Assembly: GCA_963778185.1 (NCBI GenBank) | Contig: CAVZTF010000005.1 | Location: forward strand, 16,227 to 80,226 | Source of the DNA: an uncultured Gammaproteobacteria bacterium | GTDB lineage: Bacteria; Pseudomonadota; Gammaproteobacteria; Steroidobacterales; Steroidobacteraceae | DNA: 64,000 bases | Direction of reading: 5' to 3' | In this document: in pieces, positions 1 through 64,000 of the stretch | Numbering within the stretch: position 1 is the first letter of the stretch | How the letters are laid out: each line of letters opens with the position of its first letter | Notes under the pieces: generated by a model | Told to the model about the DNA's origin: nothing | Seen by the model: the letters and a program-made list of their open reading frames with translations, nothing else | The model's database searches: none | Made by a program: the position numbers and the translations under genes

Positions 1-368
1 AGGAACAGCACGGCGAAGGCCGCTCGCCGCGCCAATGCCCACCCGCCCGCGGCCCAGATCGTCGACGAGCACGAGCAGCGGCATGGCGAGCGTAGTCATC
101 GCCAGCACGCCGGCATTGAAGCCGACCAGCCACCCGATGCTGCCGACTGCAACCAGAACCCACCCGCCGACCGGGGGTGCCAAGCGCTTACCGAGGCCAA
201 CTGCGCACGGTCGCGCCAGACCAGCCACACGGTGACGGCCAGCACGATCCAGCCGTGCGTGTAGCGACGCCGGACCGTGTCCTCCCAGAGATCCGCTATT
301 TCGAGCGAAGTGGGCCAATACAGCAGGGCCGTGAGGGCTAGCTCGCCGAGATCATAGTAAAGGCGCAT
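1..368 (-). CDS. Exosortase (Xrt/EpsH family), N-terminal part. The gene runs off the left edge and its frame breaks at the G5 run 174-178.
   Basis: ORF 96..368 starts MRLYYDLGELALTALLYWPTSLEIADLW...RRRYTHGWIVLAVTVWLVWRDR, which fits the exosortase N-terminal signature (aromatic-S/T-H-G, hydrophobic helix, LWRxR). The hydrophobic continuation PPVGGWVLVAVGSIGWLVGFNAGVLAMTTLAMPLLVL is in another frame after the homopolymer. A PEP-CTERM substrate gene lies nearby. Confidence 0.6.
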
Positions 369-587
369 TGAAGCGCCGATCGCTCCTGCTCGACAGCGTC
401 CGTGCGATCGTTGAGCGCCCCGGGCCGATCATACGCCATTTGCCAGTCTATCCCGGCCGGAACCCGGAAACGCGCGTCGCGTCGCGGATTGCCGCGGCCC
501 TGGAGTCGACAGCGAGCCGGCCCCGGCTGGCGGGCGACGGTTCTTGACTACGGCCCCAGCAATCCGGACAATTCCGCGCCCTCCGGT

Positions 588-662
588 TCCGACATAGCTC
601 AGCGGTAGAGCAGCTGACTGTTAATCAGCGGGTCCCGGGTTCGAATCCAGGTGTCGGAGCCA
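588..662 (+). tRNA. tRNA-Asn (anticodon GTT)
   Basis: The cloverleaf folds by hand. Acceptor stem is 588-594/652-658, D stem 597-600/608-611, and anticodon stem 613-617/625-629 with loop CTGTTAA. The T loop is TTCGAAT, with discriminator G and an encoded CCA. There is one G:A mismatch in the T stem (637:649). Confidence 0.9.
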
Positions 663-696
663 ACTCTTCGTTGGGTGTTTTCGCGTGTCGGACCGG

Positions 697-1845
697 TTAC
701 GCGGCTATGGGCGCCGAAACGCTCGATTCGCGACTTAGCTGGCAGCCTTCCAGTTGCCAGGGTTTACCGAGTGTCGGTGACAGCTTCTCGGCCACGGGTC
801 CACTGGCTCGGCCAGCGCTCGTAGCGATCCGTTCCCTGTCGCGTACGTACTCCCGGCGGCCAACGGCGTTCTCGTCACATCCACACTGCCAGGGCACGGG
901 GATCGGCGAAGTAGACTCGGGGCAGCCGTTGCGACAGTGACCTGGCGTGCCGGTGAGTCCGAGCCGCGATCCCAAGTCGGCGATTTCCGGAGGGCCGAGG
1001 GAGCTTGCGAACTGCCTTGACCACGGCGTCGACCACTGCACGGTGAGCGCGTCCGGGAATCTTCGACCAAGATGACCAACCGCTGATCCGTAACCAGGTG
1101 GCGATCGTCGGTCCCACGCGAACCCTCCACGGATTGCCCTCCCAGTGTCCGGAACCGCTCGATCTTCCACCTTCGCCGGCCGCTGGCGGATGGGACGGCA
1201 TCCGCGATTCGCTCCCGACACGGCCATCGGTGGCATGACGGGGACGGCGGAGCCGTCGCTTGGAGCGAAGATGGCCGAGCAGCTCCTTTCTCAGGGCGCC
1301 GCGAGCTCGGACGAACATGCTGCGTTAGATCGTTTCGTGTGACACCCACATCTCCGGGTTGCCGGGGTGCTGGTCTTTGCCGAGCGATCTGCTGAGGCGA
1401 CAGTCTTGCTTCAGTTTAACCGCGACGATCCGCTGAAACGGCCGGTTCGGGGCGAGCAGGCAGGGCTGGGGGCGACGCGCTGATTCCCAGGCGGCCCAGT
1501 CGGCTTGTGCGGCGCGATAGCACGCCCTCTCCGCCATGCCGGGCCACTTCCTGTCTGACGATGGAAACGACGCGGGCGAGCCTACGGGCGATACTGCGGA
1601 ACGAGTTTCCCGCAGCGACGCCGCGCGAAATCTCTTCGCGCTCGCCGAAGCTCAGTACCCTTGGGGGAACGATTCCGTTGCGCGGGCGCGATACCGCCCG
1701 CGCCTTGCAGTACGCGGTAGAGGCTTCGGCGGCTGACCCAGCGCGCACGCGATCCGGAGCACCGCTCGCCAGCTTTATACCGGCGCCAGAGTTCGCGCTG
1801 CGGGGCCGTCACCGTCGGGTGGCGTCCGAGTCCCATGCCAAACAC
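697..1845 (-). mobile_element. IS30-family transposase remnant (pseudogene with several frame changes and degraded catalytic motifs)
   Basis: Pieces of one IS30-type transposase are spread over three minus-strand frames. They include the HTH LSFGEREEISRGVAAGNSFRSIARRL, then YRAAQADWAAWESARRP...VSHETI, GHWEGN, VYFADPR, and PWQCGCDENAVGRREY (a degenerate form of PWQRGSNENTNGLLRQY). It starts 35 bp from the tRNA-Asn 3' end. Confidence 0.75.
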
Positions 1846-1998
1846 TCCTAGGCCGGACTATCCTGGAGCGCTTCGCTGACCGCTTGGGACCGCCCAAGCA
1901 CGTCGCAAGCTCAGTGCCTTCCGGTCGCGTTGTCGAACCTGCCGCCACCGGCACCGTGCCGCCGCGCAAGCGTGGCTCGTTGGAGTCGTTGGCTCTCC

Positions 1999-2418
1999 TC
2001 AGAAGATACGTCTTCGAGGCGATGTTCGAGAGGTCGCTCTCCAGCGCCGTGCTGGTCGAATGCGGTGACCGCAAACAACCACGTGCCGGGTTCCAGGTTG
2101 GTGACCGTCCAGGTAATTGCCGACGGATTCCTGATCTCGATACTTGTCCGGCGCAAGCTCTGGTGTGACGTGCCGTAATAGATTCTGAAACCAGCCAGAT
2201 TGTCCAGCGGAGAACCGTCCTCTCGCATGGCAGGTGCAAACCAACTGACCTTGGCGCTACCTGCGGCTGGCGGACCAGGCGGCCACCCGAGCCGCCACCG
2301 GCGCATCGGGAGCCCCCCACCGTCGCCACACGCGCCCATCGCGATCACCAGCATCGGCCACAAGCACCGAGCTGCGGATGAACAGCGGACGTGGGCTCGT
2401 CCTTGACCGACGATCCAT
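1999..2418 (-). pseudogene. Small fibronectin-type-III-domain lipoprotein, disrupted by about 3 frame changes in 420 bp
   Basis: The ATG at 2416-2418 gives MDRRSRTSPRPLFIRSSVLVA. The lipobox MLVIAMGAC and the FN3-like body (GSAKVSWFAPAMREDGSPLDNLAGFRIYYGTS...EIRNPSAITWTVTNLEPGTWLFAVTAFD) are in a second frame. ESDLSNIASKT is in a third frame. The stop returns to the start frame. Confidence 0.5.
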
Positions 2419-2516
2419 GTTGGCGGCACCTGCAGGGCGGCGACGCCGATCTTAACTTAATCCGACAAGGCTGGAACGCGGTCGGCGATATGCCAAACGC
2501 TTGTGTCTGGAACCTG

Positions 2517-2556
2517 CACAAACACGAACCCCGGCGCGGAGGCCGGGGTTCTTTTC
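2517..2556 (-). terminator. Rho-independent terminator after the PEP-CTERM gene (potentially bidirectional)
   Basis: Perfect 10-bp stem GAACCCCGGC / GCCGGGGTTC (2526-2535 / 2542-2551) with a 6-nt loop. On the minus strand it is followed by GTGTTTGTG, and on the plus strand by TTTTCG. It lies about 20 nt past the stop codon. Confidence 0.65.
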
Positions 2557-2571
2557 GAAGGGAGCGCGTGA

Positions 2572-3214
2572 TTACGCCGTCTTGTGTCGCCGCCGCAGGC
2601 CAAGGCCGACCAACCCGAGACCAAACAGCGCAAGCGGGCCGGGTTCGGGGACGCTGCCGCCCGCGGCGCGGAATGCATGGTTGTCGCTTTCGAAGGCAAA
2701 TCCCCGACTCGTCAACGTGATGGAATCGAACCGGTCGCTCGCCGAAGTCGAAATTGATGTAGCGGTTCGAGCTGTAGCTGACCTGGTTGCCATTCGCGAA
2801 CTGACCGACGAGGTCGGTGCCCGTGTAGGTGGCAACCAGACTGCCGGCGAGATAGAAGCTGATGCTGTTGTAGTTGTCGATCGAGCCCCAGTACAGCCCG
2901 AAGTAATCGGCCTCGGTGCCGAGCGACAAGGTCGCCGAGCCGCTGGAAACGGGGTTCGGGACCGACAGATATCGCGTATTCGTGCCCGCCGGCTGGGCGT
3001 ACTGGCCACTCACCGAGCCCAGCACGACCTGGAAGTTACCCGTGCAGCTGGCATACCCACAGCTGCCGTCATTGAAATCCACCGTCGTGGCGCCGGCGAT
3101 CGACGTAGTGGTTACGCCCAAAGCGGACGTGGTGACCACGACGGCTTGGGCCGCAGAAGCGCTCAGACCGATCAAGCCAGCTGCAAGCAATTTGACAGAA
3201 TTCCGCACGTTCAC
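2572..3214 (-). CDS. PEP-CTERM-sorted secreted protein (one frame break near 2738)
   Basis: Signal peptide MNVRNSVKLLAAGLIGLSASAAQA. After the frame change the C-terminus reads ...FDSITLTSRGFAFESDNHAFRAAGGSVPEPGPLALFGLGLVGLGLRRRHKTA, which is the VPEP motif, a TM helix and a basic tail. Confidence 0.8.
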
Positions 3215-3265
3215 TCCAGGTTGCTTCGTCGATCACCGCCTCGAGCGGCGAGTCGCAGGCAAAGG

Positions 3266-3281
3266 AGCATGAATCATGCCA
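3266..3281 (-). promoter_or_regulatory. Candidate sigma-54 (-24/-12) promoter for the PEP-CTERM gene
   Basis: The minus strand reads TGGCATGATTCATGCT against the consensus TGGCACG-N4-TTGCW. GG and GC are at the correct spacing and 10 of 12 specified positions match. It lies about 50 nt upstream of the start codon. Confidence 0.5.
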
Positions 3282-3407
3282 GCCAGCGTGTGCCTTCTCG
3301 GATCAATGGCTTAGGGGAATCGTAGAGGCCGCTTCGAGAGGTTCCTTGCGCCCGCATGTAGGGAACCCCGACAGGCTTCAGCGACAATGCCCCGCCGTCG
3401 CCGCTCC

Positions 3408-4713
3408 TCAAGCGTTCACCGCCGCCTTCACGCCCCCGGTCAGCTCCCGCAACGCCTCCGCCACGATCCCCAACCCCTCCCGCACGATCGCATCCGACGC
3501 GGTCAGCGGCACGAGGAAGCGGATCACGTTGCCATGGAGCCCGCAGGACAGCAGCACGAGACCCTTCTCTGCCCGCGCGCTTCGTCAGCGCCTTGGTAAG
3601 GTCCGGGTCCGGCGCATGGGGATCGCCGTTCTTCACGAGCTCCATGGCGACCATGGCCCCGAGGTTGCGCACCTCGCCAATCGCCGGGATCTCCCGCTGC
3701 AGGTCGCGAAGCGACGCCACCATCATTTCGCCGATGCTCACCGCCCGCGCGCAGAGCTTCTCCTGCTCGATCACCTCCAGCACCGCCAGCGCCGCGGCGC
3801 AGGCGATCGGCGAGCCCGCATAGGTGCCGCCGAGGCCGCCCGGCCCCGGCGCATCCATGATGCTGGCCTTTCCCACGACCGCCGCCAGCGGAAACCCGCC
3901 CGCAAGGCTCTTGGCCATGGTCATGAGGTCGGGCTCGATGCCAGCGTGCTCGACCGCAAACATCTTCCCCGTGCGTGCGAAGCCAGTCTGGATCTCGTCC
4001 GCCACGAGCACGATGCCGTGCTGGTCGCAGAGCTTGCGCAGCGAGCGCAGGAACTCCGGCGGCGCGATGTAGAAGCCGCCCTCGCCCATCACCGGCTCGA
4101 TGATGATCGCCGCCACCCGCGCGGGCTCGATGTCGTACTTGAAAATGTGCTCGAGCGCGTCGAGGCTGTCCTGCACGCTCACGCCGTGATACGCGATCGG
4201 GAAAGGCGCGTGGTAGACCTCGGCCGGGAACGGGCCGAAGCCCGCCTTGTACGGCGCCACCTTGCCAGTGAGCGCCATGGCCATGAAGGTGCGGCCGTGG
4301 AAGCCGCCGCCGAAGGCGATGACGCCCGAGCGGCCGGTGTGGGCCCGCGCGATCTTGATGCAGTTTTCGACGGCCTCGGCGCCCGTCGTGACGAAGATCG
4401 CCTTCTTGGGCGTCGGGCCGGGTGCGAGCTTGTTGAGCTTCTCGGCCAGCTCCACCGCGACCGCGTACGGCGTGACCATCAGGCAGGTGTGGCTGAACGC
4501 GTCCAGCTGCGTCGCGACGGCCGCCTGCACCTTCGGGTGCAGGTGCCCGGTGTTGACGACCGCGATGCCGCTGCCGAAGTCGATGTAGCGGCGTCCCTCG
4601 ACGTCCCAGATCTCCGCGTTGCGCGCGCGCTCCACGTAGACGGGCAGCTGGTTGCCGAGGCCACGGGCGAAGGCCGCGTCGCGACGGGTCTGCAGGTCCT
4701 GGTTCCTGGCCAT
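3408..4713 (-). CDS. gabT: 4-aminobutyrate--2-oxoglutarate transaminase (class III aminotransferase); one frame break near 3575
   Basis: [62 protein letters not shown]...[17 protein letters not shown]. The C-terminus ([33 protein letters not shown]...) is in the adjacent frame. The length is 3n+1. Confidence 0.85.
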
Positions 4714-4738
4714 GTGCTTTGCTCCGGGCGGTGGCGGG

Positions 4739-5624
4739 TCAGGCGCCGTAGCGTTGCCGCGCGAATTCCCGCAGGTACTTGTCGAACTTGGGGCCCAGCC
4801 ACGAGTGCTTGAGCCCGAACTCGACGGTCGCCTCGAGGTAGCCGAGCTTGCGAGCCGCAATCGTAGCGCTTGCCCTCGAAGGCGTACGCGTAGATGGACT
4901 CCTCGCCCAGCAGCGCGGCGATGCCGTCGGTGAGCTGGATCTCGCCGCCGGCGCCGCGGCCGACGGTCTCGAGTTTCTGGAAGACGCCGGGCGTGAGCAG
5001 GTAGCGCCCCACCACGGCGAGGTTCGAGGGCGCCTCCGAAGGCTTCGGCTTCTCGACGATGCGCGTGATCCGCGAGACGCGCTCGGCCACCGGGGTCGTC
5101 GCCACGATGCCGTACTTGTCGGTCTGGTCCGGGGCCACGGTCTCGACGCCGATGACGCTCGCCTCATGCTGGTCGAAGACCCGCGCCATCTGCTTCAGGC
5201 AGGGTTCCTCGGCGTCGATGAGGTCGTCGGCGAGGTGGATGAAGAACGGCTCGTTGCCGACCGCCGGGCGCGCGCAGAGCACCGCATGCCCGAGCCCGAG
5301 CGGCGCGGGCTGGCGGATGTAGATGCAGCTAGCGTACGAGGGCACGATGCCGCGCACGGTCGCGAGCAGTTCCTTCTTGCCCTGCGCCTCGAGTTCCTCC
5401 TCGAGCTCGTGGTCGGCGTCGAAATGGTCCTCGATGGCGCGCTTCGACGAGCCGGTGACGAAGACGAGCTTGTCGGCGCCCGCCGCCAGGGCCTCCTCGG
5501 CCGCGTACTGGATGAGGGGCTTGTCGACGATCGGCAGCATCTCCTTGGGGCTCGCCTTCGTCGCCGGCAGGAAGCGGGTGCCGCGGCCGGCGACTGGAAA
5601 TACGGCCGTCCGGATGCGTGTCAT
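4739..5624 (-). CDS. galU: UTP--glucose-1-phosphate uridylyltransferase; one frame break near 4851
   Basis: [40 protein letters not shown]...[10 protein letters not shown], then [15 protein letters not shown]... in the adjacent frame. Confidence 0.9.
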
Positions 5625-5711
5625 TCAGGATCCCTGCTGATTGCCGTGGAAACCGGCGAATCATAGCGGATCGCGGGCCGGGCAGCCGCCAGCCGCCCGG
5701 CCCGGCTTCAC

Positions 5712-6023
5712 TCAGCGCTTGGCGGGGGCCTTCTGCGTGGCCCCGGCCGGCGCCGCCTTGTCGAGGCGGATGTTGCCGCGGTTCTGCTCGAGCACCCGCT
5801 GGCCGATGCCCTCGACCTTGAGCAGGTCCTCGGCGGTGCGGAACGGGCCGTTCTTCTGGCGGTACTCGACGATGGCCTGCGCCTTGGCGGGCCCGATGCC
5901 GTCGAGTTCCCGGGCGATGGCGGACGCGTCCGCGCTGTTGACGTTGACGGGCCCGGCCCACGACACGGCGGGCACGAGGCCCGCGATCAGCGCCTGGACC
6001 AGGACACGAGACTCCCTCTTCAT
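5712..6023 (-). CDS. comEA: ComEA-family helix-hairpin-helix DNA-binding protein
   Basis: Signal-like N-terminus followed by VNVNSADASAIARELDGIGPAKAQAIVEYRQKNGPFRTAEDLLKVEGIGQRVLEQNR. Confidence 0.8.
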   Translation of the reverse strand: MKRESRVLVQALIAGLVPAVSWAGPVNVNSADASAIARELDGIGPAKAQAIVEYRQKNGPFRTAEDLLKVEGIGQRVLEQNRGNIRLDKAAPAGATQKAPAKR

Positions 6024-6139
6024 GGCTGCCTCCTTGGCATGCGGCTGCCGCGGCCCGATGCGGGTGCGGTCGGGCACACGCTAGCCGAGGCCCGGGCACG
6101 CCGCCGGCGCGAACCTGCCGGGTTCGTGCAGATTCGCGC

Positions 6140-7339
6140 TCAGTCGGGCGAGGAGCGCGGCCGCGCCGCGCGGGGCAGGAACTCGAGCGCCGCGATCGCG
6201 CGCAGCGTGTCCCAGGACCGGCAGCCGGGGCACTGCCAGAGGAAGGTCGAGCTGTCGAGGCCGCACTCGCTGCAGCGATAGCGCGCGTGGCGCAGCACCA
6301 CGTTGCGCAGGGCACCGGCGACCGACCGCAGCTGGTCCTCGTTCGGCTCGGTGCCCACCGGCATCAGCGCGCCGGTGAGGTCGCGCAGGTCGTGGTCGGT
6401 CACCAGCAGCTCGCGCACGCACCCGAGGATGACGGGGTGGTCGTAGTAGCCGCTGACGATGGCCGCGTAGGCGAGCTCGGAACGGTTGCCGACGCCGTTC
6501 TCGAGCAGCTCGACGAGCGCCTCGTCGAACGCGCCGGTGTTGCCCGCCTGCTGCGCTGCATCGGCGAGACGCGACAGGACGACGGGCAGCAGGTGCAGGT
6601 CGCGCCGCACGACGCGACGGTAGAGCTGCAGCGCGAGCTGCGGGTCGCCCTGCATGCGCGCCACGTCGCCGCGCAGGATCGCGCCGCGCTCGAAGTCGGG
6701 CTGCTCGCGTCGGGCGCTGCGCAGGTGCTCCCGTGCGAGGTCGAGGTTGCGCTCGGCGACCGCCGCCTCCGCCATCTCGCAATAGTAGTGGGCGATGGCG
6801 AACGGCTGCTGCGGCACGCCCACGACGCGCAGTCGCTCGTGCATCGCGATCGCCTGCGGCCAGTCGTGCTGCAGCTCGGCGATGCGCACCAGGTGCGCGA
6901 GCGCCACGGCCGGCTCGCGGCCGTTCTCCGCGAGCTGCAGGAACAGCTTCTCGGCGTGGTCGTAGAGCCCCGCGCGGAAATAGTCGCGCGCGAGCTCGGT
7001 CTGCGCGGCGTCGCGGTGGCGGGGATCGAGGCCCGCGCGCTCGACGATGTGCTGGTGCACGCGGATGGCGCGATCGACCTCGCCGCGGCGGCGGTAGAGG
7101 CTGCCGAGCGCGAAGTGGGTGTCGACGGTCTCGTCGTCGAGCTCGGCGAGGCCGAGGAAGACCGCGAGCGCACGGTCGGGCTTGTCGTCGAGCAGGAAGC
7201 GCAGGCCCTCGAGGTAGCGCTCGCGGCGGCGCTTGCGCCGGCGCCTGCGGTGCTCGTTGTAGAGGACGGTGGCGGCCCAGCCGGCGGCCAGCGTGCCCGC
7301 CAGGGTGAGCCAGAACGTGCCGGCTGCGTCAGCCAGCAT
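6140..7339 (-). CDS. lapB: Lipopolysaccharide assembly protein B (TPR plus rubredoxin-type zinc finger)
   Basis: N-terminal TM helix, TPR repeats, and a C-terminal YRCSECGLDSSTFLWQCPGCRSWDT motif. It follows lapA with an 11-nt overlap. Confidence 0.9.
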   Translation of the reverse strand: MLADAAGTFWLTLAGTLAAGWAATVLYNEHRRRRRKRRRERYLEGLRFLLDDKPDRALAVFLGLAELDDETVDTHFALGSLYRRRGEVDRAIRVHQHIVERAGLDPRHRDAAQTELARDYFRAGLYDHAEKLFLQLAENGREPAVALAHLVRIAELQHDWPQAIAMHERLRVVGVPQQPFAIAHYYCEMAEAAVAERNLDLAREHLRSARREQPDFERGAILRGDVARMQGDPQLALQLYRRVVRRDLHLLPVVLSRLADAAQQAGNTGAFDEALVELLENGVGNRSELAYAAIVSGYYDHPVILGCVRELLVTDHDLRDLTGALMPVGTEPNEDQLRSVAGALRNVVLRHARYRCSECGLDSSTFLWQCPGCRSWDTLRAIAALEFLPRAARPRSSPD

Positions 7340-7628
7340 CGGTGGGCGCGTCGCCCGGGCCCAGCCGGCGTTCCTCGGCGCGGCGCAGCGCGTGGCGCAG
7401 CCGGCCGCGTTCGGCGAGCAGGCGCGCGATCCAGCTCGAGCGCCACAGGGCGCCGCCGAGCACGCCCGCGGCGAAGGCGATGGTGAGCGCGAGGCCGGAG
7501 GAGACTTCGAATTCCACGAAGGCCACGTCGACGTCGAAGTGCTGCCGGTTCAACGCCGTGAAGATCACGGCCAGCGTGAACAGCAGGACGACGGTCAACC
7601 CGAGGGCAAAGCGCCGGAGCACGATCAC
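7329..7628 (-). CDS. lapA: Lipopolysaccharide assembly protein A (small inner-membrane protein)
   Basis: 99 aa with two TM helices and a basic tail. The GTG start overlaps the ihfB stop (GTGA). It sits in the conserved ihfB-lapA-lapB position. Confidence 0.8.
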
Positions 7629-7936
7629 TCCGCGGCGGCGGCCTGGTCGTCGGTCTCGGGCTCGTTGACCCGCTCGCGCAGGTCCTTGCCGGGCTTGAAA
7701 TGGGGAACGTACTTGCCGGCCAGCGCGACCGTTTCGCCGGTCTTGGGATTGCGGCCCTGGCGCGGGGGACGGAAATGCAGGCTGAAGCTGCCGAAGCCGC
7801 GGATCTCGATGCGCTGCCCCTGGGCCAGGGCGTCGCTCATGATCTCGAGCACCTGCTTCACGGCCAGCTCGACGTCCTTGGCGGGCAAATGGCTCTGCTT
7901 AGCCGCGATGAGCTCGATGAGCTCAGACTTGGTCAT
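7625..7936 (-). CDS. ihfB: Integration host factor subunit beta
   Basis: [70 protein letters not shown]. Confidence 0.95.
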
Positions 7937-8046
7937 GCTGCGCTCGCCGTCCACTCTGACACTCCCCGCGGTCTGGTCGGATACGCTCGCACCGCGTTCG
8001 CCCGGGGCGGGAGCTTAACCCCACCCCGGACGCCGCGATTTAATTA

Positions 8047-9714
8047 CTACTGACCGGAGATCTGCTCCTTGAGCAGGTCGCCGAGGCTCGTGCCGGTCGT
8101 GCTATCGGAACGGTAGGCCTGCATGGCCTCCTGTTCCTCGGCCATGTCCTTCGCCTTGATCGACAGCGCGATGGTGCGGACCTTGCGGTCCACGGCCGTG
8201 AACTTGGCCTCCACCTCGTCGCCGACCTTGAGGAGCGCGCGCGCGTCCTCGACGCGGTCCCGCGTGAGCTCGGAGGCGCGCAGGTAGCCGTCGATGCCGC
8301 CGCCGAGGTCGACGACCGCGCCCTTGGCATCCACCTCGCGGACGATGCCCTTGACGATGCTGCCCTTCGGGTGCTCGGCGATCCAGGTCGAGAACGGGTC
8401 CTTGGCGAGCTGCTTGACGCTGAGCGAGATGCGCTCGCGCTCCGGATCGATCGCGACCACGATGGCCTCGACCGTCTGGCTCTTCTGGTACCCGCGCACG
8501 GCCTCCTCGCCCGGGATGTCCCAGGAGAGGTCGGAGAGGTGCACGAGGCCGTCGATGCCGCCCGGCAGCCCGATGAACAGGCCGAAGTCGGTGATCGAGC
8601 GGATCTGGCCGGTGACGTGGTCGCCGCGGTTGTAGTTGTCCGCGAACTCGCGCCACGGGTTGGGCTTGCACTGCTTGATGCCGAGGGAGATGCGGCGGCG
8701 CTCCTCGTCGATGTCGAGGACCATGACCTCGACCTCCTCGCCGATGTGCACCACCTTGGACGGATTGACGTTCTTGTTCGTCCAGTCCATCTCGGAGACG
8801 TGCACCAGGCCCTCGACGCCTTCCTCGATCTCCACGAAGCAGCCGTAGTCGGCGATGTTCGTGACCTTGCCGAAGAGGCGCGTGCCCGCCGGGTAGCGGC
8901 GGCCGATGTTCTGCCACGGGTCGGCGCCGAGCTGCTTGAGCCCCAGGCTCACGCGCTGCCGCTCGCGGTCGAACTTGAGGATGCGCACCTCGATCTCGTC
9001 GCCGACGTTGACGACTTCCGAGGGGTGCTTGACGCGCTTCCACGCCATGTCGGTGATGTGCAGCAGGCCGTCGATGCCGCCGAGGTCGACGAACGCACCG
9101 TAGTCGGTGAGGTTCTTGACCACGCCGCGGATGACCGAGCCTTCCGTCAACTTGTCGAGCAGCTCGCTGCGCTCGGCGCTGTATTCGGACTCGACGACGG
9201 CGCGGCGCGAGACCACGACGTTGTTGCGCTTCTGGTCGAGCTTGATGACCTTGAACTCGAGCGTCTTGCCCTCGAGGTAGCCCGGGTCGCGCACCGGGCG
9301 CACGTCCACGAGCGAGCCGGGCAGGAACGCCCGCACGAAATCGATCTCGACCGTGAAGCCGCCCTTGACGCGGCCGTTGATGAGGCCGGTGACGACCTCG
9401 CCCTTCTCGAACGCCGTCTCGAGGCGCTCCCAGGTGCGGGCGCGCTTTGCCTTCTCGCGGGAGAGGCGCGTTTCGCCGGAGCCGTCCTCGACGCTGTCGA
9501 GCGCGACCTCGACGTCGTCGCCGACGCTCACCTCGATCTCACCGCGTTCGTTCTTGAACTGCTGGATGTCGATGATGGCCTCGGACTTGAGGCCGGCGCT
9601 CACCACGACCTTGTCGGGACCGATTTCGATCACGCGGCCGGTGAGGATCTGGCCCGGGCGAATCCGCTGACTCGCGAGGCTCTCTTCGAACATTTGGGCA
9701 AAGCTTTCGGTCAT
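8047..9714 (-). CDS. rpsA: 30S ribosomal protein S1
   Basis: 555 aa with six S1 domains. Starts [31 protein letters not shown]... Confidence 0.97.
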
Positions 9715-9812
9715 TACCTTGGTTTCCAGGGGCTGCTGCAGCCCGTTGCTCCCGCCAGCTTCCTGCCTGCGAGGGTTGATAAAAATGCGCGCGGCTTCCT
9801 TACCGTGCGCCT

Positions 9813-10532
9813 CTAGGAATGGATCGAGGGGAACTGGACTGCGGCGAGTGCGAGAATCCGGTCGACCACCGCCTCGACGGTCATGCCCGTCGAATCGATG
9901 ACGACTGCGTCCGACGCCGGGCGCAAGGGCGCCACCGGCCGGCTGGAATCGCGCTGATCCCGCTCCAGGATCTCCTGCGAAAGGCCGGCGAGATTAGCAG
10001 GAAGACCCTTTTCCTTCAACTGCTTATAACGCCTGAGCGCGCGCTCCTCGGCGCTCGCGGTGAGGAAGACCTTGGCCCCGGCCTCCGGGAAAACCACCGT
10101 CCCCATGTCCCGGCCGTCCGCGACCAGGCCCGGCGGCGTGGCAAAGGCGCGCTGGCGCTCGAGCAGGGCTTCCCGCACGGTGGGCATGACGGCGACCCGG
10201 GAGGCGGCGTTGCCGGTCGTTTCGGCGCGCAGGTCGCGGGTGATGTCGCGGTCCTCGAGCAGCACCCGTTCGGCGCCCTCCTCGTCCACCTCGAACCGGA
10301 CGTCGAGCCTCGCCGCCAGCGCCGCGTGCCCGGTCTCGTCGTCCGGGGCGAACTCCCGGAGGATGCCCGCGAGTGCCACCAGCCGGTACAGCGCGCCGCT
10401 GTCGAGCAGGTGCCAGCCCAGGCGCCTGGCCAGGATGCGCGAAACCGTGCCCTTGCCCGAGCCGCTCGGCCCGTCGACGGCAATGACGGGGACACCGCCC
10501 TTTTCAGCCTTGACCCGGCGCGGCTTCCTCAC
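9813..10532 (-). CDS. cmk: Cytidylate kinase
   Basis: [35 protein letters not shown]... The GTG start overlaps the aroA stop (GTGA). Confidence 0.9.
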
Positions 10533-11832
10533 GCGCGCTCCTCGACCGCGAGGCCCGCCGAGCGGGCCAGCGCCGCGAAGCCCGGGAAGGAGGTCGCGAC
10601 GTTCGCGGTGTCGCGGATCTCGATCGGGGCCGAGGCGCGCAGGCTCGCGACCGTGAACGACATGGCCACCCGATGGTCGCCCGCGCTCTCGATGACGCCG
10701 CCGCTGAAGGGGCCGCCCTCGATGCGCAGGCCATCCGGCCGCACCTCGTTGCGGACACCGAGGGCGTCGAGCCCCCGGGCCATGACCGCGATGCGGTCGC
10801 TTTCCTTGACCCGCAGTTCCTCCGCGCCGGTGACGAGGGTCTCGCCCTCGGCGCAGGCGGCCGCGATGAAGAACGCCGGGAACTCGTCGATGGCGAGCGG
10901 CACGAGGTGCTCCGGCACGCGGACGCCGCGCAGGGCCGCGGGTCGCACCTCGATGTCCGCCACCGGCTCCGCTCCGCAGCTGCGGTGGTTCACGAGGCGC
11001 AGGTCGGCGCCCATGAGCGAGAGCATCTCGAGCAGGCCCGGTGCGGGTCGGGTTGACGCCGACGCCGCGGATCGTGAAGGGCGCGCGCGCGCCGATGCAG
11101 GCCGCGACGATGAAGAACGCCGCGGAGGAAAAATCGCCGGGCACGCTGATGCTCGTGGCCTCGAGCTTCGCGGGCGGGCGCACCGTCGCGCGGCCGCCGC
11201 GAGCGACCACGTCGCAGCCGAATGTCTGCAGCATGCGCTCCGTGTGATCGCGCGTGACCGCCGGCTCCTCGACCGTGGTCTCGCCTTCCGCGTAGAGGCC
11301 GGCCAGCAGCACCGCGGACTTCACCTGCGCGCTTGCGACCGGCATGGCGTAGCGCAGGCCGCGCAAGCGCGAACCGCCGCCGATGCGCACGGGCGGACGG
11401 CCCTGGGTCGTCTCGATGCGCGCTCCCATGTCACGGAGCGGCGCTGCGACGCGCTCCATCGGCCGGCGCATCAGGGATTCATCGCCCACCAGCACCGAAT
11501 CGAACGGCTGCGCGCTCAGCAGCCCCATGAAGAGTCGCATGGCGGTGCCGGCGTTGCCCATGTCGAGCGCTTTGTCCGGCGCCCGCAACCCCCGCAGCCC
11601 CACGCCTTCCACGACGACCTCACCCGGCGCCCGGGCGCCGCACCTCCACGCCGAGACTCGCCACGGCCTCCAGTGTCGCGAGGCAATCCTCGCCTTCGAG
11701 GAACCCGTCGACGCGCGTCGTCCCCGACGCAATGGCGCCGAACATCAGTGCACGGTGGGAAATCGACTTGTCGCCCGGCACCCGGACCTCGCCGGCGATG
11801 CCGGGCGAGGGCGCGACGCGATAGGAGCTCAT
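10529..11832 (-). CDS. aroA: 3-phosphoshikimate 1-carboxyvinyltransferase (EPSP synthase); two frame breaks (about 11630 and the CCC run about 11038)
   Basis: Three collinear pieces: [35 protein letters not shown]...; [35 protein letters not shown]...; and [12 protein letters not shown]...[13 protein letters not shown]... Confidence 0.9.
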
Positions 11833-11833
11833 T

Positions 11834-12971
11834 TCAGAGCACGGCCTTCGGGTACGAGCCCAGGATCCGGAGCAGCGACGCGCGCGACTTGACCTCCGCC
11901 AGCGCCCCGGCCAGCGGCTCGACGCTGCCGTGACCCTCGAGGTCGATGAAGAACACGTAGTCCCACTTGCGGCGCCGCGACGGCCGGGACTCGATGCGGG
12001 TCATGCTGATGCGGTGGGCGGCAAACGGCTCGAGCAACCGGAACAGCGCCCCCGGCGCATCGGTGTGCGCGGCGGACACCAGCAGCGTGGTCTTGTCGGC
12101 ACCGCTCGGCGGAAAGCTCTTGCGGCCGATGACCAGGAAGCGCGTCGTGTTGTCGGGCCGGTCCTCGATCTCGGGCACCAGCACGTTCAGGCCGTAGACC
12201 TCGGCGGCCGAGATGCCCGCGATGGCCGCCGTGCCGTCCTCGTCGCGCGCGCGCCTCGCGCCCTCGGCATTGCTCGCCACCGGAACGCGCTCGACCCCCG
12301 GCAGGTACTCCGAGAGCCAGCTGCTGCATTGCGCCAGCGCCTGCGGGTGGGCGCAGACCCGTTGCACCTTGTCGAGCGACTGCCATGCGACCCATCAGGT
12401 TCTGGTGGATGCGCAGTTCCACTTCGCCGCAGATGCCGAGCGACGACGCCAGGAACATGTCGAGCGTGTTGTTGACCGTGCCCTCGCTCGAGTTCTCGAT
12501 CGGCACCACCCCGAAGTCGGCCGTGCCCGCCTCGACCTCGTGGAACACCTCCTCGATCGAGGTCAGCGGCAACGCCCGCACCGAGTGGCCGAAGTGCTTC
12601 AGGACCGCCTGTTGCGTGAAGGTTCCCTCGGGTCCGAGATAACCGACCTTCAGCGGCTCCTGCTGCGCCAGGCAGGCCGACATGATCTCGCGGAACAGCC
12701 GGACGATTTCCTCGTCGCGCAGCGGGCCGCGCTCCTTGCGGTTGCGCTCGATGGCCATGCGCAGCACCTGCGCCTCGCGCTCCGGGCGATAGAAATCGAC
12801 CGTGTGACCGGACGCGTGCTTGGAGATGCCGACCTGCTGGGCAAACCGCGCCCGCTCGTTGATCAGTGCGTGCAGCTGCGCATCGATGTCGTCGATCCGC
12901 GCGCGGATGTTCTCGAGGCCGGGCCCGGCGGTCGTCTTCGCCCTGGCGGGCTTCTTCGCCTTGCGCGCCAT
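11834..12971 (-). CDS. pheA: Bifunctional chorismate mutase / prephenate dehydratase (P-protein); one frame break near 12383
   Basis: LENIRARIDDIDAQLHALINERARFAQQVG... (chorismate mutase), then KVGYLGPEGTFTQQA... and VCAHPQALAQCSSWL...TRFLVIG...ESRPS (prephenate dehydratase plus ACT). Confidence 0.9.
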
Positions 12972-12973
12972 GC

Positions 12974-14141
12974 TCACACCAGCCTCGCGGCGAGCACGCC
13001 CGGGATGGCGCCCAGCCGCTCGATGACGCGCGCCGGAATCGGCGCGTCGGTGTCGATCAGGGTGTAGGCGAGGTCGCCGCGCGACTTGTTGAGCAGGTCG
13101 GCGATGTTGAGCTTCTCCTCGGCGAGGCAGGTCGAGATCTGGCCGACCATGTTCGGCACGTTGTCGTTCGCGATCGCGATGCGGTTCTCGCCGATCCGCG
13201 GCAGCACGGCCTCGGGGAAGTTCACCGAGTTGCGCACGTTGCCGTTCTCGAGGAAGTCGCGCAGCGTGTCGGCGACCATGATGGCGCAGTTTTCCTCGGC
13301 CTCGCCGGTCGAGGCGCCGAGGTGCGGCAACGCCACGACCCGCGGGTGATCCTTGACGGCGCGGGTCGGGAAATCGCAGACGTAGGACGCGAGCTGGCCC
13401 TCGTCGAGGCCGGCGAGCACCGCCGCCTCGTCCACGATGGCGGCGCGCGCGAAGTTGAGGATCACGCTGCCACGGCGCATCAGCCGGATGCGCGTCGCGT
13501 TCACGAGGCCGCGCGTCGCGTCGTTCAGCGGCACGTGCACGCGTGATCATGTCCGCGCGCGCGAACAGGTCGTCGAGGCTCAACGCCTGCTCCACGCCCG
13601 ACGACAACTGCCAGGCGCGCTGCACGGTGATCTGCGGGTCGTAGCCCAGCACCTTCATGCGCAGGCCGAGCGCGGCGTTGGCGACTTCGACGCCGATCGC
13701 CCCGAGGCCCACCACGCCGAGCGTGCGGGTCGGCAGCTCGTGGCCGACGAACTTCTTCTTGCCCTTCTCGATCGCTTCCTCGATGGCGTGGTCGTCGCCC
13801 TCGAGCGAGCGCACGTAGCCCCAGGCCTGGCAGATGTTGCGCGCGGCCAGGAACATGCCGGCCAGCACGAGTTCCTTGACCGCGTTCGCGTTCGCGCCCG
13901 GCGCGTTGAAGACCGGGATGCCACGGCGACTCAGCTTCGCGACCGGGATGTTGTTGGTGCCCGCGCCGGCCCGCGCCACCGCGATCACGCTCGGCGGCAC
14001 GTCCATCGGGTGCATGTCCGCCGAGCGCAGCAGGATCGCGTCCGGGTGGCCGATCTCGGAGGCCACCTCGTAGCGATCGCGGGGCAGCCGCTCGAGGCCG
14101 CGGACGGAGATGTTGTTGAGGGTGAGAACCTTGAAGGACAT
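12974..14141 (-). CDS. serA: D-3-phosphoglycerate dehydrogenase (about 389 aa form with a C-terminal ACT domain); one frame break near 13541
   Basis: MSFKVLTLNNISVRGLERL...VGVVGLGAIGVEVANAA..., then VHVPLNDATRGLVN...HLGASTGEAEEN..., with an ACT-like tail NVPNMVGQISTCLAEEKLNIADL. Confidence 0.85.
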
Positions 14142-14151
14142 GGCGGGGCCG

Positions 14152-15230
14152 TCAGCCGTGCTTGCGCTGGAACTCGGCCATGTACTGCACCAGCGCCTCC
14201 ACCCCCGCCATGGGCATGGCGTTGTAGAGGCTGGCGCGCATGCCGCCGACGGAACGATGGCCCTGCAACGCCACGAGGCCCGCGGCCTTCGCGCCGTCGA
14301 GGAACGGCTTGTCGAGCTCGGCGGTGGGCAGCACGAACGGCACGTTCATCCACGAACGGCAGTCCCTCGCGACCGGGTTGCGATAGAAGCCCGAGCCGTC
14401 GATCGCGCCGTAGAGACGCTCGGCCTTGGCGCGGTTGTGACGCTCCATCGCGGCGAGCCCGCCCTGGCGCTTGATCCACTGGAACACGGCGCCCGCGACG
14501 TACCAGGAGTAGGTCGCCGGCGTGTTGAGCATCGAGCCGTCCGCCGCCATGGCCTTCCAGTCGAAGACGGTGGGCGTTTCGGGGCGGGCGCGGCCGAGCA
14601 GGTCGTCGCGCACGATGACCACGACGAGCCCCGCGGGGCCGATGTTCTTCTGCGCGCCGGCGTAGATCACGCCGAACCGGCTCACGTCGACGGGTCGCGA
14701 CAGGATCGTGGAGGACATGTCCGCCACCAGCGGCACGCTGCCCGCGTCCGGCACGAACGGGAACTCGACGCCGCCGATGGTCTCGTTCGGCGTGTAGTGC
14801 AGGTAGGCGGCGCCGCTCGTCAGCTTCCAATCGCCGCGCGGCGGGATGCTGCTGTAGTTGCCCGACGCGGCGTCCGCCGCCACGTTCACCTTGCAGTAAC
14901 GCCGGGCCTCGCCGATCGCCTTCTTCGACCACGCGCCCGTGTTGACGTAGTCGGCGACCGAGTCCGGCTGCGTCAGGTTGTACGGGATGGCGGCGAACTG
15001 GGCCGTGGCGCCGCCCTGCAGGAACAGCACCTTGTAGTTCGCGGGGACGGCGAGCAGCTCGCGGAGGTCCGCCTCGGCCTGCTCCGCGATGCTGATGAAC
15101 GCCTTGCCGCGATGGCTCATTTCCATCACGGACATGCCCTGGCCATGCCAGTCGAGCATTTCCTCGCGCAGCTGGTCGAGGACTTCCACGGGCAGCGCGG
15201 CGGGACCGGCGCTGAAGTTGAACACGCGAC

Positions 15231-15234
<4 letters not shown>
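14152..15234 (-). CDS. serC: Phosphoserine aminotransferase
   Basis: [46 protein letters not shown]... The start overlaps the gyrA stop (ATGA). Only the last ~360 aa of the 1458-aa track ORF are real. Confidence 0.95.
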
Positions 15235-17837
<2,603 letters not shown>

Positions 17838-17992
17838 AATTCCGGGCGTTTCGGGGCGGCTGCGCACCCCGGTCAAAAGAAGCGGAATCATACCACAGCA
17901 CCCCCCGCCGACCCGAGCCGCCGGGGGCCCGGCGCTGCCGCTCCGCGAGGTGGACTCGGTATACTGCGCGCCCCTCCCCTGGCCCGGTCCGC

Positions 17993-19334
17993 ATGGAAGC
18001 CGTCGATACGCTCGTCACCGCACGTTGGGTCCTTCCCGTCGAGCCCGATGAACGCGTCCTCGACGACCACGCCGTCGCCATCCGGGGCGGCCGCGTGGTC
18101 GCGGTGCTGCCCGCCGCAGAGGCGCGGGTGCGATTCGACGCGGCGGAGATCCTCGAGCGGCCGCACCACGTGCTGATGCCGGGACTCGTCAACGCCCACA
18201 CGCACGCGGCGATGGTCCTGCTGCGGGGCCGCGCCGAGAACCTGCTGCTCGGGCCCTGGCTGCGCTCCGCGATCTGGCCACTCGAACGTCGCTGGGTCGA
18301 TCCCGAGTACGTGCGCGACGGCACGGAGCTCGCCATCGCCGAGATGCTGCGCGGCGGCGTCACCTGCTTCTCGGACGACCACCTGTGGCCGGAGGTCGTG
18401 GCGCAGGTCTCCGCCGGGTTGCACATGCGCGCGAGCATCGGCCTGGTGGTGACCGAGGCCGCCACGAGCTGGGCCACCACCGCCGACGAGTACATCGACC
18501 GCGGCATGCGCCTGCGCGACGAGTACAAGGGTGATCCGCTGATCGCGACGCATTTCGCGCCCCACGCGCCCTACTCGGTCACGGACGCGACACTGACGCG
18601 CGTGCGTCGCCTCGCCGACGAGCTGGACCTGCCGGTCGCCATCCACCTGCACGAGTCGGCCTGGGAAGTGGACCAGGGCGTGCAGAAGTTCGGGCGGCGT
18701 CCCCTCGCGCGCCTCGCAGCGCTGGGACTGGCGAGCCCGCAACTCGTGGCGGTGCACATGACGCAGGTGGACGACCAGGACCTCGACACGCTGGCGCAGT
18801 CCGGCGCGAGCGTCGTGCACTGCCCGGAATCGAACCTGAAGCTCGGCAACGGCGTGTGTCCACTGCCGAGGCTGCTCGGCCGGGGCGTACGCGTCGCGCT
18901 CGGCACCGACGGCGCCGCCTCGAACAACGACCTCGACGTACTGGCCGAGGCGCGCACCGCCGGCCTCCTCGCTTCGGGCGTCTCCGCCTCGCCGGGCAGC
19001 CTGGTCCCCTCGGACCTGCTGCGCATGGCGACGCTGGAGGGCGCGCGGGTGCTCGGCCTCGGTGACGTGACCGGCAGCCTCGTGCCCGGGCAAGTGGGCC
19101 GACCTGTGCTGTCTCGACCTGCGCGAGCCGCGCAGCTGGCCAGTCAACGACGTGCCCGCCGCCGTGGTCTATTCCGCGTCGTCGCGCCAGGTCACCGACA
19201 CCTGGGTGGCCGGGCGCCGGCTGCTCGCGGACGGCACGCTCATCTACCTCGACGAGGAATCCGTGCTCGCGCGCGCCGATGCGTGGCGCGACCGGCTCGA
19301 CGGAACCGGCCTGGAGGCCCAGCCCGATGCATGA
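17993..19334 (+). CDS. mtaD: 5-methylthioadenosine/S-adenosylhomocysteine deaminase-type amidohydrolase (TRZ/ATZ family); one frame break at the GGG run 19088-19090
   Basis: [14 protein letters not shown]...HLHES...[12 protein letters not shown], then [43 protein letters not shown] in the adjacent frame. Confidence 0.8.
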
Positions 19335-20055
19335 CCCAGTGAACGTCGATCACGCGGAGATCGCGCGCTTCGAGTCGGCCGCCAGCCGCTGGTGGGACCC
19401 CGAGGGCGAGATCCGCACGCTGCACGAAATCAATCCCGTGCGGCTCGCCTACGTCGAGCGCGCAGGCAGCCTCGCCGGCCGCGCGATCGTCGACGTCGGC
19501 TGCGGCGGCGGCGTGCTGGCCGAAGCCATGGCGCGCGCCGGCGCGCAGGTGGTGGGACTCGACCTCGCCGAGGAACTGCTGCGGGTCGCCGAACTGCACG
19601 CGCTCGAAGCGAACGTGCCCGTGACTTACCTGCGGGAGTCCGCGGAGCAGCATGCAGGCTCGCATGCCTCGGCCTACGACGTCGTGACCTGCATGGAAAT
19701 GCTCGAGCACGTCCCCGACCCTGCGTCCGTGGTCACTGCGCTCGCGGCACTCGTGCGGCCCGGCGGCGACCTCTTCGTCTCGACCATCAATCGCACGCCG
19801 CGCGCGTACCTGCACGCAGTGCTCGGCGCCGAGTACGTGCTGCGCCTGCTGCCGGCCGGCACGCACACCTACGCCAGGTTCATCCGTCCGTCGGAACTCG
19901 CCGCCTGGGCGAAGGCGGCCGGACTCACGCTCGTGGACGTGGCCGGCTTCGACTACGACCCGTTCGCGCGCACCGCGCGCCTGTCGAGCGACGCGCGCAT
20001 CAACTATCTCATGCACCTGCGCCGACCGACCGGCAGCAACCCCGCGGCTCGATGA
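19327..20055 (+). CDS. ubiG: Bifunctional 3-demethylubiquinone / 2-polyprenyl-6-hydroxyphenol O-methyltransferase
   Basis: [43 protein letters not shown]...VDVGCGGGVLAE...CMEMLEHVPDP. Confidence 0.92.
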   Translation: MHDPVNVDHAEIARFESAASRWWDPEGEIRTLHEINPVRLAYVERAGSLAGRAIVDVGCGGGVLAEAMARAGAQVVGLDLAEELLRVAELHALEANVPVTYLRESAEQHAGSHASAYDVVTCMEMLEHVPDPASVVTALAALVRPGGDLFVSTINRTPRAYLHAVLGAEYVLRLLPAGTHTYARFIRPSELAAWAKAAGLTLVDVAGFDYDPFARTARLSSDARINYLMHLRRPTGSNPAAR

Positions 20056-20738
20056 GCGGCTACGACGCACTCCTGCTCGACCTCGACGGCACCCTGCTCG
20101 ACACCGCGCCGGACATGGGCGGGGCGCTGAACCGGCTGCGCGCCGAGCGCGGCCTCGAGCCGCTGCCGTTCGCCACGATCCGGCCCGTGGTCTCGCACGG
20201 CGCGGTGCGACTGGTGACGCTCGGCTTTCCCGGCTCGGCCGGCGATGCGTTCGAAGCGTTGCGGTTGCGCTTCCTCGAGCTCTACGCGCAGCACCTGGCC
20301 GAGCACACGACGCTGTTCCCCGGCATCGAGGCGGTGCTCGACGAGCTCGAGGCACGCGGGCTGCCCTGGGGCGTGGTCACCAACAAGCCCGGCTGGCTCA
20401 CGGATCCACTGCTGGCCGCGCTCGAACTCGATCGCCGCGCGGCCTGCGTCGTGAGCGGCGACACGCTGCCGGAGCGCAAGCCGCACCCGCTGCCCCTGCT
20501 GCATGCCGCCGCGCTGGTCCGCGTGCCGCCCGAGCGTTGCGTGTACGTGGGCGACGCCGAACGCGACATCCAGGCCGGGCGCGCCGCGGGCATGGCGACG
20601 GTCGTCGCCGCCTACGGGTACCTCTCCGAGCAGGACGACCCGGGCGGCTGGCAGCCGACGGGAATCGTCGCGGAGCCCGGCGAACTGCGCGACTGGATGG
20701 CTCCGCAGGCCACGAGACTCTCCGGCGCCCGCCCATGA
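20052..20738 (+). CDS. gph: Phosphoglycolate phosphatase (HAD family)
   Basis: LLDLDGTLLDTAPDM...VVTNKP...GDTLPERKPHP...YVGDAERDIQAGRAAGM. The ATG overlaps the ubiG stop. Confidence 0.85.
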   Translation: MSGYDALLLDLDGTLLDTAPDMGGALNRLRAERGLEPLPFATIRPVVSHGAVRLVTLGFPGSAGDAFEALRLRFLELYAQHLAEHTTLFPGIEAVLDELEARGLPWGVVTNKPGWLTDPLLAALELDRRAACVVSGDTLPERKPHPLPLLHAAALVRVPPERCVYVGDAERDIQAGRAAGMATVVAAYGYLSEQDDPGGWQPTGIVAEPGELRDWMAPQATRLSGARP

Positions 20739-22012
20739 ACTGGAACTCTCCCGCCACCCTGGTGCTGATCGCGCTGGCGCCGGTCGCCGCGCTGGTGGCT
20801 GGCTGGCTGATCGGCCGGCGGCGAGTTCATGCGCTCGAACTCGAGCTGGCCACGGCCTGCGCAGAGGCGCGCTCCGCCGCCGATCTCGCCCGGGAGCGCG
20901 AGTACGCGCTCGACCTCGCGCTCGAGCGGCTGCGCGCAGGCTTCGACACCGTCGCCGGCGAGGCGCTGCGCAACAACAGCACGCTGTTCCTCCAGCTCGC
21001 CCGGCAGACGCTCAGCCAGCAGCAGGAAACCGCCTCGCGCAATCTCGGCGAGCGCGAGAAGGCGGTCGAGACGATGCTCGCCCCGGTGCGCGAGGCCCTC
21101 GCCCGCACGCACGAGCAGATCGCGCGCATCGAGAAGGAGCGCGCCGAGAGCTTCGGCGCACTGCGCAGCTCGATCGAGAGCGTCGCGCTCGGCCAGCAGG
21201 CGCTGCAGCGCGAGACGCGCAACCTGGTCACCGCGCTGCGGCGACCGGAGGTGCGCGGCCAGTGGGGCGAGATGACGCTGCGCCGCCTCGCGGAGCTCGC
21301 CGGCATGGTCGAGCACTGCGATTTCGTCGAGCAGGCGCACGTGCAGGGCGAGGACGGGGCGTTGCGCCCCGACATGATCGTGAACATGCCGGACGGCCGG
21401 CAGCTGGTCGTCGACGTGAAGACGCCGCTCGACGCCTATCTCACGGCCGTCGAGGCGGTGAACGACGATGATCGCGCGCTCGCCATCAAGCGCCACGCCC
21501 AGGCGGTCGTCGAGCGCGTGCGCCAGCTCTCCTCCAAGGCCTACTGGGCGCAGTTCGAGCGCAGCCCCGACTTCGTCGTGCTGTTCATCCCGGGCGACCA
21601 GTTCCTCACCGCCGCGATCGGCGAGATTCCCACGCTGCTCGAGGACGCGATCCGCCAGCACGTGATCATCGCCACGCCGTCGAGCTTCGTCGCCCTGCTC
21701 AAGGCCGTGGCCTACGGCTGGCGACAGAACGTGCTCGCCGACAACGCGGCGCGCATCCAGGAACTGGCCGAGGACCTGTACAAGCGACTCGCGAAGTTCA
21801 CCGAGCACATCGCGCGGATCGGCAAGTCGCTGGGACAGAGCGTGGACGCCTACAACAGCGCGGTCGGCTCGCTCGAGCGCCAGGTGCTGCCGGGCGCGCG
21901 CAAGTTCACGGAGCTCGGCCTGCGGCCGGAGCGGGAGATCGAGGAAATCGCGCCCGTCGAGAAGCTGGCCCGGGAGCCGCGGGCCGCCGAGGGGGACGCC
22001 GCCGATGAGTGA
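20735..22012 (+). CDS. rmuC: DNA recombination protein RmuC
   Basis: N-terminal TM helix, a long coiled-coil, and the RmuC C-terminal domain (RGQWGEMTLRRLAELAGM...PDMIVNMPDGRQLVVDVKTPL...). ATGA overlap with gph. Confidence 0.9.
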   Translation: MNWNSPATLVLIALAPVAALVAGWLIGRRRVHALELELATACAEARSAADLAREREYALDLALERLRAGFDTVAGEALRNNSTLFLQLARQTLSQQQETASRNLGEREKAVETMLAPVREALARTHEQIARIEKERAESFGALRSSIESVALGQQALQRETRNLVTALRRPEVRGQWGEMTLRRLAELAGMVEHCDFVEQAHVQGEDGALRPDMIVNMPDGRQLVVDVKTPLDAYLTAVEAVNDDDRALAIKRHAQAVVERVRQLSSKAYWAQFERSPDFVVLFIPGDQFLTAAIGEIPTLLEDAIRQHVIIATPSSFVALLKAVAYGWRQNVLADNAARIQELAEDLYKRLAKFTEHIARIGKSLGQSVDAYNSAVGSLERQVLPGARKFTELGLRPEREIEEIAPVEKLAREPRAAEGDAADE

Positions 22013-22766
22013 GACCGATATCGACGTACGCGCCAACGTGCCCCCGCCCGGAGCGCTCGCCAACCGTGTGATCCTCGTCACCGGAGCGAGCGGTGGCCTC
22101 GGCAGTGCGCTCGCGAAAGCCTGCGCGGCGCTCGGCGCGCGCGTCGTGCTGAGCGGCCGCAAGGTGACCAGGCTCGAGGCCGTCTACGACGCGATCGTGG
22201 CGAGCGGCGCGCCGCGGCCGTCCATCGCCCCGCTCGACCTCGAGCGCGCCGACGCGACGCACTATGCCGCCCTCATGGAGGCCGTGCGCAGCGAGTTCGG
22301 CCGCCTCGACGGACTCGCGCACGTCGCGGGGCTGCTCGGCGAGCGCGCGCCCATCGAGCACTACGACGTCGTCACCTGGATGAAGGTGATGCACGTCAAC
22401 GTGAATGCGACGTTCATCCTGACCCAGGCCCTGCTGCCATTGCTGCGGGCGTCCGAGGATGCCTCGGTGGTGTTCACGACGAGCGGCGTGTCGGTGCGCG
22501 GCCGCGCCTACTGGGGCGCGTATGCCGCCTCGAAGTTCGCGGTGGAGGGCCTGATGCAGGTGCTGGCGGACGAGGTCGAGAACACGACGCACATCCGCGT
22601 GAACAGCGTGAACCCGGGGAAGCTGCGGACGCCGATGCGCGCGAAGGCCTACCCCGGCGAGGATCCGGCTTCGGTGCCGCTGCCCGAGCAGGCGCTCTCG
22701 CCCTTTCTCTACCTGCTCGGTCCCGACAGCCGCGGCGTCAACGGCCGCCGCTTCGACGCCCAGTAG
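22005..22766 (+). CDS. yciK: YciK-type short-chain dehydrogenase/reductase
   Basis: RVILVTGASGGLGSA...MHVNVNATFILTQALLPLL...WGAYAASKFAVEGLMQVLADE...FDAQ. Close to my recollection of E. coli YciK. Confidence 0.85.
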   Translation: MSETDIDVRANVPPPGALANRVILVTGASGGLGSALAKACAALGARVVLSGRKVTRLEAVYDAIVASGAPRPSIAPLDLERADATHYAALMEAVRSEFGRLDGLAHVAGLLGERAPIEHYDVVTWMKVMHVNVNATFILTQALLPLLRASEDASVVFTTSGVSVRGRAYWGAYAASKFAVEGLMQVLADEVENTTHIRVNSVNPGKLRTPMRAKAYPGEDPASVPLPEQALSPFLYLLGPDSRGVNGRRFDAQ

Positions 22767-23526
22767 CGCGGCGTGGCGGTCGCGGGCGCGACTGCCCGGA
22801 GATCGCGAGCACCGCATCGAGAACCTCGCCGTCGAGGTCCCGCGAGCGGCCGCGAGGCAGGTCGCGGGGCAACGTCACCGGCCCCCAGCGGACCAGCATG
22901 ATGCGGCTCACCTTGAGCCCGGCCGAATCGAACAGCGCGCGCACCGCACCGCGCGGCGGATTGCGCTCCGCGGTGACCTTGAACCAGGCGTTGGTGGCGC
23001 TGCCCTCGAGCCGCTCCACGGAGGCGAACGCGACCTCCTCGCCCTCGACGTCCACGAGGTGCGGGATGGCCGGCCACTCGTCCGTGTCCTTCGGCCGCAG
23101 CGCCCGCACGCGATACTCGACGGGCAGCGCGCGTCCGAGCCTGGCCGCGGCCGACGCAAAGGCGCCGTCACTGGCCATGATCAGCAGGCCGTCCTCGCCA
23201 TAGCCGAGCGCGTTCACGGGGAGCCAGCGGCCCGAGCGCAGCGATGGCAGGCGCGTCTCGACGCCGGAGCGCTCGTCGCCCTGCTGGCGCTTGAGCATTT
23301 CGCCACTCGGCTTGTGGTAGACGATCACGCGCATCGTGGGCGCGCTCGCGATGCGCTTCGTGACGTCGCGCCCGTCGACGACGACGCGGTCGGCGGGGCC
23401 CACGCGTTGCCCGACCACGGCGGGCTTGCCGTTCACCAGTACCCGTCCCTCGACGATCCAGCCCTCGACCTGTCGGCGCGAGCCGATGCCGTGCTGGGCC
23501 AGGAGCTTGTGCAGGCGCTCGTCCAA
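22738..23526 (-). CDS. RluB-like S4-domain pseudouridine-synthase homologue; the catalytic GRLD motif is not conserved (see findings)
   Basis: MDERLHKLLAQHGIGSRRQVEGWIVEGRVLVNGKPA (S4 domain). The RsuA/RluB-family body is collinear with E. coli RluB and the gene sits in the usual position after scpB, but VNALGYGEDGLLIMASDG replaces VGRLDVNTCGLLLFTTDG. Confidence 0.7.
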   Translation of the reverse strand: MDERLHKLLAQHGIGSRRQVEGWIVEGRVLVNGKPAVVGQRVGPADRVVVDGRDVTKRIASAPTMRVIVYHKPSGEMLKRQQGDERSGVETRLPSLRSGRWLPVNALGYGEDGLLIMASDGAFASAAARLGRALPVEYRVRALRPKDTDEWPAIPHLVDVEGEEVAFASVERLEGSATNAWFKVTAERNPPRGAVRALFDSAGLKVSRIMLVRWGPVTLPRDLPRGRSRDLDGEVLDAVLAISGQSRPRPPRRATGRRSGGR

Positions 23527-23534
23527 GCGCGCGG

Positions 23535-24278
23535 CTAGTGCTCGGTGTCGGCAGGCGGCGCCGCGACCAGCGTCGGCGCCTGCGGGTCTTCCGACGGCTC
23601 GCCGTCGTCCTCGTCGTCGGTCTCCTCATCGGCCGCCAGCTCATCGGCCGCCTGCGCGTCGGCGGCCGGCGCCTCGAGCGCGGGAGGGTCGGTCGGCACC
23701 GGTTCGCCGCCCGGGAACTCGAGCTGCACGCTGATGTCGTCGAGGTCCCGCAGCTCGGCCAGCGTCGGCAGGTCGTCGAGGCTCTTCAAGCCGAAGTAAT
23801 CGAGGAACTCGCGCGTCGTGCCGAGCAGCTCGGGGTGGCCCGGCACCTCGCGATGGCCGACGACGCGGATCCAGTTGCGCTCGTGCAGCGTGCGCATGAT
23901 GGTGGAGGCGACCGTAACGCCGCGGATGTCCTCGATCTCGCCGCGCGTGACCGGCTGGCGGTACGCGATCAGCGCGAGCGTCTCGAGCAGCGCGCGGGAA
24001 TAGCGGCTCGGCCGCTCCTGCCACAGCCGCGAGACGATCTCCGCGTATTCGGAGCGCACCTGCACCCGCCAGCCGCTCGCCACCTCGCGCAGTTCCACGC
24101 CGCGACCGGCGAGGCGCCCTTGCAGGTCGGCGAGCGCCTCGCGCACGGCGTCGGCGGCGGGACGCTGGGGTTCCTCGAAGAGTTCCAGGATCTGCTCGAC
24201 GGTGACGGGACGCCCCGCGGCGAGCAGCACGGCCTCGAGCACGTTGGTCAGCGGATGTTCGCTCATGGTTTCGCTCAT
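23535..24278 (-). CDS. scpB: Segregation and condensation protein B
   Basis: LEAVLLAAGRPVTVEQILELF...ALLETLALIAYRQPVTRGEIEDIRGV... Confidence 0.9.
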   Translation of the reverse strand: MSETMSEHPLTNVLEAVLLAAGRPVTVEQILELFEEPQRPAADAVREALADLQGRLAGRGVELREVASGWRVQVRSEYAEIVSRLWQERPSRYSRALLETLALIAYRQPVTRGEIEDIRGVTVASTIMRTLHERNWIRVVGHREVPGHPELLGTTREFLDYFGLKSLDDLPTLAELRDLDDISVQLEFPGGEPVPTDPPALEAPAADAQAADELAADEETDDEDDGEPSEDPQAPTLVAAPPADTEH

Positions 24279-25195
24279 GATTCAGTCCGGTTGCCGGCCT
24301 CGAGCCGGTCGTTGTCGATGACGAGCGTGACGTGCCGCGGCGCGCCCGCACGCACGTGGATGGGCGCGTAGGGCTCCGACTGCACGATCTCGATCAGCCC
24401 CTCGCGCAGCAGCTCGAGGATGGCGGAGAAGGTCACGGTGACGCCCATGCGCCCTTCCTCGGGACGGAAGAGCTGCACGAACTCGACGAAGGCCTGGTCG
24501 CGCAGCGCGCCGAGGACGTCGGACATGCGCTGTCGCACCGAGAGTCGCTCACGCTGGACGTGGTGGTGCGCGAACATCTCGGCGCGGCCCATCACGTCCT
24601 TCAGCGCGACCAGCATCTCCTGCAGCGTGACGTCGGGCAGCAGGCGCACCACGCGGCGCTCCGCGAGCTCGGCCGAGGCCGGGAACGTGTCGCGGTCGAT
24701 GCGCGGCAGCTGCTCGATGTCGGCGGCGGCACTCTTGAAGCGCTCGTACTCCTGCAGGCGGCGCACCAGCTCCGCGCGCGGGTCGTCCTCCTCCGTGGCC
24801 TCGCCCTGCGGCCGCGGCAGCAGCATCCGCGACTTGATCTCGGCAAGCGTCGCGGCCATCAGCATGTACTCGCCGGCCAGCTCGAGCTGCAGCTCCTGCA
24901 TCAGCTCGATGTACTGCATGTACTGCTTCGTGATCTCCGCGAGCGGGATGTCGAGGATGTCGAGGTTCTGCCGGCGGATGAGGTACAGCAGCAGGTCGAG
25001 CGGACCCTCGAACGCCTCGAGAAAGACCTGCAGCGCGTCGGGCGGGATGTAGAGGTCGCGCGGCATCTGCGTGAGCGGCTCGCCCTCCACGACGGCAAAC
25101 GGCATCTCACCCTGCTCCGCGATCTCCGCGACGTGCGGCTCCGGCGCGGCGGGCGGCGGAATGCTCTCGACGAGCCTCAAGTCGGGCTTGGTCAT
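24275..25195 (-). CDS. scpA: Segregation and condensation protein A
   Basis: FEGPLDLLLYLIRRQNLDILDIPLAEITKQYMQYI... 4-nt overlap with scpB. Confidence 0.9.
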   Translation of the reverse strand: MTKPDLRLVESIPPPAAPEPHVAEIAEQGEMPFAVVEGEPLTQMPRDLYIPPDALQVFLEAFEGPLDLLLYLIRRQNLDILDIPLAEITKQYMQYIELMQELQLELAGEYMLMAATLAEIKSRMLLPRPQGEATEEDDPRAELVRRLQEYERFKSAAADIEQLPRIDRDTFPASAELAERRVVRLLPDVTLQEMLVALKDVMGRAEMFAHHHVQRERLSVRQRMSDVLGALRDQAFVEFVQLFRPEEGRMGVTVTFSAILELLREGLIEIVQSEPYAPIHVRAGAPRHVTLVIDNDRLEAGNRTES

Positions 25196-25204
25196 GCGGA
25201 TTCC

Positions 25205-26422
25205 TCAGCGGTAGACGAGGCCCATGGCCTGCTTCACGTCGTCGAGCGTCTGCCCGGCGACGGCGCGGGCCTTCTCGCAACCCTCGGCGATGATGCCGCG
25301 CACCAGGTCGGGATTGTCCTCGTACTCCTGGGCGCGCTGGCGCATCGTCGTGATCTCCTCCACCACGCGGTCGATCAGCGGCTTCTTGCACTCGAGGCAG
25401 CCGATGCTGGCCGTGCGGCAGCCGTGGTCGACCCAGCGCCGGGTCTCTTCGCTGGAGTAGAGCTTGTGCAGGTCCCACACCGGGCATTTCTCGGGATTGC
25501 CCGGGTCCGTGCGCCGCACCCGCGCGGGATCCGTCTGCATGGTCTTGAGCTTGGCCGCGACGGCGTCGGGGTCTTCGCGCAGGCCGATCGTGTTGCCGTA
25601 GGACTTCGACATCTTGCGGCCGTCGAGCCCCGTCACCTTGGGCGTGGCGGTGAGCAGCGCGTCCGGCTCGGTCAGGATCGTCCTGCCGGTGCCCTCGAGG
25701 TAGCCCATCAGGCGCTCGCGGTCCGCGAGCGTCAGGCGCGAGTTGCCCTCGAGCAGCGCGCGCGCCTTGGCGAGCGACACTTCATCGCCCTGCTCCTGGT
25801 AGTTGCGGCGCAGCGCGCGGTAAAGGCCGGCGTTCTTCGCCCCGAGGTTCTTGACGGCCCGCTCGGCCTTGGCCTCGAAGTCCGGCTCGCGGCCGTAGAT
25901 GAAGTTGAAGCGCCGGGCAATCTCGCGGGTGATCTCGACGTGCGCGACCTGGTCCTCGCCGACCGGCACGTACATCGGCCGGTACAGGAGGATGTCCGCG
26001 CTCTGCAGCAGCGGGTAGCCCAGGAACCCGTAGGTCGCGAGGTCCTTCTCCTTGAGCTGCTCCTGCTGGTCCTTGTACGTGGGCACGCGCTCGAGCCAGC
26101 CGAGCGGCGTGATCATCGACAGCAGCAGGTGCAGTTCCGCGTGCTCCGGCACCCGCGACTGGATGAAGAGCGTGGCCACCGCCGGGTTCAGGCCCGCCGC
26201 GAGCCAGTCGATCACGATCCGCCAGGTGCTGGCCTCGATGTCCGACGTGTCGTCGTACCCGGTCGTGAGCGCGTGATAGTCGGCGATGAAGAAATAGCAG
26301 TCGTACTCGTACTGCAGCTCGGTCCAGTTCTTGAGGGCGCCGTGGTAGTTGCCGAGGTGCAGACTGCCCGTCGGTCGCATTCCCGAAAGCACGCGGCGGG
26401 GGGTCGAAACGGAGGAACTCAA
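25205..26422 (-). CDS. trpS: Tryptophan--tRNA ligase (long form)
   Basis: HIGH-type motif SLHLGNYHGA and a KMSKS motif (GRKMSKSYGN). Confidence 0.95.
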   Translation of the reverse strand: MSSSVSTPRRVLSGMRPTGSLHLGNYHGALKNWTELQYEYDCYFFIADYHALTTGYDDTSDIEASTWRIVIDWLAAGLNPAVATLFIQSRVPEHAELHLLLSMITPLGWLERVPTYKDQQEQLKEKDLATYGFLGYPLLQSADILLYRPMYVPVGEDQVAHVEITREIARRFNFIYGREPDFEAKAERAVKNLGAKNAGLYRALRRNYQEQGDEVSLAKARALLEGNSRLTLADRERLMGYLEGTGRTILTEPDALLTATPKVTGLDGRKMSKSYGNTIGLREDPDAVAAKLKTMQTDPARVRRTDPGNPEKCPVWDLHKLYSSEETRRWVDHGCRTASIGCLECKKPLIDRVVEEITTMRQRAQEYEDNPDLVRGIIAEGCEKARAVAGQTLDDVKQAMGLVYR

Positions 26423-26563
26423 GGCACACCCTCGCGACGAATTCGCCGCCTAAACATTACAAATATCAGATAGTTACAACGCCTTTCTCACGGCCGACAG
26501 AGACAGTCGCGGCCGCGGTGCCGACGCGAACGCGGGATTATACGCAGCCGCGCAGGACAGTCG

Positions 26564-27184
26564 TCATTCGAATGCGGCGACGTCGCCCTTGCCGCTGCGG
26601 ATGACCACCGGGGCCGGCCCCGACAGGTCCACGACGCTGCTGGGCTCGACACCGCCCTGGCCGCCATCGATGACGAGGTCCACCGCGTGCGCGAGCCGCT
26701 CCCTGATTTCCTGCGGGTCGGTCAGCGGCGCGGGGTCGCCGGGCAGCAGCAGCGTCGAGCTCATGATCGGCTCGCCGAGCTCGGACAGCAGCATGCGCAC
26801 GATCGCATTGTCCGGGACGCGTATGCCGATGGTGCGCCGCTTCGGGTTCTGGAGGCGCTTGGGCACTTCGCGCGTCGCCTCCAGGATGAAGGTGTAGGGC
26901 CCGGGCGTGAACGCCTTGAGCGTGCGGTACTGGATGTTGTCCACGCGGGCGTAGGTGGCGATTTCCGAGAGGTCGCGGCAGACCAGCGTGAAGTTGTGGT
27001 TCTTGTCGGTCTCGCGGATGCGTTCGATGCGCTCCATCGCCTCCTTGTCGCCCATCAGGCAACCGAGCGCGTAGCACGAATCCGTCGGGTAGACCACGAC
27101 GCTGCCGTCGCGGATGGCGGCGATCGCCTGGCGCACGAGGCGCGGCTGCGGGTTCACCGGATGTATGGAGAGCAGCAGAGCCAT
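26564..27184 (-). CDS. yciO: YciO / Sua5-YrdC-family threonylcarbamoyl-AMP synthase-like protein
   Basis: AIRDGSVVVYPTDSCYALGC...FTLVCRDLSEI...GPYTFIL...IGIRVPDN... Confidence 0.85.
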   Translation of the reverse strand: MALLLSIHPVNPQPRLVRQAIAAIRDGSVVVYPTDSCYALGCLMGDKEAMERIERIRETDKNHNFTLVCRDLSEIATYARVDNIQYRTLKAFTPGPYTFILEATREVPKRLQNPKRRTIGIRVPDNAIVRMLLSELGEPIMSSTLLLPGDPAPLTDPQEIRERLAHAVDLVIDGGQGGVEPSSVVDLSGPAPVVIRSGKGDVAAFE

Positions 27185-27272
27185 GGTTTGCGGAACGGCC
27201 GTTGGGTACGGCGAACGACTTGGCTATGATACCCGCCCCGGCCATGCGCCGCCGTTCCCCGCCCCTCCCCGA

Positions 27273-27827
27273 ATGCAGTTTTTCGTCGACCTGCTCCCGG
27301 TCATCGCCTTCTTCGTCGCCTACAAGCTGGCCGGCATCTACGTGGCCACCGCGGTGCTGATCGTCGGCGTGCTGGCCCAGACCGCGCTGAGCTGGATCCG
27401 CCACCGCAAGGTGAGCGGCATGCTGCTCACCTCGGCGGTGCTGGTGCTGGTCTTCGGCGGCCTCACGCTGCTCGTGCACGACGCCACGTTCATCAAGTGG
27501 AAGCCGAGCATCGTCAACTGGCTGTTCGCCGCCGCCTTCCTCGTGAGCGAGTTCATGCGCGGCCCGAGCATCATCCAGCGCATGCTCGGCGAGAACGTGG
27601 TGCTCGACGCGACGGACTGGCGGCGGCTCAACTTCATGTGGATCGCGTTCTTCATCGTCGCGGGCACGCTGAACCTCTTCGTCGCCTACCGCTACGACGA
27701 AGCCACGTGGGTGAACTTCAAGCTCTTCGGGCTCATGGGGCTCACGCTCGTCTTCGCCCTGCTGCAGGGCGTGTGGATCGCGCGCAAGTCCGAGCACCCG
27801 GGCACGGACGGCGAGGCCAAGCCATGA
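27273..27827 (+). CDS. yciB: Intracellular septation protein A
   Basis: MQFFVDLLPVIAFFVAYKLAGIYVATAVLIV...KWKPSIVNWLFA... A multi-TM protein. Confidence 0.9.
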   Translation: MQFFVDLLPVIAFFVAYKLAGIYVATAVLIVGVLAQTALSWIRHRKVSGMLLTSAVLVLVFGGLTLLVHDATFIKWKPSIVNWLFAAAFLVSEFMRGPSIIQRMLGENVVLDATDWRRLNFMWIAFFIVAGTLNLFVAYRYDEATWVNFKLFGLMGLTLVFALLQGVWIARKSEHPGTDGEAKP

Positions 27828-28105
27828 CCAGCACGCGCGTGGAGCGACTGACCGAAAGACTGCAGTCGGGCCTCGAGCCCGCGCAACTCGAGGTCATCGA
27901 CGACAGTCACCACCACGCGGGCCACGTTGGCGCCGCCGATGGTCGCGGGCATTTTACCGTCCTCGTCGTGTCGCAACGATTCGCAGGACTCAATACCGTG
28001 CGCCGCCACCGCCTCGTCTACGAGGTCGTCGGCGACATGATGGACACGGACATTCACGCGTTATCGATCCAGGCCCTCGCCCCCGGCGAGACGGCCCTTA
28101 CCTGA
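27824..28105 (+). CDS. BolA-family protein
   Basis: RLTERLQSGLEPAQLEVIDDSHHHAGH...FTVLVVSQRFAGLNTVRRHRLVYEVV...IHALSIQA. ATGA overlap with yciB. Confidence 0.85.
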   Translation: MTSTRVERLTERLQSGLEPAQLEVIDDSHHHAGHVGAADGRGHFTVLVVSQRFAGLNTVRRHRLVYEVVGDMMDTDIHALSIQALAPGETALT

Positions 28106-28131
28106 CCGGCATCCAACCGAAGAGGCTACCG

Positions 28132-28974
28132 ATGCGTATCAATCGTTTCCCACTCGTCCTCCTCGCCGTCACCGCACTGCTCGGTGCCTGCACTCGCCCG
28201 GCGGAGGACGCGTCCAAGGCGGCCCCCGATGCGAAGGCACCCGCCGCCGCGAAAACCGTAGCCACCGTCAACGGCAAGGTGCTCAGCAGCGAACTCTATG
28301 ACACGTTCATGCAGGCCGTGACCAACAAGCCGGCCGCGGAAGCCACCGACGAGCAGAAGACCCAGTTGCTCGACCAGCTGATCAACATGACGCTGGCTGC
28401 CCAGGTCGCCGAGAAGGAAGGCCTCGCGAAGGACCCGGTGGTGCAGTCGCGCCTCGACCTGCTCCGCACGCAGATCCTCGCGGAGGCCGCGACCGACAAG
28501 TACATCAAGGCCCACCCGGCGTCGGAGAGCGAGCTCAAGGCCGAGTACGACGCGCAGGTGGCGAACATGCCGAAGGAGTACAAGGCGCGCCACATCCTCG
28601 TCGAGAAGAAGGAGACAGCGGAGTCGCTCATTCGCGATCTGCAGGCGGGCGGCGACTTCGCCAAGCTGGCGGCCTCGGAGTCGAAGGACGCCGGCAGCGC
28701 CAAGAACGGCGGTGACCTCGGCTGGTTCGCGCCGCAGACGATGGTGAAGCCCTTTGCCGATGCCGTCGCGACGCTCGAGAAAGGCAAGATCACGCAGCAG
28801 CCGGTGCAGAGTGAGTTCGGCTTCCACGTGATCCAGCTGGAGGACGTGCGCAGCGCCGAGGCCCCGCCGTTCGAGGACGTGAAGCCCCAGGTGCAGATGT
28901 TCGCGCAGCGGAAGAAGCTGCAGGCCTACCTGGACGAGCTTCGCAAGACGGCGAAGATCCAGAAAACGAATTAA
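28132..28974 (+). CDS. Parvulin-type peptidyl-prolyl cis-trans isomerase lipoprotein
   Basis: Lipobox LLGAC. Parvulin domain YKARHILVEKKETAESLIRDLQAGGDFAKLAASESKDAGSAKNGGDLGWF...FGFHVIQLEDV. Confidence 0.88.
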   Translation: MRINRFPLVLLAVTALLGACTRPAEDASKAAPDAKAPAAAKTVATVNGKVLSSELYDTFMQAVTNKPAAEATDEQKTQLLDQLINMTLAAQVAEKEGLAKDPVVQSRLDLLRTQILAEAATDKYIKAHPASESELKAEYDAQVANMPKEYKARHILVEKKETAESLIRDLQAGGDFAKLAASESKDAGSAKNGGDLGWFAPQTMVKPFADAVATLEKGKITQQPVQSEFGFHVIQLEDVRSAEAPPFEDVKPQVQMFAQRKKLQAYLDELRKTAKIQKTN

Positions 28975-28998
28975 CTGTCAAGCCGACATTGTCGGCGG

Positions 28999-29039
28999 AA
29001 CGGCCGGCTTCCCATGCGGGTGGCCGGCCGTTTTCGTTT
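28999..29039 (+). terminator. Rho-independent terminator after the parvulin gene
   Basis: Stem AACGGCCGGC (28999-29008) / GCCGGCCGTT (29023-29032), followed by TTCGTTT. Confidence 0.75.
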
Positions 29040-29260
29040 GGGGCTGCGCAAGCCCCGACGGAGGGGCTGGATCGTGGGCGTCGAACGGTTCGACAGGATG
29101 AGTCCTGCGGCGAAAGGTCGGGCATCGCAGGTCGTGCCGCGAGGCCTTGCCCGCGTTGCAATGAGCGGGTCGACGGGCCGGAAATCAGAATTAATATTGT
29201 TTCTTAGGTATCACTCGTATCTTATTGGTTCTTGTGGATTAAAAAACCACCGTCAACGAA

Positions 29261-29278
29261 CTGTGAAGCAGGTCACAG
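29261..29278. promoter_or_regulatory. CRP/Vfr/Clp-type palindrome cTGTGA-N6-TCACAg
   Basis: Exact match to both TGTGA/TCACA half-sites with a 6-nt spacer, extended to an 18-bp palindrome. It sits inside the AT-rich leader of the island. Confidence 0.4.
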
Positions 29279-29502
29279 TTTCCAGCCCGACAGCCTTGGC
29301 CTGAGCTGCAGCCACGCATCTCGCGACTTGACATAGACGCTGGCCAGCGCGCTCGTCACCCGCCGGACGGGGTTCCTCGCGGGCGCTTTAGACATCCTCG
29401 CCAGCCCACTGAATAGCCGACGTTTTTCGCTCGGCCTCCGTGCCCGCCACTCGCAGACCGCGCCCCGGTTCCCCGACGCCGGGACCCGAATATGTTCAAC
29501 GC

Positions 29503-29530
29503 TTGACCCGTTATGTCCGGCCGATATAGT
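29503..29530 (+). promoter_or_regulatory. Candidate sigma-70 promoter for island gene A
   Basis: TTGACC (29503-29508), a 16-nt spacer, then TATAGT (29525-29530). It is 80 nt upstream of the preferred start codon. Confidence 0.35.
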
Positions 29531-29609
29531 CCGGCCAGGGAGTTAACAATAACCACTGATGTCAGCGGTAATTGCATTACGGATGGGGGAACCCGCGTTC
29601 GGGCTTGAA

Positions 29610-30449
29610 ATGAGCGAGAACTTCAAGAAACCGTTGCTTGCAGCGTGCCGGCACCTGCTGCACCCGCTCGTCCGTATTTTGTTGCGCCACGGCGTTTCCT
29701 ACGGCGAATTTTCGGACTCGGTGCGTGGCGCTTACATCGATATCGCGGCGGCTGAATTGGTGCCTCCCAACCGGCCCCAGACCGACTCGCGCCTCGCGAT
29801 CCTGACCGGCCTGACGAAGCGAGAGGTCACTCGAATTCGCACCGCAGACGCGAATGCGGACGATGCCGTCGGCCTGAATCGTATCGCCCGCGTGCTCCAA
29901 GGATGGAGCCAAGACCCTGAGTATCTCGGGCCGTACGGCCTCCCGCTCGAAGTGCCGTTTGCCGGCGAAGGCAGATCGTTTGAGCAACTGGTGTTGAAGT
30001 ACGCAGGGGACGTTTCTCCCAGAGCCCTGATTGAAGAACTGCTCCGCGTGGATGCCGCGCTGGAAACGGAGGACGGCTACGTCCGCCTGCTCAATCGAAC
30101 CTATCTGCCTACTCCGCTTGACCCAGTCGGCTTAGAGCGACTGGGAAACGTTGTCAATTTCTTCATCGACACTGTCGATAACAACCTGCAGATCAAGCGA
30201 AAGGGCGAAGGCCGCTTTGAACGTTACGCAATAACCATGGAAGGGCTGTCGCCAAGGGACTACGAGGCGTTTGACGCGTTGGTCCGAGAGAAGGCGCAGG
30301 AACTCCTCGAGATCCTGGATGACTGGCTCGGACAGCACGAGATCAAAGGTGGCCACAAGTTGTCACCGAGCGAATCCATCCGCACCGGCGTTGGGATCTT
30401 TCATTTCGTCGACAGGTCTCCGCCGAACCCGGAAGAGACGCTGCAGTAA
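29610..30449 (+). CDS. Uncharacterised protein, island paralogue A (possible HTH-containing regulator)
   Basis: ORF 29559..30449. I prefer the ATG at 29610 (MSENFKKPLLAACRHLLHPLVRILLRHGVSY) because it aligns with the N-terminus of paralogue B. It is collinear with 32519..33433 over its full length. I recognise no known family. Confidence 0.7.
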   Translation: MSENFKKPLLAACRHLLHPLVRILLRHGVSYGEFSDSVRGAYIDIAAAELVPPNRPQTDSRLAILTGLTKREVTRIRTADANADDAVGLNRIARVLQGWSQDPEYLGPYGLPLEVPFAGEGRSFEQLVLKYAGDVSPRALIEELLRVDAALETEDGYVRLLNRTYLPTPLDPVGLERLGNVVNFFIDTVDNNLQIKRKGEGRFERYAITMEGLSPRDYEAFDALVREKAQELLEILDDWLGQHEIKGGHKLSPSESIRTGVGIFHFVDRSPPNPEETLQ

Positions 30450-30512
30450 CCATCAGACTTTTTGCTACTTCCGACTTAGAGCGACGCCAAATTGAAGAAC
30501 AAGGGGACAGCG

Positions 30513-32457
30513 ATGACCGAGAAGCGCCGTTACCAAGGTATTGCACTTGCAGTGTCCTTGGCGCTTGGCACCTTTGCCGCCAGCGCATCCGCAAAGAACG
30601 CGATCGACCGGGACGCTGCCAAGGTTGAGCGCCCCAGCGCCATCATCGGCAGCGATGCGATCATCGGCAGCGACGCGATCATCGGTAGCGACGTCCAGAA
30701 GGTGAAGCGTCCAGTGCCATCATCGGCAGTGACGCGATCATCGGTAGCGACGTCCAGAAGGTGAAGCGTCCCAGTGCCATCATCGGCAGCGACGCCATCA
30801 TCGGCAGCGACGCCATCATCGGTAGCGACGTCCAAAAGGTGAAGCGTCCCAGTGCCATCATCGGCAGCGATGCGATCATCGGCAGTGACGCCATCATTGG
30901 CAGTGACGTCCAGAAGGTGAAGCGTCCCAGCGCCATCATCGGCAGCGATGCGATCATCGGCAGTGACGCGATCATCGGTAGTGACGTCCAGAAGGTGAAG
31001 CGTCCCAGTGCCATCATCGGCAGCGATGCGATCATCGGCAGTGACGCGATCATCGGTAGCGACGTCCAGAAGGTGAAGCGTCCCAGTGCCATCATCGGCA
31101 GCGATGCGATCATCGGCAGTGACGCCATCATTGGCAGTGACGTCCAGAAGGTGAGGCGTCCCAGCGCCATCATCGGCAGCGATGCGATCATCGGCAGTGA
31201 CGCCATCATCGGCAGTGACGTCCAGAAGGTGAGGCGTCCCAGCGCCATCATCGGCAGCGATGCGATCATCGGCAGTGACGCGATCATCGGTAGCGACGTC
31301 CAGAAGGTGAAGCGTCCCAGTGCCATCATCGGTAGCGATGCGATCATCGGCAGTGACGCCATCATCGGTAGCGACGTCCAGAAGGTGAAGCGTCCCAGCG
31401 CCATCATCGGCAGCGATGCGATCATCGGCAGTGACGCCATCATTGGCAGTGACGTCCAGAAGGTGAGGCGTCCCAGCGCCATCATCGGCAGCGATGCGAT
31501 CATCGGCAGTGACGCGATCATCGGTAGCGACGTCCAGAAGGTGAAGCGTCCCAGCGCCATCATCGGCAGCGACGCGATCATCGGCAGTGACGCGATCATC
31601 GGCAGTGACGTCCAGAAGGTGAGGCGTCCCAGCGCCATCATCGGCAGCGATGCGATCATCGGCAGCGATGCGATCATCGGCAGCGATGCGATCATCGGCA
31701 GTGACGCGATCATCGGTAGCGACGTCCAAAAGGTGAAGCGTCCCAGCGCCATCATCGGCAGCGATGCGATCATCGGCAGTGACGCCGATCATCGGTAGCG
31801 ACGTCCAGAAGGTGAAGCGTCCCAGCGCCATCATCGGCAGCGATGCGATCATCGGCAGTGACGCGATCATCGGTAGTGACGTCCAAAAGGTGAAGCGTCC
31901 CAGTGCCATCATCGGCAGCGGCGATCATCGGCAGCGATGCGATCATCGGCAGTGACGCCATCATCGGTAGCGACGCGATCATCGGCAGCGACGCATTCAA
32001 GGGCATTGCAAGCGACGCCTTGGTGCATGGCCCAATTGAACAAGTCAACGTCGCGACCGGCCAGGTAACGATTCTGGGCCAGCTGTATCAAGCAGCACCC
32101 AAGTCGACCGCAGTTGCGAAACTCGCGAGCCAACTCGCCAGTGGCCAGACAGCATTCGCCACGGTGCTCGGACAACCCGACAATCAGGGAAGAAATCGAG
32201 CCAGCAAGTTCTTGCTCGTTTCGCAGTCGTATGTGCCTGGAGCGAGTAAAGTGATGGTCACCGGTCGAGCCACAAACGTTGACGCTAGCAGCGGCACGTT
32301 CACAGTTGGCAAGCTGGTTGTGGACTACACGGCATTGCTGTCTACCCGCGAGGTTAGGGTCATGACAGGCGACGTCGTTGCAGTCGTGGGTCTGCAATCG
32401 GCGCAGGGCGCTCCATTGCAGGCAGTAGGCATTCGATCACCGGCGAATTTGCGATAG
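30513..32457 (+). CDS. Exported tandem-repeat protein (54 x AIIGSD); three frame breaks at 30711, 31786 and 31920
   Basis: AAGGGGA Shine-Dalgarno 7 nt before the ATG. Sec signal MTEKRRYQGIALAVSLALGTFAASASA|K. The repeat array occupies four track ORFs that join collinearly. A 154-aa non-repetitive C-terminal domain ends at the TAG at 32455-32457. Confidence 0.8.
30639..31992 (+). repeat. Coding tandem-repeat array with an 18-bp sub-unit and a 78-bp super-unit
   Basis: 54 copies of GC[G/C]ATCAT[C/T]GG[C/T]AG[C/T]GA[C/T], grouped into 17 blocks separated by 16 copies of GTCCA[G/A]AAGGTGA[A/G]GCGTCCCAG[C/T]. Confidence 0.95.
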
Positions 32458-32518
32458 GGCCGCTGTCGACGTTGGAAATGTGGCCCCTCCGGGCGGCAAG
32501 TCCGCGAGGTCGGTGCAA

Positions 32519-33433
32519 TCAACCTTTCGTGTCGGGTGCGATGCGTTGATCGGCTGAGTCGGCCGTAGACGTCCCATTGCCGTCTTGCATTGTGCCGCCC
32601 TGGACATCGATCAGGGCGCCTTCGTAGTAAAAGACGCCAATCCCGACGCGTGGCCCCTGCTCGCCCGAATCAGTTAATGGCTGCTCGTGCGAGCTTAGCC
32701 AATCATCCATCGTGTGCAGAAAATCGGCCGCGCGAACACGCGCAAGTTGCCTAAACAGAGGCACAGCAGCGGGTATCAAAGTGTCGGAGTAAGCCAGGCG
32801 TTGAATAAACGGGTCCTGCTTAGCTGGGCCAGTGTTGTGAGCCAACCCTTCTAGCACCGGCGCAATGATGTGCGCTAACCCAACGACTAAGTCCTCGCCA
32901 ACATCGGCGGGAATGAAGTAACGGCGCAAAGGGACAAGACTGCCGTCAGACATCTCATCGATCGCTTTTGCAGCAAGCAGTTCAGCTCTTACCGCTCCAG
33001 GGGGAACGTCGCCTCCGGCCAGTCTAACTAGCGCGGTGAACGATTCTGACTCACCTGAAACCGGCAGCGTTCTTGGTCGCCCCTCAGGATCGACAAAGGC
33101 CTGATCGACATGCCAGAGCTGAAGCACGCGAGCCGCGTGACTACTTTGCAGTGAAGCGGCGATGGTCGAATCGTCGGCCGCCGCTGCTGCCAGTAATTGC
33201 TTCTTGATTCGCGCGACCTCTTTGCGTGACAGCCCGGTCCTGATCGCCACCCTAGATGTATTCTTTACACGACCTCGATGGTCCCTGTCTCCAAGCGCCT
33301 CTTGCACGAATGCAAGTTTCGCAACTTCGGAGAACTGCTTGTAACCGATGCCAGATCGCAGTAGCACACGTGCGAGCGGACGTAGGCACGAGCCAAGGGC
33401 GGAAAGCACGCGCACTTGCAGCGCATTGTTCAT
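32519..33433 (-). CDS. Uncharacterised protein, island paralogue B
   Basis: 304 aa. It shares with paralogue A: L.PL.R.LLR.G..Y..FS; SR.AI.TGL.R.EV.RI; ARVLQ.W..D; SF..LV...GDV.P.A...ELL; DDWL..HE; R.G.G.F. It is convergent with the repeat gene. Confidence 0.75.
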   Translation of the reverse strand: MNNALQVRVLSALGSCLRPLARVLLRSGIGYKQFSEVAKLAFVQEALGDRDHRGRVKNTSRVAIRTGLSRKEVARIKKQLLAAAAADDSTIAASLQSSHAARVLQLWHVDQAFVDPEGRPRTLPVSGESESFTALVRLAGGDVPPGAVRAELLAAKAIDEMSDGSLVPLRRYFIPADVGEDLVVGLAHIIAPVLEGLAHNTGPAKQDPFIQRLAYSDTLIPAAVPLFRQLARVRAADFLHTMDDWLSSHEQPLTDSGEQGPRVGIGVFYYEGALIDVQGGTMQDGNGTSTADSADQRIAPDTKG

Positions 33434-33502
33434 TGGTCACCGATCAAAAGTGTGGCGGCACGTTGGCCCGCGGCCAGGCGTCGGCCGTAGAAATTCGGCG
33501 CG

Positions 33503-34057
33503 TCAATCGACCTGAAGGAAGGTCCGTTTGTAATGCTCCAGCTCCTTGATCGACTCGCGGATGTCGTCCAGGGCCAGGTGAGTCGACTGTTTCTGTACTC
33601 CGGCCAGCACGGCGGGCGCCCAGCGCCGGGCGAGTTCCTTGACCGTGCTGACGTCGAGATTTCGGTAGTGAAAGAACTTCTCCAGGTCCGGCATCTCCCG
33701 CGCAAGGAAGCGCCGGTCCTGGCAGATGCTATTGCCGCACATCGGCGACGCGCCGGCCACCACGTGCTGCGCAAGGAATTCCAGCGTCTGGGACTCGGCC
33801 GAGGCGGCGTCCACGGTGCTCGCGCGTACGCGCTCGAGCAGTCCGGACGACCCGTGGGTGGTGCGGTTCCACTGGTCCATTTTCGCCAGCACCGCATCCG
33901 GCTGGTGCACGGCGAGGACCGGCCCCTCGGCCACCAGGTTCAGGGAGGCATCGGTGACGATGGTGGCGATTTCGATGATGTGGTCTCGCAGGGGATCGAG
34001 CCCCGTCATCTCGAGGTCGATCCAGATCAGATTGTCCGCGCTAGCCACCCTGTCCAC
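33503..34057 (-). CDS. orn: Oligoribonuclease
   Basis: [28 protein letters not shown]...[11 protein letters not shown]...[13 protein letters not shown]...[10 protein letters not shown]. Confidence 0.95.
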
Positions 34058-34138
34058 GCGCCCAGACCCCCCGCAGGCTGATTGTCCCCCATTCTAGCAA
34101 AGGCTAAGCTGCGCCCCGCTCCGCCTACCCCGTGCACG

Positions 34139-35384
34139 ATGCATCCATTCACCTCCGTCTTCATCGCCGCGCTTGCCGCGCACGTCGCTGTCCAGCTCTG
34201 GCTGGCCCGGCGCCAGGCCACGTTCGTGGATCGACACCGCCACGCCGTTCCGACCGGGTTCGCGTCGGCCGTCAGCCCGGAAGAGCACTCCAAGGCGGCA
34301 GCGTACACGGTGGCCACGCCAGCGTTTCGGCATGGTTGAGACGGTCATCGATGCCCTCCTGCTGCTGTGGCTCACGCTCGGCGGCGGCATCGCACTCGTA
34401 GGCGAGGCGATCGCGCGTCTCGGCGTGGCTTCGATCCCGGCGGGCACGCTGCACGTGCTGGGTGTGTTCGCGGTACTGGCCGTGCTGTCGATGCCGTTCA
34501 GCCTCTATCGGACGTTCGTGCTCGAAGAGCGGTTTGGATTCAATCGCACGCGTCCCGCCGTGTTCGTCGCCGACACCCTGAAGTCGTGGGGACTTGGCCT
34601 GCTGCTGGGCGGCGCGGTCGTCGCCGGCGTGCTGTGGATCATGGCGACAGCGGGCCGCTCCTGGTGGCTGGTCGGCTGGCTCGCGTGGCTCGGGTTCGCG
34701 CTGCTGGTCACGTGGGCCTGGCCGCGGATCTTCGCGCCGCTGTTCAACAAGTTCTCGCCGCTCGAGGACCCGTCGCTGCGCGAGCGGATCGAAGCCCTGC
34801 TCGAGCGCTGCGACTTCCACGCGAAGTCCATCTTCGTGATGGACGGGTCGCGCCGCTCCTCGCACGGCAACGCCTATTTCACCGGCCTCGGCCGCGAGAA
34901 GCGCATCGTGTTCTTCGACACCCTGCTGTCCTCGCTGACGCCGGCGCAGGTCGAGTCGGTGCTGGCCCACGAGCTGGCGCATTTCCGCCTGCGGCACGTC
35001 CCCCAGCGACTGGTGGTCGGCGCGCTGACGAGCCTGGCCGGATTCGCACTGCTGGGCTGGCTGGCGCTGCAACCCTGGTTCTACTCCGCGCTCGGCGTGC
35101 CGCAGGGCAGCAGCGCGGCCGCGCTGTTGCTGTTCGTCCTGGTCACGCCGGCCTTCACGTGGGTGGTCGCGCCCGTACTCGCGGCGTGGTCGCGCCGCCA
35201 CGAGTACGAGGCCGATGCCTTCGCCGCCCGGCACAGCGACGCGCAGTCGCTCGCCGACGCGCTGGTGCGGCTCTACAAGGACAACGCGAACACGCTCACG
35301 CCCGATCCGCTCTACTCCGCGTTCTACGACTCGCACCCGCCCCCGGCCGCACGCATCGCGCGCCTGCAAGCCGTGCAGCCGTGA
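34139..35384 (+). CDS. M48-family (Ste24-type) zinc metallopeptidase; one frame break near 34322
   Basis: MHPFTSVFIAALAAHVAVQLWLARRQ..., then RFGMVETVIDALLLLW...GNAYFTGLG...HELAHFRLRH...EYEADAFA. Confidence 0.85.
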
Positions 35385-36292
35385 CCGGCGGAACCGTCAC
35401 CGGCTGCGTCATCGAGTCCTACGGCCGCCGGGTGGTCGTCGCGCCGGCCGGCGGCGAATCCGTGGCCTGCAAGCTGCACGGCCGGAAGCTCGAGGTCGTG
35501 GCCGGCGACGAGGTGCGCATCGAAGAGCGGCCGGGCGGCGACGACTGGACGGTGGTCGAGCGGCTGCCGCGCCGCAACGTGTTGAGCCGCAGCGACAGCC
35601 GAGGCCTCGAGGAATCCATCGCGGCGAACCTCGACCAGCTGGGCGTGGTCGTGGCCCCGGAGCCCGCCTGCGATCCCTTCATCGTGGATCGCTACGTCGC
35701 CGGCGCCTGCTACGCGGGCATCGCGCCGATCCTGATCCTCAACAAGCTGGACCTGCCCGGGGGCGCGGGCGACCTTTCCTTCACCGAGCCCCTGCGCAAG
35801 CTCGGCATGCCCGTGTACGTCGTCTCGGCCCGCACGGGCTCCGGGCTGCCGGAGCTCGTCGAGGGCCTGCGCGGCCGCCGCAGCCTCCTGGCCGGACAGT
35901 CCGGCGTCGGGAAGTCCTCGCTGCTGAACGCCCTGGCGGGCGATGCCCTGCGCGCGACGGGCCACCTCTCGGCCGGCTCCGGTGAAGGCCGCCACACCAC
36001 GGTATCCTCCGCGGTCCTGCGCCTGCCGTGGGGCGAGCTCGCGGACTCTCCCGGCGTCCGGGACTACGCCCCGCCCGTCGTTCCCCTGCGGGACGTCCAG
36101 CACGGCTACGCGGAGATCACAGCGCTGTCCGGAGGTTGCCGCTTCCCGGACTGCCTGCACCTGCGCGAGCCCCAGTGCGCCGTCCAGGCCGCGGTCGCGG
36201 GTGGAGCGATCGACGCGCGCCGCTACGAAAGCTATCGCCGGCTCCTCAACCTCACCCGCCAGCTCGACGAAAAGCGCGGCTGGCGGGGTTAG
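35381..36292 (+). CDS. rsgA: Ribosome small-subunit-dependent GTPase A
   Basis: ILILNKLDL...LAGQSGVGKSSLLNAL...GRHTT...C.FPDCLHLREPQCAV. The GTG start overlaps the M48 stop. Confidence 0.9.
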   Translation: MTGGTVTGCVIESYGRRVVVAPAGGESVACKLHGRKLEVVAGDEVRIEERPGGDDWTVVERLPRRNVLSRSDSRGLEESIAANLDQLGVVVAPEPACDPFIVDRYVAGACYAGIAPILILNKLDLPGGAGDLSFTEPLRKLGMPVYVVSARTGSGLPELVEGLRGRRSLLAGQSGVGKSSLLNALAGDALRATGHLSAGSGEGRHTTVSSAVLRLPWGELADSPGVRDYAPPVVPLRDVQHGYAEITALSGGCRFPDCLHLREPQCAVQAAVAGGAIDARRYESYRRLLNLTRQLDEKRGWRG

Positions 36293-36364
36293 CCCCGGAT
36301 GGATTTCGGGCTGGTATGATGCTGCACTGCAAAGCAGTCGTTGAAAGTTAGAGGAGTGAGCCGC

Positions 36365-37114
36365 GTGCGCAGAATCATGGTGGGCGTCAAACGGGTGGTG
36401 GACTACAACGTCCGGGTCCGTGTGAAGCCGGACAATTCCGGGGTCGTCACGGACGGGGTCAAGATGAGCATCAACCCCTTCGACGAGATTGCGCTCGAGG
36501 AAGCGCTGCGCATCAAGGAACGCGGCCTGGCCGACGAGGTGCTGGCCGTCAGCATCGGCCCCGCCGACACGCAGCAGCAGCTCAGGACGGCACTCGCCAT
36601 GGGCGCGGACCGCGCCATCCTCGTCCAGACGGACGCGGCGGTCGCGCCGCTGTCGGTCGCGAAGATATTCCTGAAGCTCGCGGAGAAGGAGCAGCCGCAG
36701 CTGGTCCTGCTCGGCAAGCAGGCCATCGACGACGACAACGGCCAGACCGCCCAGATGGTCGCCGCGCTGTGGGATCGTCCCCAGGCCGTCTCCTGCTCCA
36801 AGGTTGAAATCGCCGACGGCAAGGCCACCGTGACGCGCGAGGTCGATGCGGGCCTCGAGACGCTCGAGATCGACCTGCCCGCCGTGCTGAGCGTGGACCT
36901 GCGCCTGAACGAGCCGCGCTACGTGAAGCTGCCCGACATCATGAAGGCGAAGAAGAAGCCGCTCGACACGATGAGCCTCGGCGACTTCGGCGTCGAGGGC
37001 GCGCCGGCGTTCACGACCGTCAAGGTCGAGCCGCCGCCGCAGCGGCAGAAGGGCGTCATGGTGAAGGACGTGGCCGAGCTCGTGGACGCGCTCAAGAAGA
37101 AGGGGTTGGTGTGA
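36365..37114 (+). CDS. etfB: Electron transfer flavoprotein subunit beta
   Basis: RRIMVGVKRVVDYNVRVRVKPDNSGV...MSINPFDEIALEEALRIKE... I prefer the GTG at 36365 because it is 8 nt after GAGGAG; the ATG at 36377 is the alternative. Confidence 0.9.
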   Translation: MRRIMVGVKRVVDYNVRVRVKPDNSGVVTDGVKMSINPFDEIALEEALRIKERGLADEVLAVSIGPADTQQQLRTALAMGADRAILVQTDAAVAPLSVAKIFLKLAEKEQPQLVLLGKQAIDDDNGQTAQMVAALWDRPQAVSCSKVEIADGKATVTREVDAGLETLEIDLPAVLSVDLRLNEPRYVKLPDIMKAKKKPLDTMSLGDFGVEGAPAFTTVKVEPPPQRQKGVMVKDVAELVDALKKKGLV

Positions 37115-38058
37115 TGAGCAGGATACTGATCGTTGCGGAACATGACGGCGCGAAGCTCAATCCCAGCACCGCCAAGTGCGTGGCCTGCGCCGCGAAGGTC
37201 CCAGGCGCCGCCATCGACGTGCTGGTGCTCGCGGCGGACGCTGCGGCGGTGGCCGCGCAGGCGGCGACGATCGCCGGCGTCGCCAGGGTGATCGCGGTGG
37301 CGAACCCGGCCAACGCCGAGCCGCTCGCGGCCATCCAGGCCCCGCAGGTGGCCAGGCTCGCCGCGGACTACACCCACGTGTTCGGGCCGTCGACCACCTT
37401 CGGCAAGGACCTGATGCCGCGCGTGGCCGCCCTGCTCGGGGTGAGCCAGATCACGGACATCATGGCGGTCGAGGGCCCGCACCGCTTCAAGCGCCTCATC
37501 TACGCAGGCAATGCGGTGCTGACGGTCGACGCACCGGCCGACGCCAAGGTCGTCGCCACGGTGCGCGTCGCCTCTTTCGAAGCCGCCGCGCAGGGCGGCA
37601 GCGCCCCCGTGGAAAAAGCGGATCCCGGCGTGGCGCTTCCGACGCACACGCGGTTCGTCTCCCGGTCCAGCGCCACGACGGGACGTCCCGACCTGCAGAC
37701 CGCCTCCAGGGTCGTCTCGGGCGGGCGGGCGCTCGGCAGCGCCGACGGCTTCAAGCTCGTCTACAGCCTCGCCGACAGGATCGGCGCCGCCGTCGGCGCC
37801 TCGCGCGCGGCGGTCGACGCGGGTTACGTGCCGAACGACCTGCAGGTCGGCCAGACCGGCAAGATCATCGCGCCCGAGCTCTACATCGCGATCGGCATCT
37901 CGGGCGCGATCCAGCACATGACCGGCATCAAGGACGCGCGCACGATCGTCGCGATCAACAAGGACGGCGAGGCGCCGATCTTCGAGGCGGCCGACATCGG
38001 CCTCGTCGGCGACCTGTTCACCCTCGTTCCGGAGCTCGAGAAGCAACTGGGCGGATGA
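37114..38058 (+). CDS. etfA: Electron transfer flavoprotein subunit alpha
   Basis: MSRILIVAEHDGAKLNPSTAK...GGRALGS...ASRAAVDAGYVPNDLQVGQTGKIIAPELYIAIGISGAIQH. Confidence 0.93.
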   Translation: MSRILIVAEHDGAKLNPSTAKCVACAAKVPGAAIDVLVLAADAAAVAAQAATIAGVARVIAVANPANAEPLAAIQAPQVARLAADYTHVFGPSTTFGKDLMPRVAALLGVSQITDIMAVEGPHRFKRLIYAGNAVLTVDAPADAKVVATVRVASFEAAAQGGSAPVEKADPGVALPTHTRFVSRSSATTGRPDLQTASRVVSGGRALGSADGFKLVYSLADRIGAAVGASRAAVDAGYVPNDLQVGQTGKIIAPELYIAIGISGAIQHMTGIKDARTIVAINKDGEAPIFEAADIGLVGDLFTLVPELEKQLGG

Positions 38059-39668
38059 CAGCAGTCCTCAAGGGGTTCATCGACGTTCCCCACGGCCAGG
38101 TCCACTTCCGCTACGGCGGGAGTGGACCGCCGGTCGTCCTGCTGCACGACTCGCCCCGCTCCTCCGTCCAGCACGTGCCGACGATCGACTGGCTCGGCGA
38201 GCACTTCACGGTCATCGCCCTCGATACGCCCGGCTGCGGCAACTCCACGCCCTTGCCTGGGTCCCGACCGGCCATCGCCGACTTCTCGGCCGCGCTCGCA
38301 GCCACGCTGGAGGCCCTCGGCATCGAGCGCTGCGCAATTTACGGCGTGGACACCGGCGCCTGCATCGCCCTGCAGTTCGCAGCCGATCACCCCGAGCGCG
38401 CCGCCCTCACCGTCCTCGACGGCCTGCCGTCGCAGGAGGTCCCAGCCGGCGACGACCACCTCGATCGATGCCTGCCGCGCCTCGAGGCCACGGCGGACGG
38501 AGCGCACCTCGCCCGCGCATGGAGCCAGGTCCTCGACACTCACCGCTACCTCCCCTGGTTCCAGCGCTCGGCCGGGACGCGCCTGCAGGCGACGTTGCCG
38601 GACGACCTGCAACTGCACGAGTACGCCACGGACTTCTTCATGGCGGAGCCTGGCTCGGGCAGCGCCTGCCGGGCTGCGCTCGCGTACGAGCAGGCGCCTG
38701 CCCTCGCCCGACTTCGCACGCCCACGGTGTCCCTGTCGCGTGCGGCCTTGGATGTCGGCGCGTGGCGCGTGCGCCTGCTGCAGCTGTTGCGTGACGCCGG
38801 GCTGCCGCCCATGCGACGGCCTTCTCTGCCGGCCTCCACGGCCGGGGCCGCGCAGGCCGAGAGGCAGCGCTACGTGGATCTCGTGTACGGCCAGATACGC
38901 ATCCGGACGCGGGGCTCGGCGGGACCAGGGGCTGTCCCCACGCTGCTGATCCACGATGCTCCAGGCTCGTCCGTGGAGATGCGGGCGCTGGCCGATCGCC
39001 TGTCGCAGGACCGCGTGACGATCGCGCCGGACCTTCCAGGGCTCGGGGAATCGACGCCACTGCTCTACCCGAGCCTCGGCTCGTACGTCAGTGCCTTGAG
39101 CGAGGCGCTGGACGCGCTGCAGGTGCCGGTCGTGGACGTCGTCGCCCAGGGCCTGGGCACGGCGTTCGCCATCGCGCTCGCCGCGAATCGGCCGGCACAG
39201 GTTCGACGCCTGGCCCTGGACGCGGTGCCCTGGATCCGAAACCGTGAACGCGGGCTATTCAGGCGGCAGTACTGTCCCGGGCTGCAGCAGGACCGTCACG
39301 GCGCGTACCTGCAGGCGATCTGGGGCCAGTTGCAGGATGCCGAGGTGAGCTGGCCGTGGTTCGACCGCAGTCCTGCCGCGGCGCGAGTACGGGACCCCGA
39401 CACGGACGCCGGACAGCGCCACGCCGTGCTGGTGGACGTCATGAAGCAACTGCCCAGCTACGGCGATGCGGCGCGTGCGGCGCTGGAAGCCGCCCTGCGG
39501 GAAATTCTGCCGGGCGTCCGGCAGCCGGTCTTGCTGCTGAACGACTCGCGCGATGTGCGCTACCGGGGCACTGGACGCGTGCTCAGGAGACTGCCGGACG
39601 CGCGGCAAGCGCCTCGCCCGGCGAGCGTCGCGGAACGCTCGGCCGTGATCCGCGACTTCCTGGCTTGA
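38055..39668 (+). CDS. Tandem double alpha/beta-hydrolase-fold protein
   Basis: 537 aa made of two homologous halves: GPPVVLLHDSPRSS...ALDTPGCGNSTP...IYGVDTGACIAL and PTLLIHDAPGSS...APDLPGLGESTP...VVAQGLGTAFAIAL. ATGA overlap with etfA. Confidence 0.7.
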   Translation: MTAVLKGFIDVPHGQVHFRYGGSGPPVVLLHDSPRSSVQHVPTIDWLGEHFTVIALDTPGCGNSTPLPGSRPAIADFSAALAATLEALGIERCAIYGVDTGACIALQFAADHPERAALTVLDGLPSQEVPAGDDHLDRCLPRLEATADGAHLARAWSQVLDTHRYLPWFQRSAGTRLQATLPDDLQLHEYATDFFMAEPGSGSACRAALAYEQAPALARLRTPTVSLSRAALDVGAWRVRLLQLLRDAGLPPMRRPSLPASTAGAAQAERQRYVDLVYGQIRIRTRGSAGPGAVPTLLIHDAPGSSVEMRALADRLSQDRVTIAPDLPGLGESTPLLYPSLGSYVSALSEALDALQVPVVDVVAQGLGTAFAIALAANRPAQVRRLALDAVPWIRNRERGLFRRQYCPGLQQDRHGAYLQAIWGQLQDAEVSWPWFDRSPAAARVRDPDTDAGQRHAVLVDVMKQLPSYGDAARAALEAALREILPGVRQPVLLLNDSRDVRYRGTGRVLRRLPDARQAPRPASVAERSAVIRDFLA

Positions 39669-39683
39669 CCGGCGGCGAGACCG

Positions 39684-40166
39684 TCAGAGCTGGCCGAGGA
39701 CGTGCTCGGCGCTCGAGACCTTGAATTCGCCCGGACCTTCGACGAACAGCCCCTTCACGACGCCGTTGTCGGCGATGATGGCGAAGCGCTTGCCGCGCAG
39801 GCCCATGCCGAAGCCCGTGGCGTCCATCTCGAGGCCGAGCGCCTTCGAGTAATCGCCATTGCCATCGGCGAGCATCGTCACCTTGTCCTCGACGGCCGAG
39901 GCCTTGCCCCAGGCCTTCATGACGAAGACGTCGTTCACGGCCATGCACGCGACCGTGTCGACGCCCTTGGCCTTGAAGTCGGCGGCGTGCTGGATGAAGC
40001 CCGGCAGGTGCCGTGCATCGCAGGTGGGGGTAAACGCGCCCGGCACCGAGAACAGCACCACCTTCTTGCCGGTGAACAGCTGCTCGGCCGTGAGCTTCTG
40101 CGGACCGTCCGGGCCCGGGATCGTAAACACGCCCGCAGGCATCTTGTCACCCACCTTGATCGTCAT
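39684..40166 (-). CDS. Peroxiredoxin (Prx5-type)
   Basis: MTIKVGDKMPAGVF...KKVVLFSVPGAFTPTCDARHLPGF...VACMAVNDVFVMKAWG. Confidence 0.9.
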   Translation of the reverse strand: MTIKVGDKMPAGVFTIPGPDGPQKLTAEQLFTGKKVVLFSVPGAFTPTCDARHLPGFIQHAADFKAKGVDTVACMAVNDVFVMKAWGKASAVEDKVTMLADGNGDYSKALGLEMDATGFGMGLRGKRFAIIADNGVVKGLFVEGPGEFKVSSAEHVLGQL

Positions 40167-40204
40167 GGTCGTGGTCCTCCGAGGTCTTGTTCGAGTAAAC
40201 ACCG

Positions 40205-40233
40205 ATTGTACCTGCCGTTCGGAGCCGGCGTCG
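40205..40233 (-). promoter_or_regulatory. Candidate sigma-70 promoter of the peroxiredoxin gene
   Basis: The minus strand has TACAAT (40205-40210), with a weak -35 (CGACGC) 17 nt upstream and a GGAGGA Shine-Dalgarno before the ATG. The -35 abuts palindromic element 1. Confidence 0.35.
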
Positions 40234-40353
40234 CGGCGGGTGCCGGCTGGGGGGTCCTCCGGCGGGACGCCGTGGATCCGTCCTGGAGGCTCCGGGCGCG
40301 CCGTCCATGGCGCGCACGGCCCGCCGGAGGACCCCCCAGCCGGCACCCGCCGC
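40233..40353. repeat. Long palindromic element 1 (34-bp perfect arms, 53-nt core)
   Basis: Arm 40233-40266 is the exact reverse complement of 40320-40353. The core contains its own hairpins: CCGTG/CACGG, and GCGCGCC-GTCCAT-GGCGCGC. Confidence 0.9.
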
Positions 40354-40459
40354 AACGGCCAGCCCGACGGCGAAAGTTACTTGGACAGGCGTTAGCTGCG
40401 CCGATGGCGTTCGCCTTGCACTGCCGCAGCGGAACGCCGTGCGGCCAAAGGCGCGAAGC

Positions 40460-40587
40460 GTTGGCGGGTTCGTCCGGTCGGGGTGATCTCGACGGGCCGT
40501 GCGCGCCATGGACGGCGCGCCCGGAGCCTCCACGGATGGATTCACGGCGTCCCGTCGAGATCACCCCGACCGGACGGACCCGCCAAC
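40460..40587. repeat. Long palindromic element 2 (37-bp arms with 1 mismatch, 54-nt core in inverted orientation)
   Basis: Arm 40460-40496 is the reverse complement of 40551-40587 apart from one T/C difference. The core is the reverse complement of the element 1 core; the distal 35 nt are identical and the rest has 2 substitutions plus 1 indel. Confidence 0.9.
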
Positions 40588-40635
40588 AACGGGACGCGCC
40601 AGCGAACCGCGGCCAGCGCCCACACCGCACGCGAC

Positions 40636-41718
40636 TCAAGCCGCCGCAGGCCCCCTGGCGAACCGGGGCGCACCCCGCAAGCGCTGGTCGAGCGACTGCA
40701 GCAGCCCCTCGGTCGTTTCCCAGTCGATGCAGGCATCGGTGATCGACACGCCGTACTGCAACTGCGCCAGGTCCGCGGGGATCGACTGCTGGCCCCAGTG
40801 CAGGTTGCTCTCGAGCATCATGCCCGCGATGGAGCGATTGCCCTCGAGGATCTGGTTCGCCACGTTCTCGGCGACCAGCGACTGCAGGCCCGGGTCCTTG
40901 CTCGAATTGCCGTGGCTGCAGTCGATGACGATGCCGCCGGGCAGCCCCGCCTTCTCGAGCTCGCGCTCGCAGAGGGCGATGCTCACGGAATCGTAGTTCG
41001 GGCGGCCGCCGCCGCCGCGCAGCACGATGTGGCCGTAGCGGTTGCCGCGCGTGCGGAACACCGCGGACTGTCCCTGCTGCGTGATGCCGAGGAAGTGGTG
41101 CGGATGACGCGCCGACTGCAGCGCGTTGATGGCCACGGCCAGCGAACCGTCCGTGCCGTTCTTGAAGCCGACGGGGGTCGACAGCCCGCTCGCCATCTCG
41201 CGGTGCGTCTGCGACTCGGTGGTGCGGGCGCCGATGGCCGTCCAGGTCACGAGGTCCGACAGGTACTGCGGCATGATCGGGTCGAGCGCCTCGGTCGCCG
41301 CGGGCATGCCGATGTCGGCGAGGAACAGCAGCAGCTCCCTGGCGAGCCGGATGCCCTTCTCGACGCGGAACGAATCGTCCATGTCGGGATCGTTGATGAG
41401 CCCCTTCCAGCCGATCGTGGTGCGCGGCTTCTCGAAATAGACCCGCATCAGCACCAGCATCGTCTGCTCGACCTGCCGCGCGAGCCCGGCGAGGCGCGTC
41501 GCATACTCGCGGGCGGCGAGCGGGTCGTGGATCGAGCAGGGCCCCACCACCAGGAAGAGCCGTGGATCCTCGCGGTCGAGGATGCGCCGCAGGGTGCTGC
41601 GGCTGTGGAAGACGAACTCCTCGGCGGCCGGCGGCAGCGGCAGCGCCTCCTTGACCTGCTCCGGCGTGGGCAGCAGGTCGCTCGAAACGACGTTGATGTC
41701 TTGCAGACGCTCTTTCAT
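40636..41718 (-). CDS. aroG: 3-deoxy-7-phosphoheptulonate (DAHP) synthase, class I
   Basis: DPRLFLVVGPCSIHD...RVYFEKPRTTIGWKGLINDP...IGARTTESQTHREMASGLS.PVGFKNGTDG. The isozyme (feedback specificity) cannot be determined from the sequence. Confidence 0.9.
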   Translation of the reverse strand: MKERLQDINVVSSDLLPTPEQVKEALPLPPAAEEFVFHSRSTLRRILDREDPRLFLVVGPCSIHDPLAAREYATRLAGLARQVEQTMLVLMRVYFEKPRTTIGWKGLINDPDMDDSFRVEKGIRLARELLLFLADIGMPAATEALDPIMPQYLSDLVTWTAIGARTTESQTHREMASGLSTPVGFKNGTDGSLAVAINALQSARHPHHFLGITQQGQSAVFRTRGNRYGHIVLRGGGGRPNYDSVSIALCERELEKAGLPGGIVIDCSHGNSSKDPGLQSLVAENVANQILEGNRSIAGMMLESNLHWGQQSIPADLAQLQYGVSITDACIDWETTEGLLQSLDQRLRGAPRFARGPAAA

Positions 41719-41763
41719 GGCTGCTCGCGGGTCGATGACGAAACCCGCGCATCTTACACGGCG

Positions 41764-42633
41764 TCACATCGACGTGCGCACGGTCCACAGCTCGGGGAAG
41801 AACCGCAATTCCAGGGCCTTGGCCAGGTAGCTCACGCCGCCGGTCCCGCCGGTGCCGCGCTTGTAGCCGATGATCCGCTCGACCGTCTTCATGTGGCTGA
41901 ACCGCCAGAGCTGGAACTGGTGGTCGAGGTCGACGAGCTTCTCCGCCAGCTCGTAGAGATCCCAATGCTCCTCGGCGTTGCGGTAGACGTGCAGCCAGGC
42001 CGCTGCGACGCCCTCGCTCGCAGCATACGGCTCGCTCCAGTCCCGCTCGAGGCTCGTCGCCGGGATCGCGTAGCCCCGGCGGCCGAGCAGGCGCAGGCAT
42101 TCGTCGTACAGGCCGGGACTGCGCAAGGCCCGGTCGAGCCAGCCGTGGACGGCCGGGTCGCGCCGGTGCACCTCGATCATCGCGGCGTTCTTGTTGCCGA
42201 TGAGGAACTCGAGCATGCGGTACTGGTAGGACTGGAACCCGGACGCACGGCCGAGCTGGTCACGGAAGGCCGAGTACTCCGAGGGAGTCATCGTGGCGAG
42301 CACGTCCCACGACTGCGTGAGCTGCGCCTGCACCCGCGAGACGCGGGCCAGCATCTTGAACGCGGGCCCGAGCACGTCGCGCCGCACGTGGTCGATCGCC
42401 GCGGCGAGTTCGTGGATGCAGAGCTTCATCCACAGCTCGGACGCCTGGTGGATGACGATGAACAGCATCTCGTCGTGTTCCTGCGATGCCGGCCGCTGCG
42501 CGTCGAGCAGCCGGTCGAGACGCAGGTATTCGCCATAGCTCAGCGACTCGCCGAGGTCCCAGTAGACGCCCTCGCCCGCCACGTCGACATGGGGGCCGGG
42601 GGCGGCCGGCCGGAGATCGTCGCGCTCGCCCAT
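41764..42633 (-). CDS. kynA: Tryptophan 2,3-dioxygenase
   Basis: LSYGEYLRLDRLLDAQRPASQEHDEMLFIVIHQASELWMKL...SGFQSYQYRMLEFLIGNKN...GTGGTGGVSYL. Confidence 0.9.
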   Translation of the reverse strand: MGERDDLRPAAPGPHVDVAGEGVYWDLGESLSYGEYLRLDRLLDAQRPASQEHDEMLFIVIHQASELWMKLCIHELAAAIDHVRRDVLGPAFKMLARVSRVQAQLTQSWDVLATMTPSEYSAFRDQLGRASGFQSYQYRMLEFLIGNKNAAMIEVHRRDPAVHGWLDRALRSPGLYDECLRLLGRRGYAIPATSLERDWSEPYAASEGVAAAWLHVYRNAEEHWDLYELAEKLVDLDHQFQLWRFSHMKTVERIIGYKRGTGGTGGVSYLAKALELRFFPELWTVRTSM

Positions 42634-43376
42634 CAGGTGAAGACCCAGACCGGCACGTGCTGCCAGCCCCTGAGCAGTTCGGCATCGAGCGTGCGCCAGC
42701 GTGGCTCGAGCGTCTCGACCAGGCCCCAGAACCGCGGCGAATGGTTCATGTGCCGGCGGTGGCAGAGCTCGTGGAGCATGAGATAGCGCACCACGTCCGG
42801 CGGCTGGAACACCAGGCACAGGTTGAGACTGATGGTTCCCGTCGAGGAGCAGCTGCCCCAGCGCGTACGCTGGCGACGCAGCAGCATGCGCGAGTATCCG
42901 ATGCCGGTGTCGCGGGACAGCGAGTCGAGCCTCGTTCGCAGCTCCACGGCCGCGAGGCGACCGAGCCACTTGAGCAGCGCCTGGCCCACGTGGCGGTCGG
43001 TCGATCCGGCCGTGCGGACCGTCAGCACGCCCTGCCCGTCATCGCTCACCCCAGCGCGGGCGCCGGCGACGTATTGAACCTGCCAGTGCCGCTCGAGCAG
43101 CGGAAGGTCGATCGACGACGGGCGCCGGTCCACGACGTGCGGGGCCTGCAGCGAGTACTCCCGTGAGCGCCGCTCGGCCCATTCGCGATGGCGCGCCACG
43201 AATCGCTCCACGGCCGGAATGCCCACGCCCGGGGGCACCACGACTTCGACCCGCCCGCCGGGAAACACGCGCATGGACAAGCGGCGGGCCCGCCGGCTGA
43301 TGCGCACGTTCCAGCCCGGCGCCGACTCGCGCGGCGACCACAGCGACAGCTGCAGCGGACTGCTGCGGTTGCTCAT
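42633..43376 (-). CDS. YgjP-like (DUF45) metal-dependent hydrolase
   Basis: RWGSCSSTGTISLNLCLVFQPPDVVRYLMLHELCHRRHMNHSPRFW. Confidence 0.8.
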   Translation of the reverse strand: MSNRSSPLQLSLWSPRESAPGWNVRISRRARRLSMRVFPGGRVEVVVPPGVGIPAVERFVARHREWAERRSREYSLQAPHVVDRRPSSIDLPLLERHWQVQYVAGARAGVSDDGQGVLTVRTAGSTDRHVGQALLKWLGRLAAVELRTRLDSLSRDTGIGYSRMLLRRQRTRWGSCSSTGTISLNLCLVFQPPDVVRYLMLHELCHRRHMNHSPRFWGLVETLEPRWRTLDAELLRGWQHVPVWVFT

Positions 43377-43379
43377 CCC

Positions 43380-44576
43380 CTAGAGCTCCCTCAGGCCCGC
43401 CGTCACCGGCATTCGCGCCGCGCGCACTCCCGGCAGCAGGCCTCCGACGAGGCCGAGTATGAGGGAATAGGCGAGACCCGTCATCAGCAGGCCCGGCGTC
43501 ACGGTGAACGCGAAGGTGATCTGGCTGAAGCTCGCCCAGTTGAGCGTCGAGGACTGGTAGCCGTTCAGGCCGAAGTACACCAGCGCGCCGCCGACGATGC
43601 CGCCCAGCAGGCCGAGCACGACCGCCTCGAGCAGCACCGAGGCCACCACCGGCGTGGCGCCGAAGCCGAGCGCGCGCAGCGTCGCGATCTCGCGCGTCCG
43701 CGAGGACACGGCGGAGTACATCGTATTGAGTGCCGCGAACATCGCACCGATGCCCATCAGCAGCGCGATCGTCGTGCCCACGTAGCGGATCATGATGATC
43801 AGGATCCGCGACTGGTCCGCGTAGAACTCGCGCTCGCTGCGCGCGGTGACGTTCACGCGCGGGTCGTTGCCCAGCGTCGTCTTGAGGGCGGCCAGCGCCT
43901 CGGGCGAAGTGAGCTGCGCGCGGATCACCTGCACCGAGTTGCCGCGCCGATACACGCCCTGCAGCACGGTGAGGTCGGTCCAGACTTCCGATTCCGACAC
44001 GCTGCCGCCGGCCTCGAACACCCCGACCACCCGCCAGTCCTGCGAGCCCCAGGTGACCACCCGTCCCAGGTCGACGTTGCCGAACTGGGCGAACACCCCG
44101 CGCCCCACGATCACCTCGTCCTTGCCTGGCTCGAACATGCGGCCGGCCACGATGCGAAAGCCATGGCGGATCGCGGGCGCGCGCGCTGTCACGCCGCGGA
44201 ACGGGACGTTGCCCGCGGTGCCGGTGCTCAGCATCGGCAGGTCCACGATGGTGTAGAGCTCGGGCGATGCGATCGGACCGCGTGCGTCCCGCGCAATGCC
44301 GGGCGCGGACACCACCACGTTCACGTCTTCGCGGCCGAACGAGCTCGACAGTTCGTCGGGCGACCCGCCGCGCAGGATGACCGCCACGTCGTCCCGCCCG
44401 GAGAGGTCGAGCGCCGCGCGAAACCCCTCGCCCATCGACAGCAGCGACACCAGGACCGCGACGACGCCGCCGATGCCGATGACCGCGACCAGCGACGTGC
44501 CGGCGCGCGCCGGCAGGTTGCGCAGGTTCATCGCGGTGATCGCGACGAGTTGATTGAGCCAGCGTGCGTTCGTCAT
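43380..44576 (-). CDS. ABC transporter permease (FtsX/MacB type)
   Basis: N-terminal TM helix, a large periplasmic domain, and a C-terminal FtsX 3-TM bundle (SSRTREIATLRALGFG...). Confidence 0.85.
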   Translation of the reverse strand: MTNARWLNQLVAITAMNLRNLPARAGTSLVAVIGIGGVVAVLVSLLSMGEGFRAALDLSGRDDVAVILRGGSPDELSSSFGREDVNVVVSAPGIARDARGPIASPELYTIVDLPMLSTGTAGNVPFRGVTARAPAIRHGFRIVAGRMFEPGKDEVIVGRGVFAQFGNVDLGRVVTWGSQDWRVVGVFEAGGSVSESEVWTDLTVLQGVYRRGNSVQVIRAQLTSPEALAALKTTLGNDPRVNVTARSEREFYADQSRILIIMIRYVGTTIALLMGIGAMFAALNTMYSAVSSRTREIATLRALGFGATPVVASVLLEAVVLGLLGGIVGGALVYFGLNGYQSSTLNWASFSQITFAFTVTPGLLMTGLAYSLILGLVGGLLPGVRAARMPVTAGLREL

Positions 44577-44578
44577 GC

Positions 44579-45739
44579 TCAGTCGAGTCGCAGCGCCTCC
44601 ACGATCCGCAACCTCATGGCCTGCGCCGCGGGCACCGCCCCGGCGGCGAGCCCGAGGCCCAGCATGTACACGCCTCCCATCACCATCGAATCGCGCGGCA
44701 GCTGGAACCCCGGCAGGTACTGGCGGAACACCGGCTCGAACTGCACGCCGAGCCACGCGGCGCCCGCGAGCCCGATGACGCCGCCCAGCACCGTCACGAG
44801 CACCGATTCCGACAGCACGAGCCCGAGCACGCCGCCGTTCGTGAAGCCGAGCGTCTTGAGCACGCCGATCTCGTTGGTGCGCTCGCGGACCGACTGCGCC
44901 ATGGTGTTCGCGGTCACGAGCAGCATCGTGAAGAACACCGCGCCGACGATCGCGCGCAGCATCGCCCCGATGTTGCCGATCTGGTTGACGAAGGACTGCG
45001 CCATCGCGCGCTCGGAGGAGGTCTTGGTTTCCGCCGGCGAGTTGGCGAACTGCAGGTCGATCTGGCGCGAGACGGAGGCGGCGCGCTCGACGGAGTCGAC
45101 CTTGACGACGTACCAGCCGATGAGACCCTTGGCCTGCGCCTTGGCCTCCTCGAAATAGTCCTGGTGCATGATCAGCTGGCGCGTGTCCCCGCCCTGCGGC
45201 AGGTCGTAGATGGCGCGCACGGTGACCTCCCAGGCGTCGCTGCCGTCCTCCCGGCGCCAGATCGCCGAGCGCAGCGGCACGGCGTCGCCCACCTTCCACC
45301 CATAGAGGTCCGCGAGGCCGCGCCCGATCAGGATACCGCCGCGGTCGGCGAGCCACGCGAGGCGGTCCTGCTCCGCGATGACGTACTCGGGGTACATGCG
45401 CAGGAACGGCTCGGGCTTGGACGGGAAGGCCGGGATCTGGTTGCGCTCGTCGCGGAACCAGGCGCCGAACCAGGTCTGCGGCGTGACGTCCACCACGCCG
45501 TCGAGCGCGCGGATGCGGTTCTCGTAGCTCGACGGCAGCAACTGCGTGAAGGACACCTTGTGCATCGTGAGCAGGCGATCCGCCCCGGCGACGTCGACGC
45601 CCGACTGCAGCGCGTAACGCAGCGATTCGGCGAGCCCGAACAGCAGGAAGGCGACCACGATCGAGGCGACGGTGAAGAAGGTGCGCAGCCGCTTGCGCCG
45701 CAGGCTCGCCGCCAGCAGCGGGAGGTACTTGGCGATCAC
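44579..45739 (-). CDS. ABC transporter permease (FtsX/MacB type), second copy
   Basis: Same architecture as the first permease ([16 protein letters not shown]...). The GTG start overlaps the ATPase stop. Confidence 0.85.
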
Positions 45740-46425
45740 GCCGCGTCCTCGCGCAGCATCCCCTTGTCGAGGTGGATGGTGCGATGCGCGCGCTCCGCGG
45801 CATGCGGGTCGTGGGTCACCATCACGATCGTCTTGCCGTACTCGCGGTTGAGCGCCTGCAGCAGGTCGAGCACCTCGTCGCCCGACTTGCGGTCGAGATC
45901 GCCGGTGGGCTCGTCGCAGAGCAGCAACGTCGGGTCGGTCACGATCGCCCGCGCGATCCCCACGCGCTGCTCCTGCCCGCCCGAGAGTTCACGCGGACGG
46001 TGCCTGGCGCGGTCGGCGAGCCCGACGAGCGCGAGCGCCGCGGCGACCCGGCGCGCGCGCTGCTCGCGGGTGAGGTCCTTGAGCAACAGCGGCAGCTCGA
46101 CGTTGCGTTCGGCCGTCAGCACCGGCAGCAGGTTGTACATCTGGAACACGAAGCCCACGTGGTCGGCGCGCCAGCGGGACAGCGCGCCGTCGCCGAGCCG
46201 GTCCACGCGCAGCCCTTCGACCTCGAGCTGGCCGGAGGTCGGGCGGTCGATGCCGCCGATCAGGTTGAGCAGCGTCGACTTGCCGGAGCCCGACGGACCC
46301 ATCAACGCGACGAAATCCCCGGCGTCGATGTCGAGCGACAGCCCGTCGAGCACGCGAACGGCTTCCGCCCCGCGCTGGTAGACCTTGACGAGGTCGCGGA
46401 TGCGAATGATCGGCGTCGCCGCCAT
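45736..46425 (-). CDS. ABC transporter ATP-binding protein (MacB/LolD-like)
   Basis: Walker [10 protein letters not shown], signature LSGGQEQR, Walker [13 protein letters not shown]. Confidence 0.92.
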
Positions 46426-46429
46426 GTGC

Positions 46430-47653
46430 TCACTCGCCCTTGAGTTCGACGGTCGCGCCGTCGCGCAGCCGGCCCGGCGCGTCGACGACCACGGCCTCGC
46501 CCCCCGCGAGCCCCTCGAGCACCGTCACCACGCCGTCCTTCGCGGTGCCGACCTTGACGGCCCGCCGTTCGACGCGGCCGTCCCGGACCACCCAGGCGAA
46601 GGTCGCCGCCTCCTCCCGCACCACGGCCCGTTCCGGCAGGGTCGGGTTGCCGCGCGGTCCGGCGGCCGCCGCCTCCAGGAAGCGCACCTTGATGCCCATG
46701 TCGGGGAGGATGCGCGGGTCGAGTTCCTCGAAGGCGATGCGCACGCGCACGGTCGCCTTCTGCCGGTCGGCCGTCGGCACGATGTTCACCACGTGCCCCG
46801 GGATCGTCCAGTCCGGGTACGCATCGAGCACGGCCTCGACGCGTTGCCCAGCGTGGACGCGGTTGATGTAGGCCTCGTTGACGTCGACCTCGATCTCCCG
46901 CGAATCCATGTCGACGATCGTCGCGATGCCGGTGCGCGTGTAGCCGCCGCCGGCCGACATCGGCGAGACGGTCTCGCCCGGCTGTGCGTCCTTCGAGATC
47001 ACCACGCCGGCGAACGGCGCACGAATGGCGAGGTCGTCGAGCGCCTGCGAGGTGAGCGCCATCTGGCTGCGCGCGACGTCGGCCTCGGCGCGGGACGCCG
47101 AGAGGCGTGCCGCGAGCGCCGCCACCTCCGCCTCGGACGTGTCGAGCACGCTCTGCGACACGAGCTTGCGCTCGACGAGACTCTGGTTGCGCGCCAGCGT
47201 GCGCTTCGCGTCGTCGAGCCGCACCTCGATCTCGCGCAGGTTGCGCCGGGCCGCCTCGAGTCCACTGACGGAGAGTCCGTGCTCGGCGCGCGCCGTGGCC
47301 GGATCGAGCCGGGCAAGCACCTGGCCCTCCTCCACCGCGGCCCCTTCCTCGAACAGGACCTCGGCGATGCGGCCGGTCACCTTGGAGCTGACGGTCGCGA
47401 GACGTCGCGCCACGACGTAGCCGGAAGCATTCAGCACGGCGCCGTCGGTCGCGCCCGCCGGGGCCTCGACCAGCACCGTCTGCACCTCGACGGCCGAGTT
47501 CATGTAGCGCCAGCCGAGCACGGCCAGCACGAGCGCGATTGCGCCCGCGATGATCCAGCGACGATAGCGGCGCGACGGGGAATCCTCGTAGCGACGCGGA
47601 TCCGAGCCGTGCTCGAGGCGCAGACTCTGGAGTGCTTCCTTGTCCAGCGGCAT
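46430..47653 (-). CDS. Periplasmic adaptor (HlyD/MFP family) of the ABC exporter
   Basis: TM anchor, lipoyl-like and coiled-coil segments ([31 protein letters not shown]). It is the first gene of the 4-gene exporter operon. Confidence 0.88.
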
Positions 47654-47725
47654 GGTTACCTGGCGCCTCTCGTTCTTGTTACGCTGCGACGCGAGGCCGC
47701 GCACATTAGCACAGCCCTCGCATCC

Positions 47726-48523
47726 ATGACCCCAGCCCTCGTAGACATCGGCCTCAACCTCGGCCACGACAGCTTCGACCACGACCGCGACGCGGTCGTA
47801 TCGCATGCCCGGGAGGCGGGAGTGAGCCAGATGGTGATCACCGGCAGCACTCTCGCCAGCACCCGGGCCGCGATCGAACTGGCCCGCTCGGACCCCCTGT
47901 CGTTCCGGGCCACCGCCGGCATCCACCCCCACCACGCGCGCGAATTCCACGACCGGGACGTGCCCGAGCTGCGCACGCTGATGCTCGCGCCGGAAGTCGG
48001 CGCCGCGGGCGAATGCGGCCTCGACCATTTCCGCAACTTCTCGCCGCACGAGGACCAGGAACGCGTGTTCCGGGTCCAGCTCGCCCTGGCGGCCGAGCTG
48101 GGCAAGCCCGTCTTCCTGCACCAGCGCGACGCGCACGATGCGTTCGTGGCCATCCTGCGCGAATACCTGCCGCGCCTGCCCGCCGGTGTCGCGCACTGCT
48201 TCACCGGCGAGGAACGCGAGCTGCGTGCCTACCTCGCCCTGGGTCTTTCGATCGGGATCACCGGCTGGATCTGCGACGAGCGGCGCGGGCAGCACCTGCG
48301 GGAGCTGGTCCGCCTCATCCCGCTCGACCGGCTGATGATCGAGACCGACGCGCCCTACCTGCTGCCGCGCGACCTGCAGCCGAAGCCGCAGAGCCGCCGC
48401 AACGAGCCGAAGTACCTGCCGCACATCCTCAAGGCGATCGCCGCCTGCCGGGGCGAGAGCCCTGCGGTCGTCGCGGACGCCACGACCCGCAACGCTCTGG
48501 CATTCTTCGGTTTCGGCCCGTAG
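47726..48523 (+). CDS. tatD: TatD-family metal-dependent hydrolase/DNase
   Basis: LVDIGLNLGHDSFDHDRDAVV...AGIHPHHA...GECGLD...FLHQRDAH...HCFTG...ETDAPYL. Confidence 0.88.
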   Translation: MTPALVDIGLNLGHDSFDHDRDAVVSHAREAGVSQMVITGSTLASTRAAIELARSDPLSFRATAGIHPHHAREFHDRDVPELRTLMLAPEVGAAGECGLDHFRNFSPHEDQERVFRVQLALAAELGKPVFLHQRDAHDAFVAILREYLPRLPAGVAHCFTGEERELRAYLALGLSIGITGWICDERRGQHLRELVRLIPLDRLMIETDAPYLLPRDLQPKPQSRRNEPKYLPHILKAIAACRGESPAVVADATTRNALAFFGFGP

Positions 48524-48590
48524 CGAACCCCGTGCACAGGGTTGCGATTCGACATTAATTTAATTTAATAACTTATTGACTTTTAACGAT

Positions 48591-50000
48591 ATGAATACAC
48601 TCGAGACTCGCGCATTCGTGAACCGGGCATGGGACGACTCGATCCTGCCGCAACTCGTCGAGTACGTGCGCATCCCGAACAAGTCGCCGATGTTCGATCC
48701 CGACTGGGAAGCCCACGGCCACATGGAAGCCGCCGTGCAGCTCATGAAGCGCTGGGTCGAGTCGCAGGCCCTCGAGGGCATGCGCGTGGAAGTCCTGCGC
48801 CTGCCGGGACGCACGCCCGTGCTCATGGTCGACGTGCCCGGCGAGGTCGATGACTGCGTGCTGCTGTACGGCCATCTCGACAAGCAGCCCGAGTTCACCG
48901 GCTGGTCCGAGGGCCTCGAGCCCTGGACCCCCGTACTGCGCGACGGAAAGCTCTACGGTCGCGGCGGCGCCGACGACGGCTACGCGCTGTTCGCATCGCT
49001 CACGGCGATCCGCGCCCTGCAGGAGCAAGGCATTCCCCACGCGCGCTGCGTGATCCTGATCGAGGCCAGCGAGGAGAGCGGCAGTCCCGACCTCGCCCAC
49101 CACATCGATGCGCTGGGCGAGCGGCTCGGGCGGCCCAGCCTCGTCGTGTGCCTCGACGCCGAATGCGGCAACTACGAGCAGCTCTGGTGCACGACCTCGC
49201 TGCGCGGCAACCTGATCGGCGCGCTGCGGGTCGACGTGCTGTCCGAGGGCGTGCATTCGGGCACGGCGAGCGGCGTCGTGCCGTCGAGCTTCCGGGTGCT
49301 GCGTGAACTGCTCGCGCGCGTCGAGGACGCCGGGTCGGGGGCGATCCTGCTCGAGGACTTGAATACGCCCATTCCCGCGGACCGGCGGGTGCAGGCGCAG
49401 GCCGCGGCGTCGGTGCTCGGCACAACGGTGTACGCGAAGTTTCCGCTGCTGCCCGGCATGCGGCCGGTGTCGAACGACCCGTTCGAACTGCTGCTGAACA
49501 ACACCTGGCGGCCGACGCTGAGCGTGACGGGGGCCGACGGCCTGCCGGCTTTCCGCAGTGCGGGCAACGTGCTGCGTCCACAGACGACGCTCAAGTTGTC
49601 GTTCCGCCTGACACCGACGACGGATCCCGCGCAGGCCCTGGCGACGATCCAGCAGGCGCTCGAGCGCGACCCGCCCTACGGCACGCGCGTCAGCTTCAAG
49701 GTCGAATCCGCGATGGGCGGCTGGAACGCGCCGCCGCTCGCCCCGTGGCTCGAGCAGTCGATGCAGGCGGCCTCGCGCGAGTTCTTCGGCCGCGACGCCC
49801 TCTTCATGGGCACCGGCGGCAGCATCCCGTTCATGGGGATGCTCGGGGAGCGCTTCCCGGGCACGCAGTTCCTGGTGACCGGCGTGCTCGGGCCGCAGTC
49901 GAACGCGCATGGCCCGAACGAGTTCCTGCACATCGACACGGCGCGCCGGCTGACGGCCTGCGTGTCGCGCGTGCTCGCGGATCACGCCGCGCGCGGCTAG
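48591..50000 (+). CDS. M20-family metallopeptidase (dipeptidase-like)
   Basis: LYGHLDKQPEFTGW...PWTPVLRDGKLYGRGGADDGYA...IEASEESGS. I prefer the ATG at 48591 over the TTG at 48576. An AT-rich tract (48551-48590) lies immediately upstream. Confidence 0.8.
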   Translation: MNTLETRAFVNRAWDDSILPQLVEYVRIPNKSPMFDPDWEAHGHMEAAVQLMKRWVESQALEGMRVEVLRLPGRTPVLMVDVPGEVDDCVLLYGHLDKQPEFTGWSEGLEPWTPVLRDGKLYGRGGADDGYALFASLTAIRALQEQGIPHARCVILIEASEESGSPDLAHHIDALGERLGRPSLVVCLDAECGNYEQLWCTTSLRGNLIGALRVDVLSEGVHSGTASGVVPSSFRVLRELLARVEDAGSGAILLEDLNTPIPADRRVQAQAAASVLGTTVYAKFPLLPGMRPVSNDPFELLLNNTWRPTLSVTGADGLPAFRSAGNVLRPQTTLKLSFRLTPTTDPAQALATIQQALERDPPYGTRVSFKVESAMGGWNAPPLAPWLEQSMQAASREFFGRDALFMGTGGSIPFMGMLGERFPGTQFLVTGVLGPQSNAHGPNEFLHIDTARRLTACVSRVLADHAARG

Positions 50001-50581
50001 CGCGCGAGCGGGTTCGGCTGGGCCGCCTGCTTGACCTGCTCCCAGGTGGGGGCGAAGGCCGCGGCGACGCCCCCGGGTGTGCGCTCGACCGGCGGGAACT
50101 CGTCCTGCAGGGCGTCGAGGCGCAGCACCGGATCCGGCCGCCCCTTCGGAAATTCCCCGCGCATCGAGAAGAGGATGCGCCCCTCGACCGGCATGTCGCC
50201 CGCGAGGTGCCGCACGGCTGCCACGCGGTCGTAGAGCATCGGCAGCGGATTGCTGAAGGTGAAGTGGCGCTTGGGTCCGAAGACCGACCACTGCTCCATC
50301 TTCTCGCCGGCGAAGACCACGCCGGCGACGTCGAAGAGGTCGATCACCAGCAGGCCGCGCTGCGTGAGCAGCAGGTAATTGACGTGGACCTGCTCGCCGC
50401 CGCCGGTCGGCAGCAGCACGTTGCGCAGTTCGTCGTACGCCACCGAGGAAATCACGTTGTCGATCGCGCGCTGCGCGCGCATCTGCCGGATGCGGATGAG
50501 CACCAGGTAGGCGACACCCGCCAGGGCGGCCAGGCCGAACAGCACCCACAGCCACAGGGGCAGGCCGAGAAACGTGTTCAT
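49997..50581 (-). CDS. Membrane-anchored NERD-like domain protein
   Basis: N-terminal TM helix, then VHVNYLLLTQRGLLVIDLFDVAGVVFAGEKMEQWSV...FSNPLPMLYDRVAAVRHL, which follows the NERD pattern but with degenerate acidic/lysine positions. ATGA overlap with the thrC stop. Confidence 0.5.
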   Translation of the reverse strand: MNTFLGLPLWLWVLFGLAALAGVAYLVLIRIRQMRAQRAIDNVISSVAYDELRNVLLPTGGGEQVHVNYLLLTQRGLLVIDLFDVAGVVFAGEKMEQWSVFGPKRHFTFSNPLPMLYDRVAAVRHLAGDMPVEGRILFSMRGEFPKGRPDPVLRLDALQDEFPPVERTPGGVAAAFAPTWEQVKQAAQPNPLAR

Positions 50582-51882
50582 GCCGCCACCGCCAGGATGC
50601 CGCGCAGGTCTTCGAGCCGCGCCTCGACCTCGACCTGCTGCGACGGCAGCGCGAGCAGGGCCGCGAGCGCCGGAGGCACCGGCACCTCGGCGCCGATGAG
50701 CGGCTCGACGATGTCGTTGAATTTCGCCGGGTGCGCGGTGGCGACCAGGACCCACCGCTCGCCGGCGCGGTGCGGATCGAGGCGGCGGTAGACGCACGCG
50801 GCCGTGGCCGTGTGCGGACACCAGGTCTGGCCGAGCTCGCGATGATCGCGGCGGATGGTCGCCCGGATCTCGTCGTCGCTCACTGGTTGGGCGCTCACGC
50901 GGCCGGCCAGCCGTTCGCGCTCCGGAAAGAGCCAGCGCAGGCGTTCCATGTTGCTGGGATTGCCGACGTCCATGGCGGAGGCAAGCGTAGCGACGCTCGG
51001 CCGCGGATGCCACTCGCCCGTGCGCAGGAACTCCGGCACGGTGAGGTTGGCATTGCTGGCGAGCACGATGTCGCCGATCGGCAGTCCGATCTCGCGCGCC
51101 CAGATGCAGGCGAGCGCGTTGCCGAGGTTGCCGGTCGGAATGATGAAGTTGGGCGCGCGGCCGTCCGCCGCGTGGAGCGCAAGGCTCGCCCGGGCGTAAT
51201 AGACCATCTGCGGCAGCAGGCGCCCGACGTTGATGCTGTTCGCCGAGGACAGCCGCAGGTCACGGGACAGGGCCGGGTCGACGAACGCCTCCTTGACCAT
51301 GCGCTGGCAGTCGTCGAAGGTGCCGGCGACGGCGAGCGTTCGCACGTTGCGCCCCCAGCAGGCCAGTTGCTTCTCCTGGCGCGGCGACACGAGGCCCCGC
51401 GGGTACAGCACCACGACGTCGACCCAGGGACGGTCGAAGAAGGCTGCCGCCACCGCGCCGCCGGTGTCGCCCGACGTCGCGACGAGGATCGTGAGCCGGC
51501 GCGGATCCGCGCGCGGCACGCGCTCGAGCGTCGCCGCGAGGAAGCGCGCGCCGAAATCCTTGAAGGCCGCGGTCGGCCCGTGGAACAGTTCGAGGACGGA
51601 CAGCGGTCCGGCCGCGCCTGCCACTTCCACCAGCGGCACCGGGAAGTCGAACGCGTCCGCCGTGATCGCCGGCAGCCAGGCGGCCATCGCATCGCCGGCC
51701 GCGAACGGTCGCAGCATGTCAGCGGCCAGCCCCGGCAGTGTGTCGTGGTCCGCAAGCGACATGGCGTCGATGGCGGGCAGGCTCGCAGGTACGTACAGGC
51801 CGCCATCAGGCGCCAGACCCCGGGCGATCGCCTCGCTCAATCCCGCGGCGAGCGAGGCGTCCCTCGTGCTCAGGAACCGCAT
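50578..51882 (-). CDS. thrC: Threonine synthase
   Basis: MRFLSTRD...LELFHGPTAAFKDFGARF...ATSGDTGGA... Confidence 0.93.
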   Translation of the reverse strand: MRFLSTRDASLAAGLSEAIARGLAPDGGLYVPASLPAIDAMSLADHDTLPGLAADMLRPFAAGDAMAAWLPAITADAFDFPVPLVEVAGAAGPLSVLELFHGPTAAFKDFGARFLAATLERVPRADPRRLTILVATSGDTGGAVAAAFFDRPWVDVVVLYPRGLVSPRQEKQLACWGRNVRTLAVAGTFDDCQRMVKEAFVDPALSRDLRLSSANSINVGRLLPQMVYYARASLALHAADGRAPNFIIPTGNLGNALACIWAREIGLPIGDIVLASNANLTVPEFLRTGEWHPRPSVATLASAMDVGNPSNMERLRWLFPERERLAGRVSAQPVSDDEIRATIRRDHRELGQTWCPHTATAACVYRRLDPHRAGERWVLVATAHPAKFNDIVEPLIGAEVPVPPALAALLALPSQQVEVEARLEDLRGILAVAA

Positions 51883-52823
51883 CAGTCGCCCACCACGCGC
51901 GCGCCCTCGCGGTCGATGCGGGAAACCCAGCTGTCGGACTCGAGCCCGTGCCTGCGAAACGCGGCGACCATCCCGGCGCGCACGTTCTCGGCGTCCGGCT
52001 CCTCGGCCCACGCGAACACGGTGGGTCCGGCGCCGGAAATCGAGGCGCCGAGCGCCCCGGCCTCGAGCGCGGCCTGCTTCACCGCGACGAAGCCCGGGAT
52101 CAGCACCTGGCGTTGCGGCTCGATCACCACGTCGAGCAGCGACTCGCGGATCAGCGGCAGGTCGGACGTGTAGCACCCGGCGAGGAATCCGGCGAGGTTG
52201 GCCTGCTGCCAGATCACGTCCGAGAGCGCGACGGACTTGCGCAGGATTTCGCGCGCCTCGCGCGTCGCGAGCACCATGTGCGGGTGCACGAGCACGCAGC
52301 GCACGGTCGCGGGCACCGGGACCTGCTTGACGAAGGGATTGTCGATGCCGACCGTGAGCACGAGCCCGCCGAACAGCGACGGCGCGATGTTGTCCACGTG
52401 CACCGAGCCGCTCGCGACGGCCTCACCCTGCATCGCGAACTTGAGCAGGCGGGTGCGATCGAGCGACTCGTCGACCAGCGCCGCCGCGGCAACGACGGCC
52501 GCGACGGCCGAGGCCGCCGATCCGCCGAGCCCCGAGCCGAGCGGGATGCCCTTCTCGATCTCGAGTTCGAAACCGTAGGACAGGTCGAGCTCGCGGCTGA
52601 GCGCGAGGGCCGCCATGCCGGCCGTGTTCTTCTCCGTGAGCAGCGGGAGATCCGCAACCACCCCGCTGATCGAGCGGATCGTCACGCCCGGCTCGGCGCG
52701 CCGCGACACCCGCACGCGGTCGCCGAGGGCCGCGACCGAGTGCCCGAGGATGTCGAATCCCACGGCGACGTTGCCGACGCTCGCCGGCGCGAACGCCGTC
52801 GCCGACGCCCTGGCACGATTCAC
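51882..52823 (-). CDS. thrB: Homoserine kinase
   Basis: APASVGNVAVGFDILG...GIPLGSGLGGSAASAVAAVVA (GHMP motif). The GTG start overlaps the thrA stop. Confidence 0.93.
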   Translation of the reverse strand: MNRARASATAFAPASVGNVAVGFDILGHSVAALGDRVRVSRRAEPGVTIRSISGVVADLPLLTEKNTAGMAALALSRELDLSYGFELEIEKGIPLGSGLGGSAASAVAAVVAAAALVDESLDRTRLLKFAMQGEAVASGSVHVDNIAPSLFGGLVLTVGIDNPFVKQVPVPATVRCVLVHPHMVLATREAREILRKSVALSDVIWQQANLAGFLAGCYTSDLPLIRESLLDVVIEPQRQVLIPGFVAVKQAALEAGALGASISGAGPTVFAWAEEPDAENVRAGMVAAFRRHGLESDSWVSRIDREGARVVGD

Positions 52824-55294
52824 AACTGGGCCCCCAGGTAGGCGCAGACGCGCAGCAGGTCGGCGAACACGCCCGCGGCCGTCACGGCCGGGCCGGCGCC
52901 GGGGCCCTGCACGATCAGCGGATTCCTGTCATAGCGCGCGGTCTCGAAGCGCACGATGTTGTCGGTCAACGCGATGTTCGCGAACGGGTGCGTTGTCGGC
53001 AGTTCGACGACGCCGACCTGCGCGCGCCCGTCGACGCCCACGGAACCGACGTATCGCAGCACGTGCCCGCGGCTGCGGGCCGCCTCCAGCCGGACGAGCA
53101 TCGGCGCGTCGAACTCGGTCAGCCGCTCGAGGAAGTCCTCGACGCCACAGTCGGCGAGCACGCCGGGCACGAGGCTCTCGACGGCGACGTCGGAGATCTC
53201 GAGCCGCAGCCCCATTTCGCGCGCGAGGATGATCAGCTTGCGCGCCACGTCCATGCCCGAGAGGTCGTCGCGCGGGTCGGGCTCGGTATAGCCGAGCGAC
53301 TTCGCATGCTTCACGACCGAGGAGAACGGCTGGCTGCCGTCCCAGGTGTTGAAGAGGTAGGCGAGCGTCCCGGAGAAGATGCCCTCGATGCGGCGGATCT
53401 CGTCGCCCGGTCTCGCGCAGGTCGCGCAGCGTCTGGATGACCGGCAGGCCGGCACCCACGGTGGCCTCGTACAGGTAGTGCGAGCCGGCCGCGCGGCGCG
53501 CTTCCTTCATGCGCTCGTAGTACTCGTACGACGCACTGTTCGCCTTCTTGTTCGGCGTGACGATGTGGATGCCTTCGGACAGCCAGTGCGCGTAGCGATC
53601 GGCCACGGCGGCGTTCGCACTGCAGTCGATGATCACGGCGTGCGGGAACTGGTCCGCGTGCACGTGCTCGGCGAAGCGCTCGAGGTCCACCGGGTCGCCT
53701 TCGGTCGCGAGCTGCTCGCGCCAGCGCGCGAGGTCGATCGAGCCCTGCGTCAGGCGCATGGACTTCGAGCCCGCGATGCCGCGCACGCGCAGGTCGAGCT
53801 TGAAATCGCGACGCAGGCGCTCGACCTGGGAGGCGATCTGGTCGAGCAGCGCGCCGCCCACGAGCCCGGGCCGATCAGCCCGATCGAGACCGTGTGGGCC
53901 GAGAGGTAGAAGCTCGAATGCACGGCGCGCAGCGCACGAGCGCTGCCGCGGCCGTCGATGACGACCGATATGTTGCGCTCGGAGGCGCCCTGCGCGATCG
54001 CGCGAACGTTGACGCCCGCCTTGCCGAGCGCGCTGAACACCTGGGCCGAGACGCCGTGCGCGCCGGCCATCCCGTCGCCGACGACGGCGAGGATGCTGCA
54101 GCCGCGATTGACCTCGACGCTGTGGATCTGGCCCTCGCGCAGCTCCGGGTCGAAGGCGCGACGCACCACGCGCTCGGCGCGGTCGGCCTCGATCTGCGGG
54201 ACTGCGAAGCAGATCGAATGCTCGGAGCTGCCCTGCGAGATCAGGATCACGGAGATCCCCTCCTCCCGCAGCGCGCCGAACAGCCGGTGCGCGGTGCCCG
54301 GCACGCCGATCATGCCGGCGCCCTCGAGGTTGATCAGCGCGATCTTCTCGACGGTGGTGATGCCCTTGACCAGCGGGCTCGGCGCCGAGCGGTCGTGGAT
54401 CAGCGTCCCGGCCTTGCCGGGCGCGAAGGTGTTCTTGATCCAGATCGGGATGCGCTTGTGCACCGCCGGCGCCATGGTCTGCGGATGGATGACCTTGGCG
54501 CCGAAGTAGGCGAGTTCCATCGCCTCGTTGTAGGACAGCGCGTCGATCACCTGCGCCTCGGGCACGAGGCGCGGGTCGGCGCTCAGCACGCCGTCCACGT
54601 CGGTCCAGATGACGATCTCGCCCGCGTCGAGCAGCGAGCCGAAGATCGAGGCGGAGAAGTCGCTGCCGTTGCGGCCGAGGGTGGTCTGCAGGCCCTGGGT
54701 GTCGGTGGCGATGAAGCCGGTGACCACGACCGTGCCGACGAAGTCCGGTGCGATCTCGGCGTGCAGGTTCTCCCGCGACTGCTCCCAGCGGATACCCGGG
54801 CCCAGCGGTCCCCACTCGACCAGCAGCACGCGGCGGGCATCGAGCCACTGCACCCGGCCGCTCGAGCGTCCGCGACGGCGCAGCAGGCGCTCGAAGATGC
54901 GCGTCGACCACAGCTCGCCGTAGCCGGAGATCAGGTCGCGCAGGGTCGTCGAGGCCGAGCGCACGAGTCGCACCGTCTGCAGGATGCCGGCGATGTCCTG
55001 GCAATCGTGGTCGAGCTGAACCACGAAATCGTCGTACAGCTCGCCATCGAGCAGCTCGCGGGCGATCGCGATGTGGCGTTGCCGCAGTTCCTGGATCCGG
55101 TCGTCGAGCGCCGGATCCTGCTGCTCGGCGAGCGAGATCAGCGTGAGCAGCGCATCCGTGACGCCACGGCAGGCGGAAAGCACCACGGCCTTGCGCAGGG
55201 CCGGATCGCCCTCGATGATGCCGGCGACGCGCTCCATGCAGGCCGCGTCCGCGACGCTCGATCCGCCGAACTTATGGACTTTCCACGCTTCCAC
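52820..55294 (-). CDS. thrA: Bifunctional aspartokinase / homoserine dehydrogenase I; two compensating frame breaks (about 53866 and the GGG run about 53408)
   Basis: KVHKFGGSSVADA... (aspartokinase plus ACT); LVGGALLDQIASQ...HIVTPNKKANS... in the middle frame; DEIRRIEGIFSGTLAYLFN...GPGAGPAVTAAGVFADLL back in the first frame. Total length is 3n. Confidence 0.9.
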
Positions 55295-55447
55295 GACAGG
55301 TTGGCTCCCGGATGGCCGCCCACGCAGCCACGCTGGCCGATCGCTGGGAGGCGACGGGCCGCAATGCGTGGGGACTGGCGGGGGACTCCTCGATTACAGT
55401 CCAAGTCACTGTATCTTCTTGCATCGCGGCAGGCAAACTAAGGCGAC

Positions 55448-56065
55448 ATGGACGACCTCGGCTCACCGGCCCTGCACGCCGCGATCCTCGCGGCCGGCGC
55501 CTCGACGCGCTTCGGCAGCCCGAAGCAACTCGTCCGGCTGGCCGGCGAGCCCGTCCTGCATCGGGCGATCGCGAACGCGACCTTCGTCGCCGGGCATTCG
55601 GTCGCCGTCGTGCTGGGGGCGCATGTGCAGGACATCGCGCCTGCCCTGCGGCAGTCGGCGGTCTGCATGGTCGTGAACCGCCACTGGGAGGAAGGCCTCG
55701 CCAGTTCCATCCGGTCGGCCGTCCATTCGGTCCCGGCCGCCGGCGAGGGGCTGCTGCTGGTGCTCGCGGACCAGGTGGCGGTGACGGCCGACGACCTCAA
55801 GCGCCTCTACGTGGCCTGGCGCCGCCACCCCGTCCTGATTGCGGCCGCGCTGTACGGCGGGGCGCCCGGCCTGCCCGCCATCTTCCCGCGCTGGACTTTC
55901 GGTGACCTGCTGCAGCTGCGCGGGGACCAGGATCCGCGCCTCGCGATCCGCCGCAATGCCGACCAGGTCGTGCGCGTGCCGATGCAGAACGCGGGCGTCG
56001 ACCTCGATACCCCGGAAGACCTGCTCGAGCTCGAAACGGCCGCTACGGATCGCCCGGAAGCGTAG
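55448..56065 (+). CDS. MobA/MocA-like nucleotidyltransferase (molybdenum-cofactor cytidylyl/guanylyl-transferase family)
   Basis: AAILAAGASTRFGSPKQLVRLAGEPVL...LLVLADQVAV... Confidence 0.75.
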   Translation: MDDLGSPALHAAILAAGASTRFGSPKQLVRLAGEPVLHRAIANATFVAGHSVAVVLGAHVQDIAPALRQSAVCMVVNRHWEEGLASSIRSAVHSVPAAGEGLLLVLADQVAVTADDLKRLYVAWRRHPVLIAAALYGGAPGLPAIFPRWTFGDLLQLRGDQDPRLAIRRNADQVVRVPMQNAGVDLDTPEDLLELETAATDRPEA

Positions 56066-56196
56066 AGAGGGCTTATCATGTCGATCTTCGAGCGCGCCGC
56101 GATTGTGAGGCGCGTCAGGATTTTCGGCTTGCGCCAGATGGAGGGTTGCCCGGCGTGCTTACACTTCCTGCACGGGCAAACTCTGGAGAAATACGC

Positions 56197-56776
56197 ATGC
56201 GACGGAAACTAGGTCTTGCAGCCGCCCTGGGCGGAATTTCCATGCTGGCGGCGGGCGCGGCTGGCGCAGGCGCCGTCGGCGAGCAGTTCCGTGGCGGTGC
56301 TTTCGGTCTTTCCTGGGGCGCCGAGCAAGGCACAGGTCGAGGGGCGCTACCCGGGCGGCAAGTGGGACGCGGACGACAAGGGCCACGCCCGTTACTGCGC
56401 GTCGAGCCGCCAGTCGATCCTCAAGCTGTCAACCCAGTACCAGACGCGCGAGCTGTGCTTCCTGATGGGCTCGGACGGGGCCCTGGCAAGCGCCACCGCG
56501 CGCATGGACGCCTCGCTGCCGGCGCTGCTCGCGGTCGTGAACCGCTCCCGGACGATGTTCGGCGACTTCGACGCGGTGCGTCGCGACGACAACGCGATCC
56601 AGTCGCGGTCGACCGCCATGCTGTGGATGAAGGACGCCCCGTACGTCGTGCAGGTGGCGAGCGCGAACGACGCGAACAACCAGCCGGTGGACGTGACGTT
56701 CACGGTCTCGAACGACATCGGCCTGCATTCCGGCGGCGCCGAGCGCGTCTCGCACCAGCCCTCGGGCGGTCGGTAA
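56197..56776 (+). CDS. Secreted hypothetical protein; frame break probably at the G4 run 56314-56317
   Basis: Signal peptide MRRKLGLAAALGGISMLAAGAAGAGA. The body (KAQVEGRYPGGKWDADDKGHARYCASSRQS...) is in the adjacent frame. I recognise no family. Confidence 0.5.
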
Positions 56777-57538
56777 TCAGGCCGAGACGGTCCCGGACGC
56801 GGGCACGGCGTCTCCGGACGGGTTTGCAGCGGGCGCAGGCTGGGCCTCGTCGATCGGCACCAGCGAGAACGAGCGCCGGTCCAGCCAGTCCACCAGGGGC
56901 CGGAACGTATCCAGGTCTTCCTGCAACAACGCGCCCTTCATTTCGTGCAGCCCCATCCCGGTCTCGGCCGAACGCACGTAGGCCTGGGAGTCGCGCAGCA
57001 CGGCCGCCACCGGAATCCTCATGCTCTGCAGGAAGCGCATCAGGGACTGGTAGGCCTTGGTGTACCGCCGGGCGCGGTTCGCCACGATCACCAGCCGCTT
57101 CTCCGAGCGGTGCACCTTGGCGACCAGCAGCAGGTCGGCGATGCAGCGCGAGGCGGCGTGGATGTCGATGTCCGAAGGCAGCACCGGCACGACGATGGCG
57201 CTCGCGTCGCGCACGATCTCCGGCATCTGCAGGCCGGTGACCGCCGCGGGCGTATCGACGATGAGCCGCTCGGTGCCCGGCGGCGGCCGCAACGCGAACG
57301 ATCGGGTGACGCCCATGCGATTCTCGTAGGCGGCGATGCCGTGGATGCTCGGCAGGTCGGCCGGACGGATCTTGAGCCAGCGCATGCTGGACCCCTGGGG
57401 ATCCATGTCCATCAGCGCCACGCGGCTGCCCTTCGACGCGTAGTACGCCGCGAGGTTGGTCGCCACGGTCGACTTTCCCGACCCCCCCTTGGGGTTCAGG
57501 ATGACGATCCTCTGCAATGGTGCGGGCTGTTCCATCAT
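56777..57538 (-). CDS. Orphan ParA/MinD-family ATPase
   Basis: Deviant Walker A: RIVILNPKGGSGKSTVATNLAAYYA. Also MDMDPQGSS and LIVDTP. 253 aa with no parB nearby. Confidence 0.8.
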   Translation of the reverse strand: MMEQPAPLQRIVILNPKGGSGKSTVATNLAAYYASKGSRVALMDMDPQGSSMRWLKIRPADLPSIHGIAAYENRMGVTRSFALRPPPGTERLIVDTPAAVTGLQMPEIVRDASAIVVPVLPSDIDIHAASRCIADLLLVAKVHRSEKRLVIVANRARRYTKAYQSLMRFLQSMRIPVAAVLRDSQAYVRSAETGMGLHEMKGALLQEDLDTFRPLVDWLDRRSFSLVPIDEAQPAPAANPSGDAVPASGTVSA

Positions 57539-57626
57539 CCGCGGCGGTTTCCTGCCGGGACCGTAACCGACACGGCCCGGCCCGGCAAGCCGGCGGGCAT
57601 GGCCCGGGTGTCCAAGGCGACTTCGC

Positions 57627-58082
57627 TCACATTTCACCGGCCGACCGCAGCTTTGCGGCGATGAATTCGCGGTGCGGGACGTGCAGCAGGTCCGCGATCC
57701 GGCGGATCAGGTGTTCCTCGTACTTGTGCACCGTGGCATCGGCCTGCGCGACCTGCCAGAGCTGCTCGACGAGGCGGAGCTTGTCCCCCGCCGACCAGGT
57801 CCGGTTGACCTCGGAGGTGAACTGGTAGAGGTCGTGGGACTGGTCGGTCCGCTGCTCCGCGAGCGCGAGCAACTCCTCGCAAGCGCCCTGCTCCAGGCCC
57901 AGCAGGCCACGGATGGACGCCAGCACCTGGCTCCGCTCGTCCGCAGTGAACTCGTAGTCTGCCCGCAGGATCTCGACCAGCAGCGCGGCGACGGCCAGGT
58001 TCAGGGCCGTCTCGCGGCCGGCGGACGAGTCGACGTCATCGCCGCCGAGGTGCCTCGACAGCCAGTCTTTCAGGCGCAACAT
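57627..58082 (-). CDS. TerB-family (tellurite-resistance TerB-like) protein
   Basis: LAVAALLVEILRADYEFTADERSQVL...WSAGDKLRLVEQLWQVAQADATVHKYEEHLIRRIADLLHV. Confidence 0.7.
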   Translation of the reverse strand: MLRLKDWLSRHLGGDDVDSSAGRETALNLAVAALLVEILRADYEFTADERSQVLASIRGLLGLEQGACEELLALAEQRTDQSHDLYQFTSEVNRTWSAGDKLRLVEQLWQVAQADATVHKYEEHLIRRIADLLHVPHREFIAAKLRSAGEM

Positions 58083-58111
58083 CCGCCCATTGTGGCATGG
58101 ACCGCCGGTCC

Positions 58112-60294
58112 TCAGCCAAACGGGCGTGCCCGCTCCAACAGGTCCTCCAACCCCGGCTCCTGCGGGTTGCGCGGCTTGCCGGGGTGGATGATGCCGAGCT
58201 GGCAGCTCTCCGCAGCCTCCACCAGCTGGCGGAACGTGCCGGCCGTGACGTCGGCGATGTAGGCCTGCTTGTTGGCGTTGTAGGCGAACATCCTGTCGTT
58301 GACCTGCGTGCACTCGTTGCAGCTCGAGCAGCGGATGGTCTCGACGTAGGCTTCGTCCGGCGCGCGGGCCGGCGCCTGGTCCTCCGTCACGTCAGGCTGC
58401 GACGTCGCCACTGCCGCCGGGGCCTCGATCGCCCTTGCCGCCGTCTCCACAAGCCCCTTCTGCTCCCACGCCGCCTTTTCGCGCGCCAGCGCCCGGTCCG
58501 CATGCGAGCTGCGCGCTCCGCCCAGCTCCTGCAGCCGATGCCAGGTGTCGCGGCAGCGCCGGGCCGCCTGGATCGCCCTCTCGTCCACCACCAGTTTCTG
58601 CAGGGTGTTCTCGTCGTCGACCGCAAGCAGGCAAGGCACCCGTCCGGAGCCCCCCGCGTCCGGGCGCGACAGCCACTCGGCGACGGGCACCAGGTCATCG
58701 CCCCAGGCGGCGTGCGGCAACGCCGCGAAGTGGCGCGTATGGCGCGGGTCGCAGGCCAGGAAATCGACGAAGGTGAAGGCCACGCGTTCCGTCACGCGCT
58801 GCAGGTCGGCGTCGGCGTACTCGAAGGCGGCCGCCGTCCAATCGGCGCCCGGTTCCGGGTTGTCCTGCAGCGAGAAGCGATCGGCGAGGTCCGGCCCGGC
58901 GGAGGGATCGTGGACGAACGCCGGAAAGGCCCTCGACTGCATGGCGGCCGCCGCGACGAGGTAACCGGGCAGGCCCCGCTCCGCCGTCGCCGGCGAGAAG
59001 ACGCTGAAGAGTGCCGGCCCGGAGGCCGACATCCCGCGCTCGATCGCCCGCCGCATGCGCAGCAGGTTCGAACTGCTCGACTGCAGTACGAACGCGTCGG
59101 TCACGCCGAGCGCCATGCTCGCGATCTGCACGTTGCGCACGCCGAAGGCGAAACGGCCCGCCCCGAGCGAAGCGTCCTCGAGCAGGTCGTCGACCTCCAC
59201 CAGCACCTTGACCGGCACGCCGGAGGACAGCAGTTCCATCAGCGCCACGCCCGCCGGGGCTTCGTTCGCCCGCAGGCAGACGAGGTAATCGGGGAAACGG
59301 GCGAGGTCGTCCGGGCCGAGCGCCCCCTCGCCGAAGGTGGCGAAGAAGGCGTCGTGCGTGCCCTCGACGTAGCGACCGTCCACTTCCAGCTCCGCGATCG
59401 CCATGGCCTTGATCAGCTCGATCATCGGTGGCAGGCGCTCACGGAACGCAGCCAGCACCTCGCCCGCCGCCTGGAACTCGAACTCGTACGGGGCGCACCG
59501 GCGCGCGTCGCCGGGTTGCCTTCGGGAGCGGCGAAGAACCGTTGCGACCGCAACGTGGCGAGCACGCGCTCGATCCGCAGACGCCGCGCCGCGGACAACG
59601 GCGATCCGTGCGTCGCGCGACCGACCAGCCGCGACATCGCCTGGAAGTCGAACAGGCCCTGGTGGCGGTCGCCGAGCGAGGCCTGCAGGCTCTCGGGACG
59701 GCTGCCCGCCTCCGACTTGACGAAGTCGGCTCGCAGCGCATCGCTCAACTTCACGATCAGCCGGTTGATCTCGGCGCGCCGTTGCAGCGCCTTCCGCGCT
59801 TGCGCCGCGCGCCACGCATGCGCGAGGAGCCGGCGGGGCATGGCGGCGTCGCAGTCGAGCACCGCGCCATCCACGCCCAGGGACGCACCAGCCTCCTCCA
59901 GGTAACGCGCAAGGCCCGTGTCCTTCCCGACGGCGCCCTCCTGGACGGCGCGCTCCCAGAGGCTCGAGAGGCTGCCGGAGGCCCCGCCCGCCACCAGCCG
60001 ACGGATGCCGCGTTCGATGGACAGGACGTGCTTGCGAAGCCCCTCGCCATCGATGCCCTGCGGCGCCACCTGCCGCAGCATGTCGTCGACGATTCCGGAC
60101 AACGAGTGGACGAACCCAGCGTCGGCGCCCGCCTCGACCAGCACCAGCGGGAAGTCGTAGCGCAGGCGCGTCAGGTCACGGTAGCGGGCCAGCAGCGCCG
60201 GCCGCAGGCGGAGCCCCTCGATCGGGTCGAGCGACGCGCCGGGCCTCTGGCCCGTCAGGTGGAAGAATGTCTCGTGCCGGATGGACGCATCCAT
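58112..60294 (-). CDS. Large uncharacterised protein with a C-terminal single-cluster ferredoxin domain; one frame break between about 59490 and 59525
   Basis: Two collinear ORFs (59422..60294 and 58112..59815), about 727 aa after repair. The C-terminus reads ETIRCSSCNECTQVNDRMFAYN...AAESCQLGIIHPGKP (CxxCxxC...C). The start is 1 nt after the korB stop. Confidence 0.7.
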
Positions 60295-60295
60295 G

Positions 60296-61255
60296 TCAGT
60301 TCGGCCACACGGTAAACTTGTCGAGTTCGGACTCGAGGCCCGCGCGAATCATCTCGGGCGTGCGCAACTGCCCTGCCTTGCGGATCTCCTCGTAGCACGG
60401 GACGTCCGGGTTGCGGTACAGGATGCCGACCGGGATCGGGTCCTCCTGAGACGCGATCTCGCGGGCGCGGTCGATGTCGGACGGGTCGTGCGCAAGCTGG
60501 TTGCGATAGATCCGCCCGATCTCGGGACTGACCGACAGGCCGTCCTGGTGGGTGAGCAGCAAGGTCTTCTGTGGGTCGTGCAGCCACGGCTCGAACATCT
60601 TCGGCAGGAACTCCGGGCAGCGCTGGATGATGCGCACGAACGAGAAGCCCTTGTGGTGGAAGGCGGCCGAGAGCACCTGGTAGAGCACCTCCGGGATCCA
60701 GTCCACCACCTGCGCGACGAACGAGACGTTCTGCACGCCGAGCGTCACGGTGAGCGGATTCAAGGCGTCGAGGTACGAGCCGCGCGGCGTCGTATTGCTC
60801 TTGAGGCCGACCGGCGAAGTGGGCGAGGCCTGCTTCTTGGTGAGCCCGTAGATGTGGTTGTCGTGCAGCATCATCGTCAGGTTCATGTTGTAGCGGATCG
60901 CGTGGATCCAGTGCGCGGCACCGATGCTGCAGCAGTCGCCATCACCCGTGTTGACGAAGACGTGCAGGTCGGGCCGCGACATCTTCACGCCTTCCGCGAT
61001 CGGCAGGGCACGGCCGTGGATGCCGTGGAAGCCGTAGGTCTTCATGTAGTGCGGCAGGCGGCTCGAGCAGCCGATGCCCGAGACGAACACGGTCCGCTCC
61101 GGGCGCAGGTCCTCGTCGCGGCACAGGCGCTGCACGGCCGCGAGGATCGCGTTGTCGCCGCAGCCGTTGCACCAGCGCGGCACGCCGCCCTGGTAGTCCT
61201 CGAGCTTGTGGTGCTCGTCGTGCATCCGGACGAGGCACTGGGTGGCGGTCGTCAT
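60296..61255 (-). CDS. korB: 2-oxoglutarate:acceptor oxidoreductase subunit beta (TPP-binding)
   Basis: WCNGCGDNAIL...SGIGCSSR...NTGDGDCCSIGAAHWIHAIRYNMN...NHIYGLTKKQ. Confidence 0.9.
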   Translation of the reverse strand: MTTATQCLVRMHDEHHKLEDYQGGVPRWCNGCGDNAILAAVQRLCRDEDLRPERTVFVSGIGCSSRLPHYMKTYGFHGIHGRALPIAEGVKMSRPDLHVFVNTGDGDCCSIGAAHWIHAIRYNMNLTMMLHDNHIYGLTKKQASPTSPVGLKSNTTPRGSYLDALNPLTVTLGVQNVSFVAQVVDWIPEVLYQVLSAAFHHKGFSFVRIIQRCPEFLPKMFEPWLHDPQKTLLLTHQDGLSVSPEIGRIYRNQLAHDPSDIDRAREIASQEDPIPVGILYRNPDVPCYEEIRKAGQLRTPEMIRAGLESELDKFTVWPN

Positions 61256-63171
61256 GCTTGCTCTCCCGGCGCTGCGGCCAGCCTGTCGAGGATCACCTTG
61301 TGGATCGTCCCCGGCTTGATCGGCCGGCCGCGAACCTCGGTCCAGCAGTCGATGTCCACCAGGAAGCGCGCCCGCAACATCCAGGCGAGCGCGGAGTAGC
61401 GGCGGTTGTCCGCGTCGATGATCGGCTCATCGATGCGGTCGGCCCAGTTGTTCTCGATCGTGATCACCTTGCGGAATCGCTTGAGGATGCCGCCGATGCC
61501 CGGCGGCATGGGCTGGATGAAGCGCAGGTGCAGGGAGGAGACGGCGTGGCCATCCTTGCGCACCCGCCCGACGGCCTCCTCGATCGCGCCGCGCGTGCTG
61601 CCCCAGCCGACGACCAGCAGCTCGCCCTCCGGGTCACCGAACACCTCCGGCGGCTGCAGGGTCTTCGCCAGCGCGGCGAGCTTGTTGCTGCGATTGCGCA
61701 GGCCTTCCTCGTTGTTGGCCGGGTCGTAGGCCACCTTGCTCGACCGATCGTGCGCGAGGCCCGTGAGCGTGTGCATGCCGTTCGGCTGTCCCGGCACGAA
61801 GCGCTGGAACAACCCCGTCATCGCGTCCCAGCCGTAGGGCGTCGCGTCCGGCGGCACCGGGCTCTGGTCGATGGGCGGCGCCAGCCAGCCCTCGCTGAAC
61901 TGGGGGCGCGGGAAGGGCTGCTGCGCGGTGGAGAGGGCCGCGTCGGAGAGCACCACGACCACCATGTTGAAGGTCTCGGCGATCTTGCGCGCGGTGATCA
62001 TCGAGTAGAAGCAGTCCTCGATGCCGCTCGCCGCCATCACCACCTTGGGCGCATCGCCATGGCTGCCGTAGCAGGCCGTCAGCAGGTCGCCCTGCTCCAC
62101 CTTGGTGGGCTGGCCCGTGCTCGGCCCGCCACGCTGCACGTTGAGCACCACCAGCGGTATCTCGGCCATGACGGCGAGCCCGATCGCCTCCTGCTTGAGG
62201 GAATAGCCGGGCCCCGACGTGACGGTGACGGCGCACTTGCCCGCGTAGGACGCCCCGATCGCGAACGTGACGGCCGCGATCTCATCCTCCGCCTGGTGCA
62301 CGAGGCCGCCGACCTTCTCGAAGACGTCGCTCAGGTAGTGCGACACCGAGGTCGCCGGCGTGATCGGGTACATGGCGCAGATCTCCATGCCCGAGGCCAG
62401 GATGCCGAGCGCCGCCGCCGTATTGCCGTTCACGACGATCTGCGGCTCGCTCGACTGCACCGCCGGAATGCGGAACTTCAGGTCGAGGTTGGCCTCGGCC
62501 CACAGCCAGCCCGCGTCGAGCAGCGCCATGTTGGCCTTCACGACCTTCTCGTCCTTCTTGCGCAGCGCGTACGCCACCTGCTCGCGACCGAGCGCCGGGT
62601 CGAGGCTGTAGATGCTGCACAGCATGCCGAGCACGAACATGTTCTTGCCGCGACGCGCGTCGGAAACGAGCTTCAGGCATTCGCGCTCGAGCGGGACCTC
62701 GTTGACGCGGTACCCGTCCGCCCGCAGGCGATCCACGGTCTCGGCATACAACGCGGCGACCTTCGGGTCGCGATGCTCGCGCCACATGGACTCGAGCAGG
62801 ATGGTGCAGCCGGGTTTCAACTCGCCGTCGCGCACGCGCCCGAGCAGCACCTGCTCGTTGAAGGCAACCACCAGGTCGGTCTCGTCGCCGCCGTTGGTCA
62901 CCGGGCCCGCGCCCATGCGGATACGGATGCCGCTCGCACCGGCCACGCTGCGCGCGGGGGGCTGGATTTCCGCCGGGATGATCTCGACGGTCCAGATCCC
63001 GTTGCCCATCTTGGCCGCGATCGCCGCGAGCGACTGGCCGCAGCGCTGCGCGCCCTCGCCCGAGTCGCTGATGACCTCGACGATGTGCTCCTGGAGGGTG
63101 ATTGCCGGCTTCTGGCCGGCGCGAGGACAGGACTCGATGGAGTCGTCCTGCAGTGCGTGCGCTGCTGTCAT
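61252..63171 (-). CDS. korA: 2-oxoglutarate:acceptor oxidoreductase subunit alpha
   Basis: VNGNTAAALGILASGMEICAMYPITPATSVSH...HQAEDEIAA...GGPSTGQPTKVEQGDL. ATGA overlaps on both sides. Confidence 0.9.
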   Translation of the reverse strand: MTAAHALQDDSIESCPRAGQKPAITLQEHIVEVISDSGEGAQRCGQSLAAIAAKMGNGIWTVEIIPAEIQPPARSVAGASGIRIRMGAGPVTNGGDETDLVVAFNEQVLLGRVRDGELKPGCTILLESMWREHRDPKVAALYAETVDRLRADGYRVNEVPLERECLKLVSDARRGKNMFVLGMLCSIYSLDPALGREQVAYALRKKDEKVVKANMALLDAGWLWAEANLDLKFRIPAVQSSEPQIVVNGNTAAALGILASGMEICAMYPITPATSVSHYLSDVFEKVGGLVHQAEDEIAAVTFAIGASYAGKCAVTVTSGPGYSLKQEAIGLAVMAEIPLVVLNVQRGGPSTGQPTKVEQGDLLTACYGSHGDAPKVVMAASGIEDCFYSMITARKIAETFNMVVVVLSDAALSTAQQPFPRPQFSEGWLAPPIDQSPVPPDATPYGWDAMTGLFQRFVPGQPNGMHTLTGLAHDRSSKVAYDPANNEEGLRNRSNKLAALAKTLQPPEVFGDPEGELLVVGWGSTRGAIEEAVGRVRKDGHAVSSLHLRFIQPMPPGIGGILKRFRKVITIENNWADRIDEPIIDADNRRYSALAWMLRARFLVDIDCWTEVRGRPIKPGTIHKVILDRLAAAPGEQA

Positions 63172-64000
63172 GGGTTTGCCGCCGGAGGTTGGGTCGCGCG
63201 CATCGGCGAGCGCACGAGTGCGAATTCGTGTTCGTCGAGGTCGATGCCGAAAAGGCTGCGGGCCGGGTCGTTGCGATCCTCGCAGTAGACGCTCTCGGTG
63301 TCGCGCAGTCCGAGCCAGGCTTTCATGCTGCGGGCCGCGCGCCGCCCCGCGCCCATGGCCTGGATGACCGTGGCGGCGCCGGTGACGATGTCGCCGCCCG
63401 CGTACACGCCGGCAATCGAGGTCGCGAGGTTCTCGTCGGTCGCAATGTAGCCGCGGCGGTCGAGCTTGAACCTGGAGGTCTGGCCGAGGATGGGGTTGGC
63501 ATTGGTGCCGATCGCATAGACGACGAGGTCGGCTTCGATTTCGAATTCGCTGCCCTCCACCGCCACTGGACGGCGGCGCCCGGAGGCGTCCGGCTCCCCG
63601 AGCTCCATGCGCACGCAGCGCAGGCCGCGCACGCCCTTGTGGCCGTCGTCGAGCACTTCGACCGGGCTCGTGAGCCACTCGAACACGATGCCCTCCTCCT
63701 CGGCGTGGTGGACCTCCTCGGCGCGGGCCGGGGCCTCCGTCCGCGAGCGCCGGTAGACGCAGGTGACCCGCTCGGCACCGAGCCTGAGGCACACGCGCAG
63801 CGCGTCCATCGCCGTGTTTCCGGCGCCGATCACGGCGACGCGACGTCCGGGCGGCAGCGGCGTGTCGTAATTCGGGAACTCACGCGCATGCATCAGGTTG
63901 CAGCGCGTCAGGAGCTCGTTGGCCGACAGCACGCCGTTCAGGGACTCGCCGGGAATGCCCATGAAGCTCGGGTAGCCGGCCCCCGTGCCGATGAAGACGG
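63168..64000 (-). CDS. GltD/SudA-like NAD(P)H-dependent FAD oxidoreductase (KorC-like), C-terminal part; the gene runs off the right edge
   Basis: VAVIGAGNTAMDALRVCLRLGAERVTCVYRRS...VYAGGDIVTGAATVIQAMGAGRRAARSM. The frame stays open to position 64000 (..VFIGTGAGYPSFMGIPGE). Confidence 0.85.
   Translation of the reverse strand, partial: VFIGTGAGYPSFMGIPGESLNGVLSANELLTRCNLMHAREFPNYDTPLPPGRRVAVIGAGNTAMDALRVCLRLGAERVTCVYRRSRTEAPARAEEVHHAEEEGIVFEWLTSPVEVLDDGHKGVRGLRCVRMELGEPDASGRRRPVAVEGSEFEIEADLVVYAIGTNANPILGQTSRFKLDRRGYIATDENLATSIAGVYAGGDIVTGAATVIQAMGAGRRAARSMKAWLGLRDTESVYCEDRNDPARSLFGIDLDEHEFALVRSPMRATQPPAANP

Follow-up and report, generated by a model that had tools for sequence, protein, structure and literature searches.

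Two DUF6502 paralogues flanking an exported repeat-protein gene as candidate paired DNA-binding regulators

What function might be served by two diverged paralogues that bracket a single gene for an exported, highly repetitive protein? The question is posed by a locus in a 64,000-nucleotide stretch of DNA (hereafter the window) from an uncultured Steroidobacteraceae gammaproteobacterium, where a sequence-only reading had described gene A (29610..30449, + strand, 279 aa) and gene B (32519..33433, − strand, 304 aa) as end-to-end relatives, about one third identical, and had tentatively suggested a DUF family of this size. Both points were borne out. BLASTP aligned A and B end to end with 84/276 identities (30%), 50% positives and E = 3e-35, the shared motifs listed by eye were visible in this alignment and in the family alignment, and the family proved to be Pfam PF20112 (DUF6502), whose 268-position model was matched at positions 4-266 by A (160.7 bits) and 1-262 by B (110.2 bits), each with full-length coverage above the gathering threshold of 27 bits. 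A and B also resemble the family in size and stand-alone architecture, and both fall in this one uncharacterised family rather than in a well-characterised housekeeping one. The two open reading frames lie where they had been placed, but gene A may start at 29559 rather than 29610: translation from this upstream, in-frame ATG would lengthen the protein by 17 residues (to 296 aa), and the start is ambiguous because the 51-nt extension is constant in length, being free of indels in all but one of 22 aligned relatives (the exception, L001, has one extra base).

Orthologues of A, 72-91% identical, occur in 28 Steroidobacteraceae-like MAG loci; a genome scan returned close A orthologues only, all from MAGs, and the metagenome scan was queried with a 31-sequence B-like subset of the family alignment. 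B-type orthologues were present in every related locus with enough sequence, and B sequences change much faster than A sequences. Wherever two DUF6502 genes share a locus, exactly one is A-type and exactly one B-type (30-plus paired loci, two gene orders). In the family phylogeny the A and B clades are sisters and the single-copy DUF6502 proteins form the outgroup, with A and B representing the two ancient subfamilies of DUF6502.

Grouping at 50% identity divides the family into 5,491 clusters of stand-alone proteins, about 270-300 aa in length. A literature search for DUF6502 and PF20112 found no papers, no solved structure was found for the family, and the A, B and family profiles gave nothing meaningful against PDB chains. 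The helix-turn-helix-like stretch that the earlier reading had pointed out is the best-conserved part of the family (SRVAxxTGLxRKEVxRxR) and is modelled as a helix-turn-helix by AlphaFold: the confident model of gene A (pLDDT 88.9 when built from a 138-sequence alignment, 61 from an 8-sequence alignment) contains this motif at residues 59-81 and a helix-helix-hairpin, winged-helix-like unit at 124-160. Winged-helix proteins, above all transcription regulators (IclR/BlcR, Vfr/CRP, MarR/SlyA/RovA, FadR), made up most of the best Foldseek matches, none of which was significant (E >= 0.3, TM <= 0.25); searches against PDB and BFVD gave no match at E < 0.03 in either and no whole-fold match. At the level of sequence models, no Pfam or NCBIfam helix-turn-helix family reached threshold for A or B, the NCBIfam search of both proteins was without a match, and sub-threshold Pfam matches among the 138 members were to HTH_29 in eight, wHTH-PRTase_assc in five and HTH_36 in three. 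DUF6502 is proposed to be a cytoplasmic protein of ~280 aa that combines a conserved helix-turn-helix with a second winged-helix-like unit and a long helical hairpin. Its recognition helix hardly varies between phyla, an uncommon trait in families of transcription factors. Contacts between proteins are another known use of winged-helix domains.

The gene between A and B (30513..32457, + strand) encodes a Sec signal peptide, an array of AIIGSD hexapeptides and a C-terminal DUF5666-like domain of ~145 aa, the array unit being 78 bp that specify three hexapeptides plus VQKVKRPS. Its ATG at 30513 is served by an AAGGGGA ribosome-binding site and lies 63 nt after the A stop at 30449. The description of this region as a single repeat gene holds in eight related loci, where the orthologues are intact open reading frames of 313-1522 aa, but not in the present assembly, where three small indels (CCC to CC near 30711, +1 nt near 31786 and -2 nt near 31920) shift the frame from 0 to 2, back to 0 and then to 1. 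These indels are probably sequencing errors; they look like consensus errors in a repeat, because in other long-read MAGs of this project even A and B contain frameshifts.

The C-terminal domain of the repeat protein is conserved in more than 60 loci and aligns in hhalign (80% probability, E 1.3e-5) with annotated DUF5666 proteins encoded beside single-copy DUF6502 genes, although its Pfam DUF5666 (PF18914) score of 19.2 bits is below the 27-bit cut-off, as are those of the related loci L082 (16.7 bits) and L099 (18.8 bits); the accessible part of the literature on DUF5666 yielded nothing informative. The AIIGSD units fit the hexapeptide pattern [LIV]-G-x-x-[STAV]-x of left-handed beta-helix repeats, and the 8-residue variants of sister lineages are similar to the VxGxxxxx units of phage T4 gp5. 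The likeness lies in the unit patterns, and the Pfam scores are below their cut-offs: 22.9 and 17.9 bits for PF00132 on two repeat-bearing pieces (cut-off 27) and 28.1 bits for PF22178, the T4 gp5 C-terminal octapeptide beta-helix (cut-off 30.9). The exported protein would be a member of the DUF5666 group with a long array that arose by amplification of a short, Gly-rich I-x-G-x-D/S/T motif; in the DUF5666 partners of single-copy DUF6502 genes the motif occurs just twice and forms no array. Partner proteins carry an ordinary Sec or lipoprotein signal peptide and have a conserved GIGGTG-like motif in common.

The association of these genes extends far beyond the window. In every locus with enough downstream sequence, the A-type gene lies directly upstream of an exported repeat gene whose product has a signal peptide, short Gly-rich repeats and a DUF5666-like C-terminus. 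A single DUF6502 gene likewise overlaps or closely precedes a DUF5666-type gene in Methylocystis, Microbulbifer, Microvirga, Rhizobium, a Terriglobales MAG and two other metagenome contigs, the overlap amounting to 4-7 nt in distant lineages; one DUF6502 gene and an Acinetobacter plasmid copy are exceptions that have no DUF5666 neighbour. With very few exceptions, homologues of A and B thus have each other and a repeat or DUF5666 protein as neighbours, and the partnership recurs in Acidobacteriota, Alphaproteobacteria and Gammaproteobacteria. The co-transcription of A with the repeat gene, previously rated probable, fits both the A-then-repeat adjacency and the overlaps.

The sister lineages carry a tandem B-A-repeat operon, and the convergent layout of the window is a lineage-specific, in-place inversion of it. 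The idea of a bracketing three-gene module is accordingly upheld as a conserved partnership, while the convergent geometry, for that reason, is not its defining feature. A gene for a periplasmic PpiC-type peptidyl-prolyl isomerase (28132..28974, + strand; Pfam, with a weak SurA-N match) adjoins the module in both the window-type and the tandem-type arrangements. The GC content of the module is 0.58-0.60, against 0.69 for the window. A mobile island, as suggested by this lower GC, was rejected on the ground that the same ppiC-bolA-yciI-ispZ-yrdC-scpAB neighbours are found in two deeply diverged lineages. Comparison of the module proteins with PADLOC defence models gave no match and with PHROGs only noise (E > 0.1), and the earlier view that the module could not be assigned to a described system agrees with these searches and with that of the literature.

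In six independent lineages a palindrome, TTGGGA-N5/6-TCCCAA, is found a short distance 5' of the first DUF6502 gene. At three independent single-copy loci only 2 nt separate TTGGGA-N6-TCCCAA from the DUF6502 ATG, and TGGGA-N5-TCCCA is found upstream of the DUF6502 gene in Methylocystis, Microvirga and Microbulbifer. Among the tandem loci, 30 of the 31 occurrences in 222 kb of TGGG-N8-CCCA, the core of the tandem-type site TTGGGC-N6-TCCCAA, lie 67-70 nt upstream of the B-type start; at one tandem locus, A and B each have a palindrome of their own. The half-sites are symmetric in single-copy lineages, whereas lineages with A and B have a conserved asymmetric pair (TGGGC vs TGGGA), as expected for a heterodimer. 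A palindrome fixed in position near the DUF6502 start points indirectly to autoregulatory DNA binding.

This palindrome is absent from the window and from its lineage, where the A recognition helix has also changed (TGLxK[ER]EV vs TGLxRKEV in the others) and new conserved elements flank the promoter. With up to 3 mismatches allowed, the window contains eight matches against 10.5 expected by chance, and the repeat DNA was rejected as a carrier of operators on this count; six of the eight weak, 3-mismatch matches fall inside repeat units. Since the palindrome is missing, the operators proposed for this lineage are conserved sequence blocks only.

The only promoter-like site in 28900-33700 is a sigma-70-like promoter of gene A (29503..29530, + strand; TTGACC, 16 nt, TATAGT; 10/12 consensus positions), both hexamers of which are conserved in 22 aligned loci. 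Directly 5' of its -35 hexamer lies the element GAATATGTTCAA (29488..29499, + strand), which recurs with at most one mismatch in 21 related loci, always at the same position and almost never elsewhere in the ~17 kb loci, and which may be a binding site. Between the -10 hexamer and the A start, about 28 related loci each have a single, identically placed copy of the element GTTAACAATAAC (29542..29553, + strand); this candidate operator may be a rough inverted counterpart of TGTTGAAC of the upstream element. Rfam gave no match in 28800-33700. Gene B, convergent with the repeat gene, starts at 33433, 69 nt downstream of the stop (33503) of orn (oligoribonuclease; 33503..34057, − strand; PF00929 in orthologous loci) on the same strand, and both this gap and the 63 nt between A and the repeat gene were as first reported. 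The orn-B spacer is short and shows no conserved element across related loci, so B probably receives read-through transcription from orn. The spacer that separates B from the convergent repeat gene contains no intrinsic terminator, and its fold is unremarkable (z = -1.1).

The most likely role of the two proteins is that of regulators dedicated to the repeat protein between them. In the reading that we favour, at somewhat better than an even chance, A and B jointly, and most likely as an A/B heterodimer, are sequence-specific DNA-binding regulators of the A-repeat operon, acting together on the transcription unit of A itself and of the repeat protein exported by Sec. One or two DUF6502 genes would, in most lineages, share an operon with the gene for the exported protein, and the palindrome would overlap or abut the promoter of this operon, a layout typical of autoregulation and probably of autorepression. 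In the Steroidobacteraceae-like lineage of the window the A-repeat block has been inverted, and A and the repeat gene would now run from their own conserved sigma-70 promoter between lineage-specific elements, with B read after orn. The analysis establishes paralogy, family membership, the conserved module with its one-A-plus-one-B rule and A-then-repeat order, the palindromes and the helix-turn-helix of a confident model; from these we infer DNA binding, heterodimerisation, the sign of regulation and whatever the exported protein does.

Both proteins might instead be DNA-binding regulators that work as separate homodimers, one an autoregulator co-transcribed with the repeat gene and the other an antagonist or second input, for example expressed with orn. 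We regard this as rather unlikely, though it has several observations on its side: in the window lineage A and B sit in different transcription units with unrelated upstream regions, each has its own palindrome at the tandem locus mentioned above, the single-copy relatives evidently work alone, and B changes so much faster than A. Against two unconnected homodimers stands the strict one-A-plus-one-B rule, which holds in all paired loci irrespective of gene order, and the conserved half-site asymmetry of the tandem-type operator is simpler under a heterodimer.

A bolder picture, which we put forward as speculation and think improbable as a whole, is a hitherto undescribed, cross-phylum cell-envelope system in which a winged-helix DUF6502 protein would repress its operon and also sense the exported DUF5666 partner, itself a beta-solenoid fibre of hypervariable length derived from the amplified motif. 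DUF6502 might, for example, bind the GIGGTG/AIIGSD motif of unexported partner and so convey export or envelope status to transcription, and in Steroidobacteraceae-like Gammaproteobacteria it would do so as a heterodimer of two ancient paralogues.

Still more doubtful is a role without DNA, in which DUF6502 would partner the exported DUF5666 protein in the cytoplasm, for instance as a pre-export chaperone, as a factor for targeting or holding, or as a feedback sensor, and its winged-helix units would bind protein. The overlapping stop and start codons of the two genes imply co-production, the GIGGTG-like motif common to the partners could be a recognition element, no regulator family is significantly matched in structure or sequence, and the constancy of the 'recognition helix' across phyla is odd for a transcription factor. 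However, DNA binding predicts precisely this pairing of a recognition helix and a palindrome that are both invariant, and a protein-binding role leaves the locking of that palindrome to the DUF6502 start across phyla unexplained; moreover, with its ordinary Sec or lipoprotein signal peptide, the exported partner should get by without a dedicated chaperone.

It is very improbable that A and B have the repetitive array DNA as their target, stabilising it or promoting its expansion and contraction, rather than transcription initiation: array length is indeed hugely variable among close relatives and most of the weak palindrome matches fall in repeat units, but those matches do not exceed chance, the exact palindromes are promoter-proximal, and single-copy DUF6502 proteins have partners that lack any array. 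The chance is equally slim that the module is decaying in this genome and merely juxtaposed there, as it could be because the repeat gene is frame-disrupted and as its low GC might also suggest, given that A and B are intact, A is strongly conserved, the repeat gene is whole in eight relatives and frameshifts enter even A and B in MAGs of the same project.

The advance made here is one of annotation and hypothesis and overturns nothing. The favoured reading gives DUF6502, with its thousands of sequence clusters, a concrete and testable function as a DNA-binding autoregulator, with TTGGGA-N5/6-TCCCAA as candidate operator and exported DUF5666 proteins as a defined partner, and two domains of unknown function are joined into one module. 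Relative to any family description that we found, the A/B split, the DUF5666 partnership and the palindromic upstream site are new. The partner proteins in addition document the amplification of a two-copy peptide motif into arrays of up to about 140 units. If the reading is true, the obligate paralogue pair of one large gammaproteobacterial group would be a rare heteromeric bacterial transcription factor.

Among known systems, the autoregulated repressors of the MarR/SlyA, IclR and GntR types that are encoded with their target resemble DUF6502 in the modelled succession of a helix-turn-helix and a wing-like hairpin, and in the palindrome overlapping the own promoter and the co-transcription with the regulated gene that are predicted here. 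DUF6502 differs from them in having neither sequence-model membership nor a significant whole-protein fold match, in being about twice the size of MarR with two winged-helix-like units and a helical hairpin, and in being present here as two paralogues that obligatorily co-occur. IHF alpha/beta and HU alpha/beta are bacterial DNA-binding heteromers, each composed of two paralogues. Although their fold is unrelated to that of DUF6502 and the A/B heterodimer is a proposal, A and B resemble these pairs as two diverged paralogues retained together, and the comparison extends to the DNA, where the site is asymmetric in lineages with A and B and symmetric in those with a single copy.

Genes A (29610 or 29559-30449, +) and B (32519-33433, -) on either side of the repeat gene (30513-32457, +) are diverged members of one family. 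In BLASTP their products aligned collinearly over 276 residues, starting at the N-terminus and reaching the R.G[VI]G.F motif, with 30% of residues identical and 50% similar (E = 3e-35), a resemblance far above chance that confirmed the paralogy proposed by the sequence-only reading. Both proteins matched Pfam PF20112 (DUF6502) over almost the entire 268-position model, with 160.7 bits for A and 110.2 bits for B against a cut-off of 27, and searches of the module proteins against NCBIfam, PADLOC and PHROGs added nothing to this assignment. The short gaps noticed earlier were also reproduced, with 63 nt from the stop of A to the repeat-gene ATG (30513, preceded by an AAGGGGA ribosome-binding site) and 69 nt from the stop of orn to the start of B. 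The GC content of the three module genes (29500-33500) is 58-60% versus 69% for the entire window. Gene A would gain 17 residues (MSAVIALRMGEPAFGLE) if translation began at an alternative in-frame ATG (29559). The start of A is uncertain because the 51-nt stretch 29559-29609 is free of indels in all aligned relatives (n = 22) except L001, which has one extra base; this stretch, which includes a CCCG-loop-CGGG block, may either belong to the coding region or form a structured 5' leader.

All 28 nearest loci, in which A is 70-91% identical, derive from metagenome-assembled genomes (MAGs), the majority of them long-read bins named 'uncultured Gammaproteobacteria'; several have the label Steroidobacteraceae. 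Wherever loci of the Steroidobacteraceae type offer enough sequence, a PpiC-type rotamase gene (28132-28974, +, in the window) and orn (33503-34057, -) enclose A (+), the repeat gene (+) and B (-). Metagenomes scanned with a B-like profile yielded 80 loci, 31 of them with two DUF6502 genes; four of the 31 are convergent as in the window, and the rest are tandem, B-type then A-type, after smc-zipA-ligA. Scoring of all copies with A- and B-specific HMMs showed exactly one A-type and one B-type gene in every paired locus. The A and B clades are sisters in a neighbour-joining tree with single-copy homologues outside, which places the duplication before the split of the two gene orders, with both copies retained from then on. 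A 4.2-Mb contig displays the full tandem context, smc-zipA-ligA-B-A-repeat, followed by ppiC, bolA, yciI and ispZ on the opposite strand and then yrdC-scpA-scpB. Since the window has the same neighbours, its layout corresponds to the tandem one with the A-repeat block inverted in place; thus the three-gene module described earlier is conserved, but its convergent layout is secondary. An island was considered in view of the lower GC content and rejected, as the chromosomal neighbours are those of the tandem lineage, and the module is an old chromosomal resident.

Other arrangements were also observed. The contig of one family protein (P0295) has a third order, namely ligA, DUF6502, an unannotated 306-aa gene and DUF6502, followed by ppiC on the opposite strand. 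Some tandem loci carry, between the B-type and A-type genes, an unrelated gene for an SBP_bac_5 solute-binding protein or, on the opposite strand, for a GNAT acetyltransferase (L088 8068-9714; L094 4278-5171; L103 7866-8747), indicating that co-transcription of the two is not obligatory. The PpiC-type periplasmic isomerase, a conserved neighbour of the module, might help to fold the exported protein; mere synteny is equally possible.

DUF6502 comprises 5,491 clusters at 50% identity (exhaustive HMM search, E <= 1e-3), and the best 150 of these consist almost entirely of stand-alone proteins 250-310 aa long. Literature searches found no papers on the family, and no solved homologue was detectable by sequence search. 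The confident AlphaFold model of A (138-sequence alignment; pLDDT 88.9, pTM 0.70) starts with two helices, followed by a helix-turn-helix (residues 59-81) carrying the family's most conserved motif, SR[VI]AxxTG[LI]xRKEVxRxR, a helix with the invariant Trp99 at its end, a helix-helix-beta-hairpin unit (residues 124-160) and two long helices (residues 172-194 and 215-243). Foldseek against PDB and BFVD gave no significant match to the entire protein; the best weak matches, none significant, were mostly winged-helix regulators (BlcR and other IclR, Vfr/CRP, MarR/SlyA/RovA, FadR), and sub-threshold Pfam matches among family members likewise pointed to winged-helix models. The helix-turn-helix-like stretch noticed by eye is therefore borne out by the model and these weak matches, which leave membership in any named regulator family unsupported.

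In six independent lineages a shared palindrome recurs upstream of the first DUF6502 gene. Loci with tandem A/B genes contain TTGGGC-N6-TCCCAA about once per locus, and 30 of the 31 TGGG-N8-CCCA core sites in 222 kb precede the B-type start by 67-70 nt and sit just 5' of a TTGAC -35 element; in one tandem locus a further site, TTGGGAATAAATTCCCAT, precedes A. In a Terriglobales MAG and two metagenome contigs, all single-copy, TTGGGA-N6-TCCCAA overlaps the -10 region and ends 2 nt before the ATG, and Methylocystis, Microvirga and Microbulbifer have TGGGA-N5-TCCCA within about 100 nt upstream. A near-invariant recognition helix combined with a near-invariant palindrome fixed at the promoter of the same gene is the signature expected of an autoregulator, and the overlap of the single-copy candidate operators with the -10 region and start codon suggests autorepression. 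The half-sites are symmetric with one DUF6502 gene and reproducibly asymmetric (TGGGC versus TGGGA) with two, as a heterodimer would predict; the rival reading is that A and B are independent homodimeric regulators.

The exported partner also recurs outside the paired lineages. A tblastn search located DUF6502 genes on plasmids of Methylocystis, Microvirga, Rhizobium, Mesorhizobium (broken up by IS elements), Microbulbifer and Acinetobacter. In Methylocystis and Microbulbifer the lone DUF6502 gene shares 4 nt with a gene annotated by NCBI as 'DUF5666 domain-containing protein', and unannotated loci of Microvirga and Rhizobium hold the same pair. A family-wide protein search followed by gene-context look-ups added DUF6502-DUF5666(-DUF4382) with 4-7 nt overlaps in the Terriglobales (Acidobacteriota) MAG and one other metagenome contig, and a DUF6502 gene followed by a DUF5666-type lipoprotein gene beside uvrC; among the contexts inspected, a DUF5666-type neighbour was absent beside one DUF6502 gene and the Acinetobacter copy. 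In single-copy lineages a DUF4382 protein, in L120 with a faint DUF5666 signal of its own, follows the pair (L119 3119-4300; L120 2046-3647), and the module may ancestrally have been a three-gene one of different composition. Single-copy partners consist of a signal or lipoprotein peptide, one or two G-I-G-G-T-G motif copies and DUF5666 domains. An HMM of the C-terminal domain of the repeat protein (~145 residues) located this domain beside DUF6502 genes in over 60 loci, and a signal-peptide ORF with an 8-residue repeat (units including GIHGSSxx, SINGSDxx, GIDMGGGTx, AIGGTDxx, AITGGGSx, GINGGDVA and GIDQADVL) directly follows A in every tandem locus having at least 250 bp downstream. The module's exported partner fell below threshold for the DUF5666, Hexapep and gp5 beta-helix models; profile-profile comparison of the window-type C-terminal domain with the single-copy partners gave a match at 80% probability (E 1.3e-5), and the long AIIGSD array of the window is accordingly best read as an amplified G-I-G-G-T-G-type motif before a diverged DUF5666 domain. 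Another rival casts DUF6502 as a non-DNA-binding chaperone or sensor of this exported partner.

The window lineage has different upstream elements. Phylogenetic footprinting of 22 loci revealed a conserved sigma-70-like promoter of A (TTGACC-16-TATAGT, 29503-29530, +), the block GAATATGTT[GC]AA at 29488 (+) immediately 5' of the -35 hexamer, GTTAACAATAAC at 29542 (+) after the -10 hexamer, and a CCCG-N4/5-CGGG hairpin-like block just before ATG 29610. Each of the two AT-rich blocks is present a single time per locus, and the pair resembles imperfect inverted copies (TGTTGAAC and GTTAACA). The switch of upstream elements in this lineage coincides with a change of the A-type recognition helix from TGLxRKEV to TG[LI]xK[ER]EV. 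The non-coding ppiC-A gap (28975-29480, ~590 bp) is unusually long and contains further conserved islands well upstream of the A promoter, among them TT[TG]ACATA (some 270 nt upstream) and CGTAA[GC]T, which immediately precedes the GAATATGTT element. Between orn and B the spacer is short and unconserved, so B is probably transcribed by read-through from orn. No terminator was detected between A and the repeat gene or between the convergent repeat gene and B, and Rfam gave no matches in the module region. The TTGGGA/TCCCAA-type palindrome is absent from the 64-kb window; allowing up to three mismatches gives 8 matches versus 10.5 expected, six of them one recurring repeat-unit junction. A third rival has A and B acting on the repeat DNA itself.

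The sequence-only reading took the repeat gene as a single gene, which holds for eight relatives (L004, L013, L015, L017, L018, L021, L022 and L026) with one intact ORF of 313-1522 aa; in the window assembly the frame is broken three times and runs 0, 2, 0, 1. The breaks (+ strand, within 30693-31930) are CCC to CC near 30711, one extra base near 31786 (GACGCCGATC) and 2 nt lost near 31920 (GGCAGCGGCGATC), all in otherwise near-identical 78-bp units of a tandem array (94% identity). Because orthologues are intact and A or B themselves are frameshifted in other bins of the same project, the indels are probably long-read consensus errors, real decay in the window genome being less probable. A decaying locus is the last rival, and all four account less well than autoregulation for the promoter-locked palindrome. 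The array has as few as 9 and as many as about 141 IIG-type units among close relatives (L017 8840-9778 versus L021 8862-13427), a range that may partly reflect repeat collapse in the short-read L017 MAG; unit length depends on lineage, with 6-residue AIIGSD in the window versus 8-residue units elsewhere. One relative (L001/L007) carries an IS3-family element (11675-12790; HTH_Tnp_1 and rve genes) between the repeat gene and B, and the C-terminal part of its repeat gene is also degraded.

Under autoregulation, A and B would be cytoplasmic winged-helix DNA-binding proteins acting jointly, most likely as a heterodimer, at the promoter of the A-repeat operon, and would control how much of a Sec-exported, DUF5666-type, beta-solenoid-like repeat protein is made. 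The module is rated as a putative dedicated transcription regulator, a retained paralogue pair from an uncharacterised fold family. Neither the DUF6502-DUF5666 partnership nor the A/B pairing nor the candidate operator was found described in the literature; a large DUF family thereby gains a directly testable hypothesis, and nothing established is overturned. A and B fail the sequence models of helix-turn-helix families, and their sole membership is DUF6502, yet the module is proposed to work like autoregulated winged-helix repressors encoded with their target gene.

Follow-up and report, generated by a model that had tools for sequence, protein, structure and literature searches.

The window, a stretch of 64,000 nucleotides from an uncultured gammaproteobacterium, carries a repeat gene whose product we read as a functional, Sec-exported protein of two modules: a length-variable rod of strand-turn repeats and an OB-fold binding module. 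We put the probability of this reading at about one half. The product would leave the cytoplasm by the Sec pathway. In its first module, an array of variable length, AII would form a short beta strand and GSD a tight turn, and these strand-turn units would stack into an elongated beta-solenoid rod; because the units abut without a linker in this species, they would mimic the hexapeptide repeat of transferases. The second module, a tandem OB domain of the DUF5666 type, would probably bind a ligand or partner, in the cell envelope or extracellularly. The repeat gene is the second in a conserved operon headed by a gene for a cytoplasmic DUF6502 protein, and a DUF6502 paralogue follows it (Table 1).

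The repeat gene and its product

Once three indels are repaired, the repeat gene (30513-32457, plus strand) comprises 1947 nt and encodes 648 aa. Direct reading of the sequence bore out the architecture, the three indels and the number of three-unit blocks given in a first-pass annotation: the units per block run 3, 2, eleven times 3, then 5, 3, 3 and 5, which makes 14 of the 17 blocks three-unit blocks. Tandem Repeats Finder reported periods of 18 and 78 nt, and the regularity of the array is far beyond chance. The export predicted in the same annotation also held up, the Sec-type signal being conserved in the orthologues, which share an equivalent N-terminus with n-, h- and c-regions. Of the 155 family representatives with an initial Met, 106 have a signal-like N-terminus by a crude rule.

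The 54 units are encoded by 11 DNA variants that differ at five sites, all of them third codon positions, and the number of non-synonymous changes is 0. Variation in the spacers is limited to two synonymous sites and the K/R exchange. Since the units differ at the DNA level by synonymous changes alone, the repeat peptide is under selection, and the gene is real. The variable sites also fix the coding strand, because they are third codon positions of the plus frame. Opposite the array lie two long ORFs on the reverse strand (460 and 364 aa); coding on that strand was rejected, as it is only in the plus frame that all polymorphism of the repeat is synonymous, and judging by the sequence these ORFs are by-products of a stop-free repeat. 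Scanning the entire window for frame switches by GC3 was uninformative, picking out nothing but normal junctions between genes. The start codon of the repeat gene is supported by its Shine-Dalgarno sequence, which is conserved in orthologues.

Table 1. Window positions of the repeat gene's parts, its frame breaks and the neighbouring cassette elements
Feature	Position	Strand	Basis or remark
Operon promoter region	29489-29552	+	Consensus scan and alignment of 11 species
DUF6502_A, 296 aa	29559-30449	+	Pfam PF20112, E 4e-47; upstream partner of repeat gene
Shine-Dalgarno AAGGGGA and ATG start of repeat gene	30501-30507 and 30513-30515	+	Kept in 9 orthologous loci
Predicted signal peptide, Sec-type, 27 aa, MTEKRRYQGIALAVSLALGTFAASASA (next residue K)	30513-30593	+	Cleavage motif ASA before K; A at -3 and -1
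Linker KNAIDRDAAKVERPS, 15 aa	30594-30638	+	Terminal AKVERPS is a degenerate spacer
Repeat array, 452 aa after repair	30639-31992	+	Solely 54 AIIGSD and 16 VQKV[K/R]RPS; 17 blocks
Frame break 1	30708-30718	+	1-nt deletion, CGTCC^AGTGCC; one C absent from CGTCCCAGTGCC; sits in homopolymer
Frame break 2	31781-31793	+	1-nt insertion, GACGC[C]GATCATC; resembles a blend of the synonymous variants GCC and GCG
Frame break 3	31914-31929	+	2-nt deletion, GGCAGCG^GCGATC vs expected GGCAGCGATGCGATC
C-terminal domain, 154 aa and stop	31993-32457	+	Non-repetitive; two predicted tandem OB-fold barrels
OB1	about 32017-32220	+	AF2 model
OB2	about 32248-32436	+	AF2 model
DUF6502_B, 304 aa	32519-33433	-	Pfam PF20112, E 1e-31; convergent paralogue closing the cassette

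Orthologues and predicted fold of the array

Read as IGSDAI, all 54 units satisfy the rule [LIV]-[GAED]-x2-[STAV]-x, and the Pfam Hexapep model (PF00132) matches the protein in 16 stretches (E 1.5e-57, 189.5 bits against a cut-off of 27), so that a HMMER/Pfam check confirmed the hexapeptide-rule fit noted before. The first-pass annotation had gone further and suggested that the array might be an idealised left-handed beta-helix (LbH). Taken literally, this would have 18 residues per coil, each coil extruding an 8-residue Lys/Arg loop from the same corner, and the resulting basic comb would bind polyanions such as exopolysaccharide, eDNA or polyphosphate, or else a surface of mineral or ice. 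The fit of the units and the predominance of blocks made of three units plus a spacer speak for this reading, but we consider it rather unlikely. The NCBIfam transferase models all stay far under their cut-offs (the best, LpxD, reaches 92 bits against 207), and none of them aligns outside the repeat.

Further evidence comes from relatives. Same-locus genes from at least 16 related species were used for the orthologue comparison, and the wider family comprises 371 representative clusters. Intact orthologues of the same architecture occupy the same chromosomal position (L001, L010, L011 and L014; 738-1513 aa). The closest of them, L001, has AIIGSD units in runs of 4-8 between spacers. An 18-residue coil with loops would tolerate this irregularity and a coil made of one super-repeat would not, which favours the literal LbH; however, the loops of L001 would then rotate around the prism, and the comb is not conserved. 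Five same-locus orthologues (L010, L011, L012, L014 and L017) have 8-residue units (AIIGGD plus 2-residue linkers) without a Hexapep match, and in the superfamily the motif spacing is mostly 8-11 residues, a spacing of 6 being found in only 1 of 96 proteins. The hexapeptide period is thus not a trait of the family. Nor can three hexapeptides and a loop be equated with one coil, as the orthologues have 2, 3 or 4 units per block or irregular runs of 1-8; a basic comb along a single edge therefore cannot be a conserved functional feature. Because orthologues use 8-mers and variable numbers of units per spacer, and the family spacing is 8-11, both the hexapeptide period and the one-edge comb are, as far as sequence comparison goes, local features.

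The proposed polyanion-binding stripe is weakened by the charge of the array, which is about neutral in the window protein (54 acidic vs 48 basic residues, net -6) and net acidic in orthologues, reaching -20 to -39 in some. A balance between Asp and basic spacers was considered as a general rule and rejected: it fits the window protein, L010 and L012 and fails for L001, L011 and L014.

Unit lengths of 6, 8, 9, 10 and 11 residues occur among close relatives with the motif unchanged, in copy numbers from a few to about 140, and conservation among the orthologues is strong at each position of the unit. The array evolves by rapid concerted evolution. Arrays of the form phi-x-G-[STG]-[GD] are present in 71 of 150 representatives (N-terminal to the OB domain in 31, C-terminal in 40), and many of the remaining ones are fragments. 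Many family members have no basic spacers, for example those with AIIGTGAD or QTITGTG arrays. Soil Gammaproteobacteria known chiefly through MAGs commonly carry members of the family, and repeat proteins with DUF5666 also occur in cultured Proteobacteria.

The AF2 model of the array was built from the single sequence and has a mean pLDDT of 53. It is beta-rich and solenoid-like, with a pLDDT of 70-83 over residues ~100-330 and 3-4 strands per 26 aa, and to this extent agrees with the beta-helix first proposed. The model's Foldseek neighbours are weak right-handed beta-helices (E > 0.03, TM < 0.3), with no LbH structures or LbH transferases among them. The spacer, annotated as an extruded Lys/Arg loop, is modelled differently, with DVQKVK inside the longest of the strands that make up a 26-residue coil. 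Both the window protein and its orthologues are matched by Pfam models of beta-helix or beta-roll repeats. The 8-mer orthologues L011 and L014 show whole-sequence matches to gp5C-type, PAAR and grass-antifreeze repeat models, with no single stretch above threshold. From the modelled structure we infer that the array most likely forms an elongated beta-solenoid rod, whose geometry is best guessed as a triangular, LbH-like coil. The protein is a useful lead, not a proven exported left-handed beta-helix.

Curli and Fap are Sec-exported repeat amyloids. They provide precedents for an array that forms no monomeric solenoid and is instead a self-assembling, functional-amyloid-like cross-beta segment, or a flexible low-complexity one, with the OB module as anchor or nucleator. 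Periods of 6-14 residues and irregular blocks across the relatives are a poor fit to one rigid fold, and Ile-rich units would leave Ile exposed on the outer face of a single-chain helix. Moreover, AF2 is documented to over-predict beta-solenoids for perfect repeats (PMC11795689). We still regard such an array as unlikely, since the cassette has no secretion or nucleator genes like csgBEFG or fapF, and the perfect repeats with a charged Asp in each unit are unlike the imperfect, Gln/Asn-rich repeats of curli. The composition of the array (24% Ile, GRAVY +0.38) argues against disorder.

Frame breaks, OB module and DUF6502 cassette

Three frame breaks within 1.35 kb, two of them in or beside irregular blocks, could mean that the gene is a pseudogene in this organism or that the array is partly an assembly artefact of collapsed or mis-polished repeats, in which case the 648-aa product would not exist as reconstructed. 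Of 16 orthologous genes in related MAGs, 10 are frame-broken or truncated, and L009 includes a stretch of N. When metagenomes were scanned for independent contigs of this organism, none turned up; the scan returned one 52% relative that is cut at the array. An exact-sequence look-up likewise recovered none of the window's proteins from the protein collection; the organism resembles Steroidobacteraceae-like Gammaproteobacteria MAGs. We nevertheless hold decay or artefact to be improbable. The three indels are accompanied by no amino-acid substitution, the neighbouring genes within the window are intact, as are promoter and ribosome-binding site, and several orthologues are unbroken over up to 4.5 kb. 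In sister MAG assemblies housekeeping genes are fragmented too (the DUF6502 gene of L019 is in 5 pieces, the PPIase gene of L012 in 3), which points to technical indels. Given that the units differ from each other only synonymously, the sequence suggests that all three indels are most likely sequencing or assembly errors.

The C-terminal domain is non-repetitive, as annotated before, and can be described more exactly as a tandem OB module related to an existing family, DUF5666. Its AF2 model, based on an alignment of 36 sequences, has a pLDDT of 93.3 and a pTM of 0.86 and shows the topology beta1-3, helix, beta4-5 twice. The top Foldseek matches are RPA, SSB, Stn1/Ten1, IF1, CusF and PilY2, with probabilities up to 1.0 and E-values of only 0.07-1. 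On this model, a tandem, DUF5666-like OB fold can be assigned confidently. A phmmer search with the domain retrieved 371 representatives (clusters at 50% identity) at E <= 1e-3, 62 of them at E <= 1e-10, and relatives found by profile search carry the precomputed PF18914 (DUF5666) annotation; the window protein's own match to this model is sub-threshold (E 7e-4). By homology of its C-terminal domain, the protein belongs to an existing, uncharacterised family, whose members appear in the literature solely as proteins of 'unknown function'. A PDB sequence search with the OB-domain profile gave nothing significant. For the protein, we infer a structural role as a rod, or one resembling that of a spacer or adhesin.

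The repeat gene has a constant neighbour. A DUF6502 gene lies directly 5' of the repeat/OB gene on the same strand in at least 17 syntenic loci and in all four distant contexts (L020-L023), and the paralogue DUF6502_B is syntenic in related loci; L020 and L021 also have extra DUF6502 copies downstream. In at least 17 species the cassette is found between Sua5-IspA-PPIase and RNase T-M48. DUF6502_A contains HTH-like segments and has no signal peptide or transmembrane segment, and DUF6502 may well be a cytoplasmic DNA-binding regulator. Upstream of it, CGAATATGTTCAAC abuts the -35 element TTGACC (29503-29508), which is followed after 16 nt by TATAGT (29525-29530), and an invariant GAGTTAACAATAAC (29539-29552) ends shortly before the start codon. 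The AT-rich blocks of the promoter are invariant across the 11 aligned species, in a genome of ~69% GC, and the conserved elements GTTAACAATAAC and ATGTTGAAC fall in the same region. These blocks could constitute a putative operator. A scan of the two short intergenic spacers found no inverted repeats, and a PDB sequence search with DUF6502 returned nothing significant. PADLOC and PHROGs searches with the three cassette proteins gave no matches; the cassette is therefore not a known defence or phage module. It also contains no outer-membrane secretion component.

That the gene encodes a multi-copy precursor, cleaved at basic KR/RR spacers to release small AIIGSD-type peptides by analogy with Kex2-processed fungal repeat precursors, would suit a signal peptide followed by many identical, strongly conserved short units punctuated by dibasic sites, but is very improbable: the units stand in runs of 3-8 without cleavage sites between them, the basic spacers are absent from many family members, the cassette has no conserved protease or modifying enzyme (in the window, the syntenic loci and L020-L023), and the large conserved OB module would be left without a role.

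Significance and comparison with known systems

If the array folds as predicted, the exported rod-and-OB protein would be a natural, near-perfect, exported beta-solenoid, and the varied unit lengths and copy numbers of its relatives would offer a ready series for studying beta-helix geometry against repeat length and for protein nanomaterial design. The gene also exposes a large family of envelope or secreted proteins (371 clusters) with a strictly conserved cytoplasmic partner, DUF6502. Assemblies and gene calls routinely break repeat/OB genes into pieces, which leaves the family under-annotated. More tentatively, the DUF6502 plus repeat/OB cassette might represent a widespread and hitherto unrecognised class of proteobacterial beta-solenoid rods exported by the Sec pathway, in which a universal strand-turn motif, phi-x-G-x-G/D, recurs every 6-14 residues, so that evolution can tune both the geometry of the coil and the length of the rod. 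At the minimal, 'crystalline' end of this class would stand the window protein, as the first example of an exported LbH-like helix, with its rod anchored or capped by the OB module and with DUF6502 as a regulator dedicated to it. Searches of the literature on the repeat motif, on DUF6502 and on secreted hexapeptide LbH proteins turned up no relevant work. We found no publication on the AIIGSD repeat, in keeping with the annotated absence of a described family, and no paper describing the association of repeat array, DUF5666 and DUF6502.

Several known systems resemble the window protein in part. Curli CsgA and FapC are likewise Sec-exported, with strand-turn units stacked into a beta-solenoid and a fast-evolving copy number; their repeats, however, run to 19-23 aa or more and are imperfect and rich in Gln/Asn, and they have dedicated secretion and nucleation genes that are absent from the window cassette. 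The RTX beta-roll (GGxGxDxUx) is also exported and consists of many short strand-turn repeats containing Gly and Asp, and family members with 9-residue units (TDAIIGTGR) are similarly laid out. The window motif differs from it in sequence and period (AIIGSD, 6 residues) and in its N-terminal Sec signal, where RTX proteins have a C-terminal type I signal; no RTX Pfam match was found in the window protein or its orthologues. Triangular or flat beta-solenoids made from very short units are known from the T4 gp5C octapeptide (VxGxxxxx) triple beta-helix, PAAR repeats and the grass antifreeze beta-roll. The likeness to these lies in the L011 and L014 matches, whereas the window protein itself does not match those Pfam models.

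Two further parallels are the DUF5666 (PF18914) proteins and the LbH transferases. The former share the homologous C-terminal 154 aa, with an OB-type barrel predicted twice, although the window protein itself scores under the Pfam gathering cut-off for that model (20.3 vs 27 bits). With the PF00132 LbH proteins (LpxA, LpxD, GlmU and acyltransferases), the window protein shares the IGSDAI unit, which conforms to the hexapeptide rule and is similar to vIGdn, the Pfam consensus, and three units per block, equal to one LbH turn. In contrast to these cytoplasmic enzymes, it is predicted to be exported and has no catalytic or substrate-binding parts, and its orthologues use 8-residue units. The resemblance of its repeat to the PF00132 hexapeptides is most likely convergent, not homologous.

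The repeat gene and its conserved neighbourhood

Direct reading and three-frame translation of the repeat gene revealed three frame breaks. After frame repair, it comprises 1947 nt (648 aa), and all figures of the first-pass annotation were reproduced: a 27-aa signal peptide (read from the sequence, with MTEKRRYQGIALAVSLALGTFAASASA ahead of the cleavage point and K after it), a 15-aa linker, a 452-aa array made solely of 54 AIIGSD units and 16 VQKV[K/R]RPS spacers, and a non-repetitive C-terminal tail of 154 aa. The blocks contain 3, 2, 3 (eleven times), 5, 3, 3 and 5 units, thus three in 14 of 17, and Tandem Repeats Finder reported periods of 18 and 78 nt. The 54 units represent 11 DNA variants with five polymorphic sites, all at third codon positions of the plus frame and none at positions 1 or 2, and the spacers vary only at two synonymous sites and in the K/R exchange. 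Since synonymous-only variation of this kind is expected under nothing but purifying selection on the repeat peptide, the pattern shows a real gene that is selected on the plus strand. It also rules out two long reverse-strand ORFs, stop-free by-products of the repeat that gene callers could mis-annotate. The gene start carries AAGGGGA-N5-ATG, kept in nine orthologous loci.

Features of the repeat gene and its surroundings (window positions)
Feature	Position	Strand	Detail
tRNA gene	588-659	+	single copy; no other Rfam family passes its gathering score in the 64 kb
Promoter block		+	CGAATATGTT(G/C)AAC; conserved, 11 species
-35	29503-29508	+	TTGACC; conserved, then 16-17 nt spacer
(GA)TATAGT	29525-29530	+	conserved, 11 species
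GAGTTAACAATAAC	29539-29552	+	invariant; just ahead of DUF6502_A start
DUF6502_A	29559-30449	+	upstream gene
Repeat gene	30513-32457	+	
Reverse-strand ORF	30530-31912	-	460 aa, over array
Reverse-strand ORF	30679-31773	-	364 aa, over array
Frame break 1	30708-30718	+	C absent, CGTCC^AGTGCC
Frame break 2	31781-31793	+	one surplus base, GACGC[C]GATCATC
Frame break 3	31914-31929	+	two bases absent, GGCAGCG^GCGATC
DUF6502_B	32519-33433	-	convergent paralogue

A scan of the genome collection with the upstream protein yielded 19 loci, nearly all from "uncultured Gammaproteobacteria" MAGs and one from Steroidobacteraceae. At least 17 of them share the order DUF6502_A, repeat gene, convergent DUF6502_B, as well as the position between Sua5-IspA-PPIase and RNase T-M48 peptidase. 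The cassette (window 29000-33500) has a GC content of 56–61%, versus 65–73% in the flanks, yet is syntenic in these species; it is an old, compositionally distinct insert amid housekeeping genes (ScpA, TrpRS, Sua5, IspA and PPIase on one side; RNase T, M48 and ETF on the other). The repeat gene is fast-evolving; identity across loci is 27–62% for its C-terminal domain versus 69–88% for DUF6502_A.

The 70 bp upstream of DUF6502_A are highly conserved in 11 species, while the remaining intergenic DNA is divergent. The promoter blocks (29489-29552) are AT-rich and invariant across these species, in a genome of ~69% GC. ATGTTGAAC adjoins the -35 element and resembles ATTGTTAAC, the reverse complement of GTTAACAAT; ATGTTGAAC and GTTAACAAT could be a pair of inverted operator half-sites flanking the core promoter, for autoregulation. 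DUF6502 has HTH-like segments (SRIAILTGLTRKEV and SP..VL.ELLRVGAV..T.DG) and lacks a signal peptide, a transmembrane segment and catalytic-looking invariant residues. The simplest guess is a putative DNA-binding autoregulator. Two to three paralogues flank the repeat gene (in the window and in a distant context, L020 4931-8831), the two window copies being just ~31% identical. DUF6502 had no match in the literature, PDB, PADLOC or PHROG, nor did we find a published description of the repeat motif. The gap of just 63 bp between DUF6502_A and the repeat gene suggests co-transcription.

Structure of the array and the tail

We give a probability of about one half to the following reading: the array would form an exported beta-solenoid rod of variable length, the tail would be an OB-fold binding module attached to it, and the protein would be expressed from a conserved operon led by DUF6502. 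The tail model, built from a 36-sequence alignment (pLDDT 93.3, pTM 0.86), predicts two consecutive barrels of beta1-3, helix, beta4-5. Its Foldseek neighbours in the PDB are OB folds (RPA, SSB, Stn1/Ten1, IF1, CusF, PilY2) with probabilities up to 1.0; since the E-values are 0.07–1, they indicate fold class, not homology.

The full-length AF2 model was built from the single sequence (mean pLDDT 53). Its array reaches pLDDT 70–83 over residues ~100–330, with three to four strands per 26 residues. A tendency of AF2 to over-predict beta-solenoids when repeats are perfect is on record (PMC11795689), so the solenoid of this model is tentative. Independently of AF2, the composition of the array (24% Ile, GRAVY +0.38) argues against disorder. 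The layout AII plus G-x-D is a classic strand-turn unit.

In each of four intact orthologues (L001, L010, L011, L014; 738–1513 aa), a signal peptide and an array precede the same tail. Given the differences among the arrays, only the motif AIIG[GS]D is conserved, not the six-residue period or the "three units plus loop" super-repeat.

Arrays of the window protein and its orthologues
Locus	Motif	Linker	Spacer	Motifs per block	Super-repeat (aa)
Window	AIIGSD	none	VQKV[K/R]RPS	3 in 14/17 blocks	26
L001	AIIGSD	none	RQKAKRPN	4-8, irregular	32-56
L014	AIIGGD	AA/AN	LAKAKRPN	4	38
L010	AIIGGD	IN	RAKAQPA	2	21
L012	AIIGGD	none or AN	LQKSRK	3	26
L011	AIIGGD	AA/AS/AN	VVKAKRAN	1-7, irregular	14-62

The first-pass annotation had proposed an exported left-handed beta-helix (LbH) with a comb of basic loops. 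Pfam Hexapep does match (window E 1.5e-57, L001 E 7e-87), but transferase family models all score far under cut-off with the window protein. The best Foldseek matches of the full-length model are weak (E > 0.03, TM < 0.3) and belong to right-handed beta-helix lyases and tailspikes, with no LbH transferase among them. Orthologues with 8-mer arrays match gp5C, PAAR or grass-antifreeze repeat models (Gp5_trimer_C, PAAR and LbR_Ice_bind for L011 and L014) with no individual stretch above threshold, or nothing. One motif appears to be read by different Pfam repeat models according to its spacing. PF24646 (DUF7640), which may be another LbH-like repeat model, exceeds its gathering cut-off on the repeat array, both at residues ~325–424 of the window protein (30.6 vs 28.1 bits) and in L001 (92.7 bits). 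For this species, an exported LbH is a sensible structural conjecture, but not established.

The basic comb finds no support as a conserved principle of function. The model places DVQKVK in a strand, the longest in each coil, rather than in an extruded loop, and block sizes vary among orthologues. One comparison speaks for the proposed LbH geometry within the period-6 subgroup: the irregular hexapeptide counts between the spacers of L001 would be tolerated by an 18-residue coil with extruded loops, and not if each super-repeat formed a single coil. However, the loops would then wind around the prism, so that a comb along one edge is not conserved. With 54 Asp and 48 Lys/Arg, the window array carries a net charge of -6, and orthologous arrays are about neutral (L010, L012) or strongly negative (-20 to -39 in L001, L011 and L014). 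A dominant basic stripe for polyanion binding, as had been suggested, is therefore no family trait. The literal LbH-and-comb model is unlikely, and we consider a cross-beta or flexible assembly of the array quite improbable.

Frame breaks and assembly quality

Another reading of the three indels is that this genome carries a pseudogene or an artefact of assembly. Of 16 orthologous repeat genes, 10 have a broken frame, and the L009 array is interrupted by a run of N. An independent sequence of the same organism, sought as a check on the indels, was not found. However, the indels are accompanied by no amino-acid substitution, which neutral decay would not produce, and the neighbouring genes are intact. 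In sister MAGs (L012, L013, L017, L019), housekeeping and DUF6502 genes are split into 3–5 tblastn pieces (e.g. L019 6001-6879), marking these assemblies as indel-rich. We thus take the indels to be, most probably, errors of consensus or assembly within the repeat, and we give little credence to a pseudogene or an artefactual array in this genome. That the protein is a multi-copy peptide precursor is very improbable.

The wider family

Searched exhaustively with HMMER, the 154-aa tail has relatives in 371 representative clusters, 62 of which reach E <= 1e-10. In family members, the ~150-aa module is joined to arrays built on one short motif, phi-x-G-[STG]-[GD] (AIIGGD, AIIGTG, AIGGTG, ITGTG, IQGTG, SMGSG, GITGSD). 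Of 150 representatives, 31 have the array on the N-terminal side of the module and 40 on the C-terminal side; many others are fragments roughly as long as the domain. In the 96 proteins that have four or more motif copies, the dominant spacing is 8 residues in 44, 10 in 21, 11 in 10, 9 in nine and 6 in a single one. The array of one representative, P0135 (GITGSDVQAR/LQSR), matches PF25296 ("Decapeptide repeat region") at cut-off with 45 bits.

Members bear Pfam DUF5666, and every one is named "hypothetical"; in the literature, DUF5666 proteins are solely listed as being of unknown function, though detected in proteomes. A DUF6502 gene lies directly upstream on the same strand in four distant contexts, two of which have extra copies downstream. 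Two representatives, P0001 (1324 aa, lipobox LVACGG) and P0093 (662 aa), are lipoprotein-like and carry at least six tandem copies of the double-OB unit with no short-motif array; their architecture shows the OB pair to be an independent extracellular module.

The finding is real and its perfection is unusual, yet it is no isolated curiosity. The window protein stands at the minimal-linker end of a large family in which an exported strand-turn array and a tandem OB (DUF5666) module go together with a DUF6502 partner. Hexapeptide-like beta-solenoid repeats and DUF5666 OB modules were already known; what is new is the variant seen here and the conserved genomic pairing in which it stands.

Follow-up and report, generated by a model that had tools for sequence, protein, structure and literature searches.

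The closest described relatives of the elements reported here are the Yersinia palindromic sequences (YPAL), which are said to be the MITE-like repeat also named RU-2 and to have been described by De Gregorio et al. in 2006 (J Bacteriol 188:7876). YPAL copies are ~168 bp long, contain internal inverted repeats, have no TA ends and were recently mobile; their target duplications of 3-26 bp lie at or near dyad symmetries, and they were reported to be co-transcribed with upstream genes, possibly affecting the stability of these (PMC2229807). The Rfam family Ysr224 is multicopy, ranks in the top 20 of sRNA families by frequency of annotation and is temperature-responsive in Y. pseudotuberculosis (PMC9029176, PMC12112432). 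So far YPAL/RU-2 has been regarded as a curiosity of Yersinia and Erwinia, and Ysr224 as an sRNA of Yersinia with no assigned role.

Judged from their sequence, the two palindromic elements that we detected between aroG and prx of an uncultured gammaproteobacterium are shorter, GC-rich, distant members of the known MITE-like family YPAL/RU-2 and relatives of Ysr224; the ERIC/REP/MITE-like family that the original prediction listed among the possible identities was thus the right option. The 54-nt core (head) of element 2 and the RU-2 of Y. pestis CO92 (168 nt; PMC2759123, Table 1b) are identical at 44 of 54 positions in an ungapped alignment. The Rfam profile search detected only RF02770 Ysr224, with 36.6 bits for element 2 (E ~1e-6), 16.2 bits for element 1 and 42.9 bits for a copy from Mixta; none of these reaches the gathering score of 70, and the E value of element 2 still points to homology. 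The Ysr224 model consensus visibly contains the same head, whereas the model represents the other (UCC) strand and has no three-way junction in its structure line.

YPAL/RU-2 and the present family share the conserved head with inverted repeats around it, are not A+T-rich and have no TA ends; both are intergenic, closely follow genes, lie within a reading frame in occasional cases, and vary in presence between related genomes. They differ in length, which is 121-129 nt in the present genome (median 120 nt, 5-95% range 95-163 nt over copies) and 167-168 nt in YPAL/RU-2. The present host has 68% GC and stands outside the Enterobacterales, and the arms are unrelated in sequence to the Yersinia arms. 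The three-way junction, the strand bias of wobble pairs and the CsrA-type loops described below are not mentioned in PMC2759123 or PMC2229807.

REP, BIME and REPIN, the repeats with RAYT transposases, are likewise short intergenic palindromes after genes, often in inverted doublets; REPINs have conserved arms and a free loop, whereas in the present family the arms are variable, and in contrast to REP there is no GTAG-type 5' motif and no replication-strand bias. ERIC/IRU (RU-1) and the Rickettsia RPE are also structured repeats, of 100-150 bp, and RPE and RU can sit in frame inside genes; ERIC/RU-1 has no sequence likeness to the present family, and ERIC differs by its TA ends and TA duplications.

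The two palindromes of the aroG-prx spacer

The window analysed is the whole 64,000-nt stretch of DNA. In this window aroG and prx both lie on the minus strand (Pfam DAHP_synth_1 and Redoxin) and are separated by a spacer of 469 nt. P1 denotes the rod formed by the arms of an element, P2 and P3 are the two hairpins of its core, and the GGA strand is the one on which the hairpin loops read GGA.

39684..40166, minus strand: prx, peroxiredoxin (Redoxin/AhpC-TSA; PF08534, E = 1.3e-35)
40205..40210, minus strand: -10 box TACAAT of the putative prx promoter, kept as TAnnAT in relatives (spacers aligned by eye)
40229..40357, GGA strand minus: element 1, whole (inverted-repeat search and folding)
40269..40290, minus strand: P3 hairpin of element 1, GCC UCC / loop AGGAC / GGA UCCAC GGC (folding)
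40292..40319, minus strand: P2 hairpin of element 1, CCG-U-GCGCGCC / loop AUGGAC / GGCGCGC-C-CGG (covariation and folding)
40358..40459, no strand: spacer between the elements, 102 nt
40460..40587, GGA strand plus: element 2, whole (inverted-repeat search and folding)
40497..40524, plus strand: P2 hairpin of element 2, hexaloop AUGGAC at 40508-40513, reading CAUGGACG with its closing pair
40526..40548, plus strand: P3 hairpin of element 2, GCC UCC / loop ACGGAU at 40532-40537 / GGA, bulge UUCAC, GGC, reading CACGGAUG
40636..41718, minus strand: aroG, DAHP synthase class I (PF00793, E = 8.7e-82)

The inverted-repeat search detected arms of 41 nt in element 1 (40229-40269/40317-40357) and of 40 nt in element 2 (40460-40499/40548-40587), with 95% identity in both. 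Within these, the P1 arms of element 1 pair perfectly over 34 of 34 bp (40233-40266 / 40320-40353) around a core of 53 nt, and the P1 arms of element 2 form 37 bp (40460-40496 / 40551-40587) around a core of 54 nt, with T40470 opposite G40577 as the sole mismatch, a U.G wobble on the plus (GGA) strand. The two long palindromes with near-perfect arms were therefore confirmed as first described. The repeat search also reproduced the inverted relationship claimed for the cores, which are reverse-complementary between 40284-40326 and 40490-40532 (43 nt, 98%) and between 40260-40283 and 40534-40557 (24 nt, 88%); compared with the inverted core of element 2, the core of element 1 has two substitutions and one indel. 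The elements had been called nested, which does not apply to the pair, as the two stand side by side 102 nt apart, and does apply inside each element, itself a nested palindrome.

Both strands of both elements fold far better than shuffled sequences (z = -11 to -13; 0 of 200 shuffles as good). The minus strand of element 1 folds into a rod with a three-way junction at a minimum free energy (MFE) of -123.2 kcal/mol (z = -12.8), the GGA strand of element 2 reaches -110.1 kcal/mol (z = -11.75), and for each of the two elements the MFE fold of the GGA strand contains the junction. The AGGAC loop in P3 of element 1 is 1 nt below the usual length.

The GGA strand of element 1 is the prx strand, and the UCC strand of element 2, which begins 48 nt after the aroG stop codon, is the strand of the aroG mRNA. 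The earlier placement of element 1 next to the prx promoter is plausible, the perfect arm ending 22 nt before the TACAAT box, which is conserved in a by-eye alignment of the aroG-prx spacers of eight relatives (L151, L153, L156, L157, L163, L165, L201 and L152). A scan of 39600-41000 for consensus terminators and promoters gave no site, and the 102 nt between the elements have no second copy in the genome and no consensus promoter. In two metagenome relatives with a Prx 89% identical, L152 and L201, a single element lies 100-130 nt upstream of prx in the orientation of element 1. Its arms in L152 are similar to those of element 1, and in L201, where the upstream gene was read, that gene is not aroG.

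Copies, hosts and mobility of the family

The search for further copies detected 17 copies of the 54-nt core in the 3.63-Mb genome (68% GC), arranged as six pairs and five singles, and each has its own arms of 25-40 bp directly against the core. The pattern of the first half of the core matched in 30 of 36 genomes of the genus; the 24 genomes that represent other families of its order had no match. The pattern of the second half, GGAGCCYCCANGGAYGGRTTYACGGCG, detected at least 120 stretches across Gammaproteobacteria, the hosts among the matches listed being Xanthomonas, Stenotrophomonas, Steroidobacteraceae, Alcanivorax/Alloalcanivorax, Marinobacter, Marinobacterium, Zobellella, Oceanisphaera, Rheinheimera, Alishewanella, Alteromonas, Nitrincola, Thalassolituus, Cellvibrionaceae and Mixta. 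The family had no match in E. coli genomes, plasmids are almost free of it (one weak Marinobacter match), and a literature search for the sequence strings returned nothing relevant. Beside Alteromonas copies we considered the RtT RNA, which is a separate feature next to tRNA genes and does not overlap them.

One build is found across the hosts, a copy-specific rod followed by the conserved head, and the head is far more conserved (core identity 0.8-1.0) than the rod (arm identity 0.3-0.7). One copy sits in frame inside a ygiQ-like gene.

Adjacent copies are arranged (-,+) in 14 cases, directly in five and (+,-) in none, and the six pairs of this genome are all (-,+). Partner arms are no more alike than the arms of any two copies, so that a local duplication was rejected as the origin of the pairs; a single composite mobile unit was rejected as well, the spacers within pairs differing in length (86-200 nt) and being unrelated by eye.

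Filled and empty sites occur in related genomes, as described for the mobile YPAL/RU-2: this genome is without an element at four loci that are filled in congeners, and the aroG-prx spacer is without one in at least eight relatives with kept synteny. Where relatives keep aroG beside prx, the spacer measures 30-110 nt and contains neither element nor palindrome. The flanks of the empty sites are too diverged for the borders to be placed, and no target duplication was seen. In L003 the outer arm is similar to the gene-end hairpin of the empty site.

The arms of the genus share a weak consensus, ..GTTCCGGGT..GTTCGCGGGG|head, and thus descend, or travel, with the element, and since the spacers of the empty relatives are without a palindrome, the arms were not there beforehand. 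On these two grounds we rejected insertion of the core into a pre-existing hairpin, and with it the proposal of a small core that targets hairpin loops. Copying of the arms from the flanks gave no general signal either (mean score 8.8, controls 8.0), the best matches being tandem copies.

Fold of the core and strand-specific pairing of the arms

The core is a three-way junction of the P1 rod, P2 and P3 with heavy covariation, which is new here. In the RNAalifold consensus of 103 aligned copies, P1 is followed by a short junction (A)CC, P2 of 9-11 bp, interrupted by one mismatch and capped by a hexaloop, one A, P3 and GU; P3 consists of GCC/GGC and YCC/GGR with a hexaloop and a 3' bulge UUYAC. 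Both-sided changes were found in 25 of the 29 consensus pairs. Counted with P2 extended by one pair, 85.7% of the cells are paired, compared with 59.9% after shuffling, and the covariation score is 0.656; shuffled alignments give 0.195, with none of 500 as high, and slid partners give 0.12-0.30. In P2, 7 of 7 pairs covary and 94.9% are paired, while in P3 a C-G pair alternates with U-A (67 and 35 sequences), and copies outside this alignment contain compensated P3 variants (GCC/GGC to GGC/GCC, YCC/GGR to UAC/GUA). Covariation thus backs P2 (CCG-T-GCGCGCC / GGCGCGC-C-CGG) and P3 (GCC+YCC / GGR+GGC), and not the inner pairing CCGTG...CACGG that had been read from the single locus.

The arm differences between elements 1 and 2 are mirrored in the partner arms, as first noticed, and this holds over 163 copies. 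For each copy the 5' arm was aligned to the reverse complement of the 3' arm, with all mismatches scored alike. On the GGA strand the P1 mismatches are G.U in 210 cases and A.C in 36; 99 elements have more G.U and 16 more A.C. The bias is present in every sublineage and in all four gene contexts, including elements with both neighbouring genes on the other strand (20 elements versus 2). In the ygiQ-like gene, where five species have a copy at the same spot, 1-7 of the 22 pairs nearest the head show both-sided differences, pairing is kept in 40 of 41 double-sided arm changes, and several single changes are G.U intermediates.

These data bear on whether selection or copying preserves the hairpin, which had been left as alternatives. 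Homogenisation of the palindrome by hairpin or cruciform repair or by template switching, with no selection involved, would suit the perfect arms of 20 of the 163 copies, element 1 among them, and the likeness of the outer arm in L003 to a gene-end hairpin. Such a process is strand-symmetric and cannot yield 210 G.U against 36 A.C tied to the orientation of an asymmetric core, and the arms are in general not copies of the flanks; we regard it as extremely improbable. The one-sided wobbles together with the compensation in place indicate that selection on a single-stranded fold of one specific strand, and not DNA copying, maintains the pairing of the arms, so that of the two alternatives selection on one strand is favoured and symmetric copying is not.

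The same counts bear on a network of sense and antisense RNAs, in which GGA and UCC transcripts of different copies would kiss loop to loop through their heads, the rods would keep each RNA folded and the fate of copy-bearing mRNAs would be coupled. Heads near-identical between copies on unique rods, the presence of both orientations after genes and pairs said to hold one copy per orientation (14 (-,+) and 5 direct among adjacent copies) would agree with it. Two working RNA strands should, however, give no one-sided wobble bias, and we consider this network very improbable.

The selected single-stranded fold is most likely RNA, and the structured-RNA option raised at the outset agrees with the covariation and with the excess of G.U on one strand. 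A single-stranded DNA fold of one particular strand would give the G.U(T) bias equally, G.T being the most stable DNA mismatch. This leads to a purely selfish MITE, whose fold would be the single-stranded DNA substrate of a trans-acting transposase or recombinase and whose head would be the recognition site, with the likeness to CsrA sites coincidental. The family is multicopy and varies in presence between related genomes, its head-to-head pairs recall REP doublets, and YPAL was recently mobile with 3-26 bp target duplications next to dyad symmetries (PMC2229807). Against this stand the lack of an orientation bias relative to GC skew (48 versus 56), unlike elements mobilised on the lagging-strand template, and the near absence from plasmids; tblastn also gave no match to an IS200/RAYT-like Y1 transposase better than E = 1.9, a weak test as the query was approximate. 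Several orders share the conserved head, whereas transposase ends as a rule change together with the enzyme, and the compensation of orthologous copies in place is selection at the locus, which a dead selfish copy would not feel. A purely selfish element therefore appears unlikely to us.

CsrA-like loops, gene context and the proposed function

Each of the two loops has the sequence C-A-N-G-G-A-Y-G, closed by a C-G pair; in element 2 they are CAUGGACG and CACGGAUG. CsrB repeats read CAGGA(U/C/A)G, and one CsrA dimer can bridge two sites from ~10 nt apart. Among the 163 copies, which were collected by a pattern that leaves the P2 apex free, this apex is CANGGANG in 122 and CAGGANG in 30, so that 152 fit, and the P2 loop is kept while the stem pairs change freely. 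The distance from GGA to GGA is 23-24 nt in 150 of 157 copies. As in CsrA/RsmA-type sites, GGA thus lies in hairpin loops, and the two sites are within reach of a dimer. In PMC6849547 the CsrA/RsmE consensus is quoted as A/U-CANGGANG-U/A (Schubert 2007) and the SELEX consensus as RUACARGGAUGU (Dubey 2005), and the two free loop positions coincide with N or R of both. That both loops match an 8-nt consensus with the free positions in the same places also argues against the selfish element, for which the likeness would be coincidental.

The host has a csrA gene (G000 C4:488115-488294; 77% identical to E. coli CsrA, PF02599 E = 7e-25). CANGGANG is not enriched in the genome (2631 observed, 2477 expected), and the argument for CsrA is therefore one from structure and conservation; CsrA does not account for the bases of the junction or for the conserved UUYAC bulge. 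The loops are candidate CsrA sites, and we put their binding by CsrA forward tentatively, at slightly less than an even chance.

CsrB, CsrC and RsmX-Y-Z similarly present A(N)GGA loops closed by C-G on hairpins, with two sites at a spacing that a dimer can bridge. They have 5-22 sites, whereas the present elements have two each, on a long rod and dispersed in 17 copies; the sponges are a dedicated gene with a GacA-dependent promoter, and CsrA binding is here predicted from the loops. No classic GGA-dense sponge gene was detected in this genome, where the search returned only a (CATGGA)8 microsatellite. RsmU (sRX061) of Xanthomonas was rejected as the same RNA, its primers giving GACGCGAGGATGCGTGG... 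and a 40-nt terminator and not the present head, and two CsrA-related sRNAs of Alcanivorax (PMC9788540) are unrelated.

With gene strands called from GC3 and from GC1 > GC2 at high-GC loci, 33 of 78 single elements lie between genes that converge, 40 between tandem genes and 5 between divergent ones. Whichever way they are oriented, they usually have a stop codon 0-80 nt away, with a median distance of ~40 nt to the stop codon of the opposing gene. Of those between tandem genes, 27 have the GGA strand antisense to the genes and 13 have it sense. We saw no conserved sequence outside P1 and no T runs downstream, and, by eye, no conserved promoter upstream of P1 in low-GC hosts.

This siting would suit ordinary 3'-end hairpins, with a host function only in the P1 rod, acting in either orientation as terminator, insulator of convergent genes or exonuclease barrier like REP, and with the head as a legacy of spreading. 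Enrichment between convergent genes (33 of 78), rarity between divergent ones (5 of 78) and the co-transcription of YPAL with upstream genes, with its possible effect on stability (PMC2229807), agree with such a role. The elements have neither T tract nor consensus terminator, so that the bidirectional terminator pair proposed earlier was not upheld, though elements lie mostly just past stop codons. A function in the rod would also leave unexplained why the head is so much better conserved than the rod, why the P2 loop is constant despite changes in every stem pair and why wobbles keep to one strand even next to genes of the opposite strand (20 elements versus 2). We think this explanation distinctly improbable.

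The reading that we prefer, and hold to be rather probable, is that the elements are YPAL/RU-2-type non-coding repeats with a fold on one strand that is proposed to act as a clamp for a CsrA dimer. The GGA strand of each copy folds into a copy-specific rod of 25-40 bp (P1), a conserved three-way junction and two short hairpins (P2, P3). The clamp is proposed because each loop presents the optimal CsrA/RsmA site and the distance between the two can be spanned by one dimer; the GGA-strand transcript would hold one CsrA dimer by both loops on a nuclease-resistant rod, and the clamped CsrA would be either titrated or brought to control a neighbouring mRNA. From the siting mostly within ~50 nt of stop codons, the rod probably doubles as a 3'-end hairpin. 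The chief difficulty is one of orientation. With the GGA strand more often antisense between tandem genes (27 versus 13) and with adjacent copies never (+,-), read-through from genes usually meets the UCC version first; this, together with the UCC strand of the Rfam model, is at odds with a CsrA site that simply works in sense within a 3'-UTR.

A mobile repeat across the Gammaproteobacteria with such a clamp, of high affinity, would by its spread scatter CsrA sites behind genes, and in bulk (17 copies here, ~60 in Y. pestis) these might form a distributed CsrA sponge, a further step that we consider doubtful. If true, such a sponge could replace the CsrB/RsmZ-type sponges, which are hard to find in Xanthomonas-like lineages.

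Taken together, the fold, the strand test and the concrete, unproven link to CsrA are what this analysis adds to YPAL/RU-2 and Ysr224. The strand-specific wobble count offers a way to separate selection on a fold from copying of a palindrome, and in annotation such palindromes should be masked as family repeats and not called terminators, sRNA genes or assembly artefacts. The sequence of the head is nearly unchanged in an uncultured gammaproteobacterium of 68% GC as well as in Xanthomonas, Alcanivorax, Zobellella and others, and the family provides the testable hypothesis of a repeat that may wire genes into the global Csr/Rsm regulon or titrate it.

In-frame copy in a YgiQ-like gene

Outside the window, the genome under study (G000) carries an element copy in frame within the coding sequence of a YgiQ-like gene:

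G000 C3:1339159-1341402, YgiQ-like radical SAM gene, 747 aa
G000 C3:1339935-1340058, element copy inside this gene, co-oriented with it

The Radical_SAM_N domain of the protein has about 90 extra residues, and the element copy lies within that stretch. The position is common to at least five species, with orthologous copies in the comparison stretches L001, L013, L027, and L108, and the arrangement resembles the in-frame RU and RPE insertions (Delihas; Ogata).

RNA families and short motifs

In Alteromonas halophila (L094:5115-5602), a near-threshold match to RtT RNA (42.6 bits; threshold 45) lies after three tRNA genes, and two tandem element copies come next, on the opposite strand. A second multicopy RNA family in an element neighbourhood, the Xanthomonas sRNA sX9 (RF02228), was observed in Xanthomonas dyei (L038), with three copies (57-95 bits) at most 4 kb from an element copy:

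L038 2408-2483, sX9
L038 4208-4283, sX9
L038 6210-6285, sX9

Intergenic DNA near several G000 element copies repeatedly contains the short sequence GCGTCAGCGC(GA), directly or as the complement, for example:

G000 C1:87845-87870
G000 C2:30620-30650
G000 C3:534670-534700
G000 C2:248750-248850

It also occurs at an element-free (empty) site, G000 C4:442390, and could be an intergenic motif in its own right or the site of a regulator. The densest run of A-N-GGA motifs genome-wide (8 per 47 nt) is a microsatellite outside the window:

G000 C4:556864-556911, - strand, (CATGGA)x8, reading ACGGACATGGACATGGAC...

Arm repeat in L003 and the prx-upstream copies

L003:1353-1659 was compared with the empty site at G000 C4:442316-442444. 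The outer part of the 5' arm of the L003 element (GCTGAAGCCTGGAGTCCGGGAG...) is a second copy of the 3' end of the gene before it, including the stop codon, which lies 60 nt further upstream; this is the single such case among the copies seen. The same part of the arm is also similar to a small hairpin at the empty site. A long target duplication, as reported for YPAL, is a possible explanation.

Two relatives, whose Prx is 89% identical, have a single element upstream of prx, oriented as element 1, the prx-side copy of the window:

L152:~1990-2100, element upstream of prx
L201:~780-900, element upstream of prx

The gene upstream of this element, read in L201 only, is not aroG there, and its end resembles that of a PIN/VapC-type protein. 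The element may have moved, or the prx promoter region and the element may have moved together.
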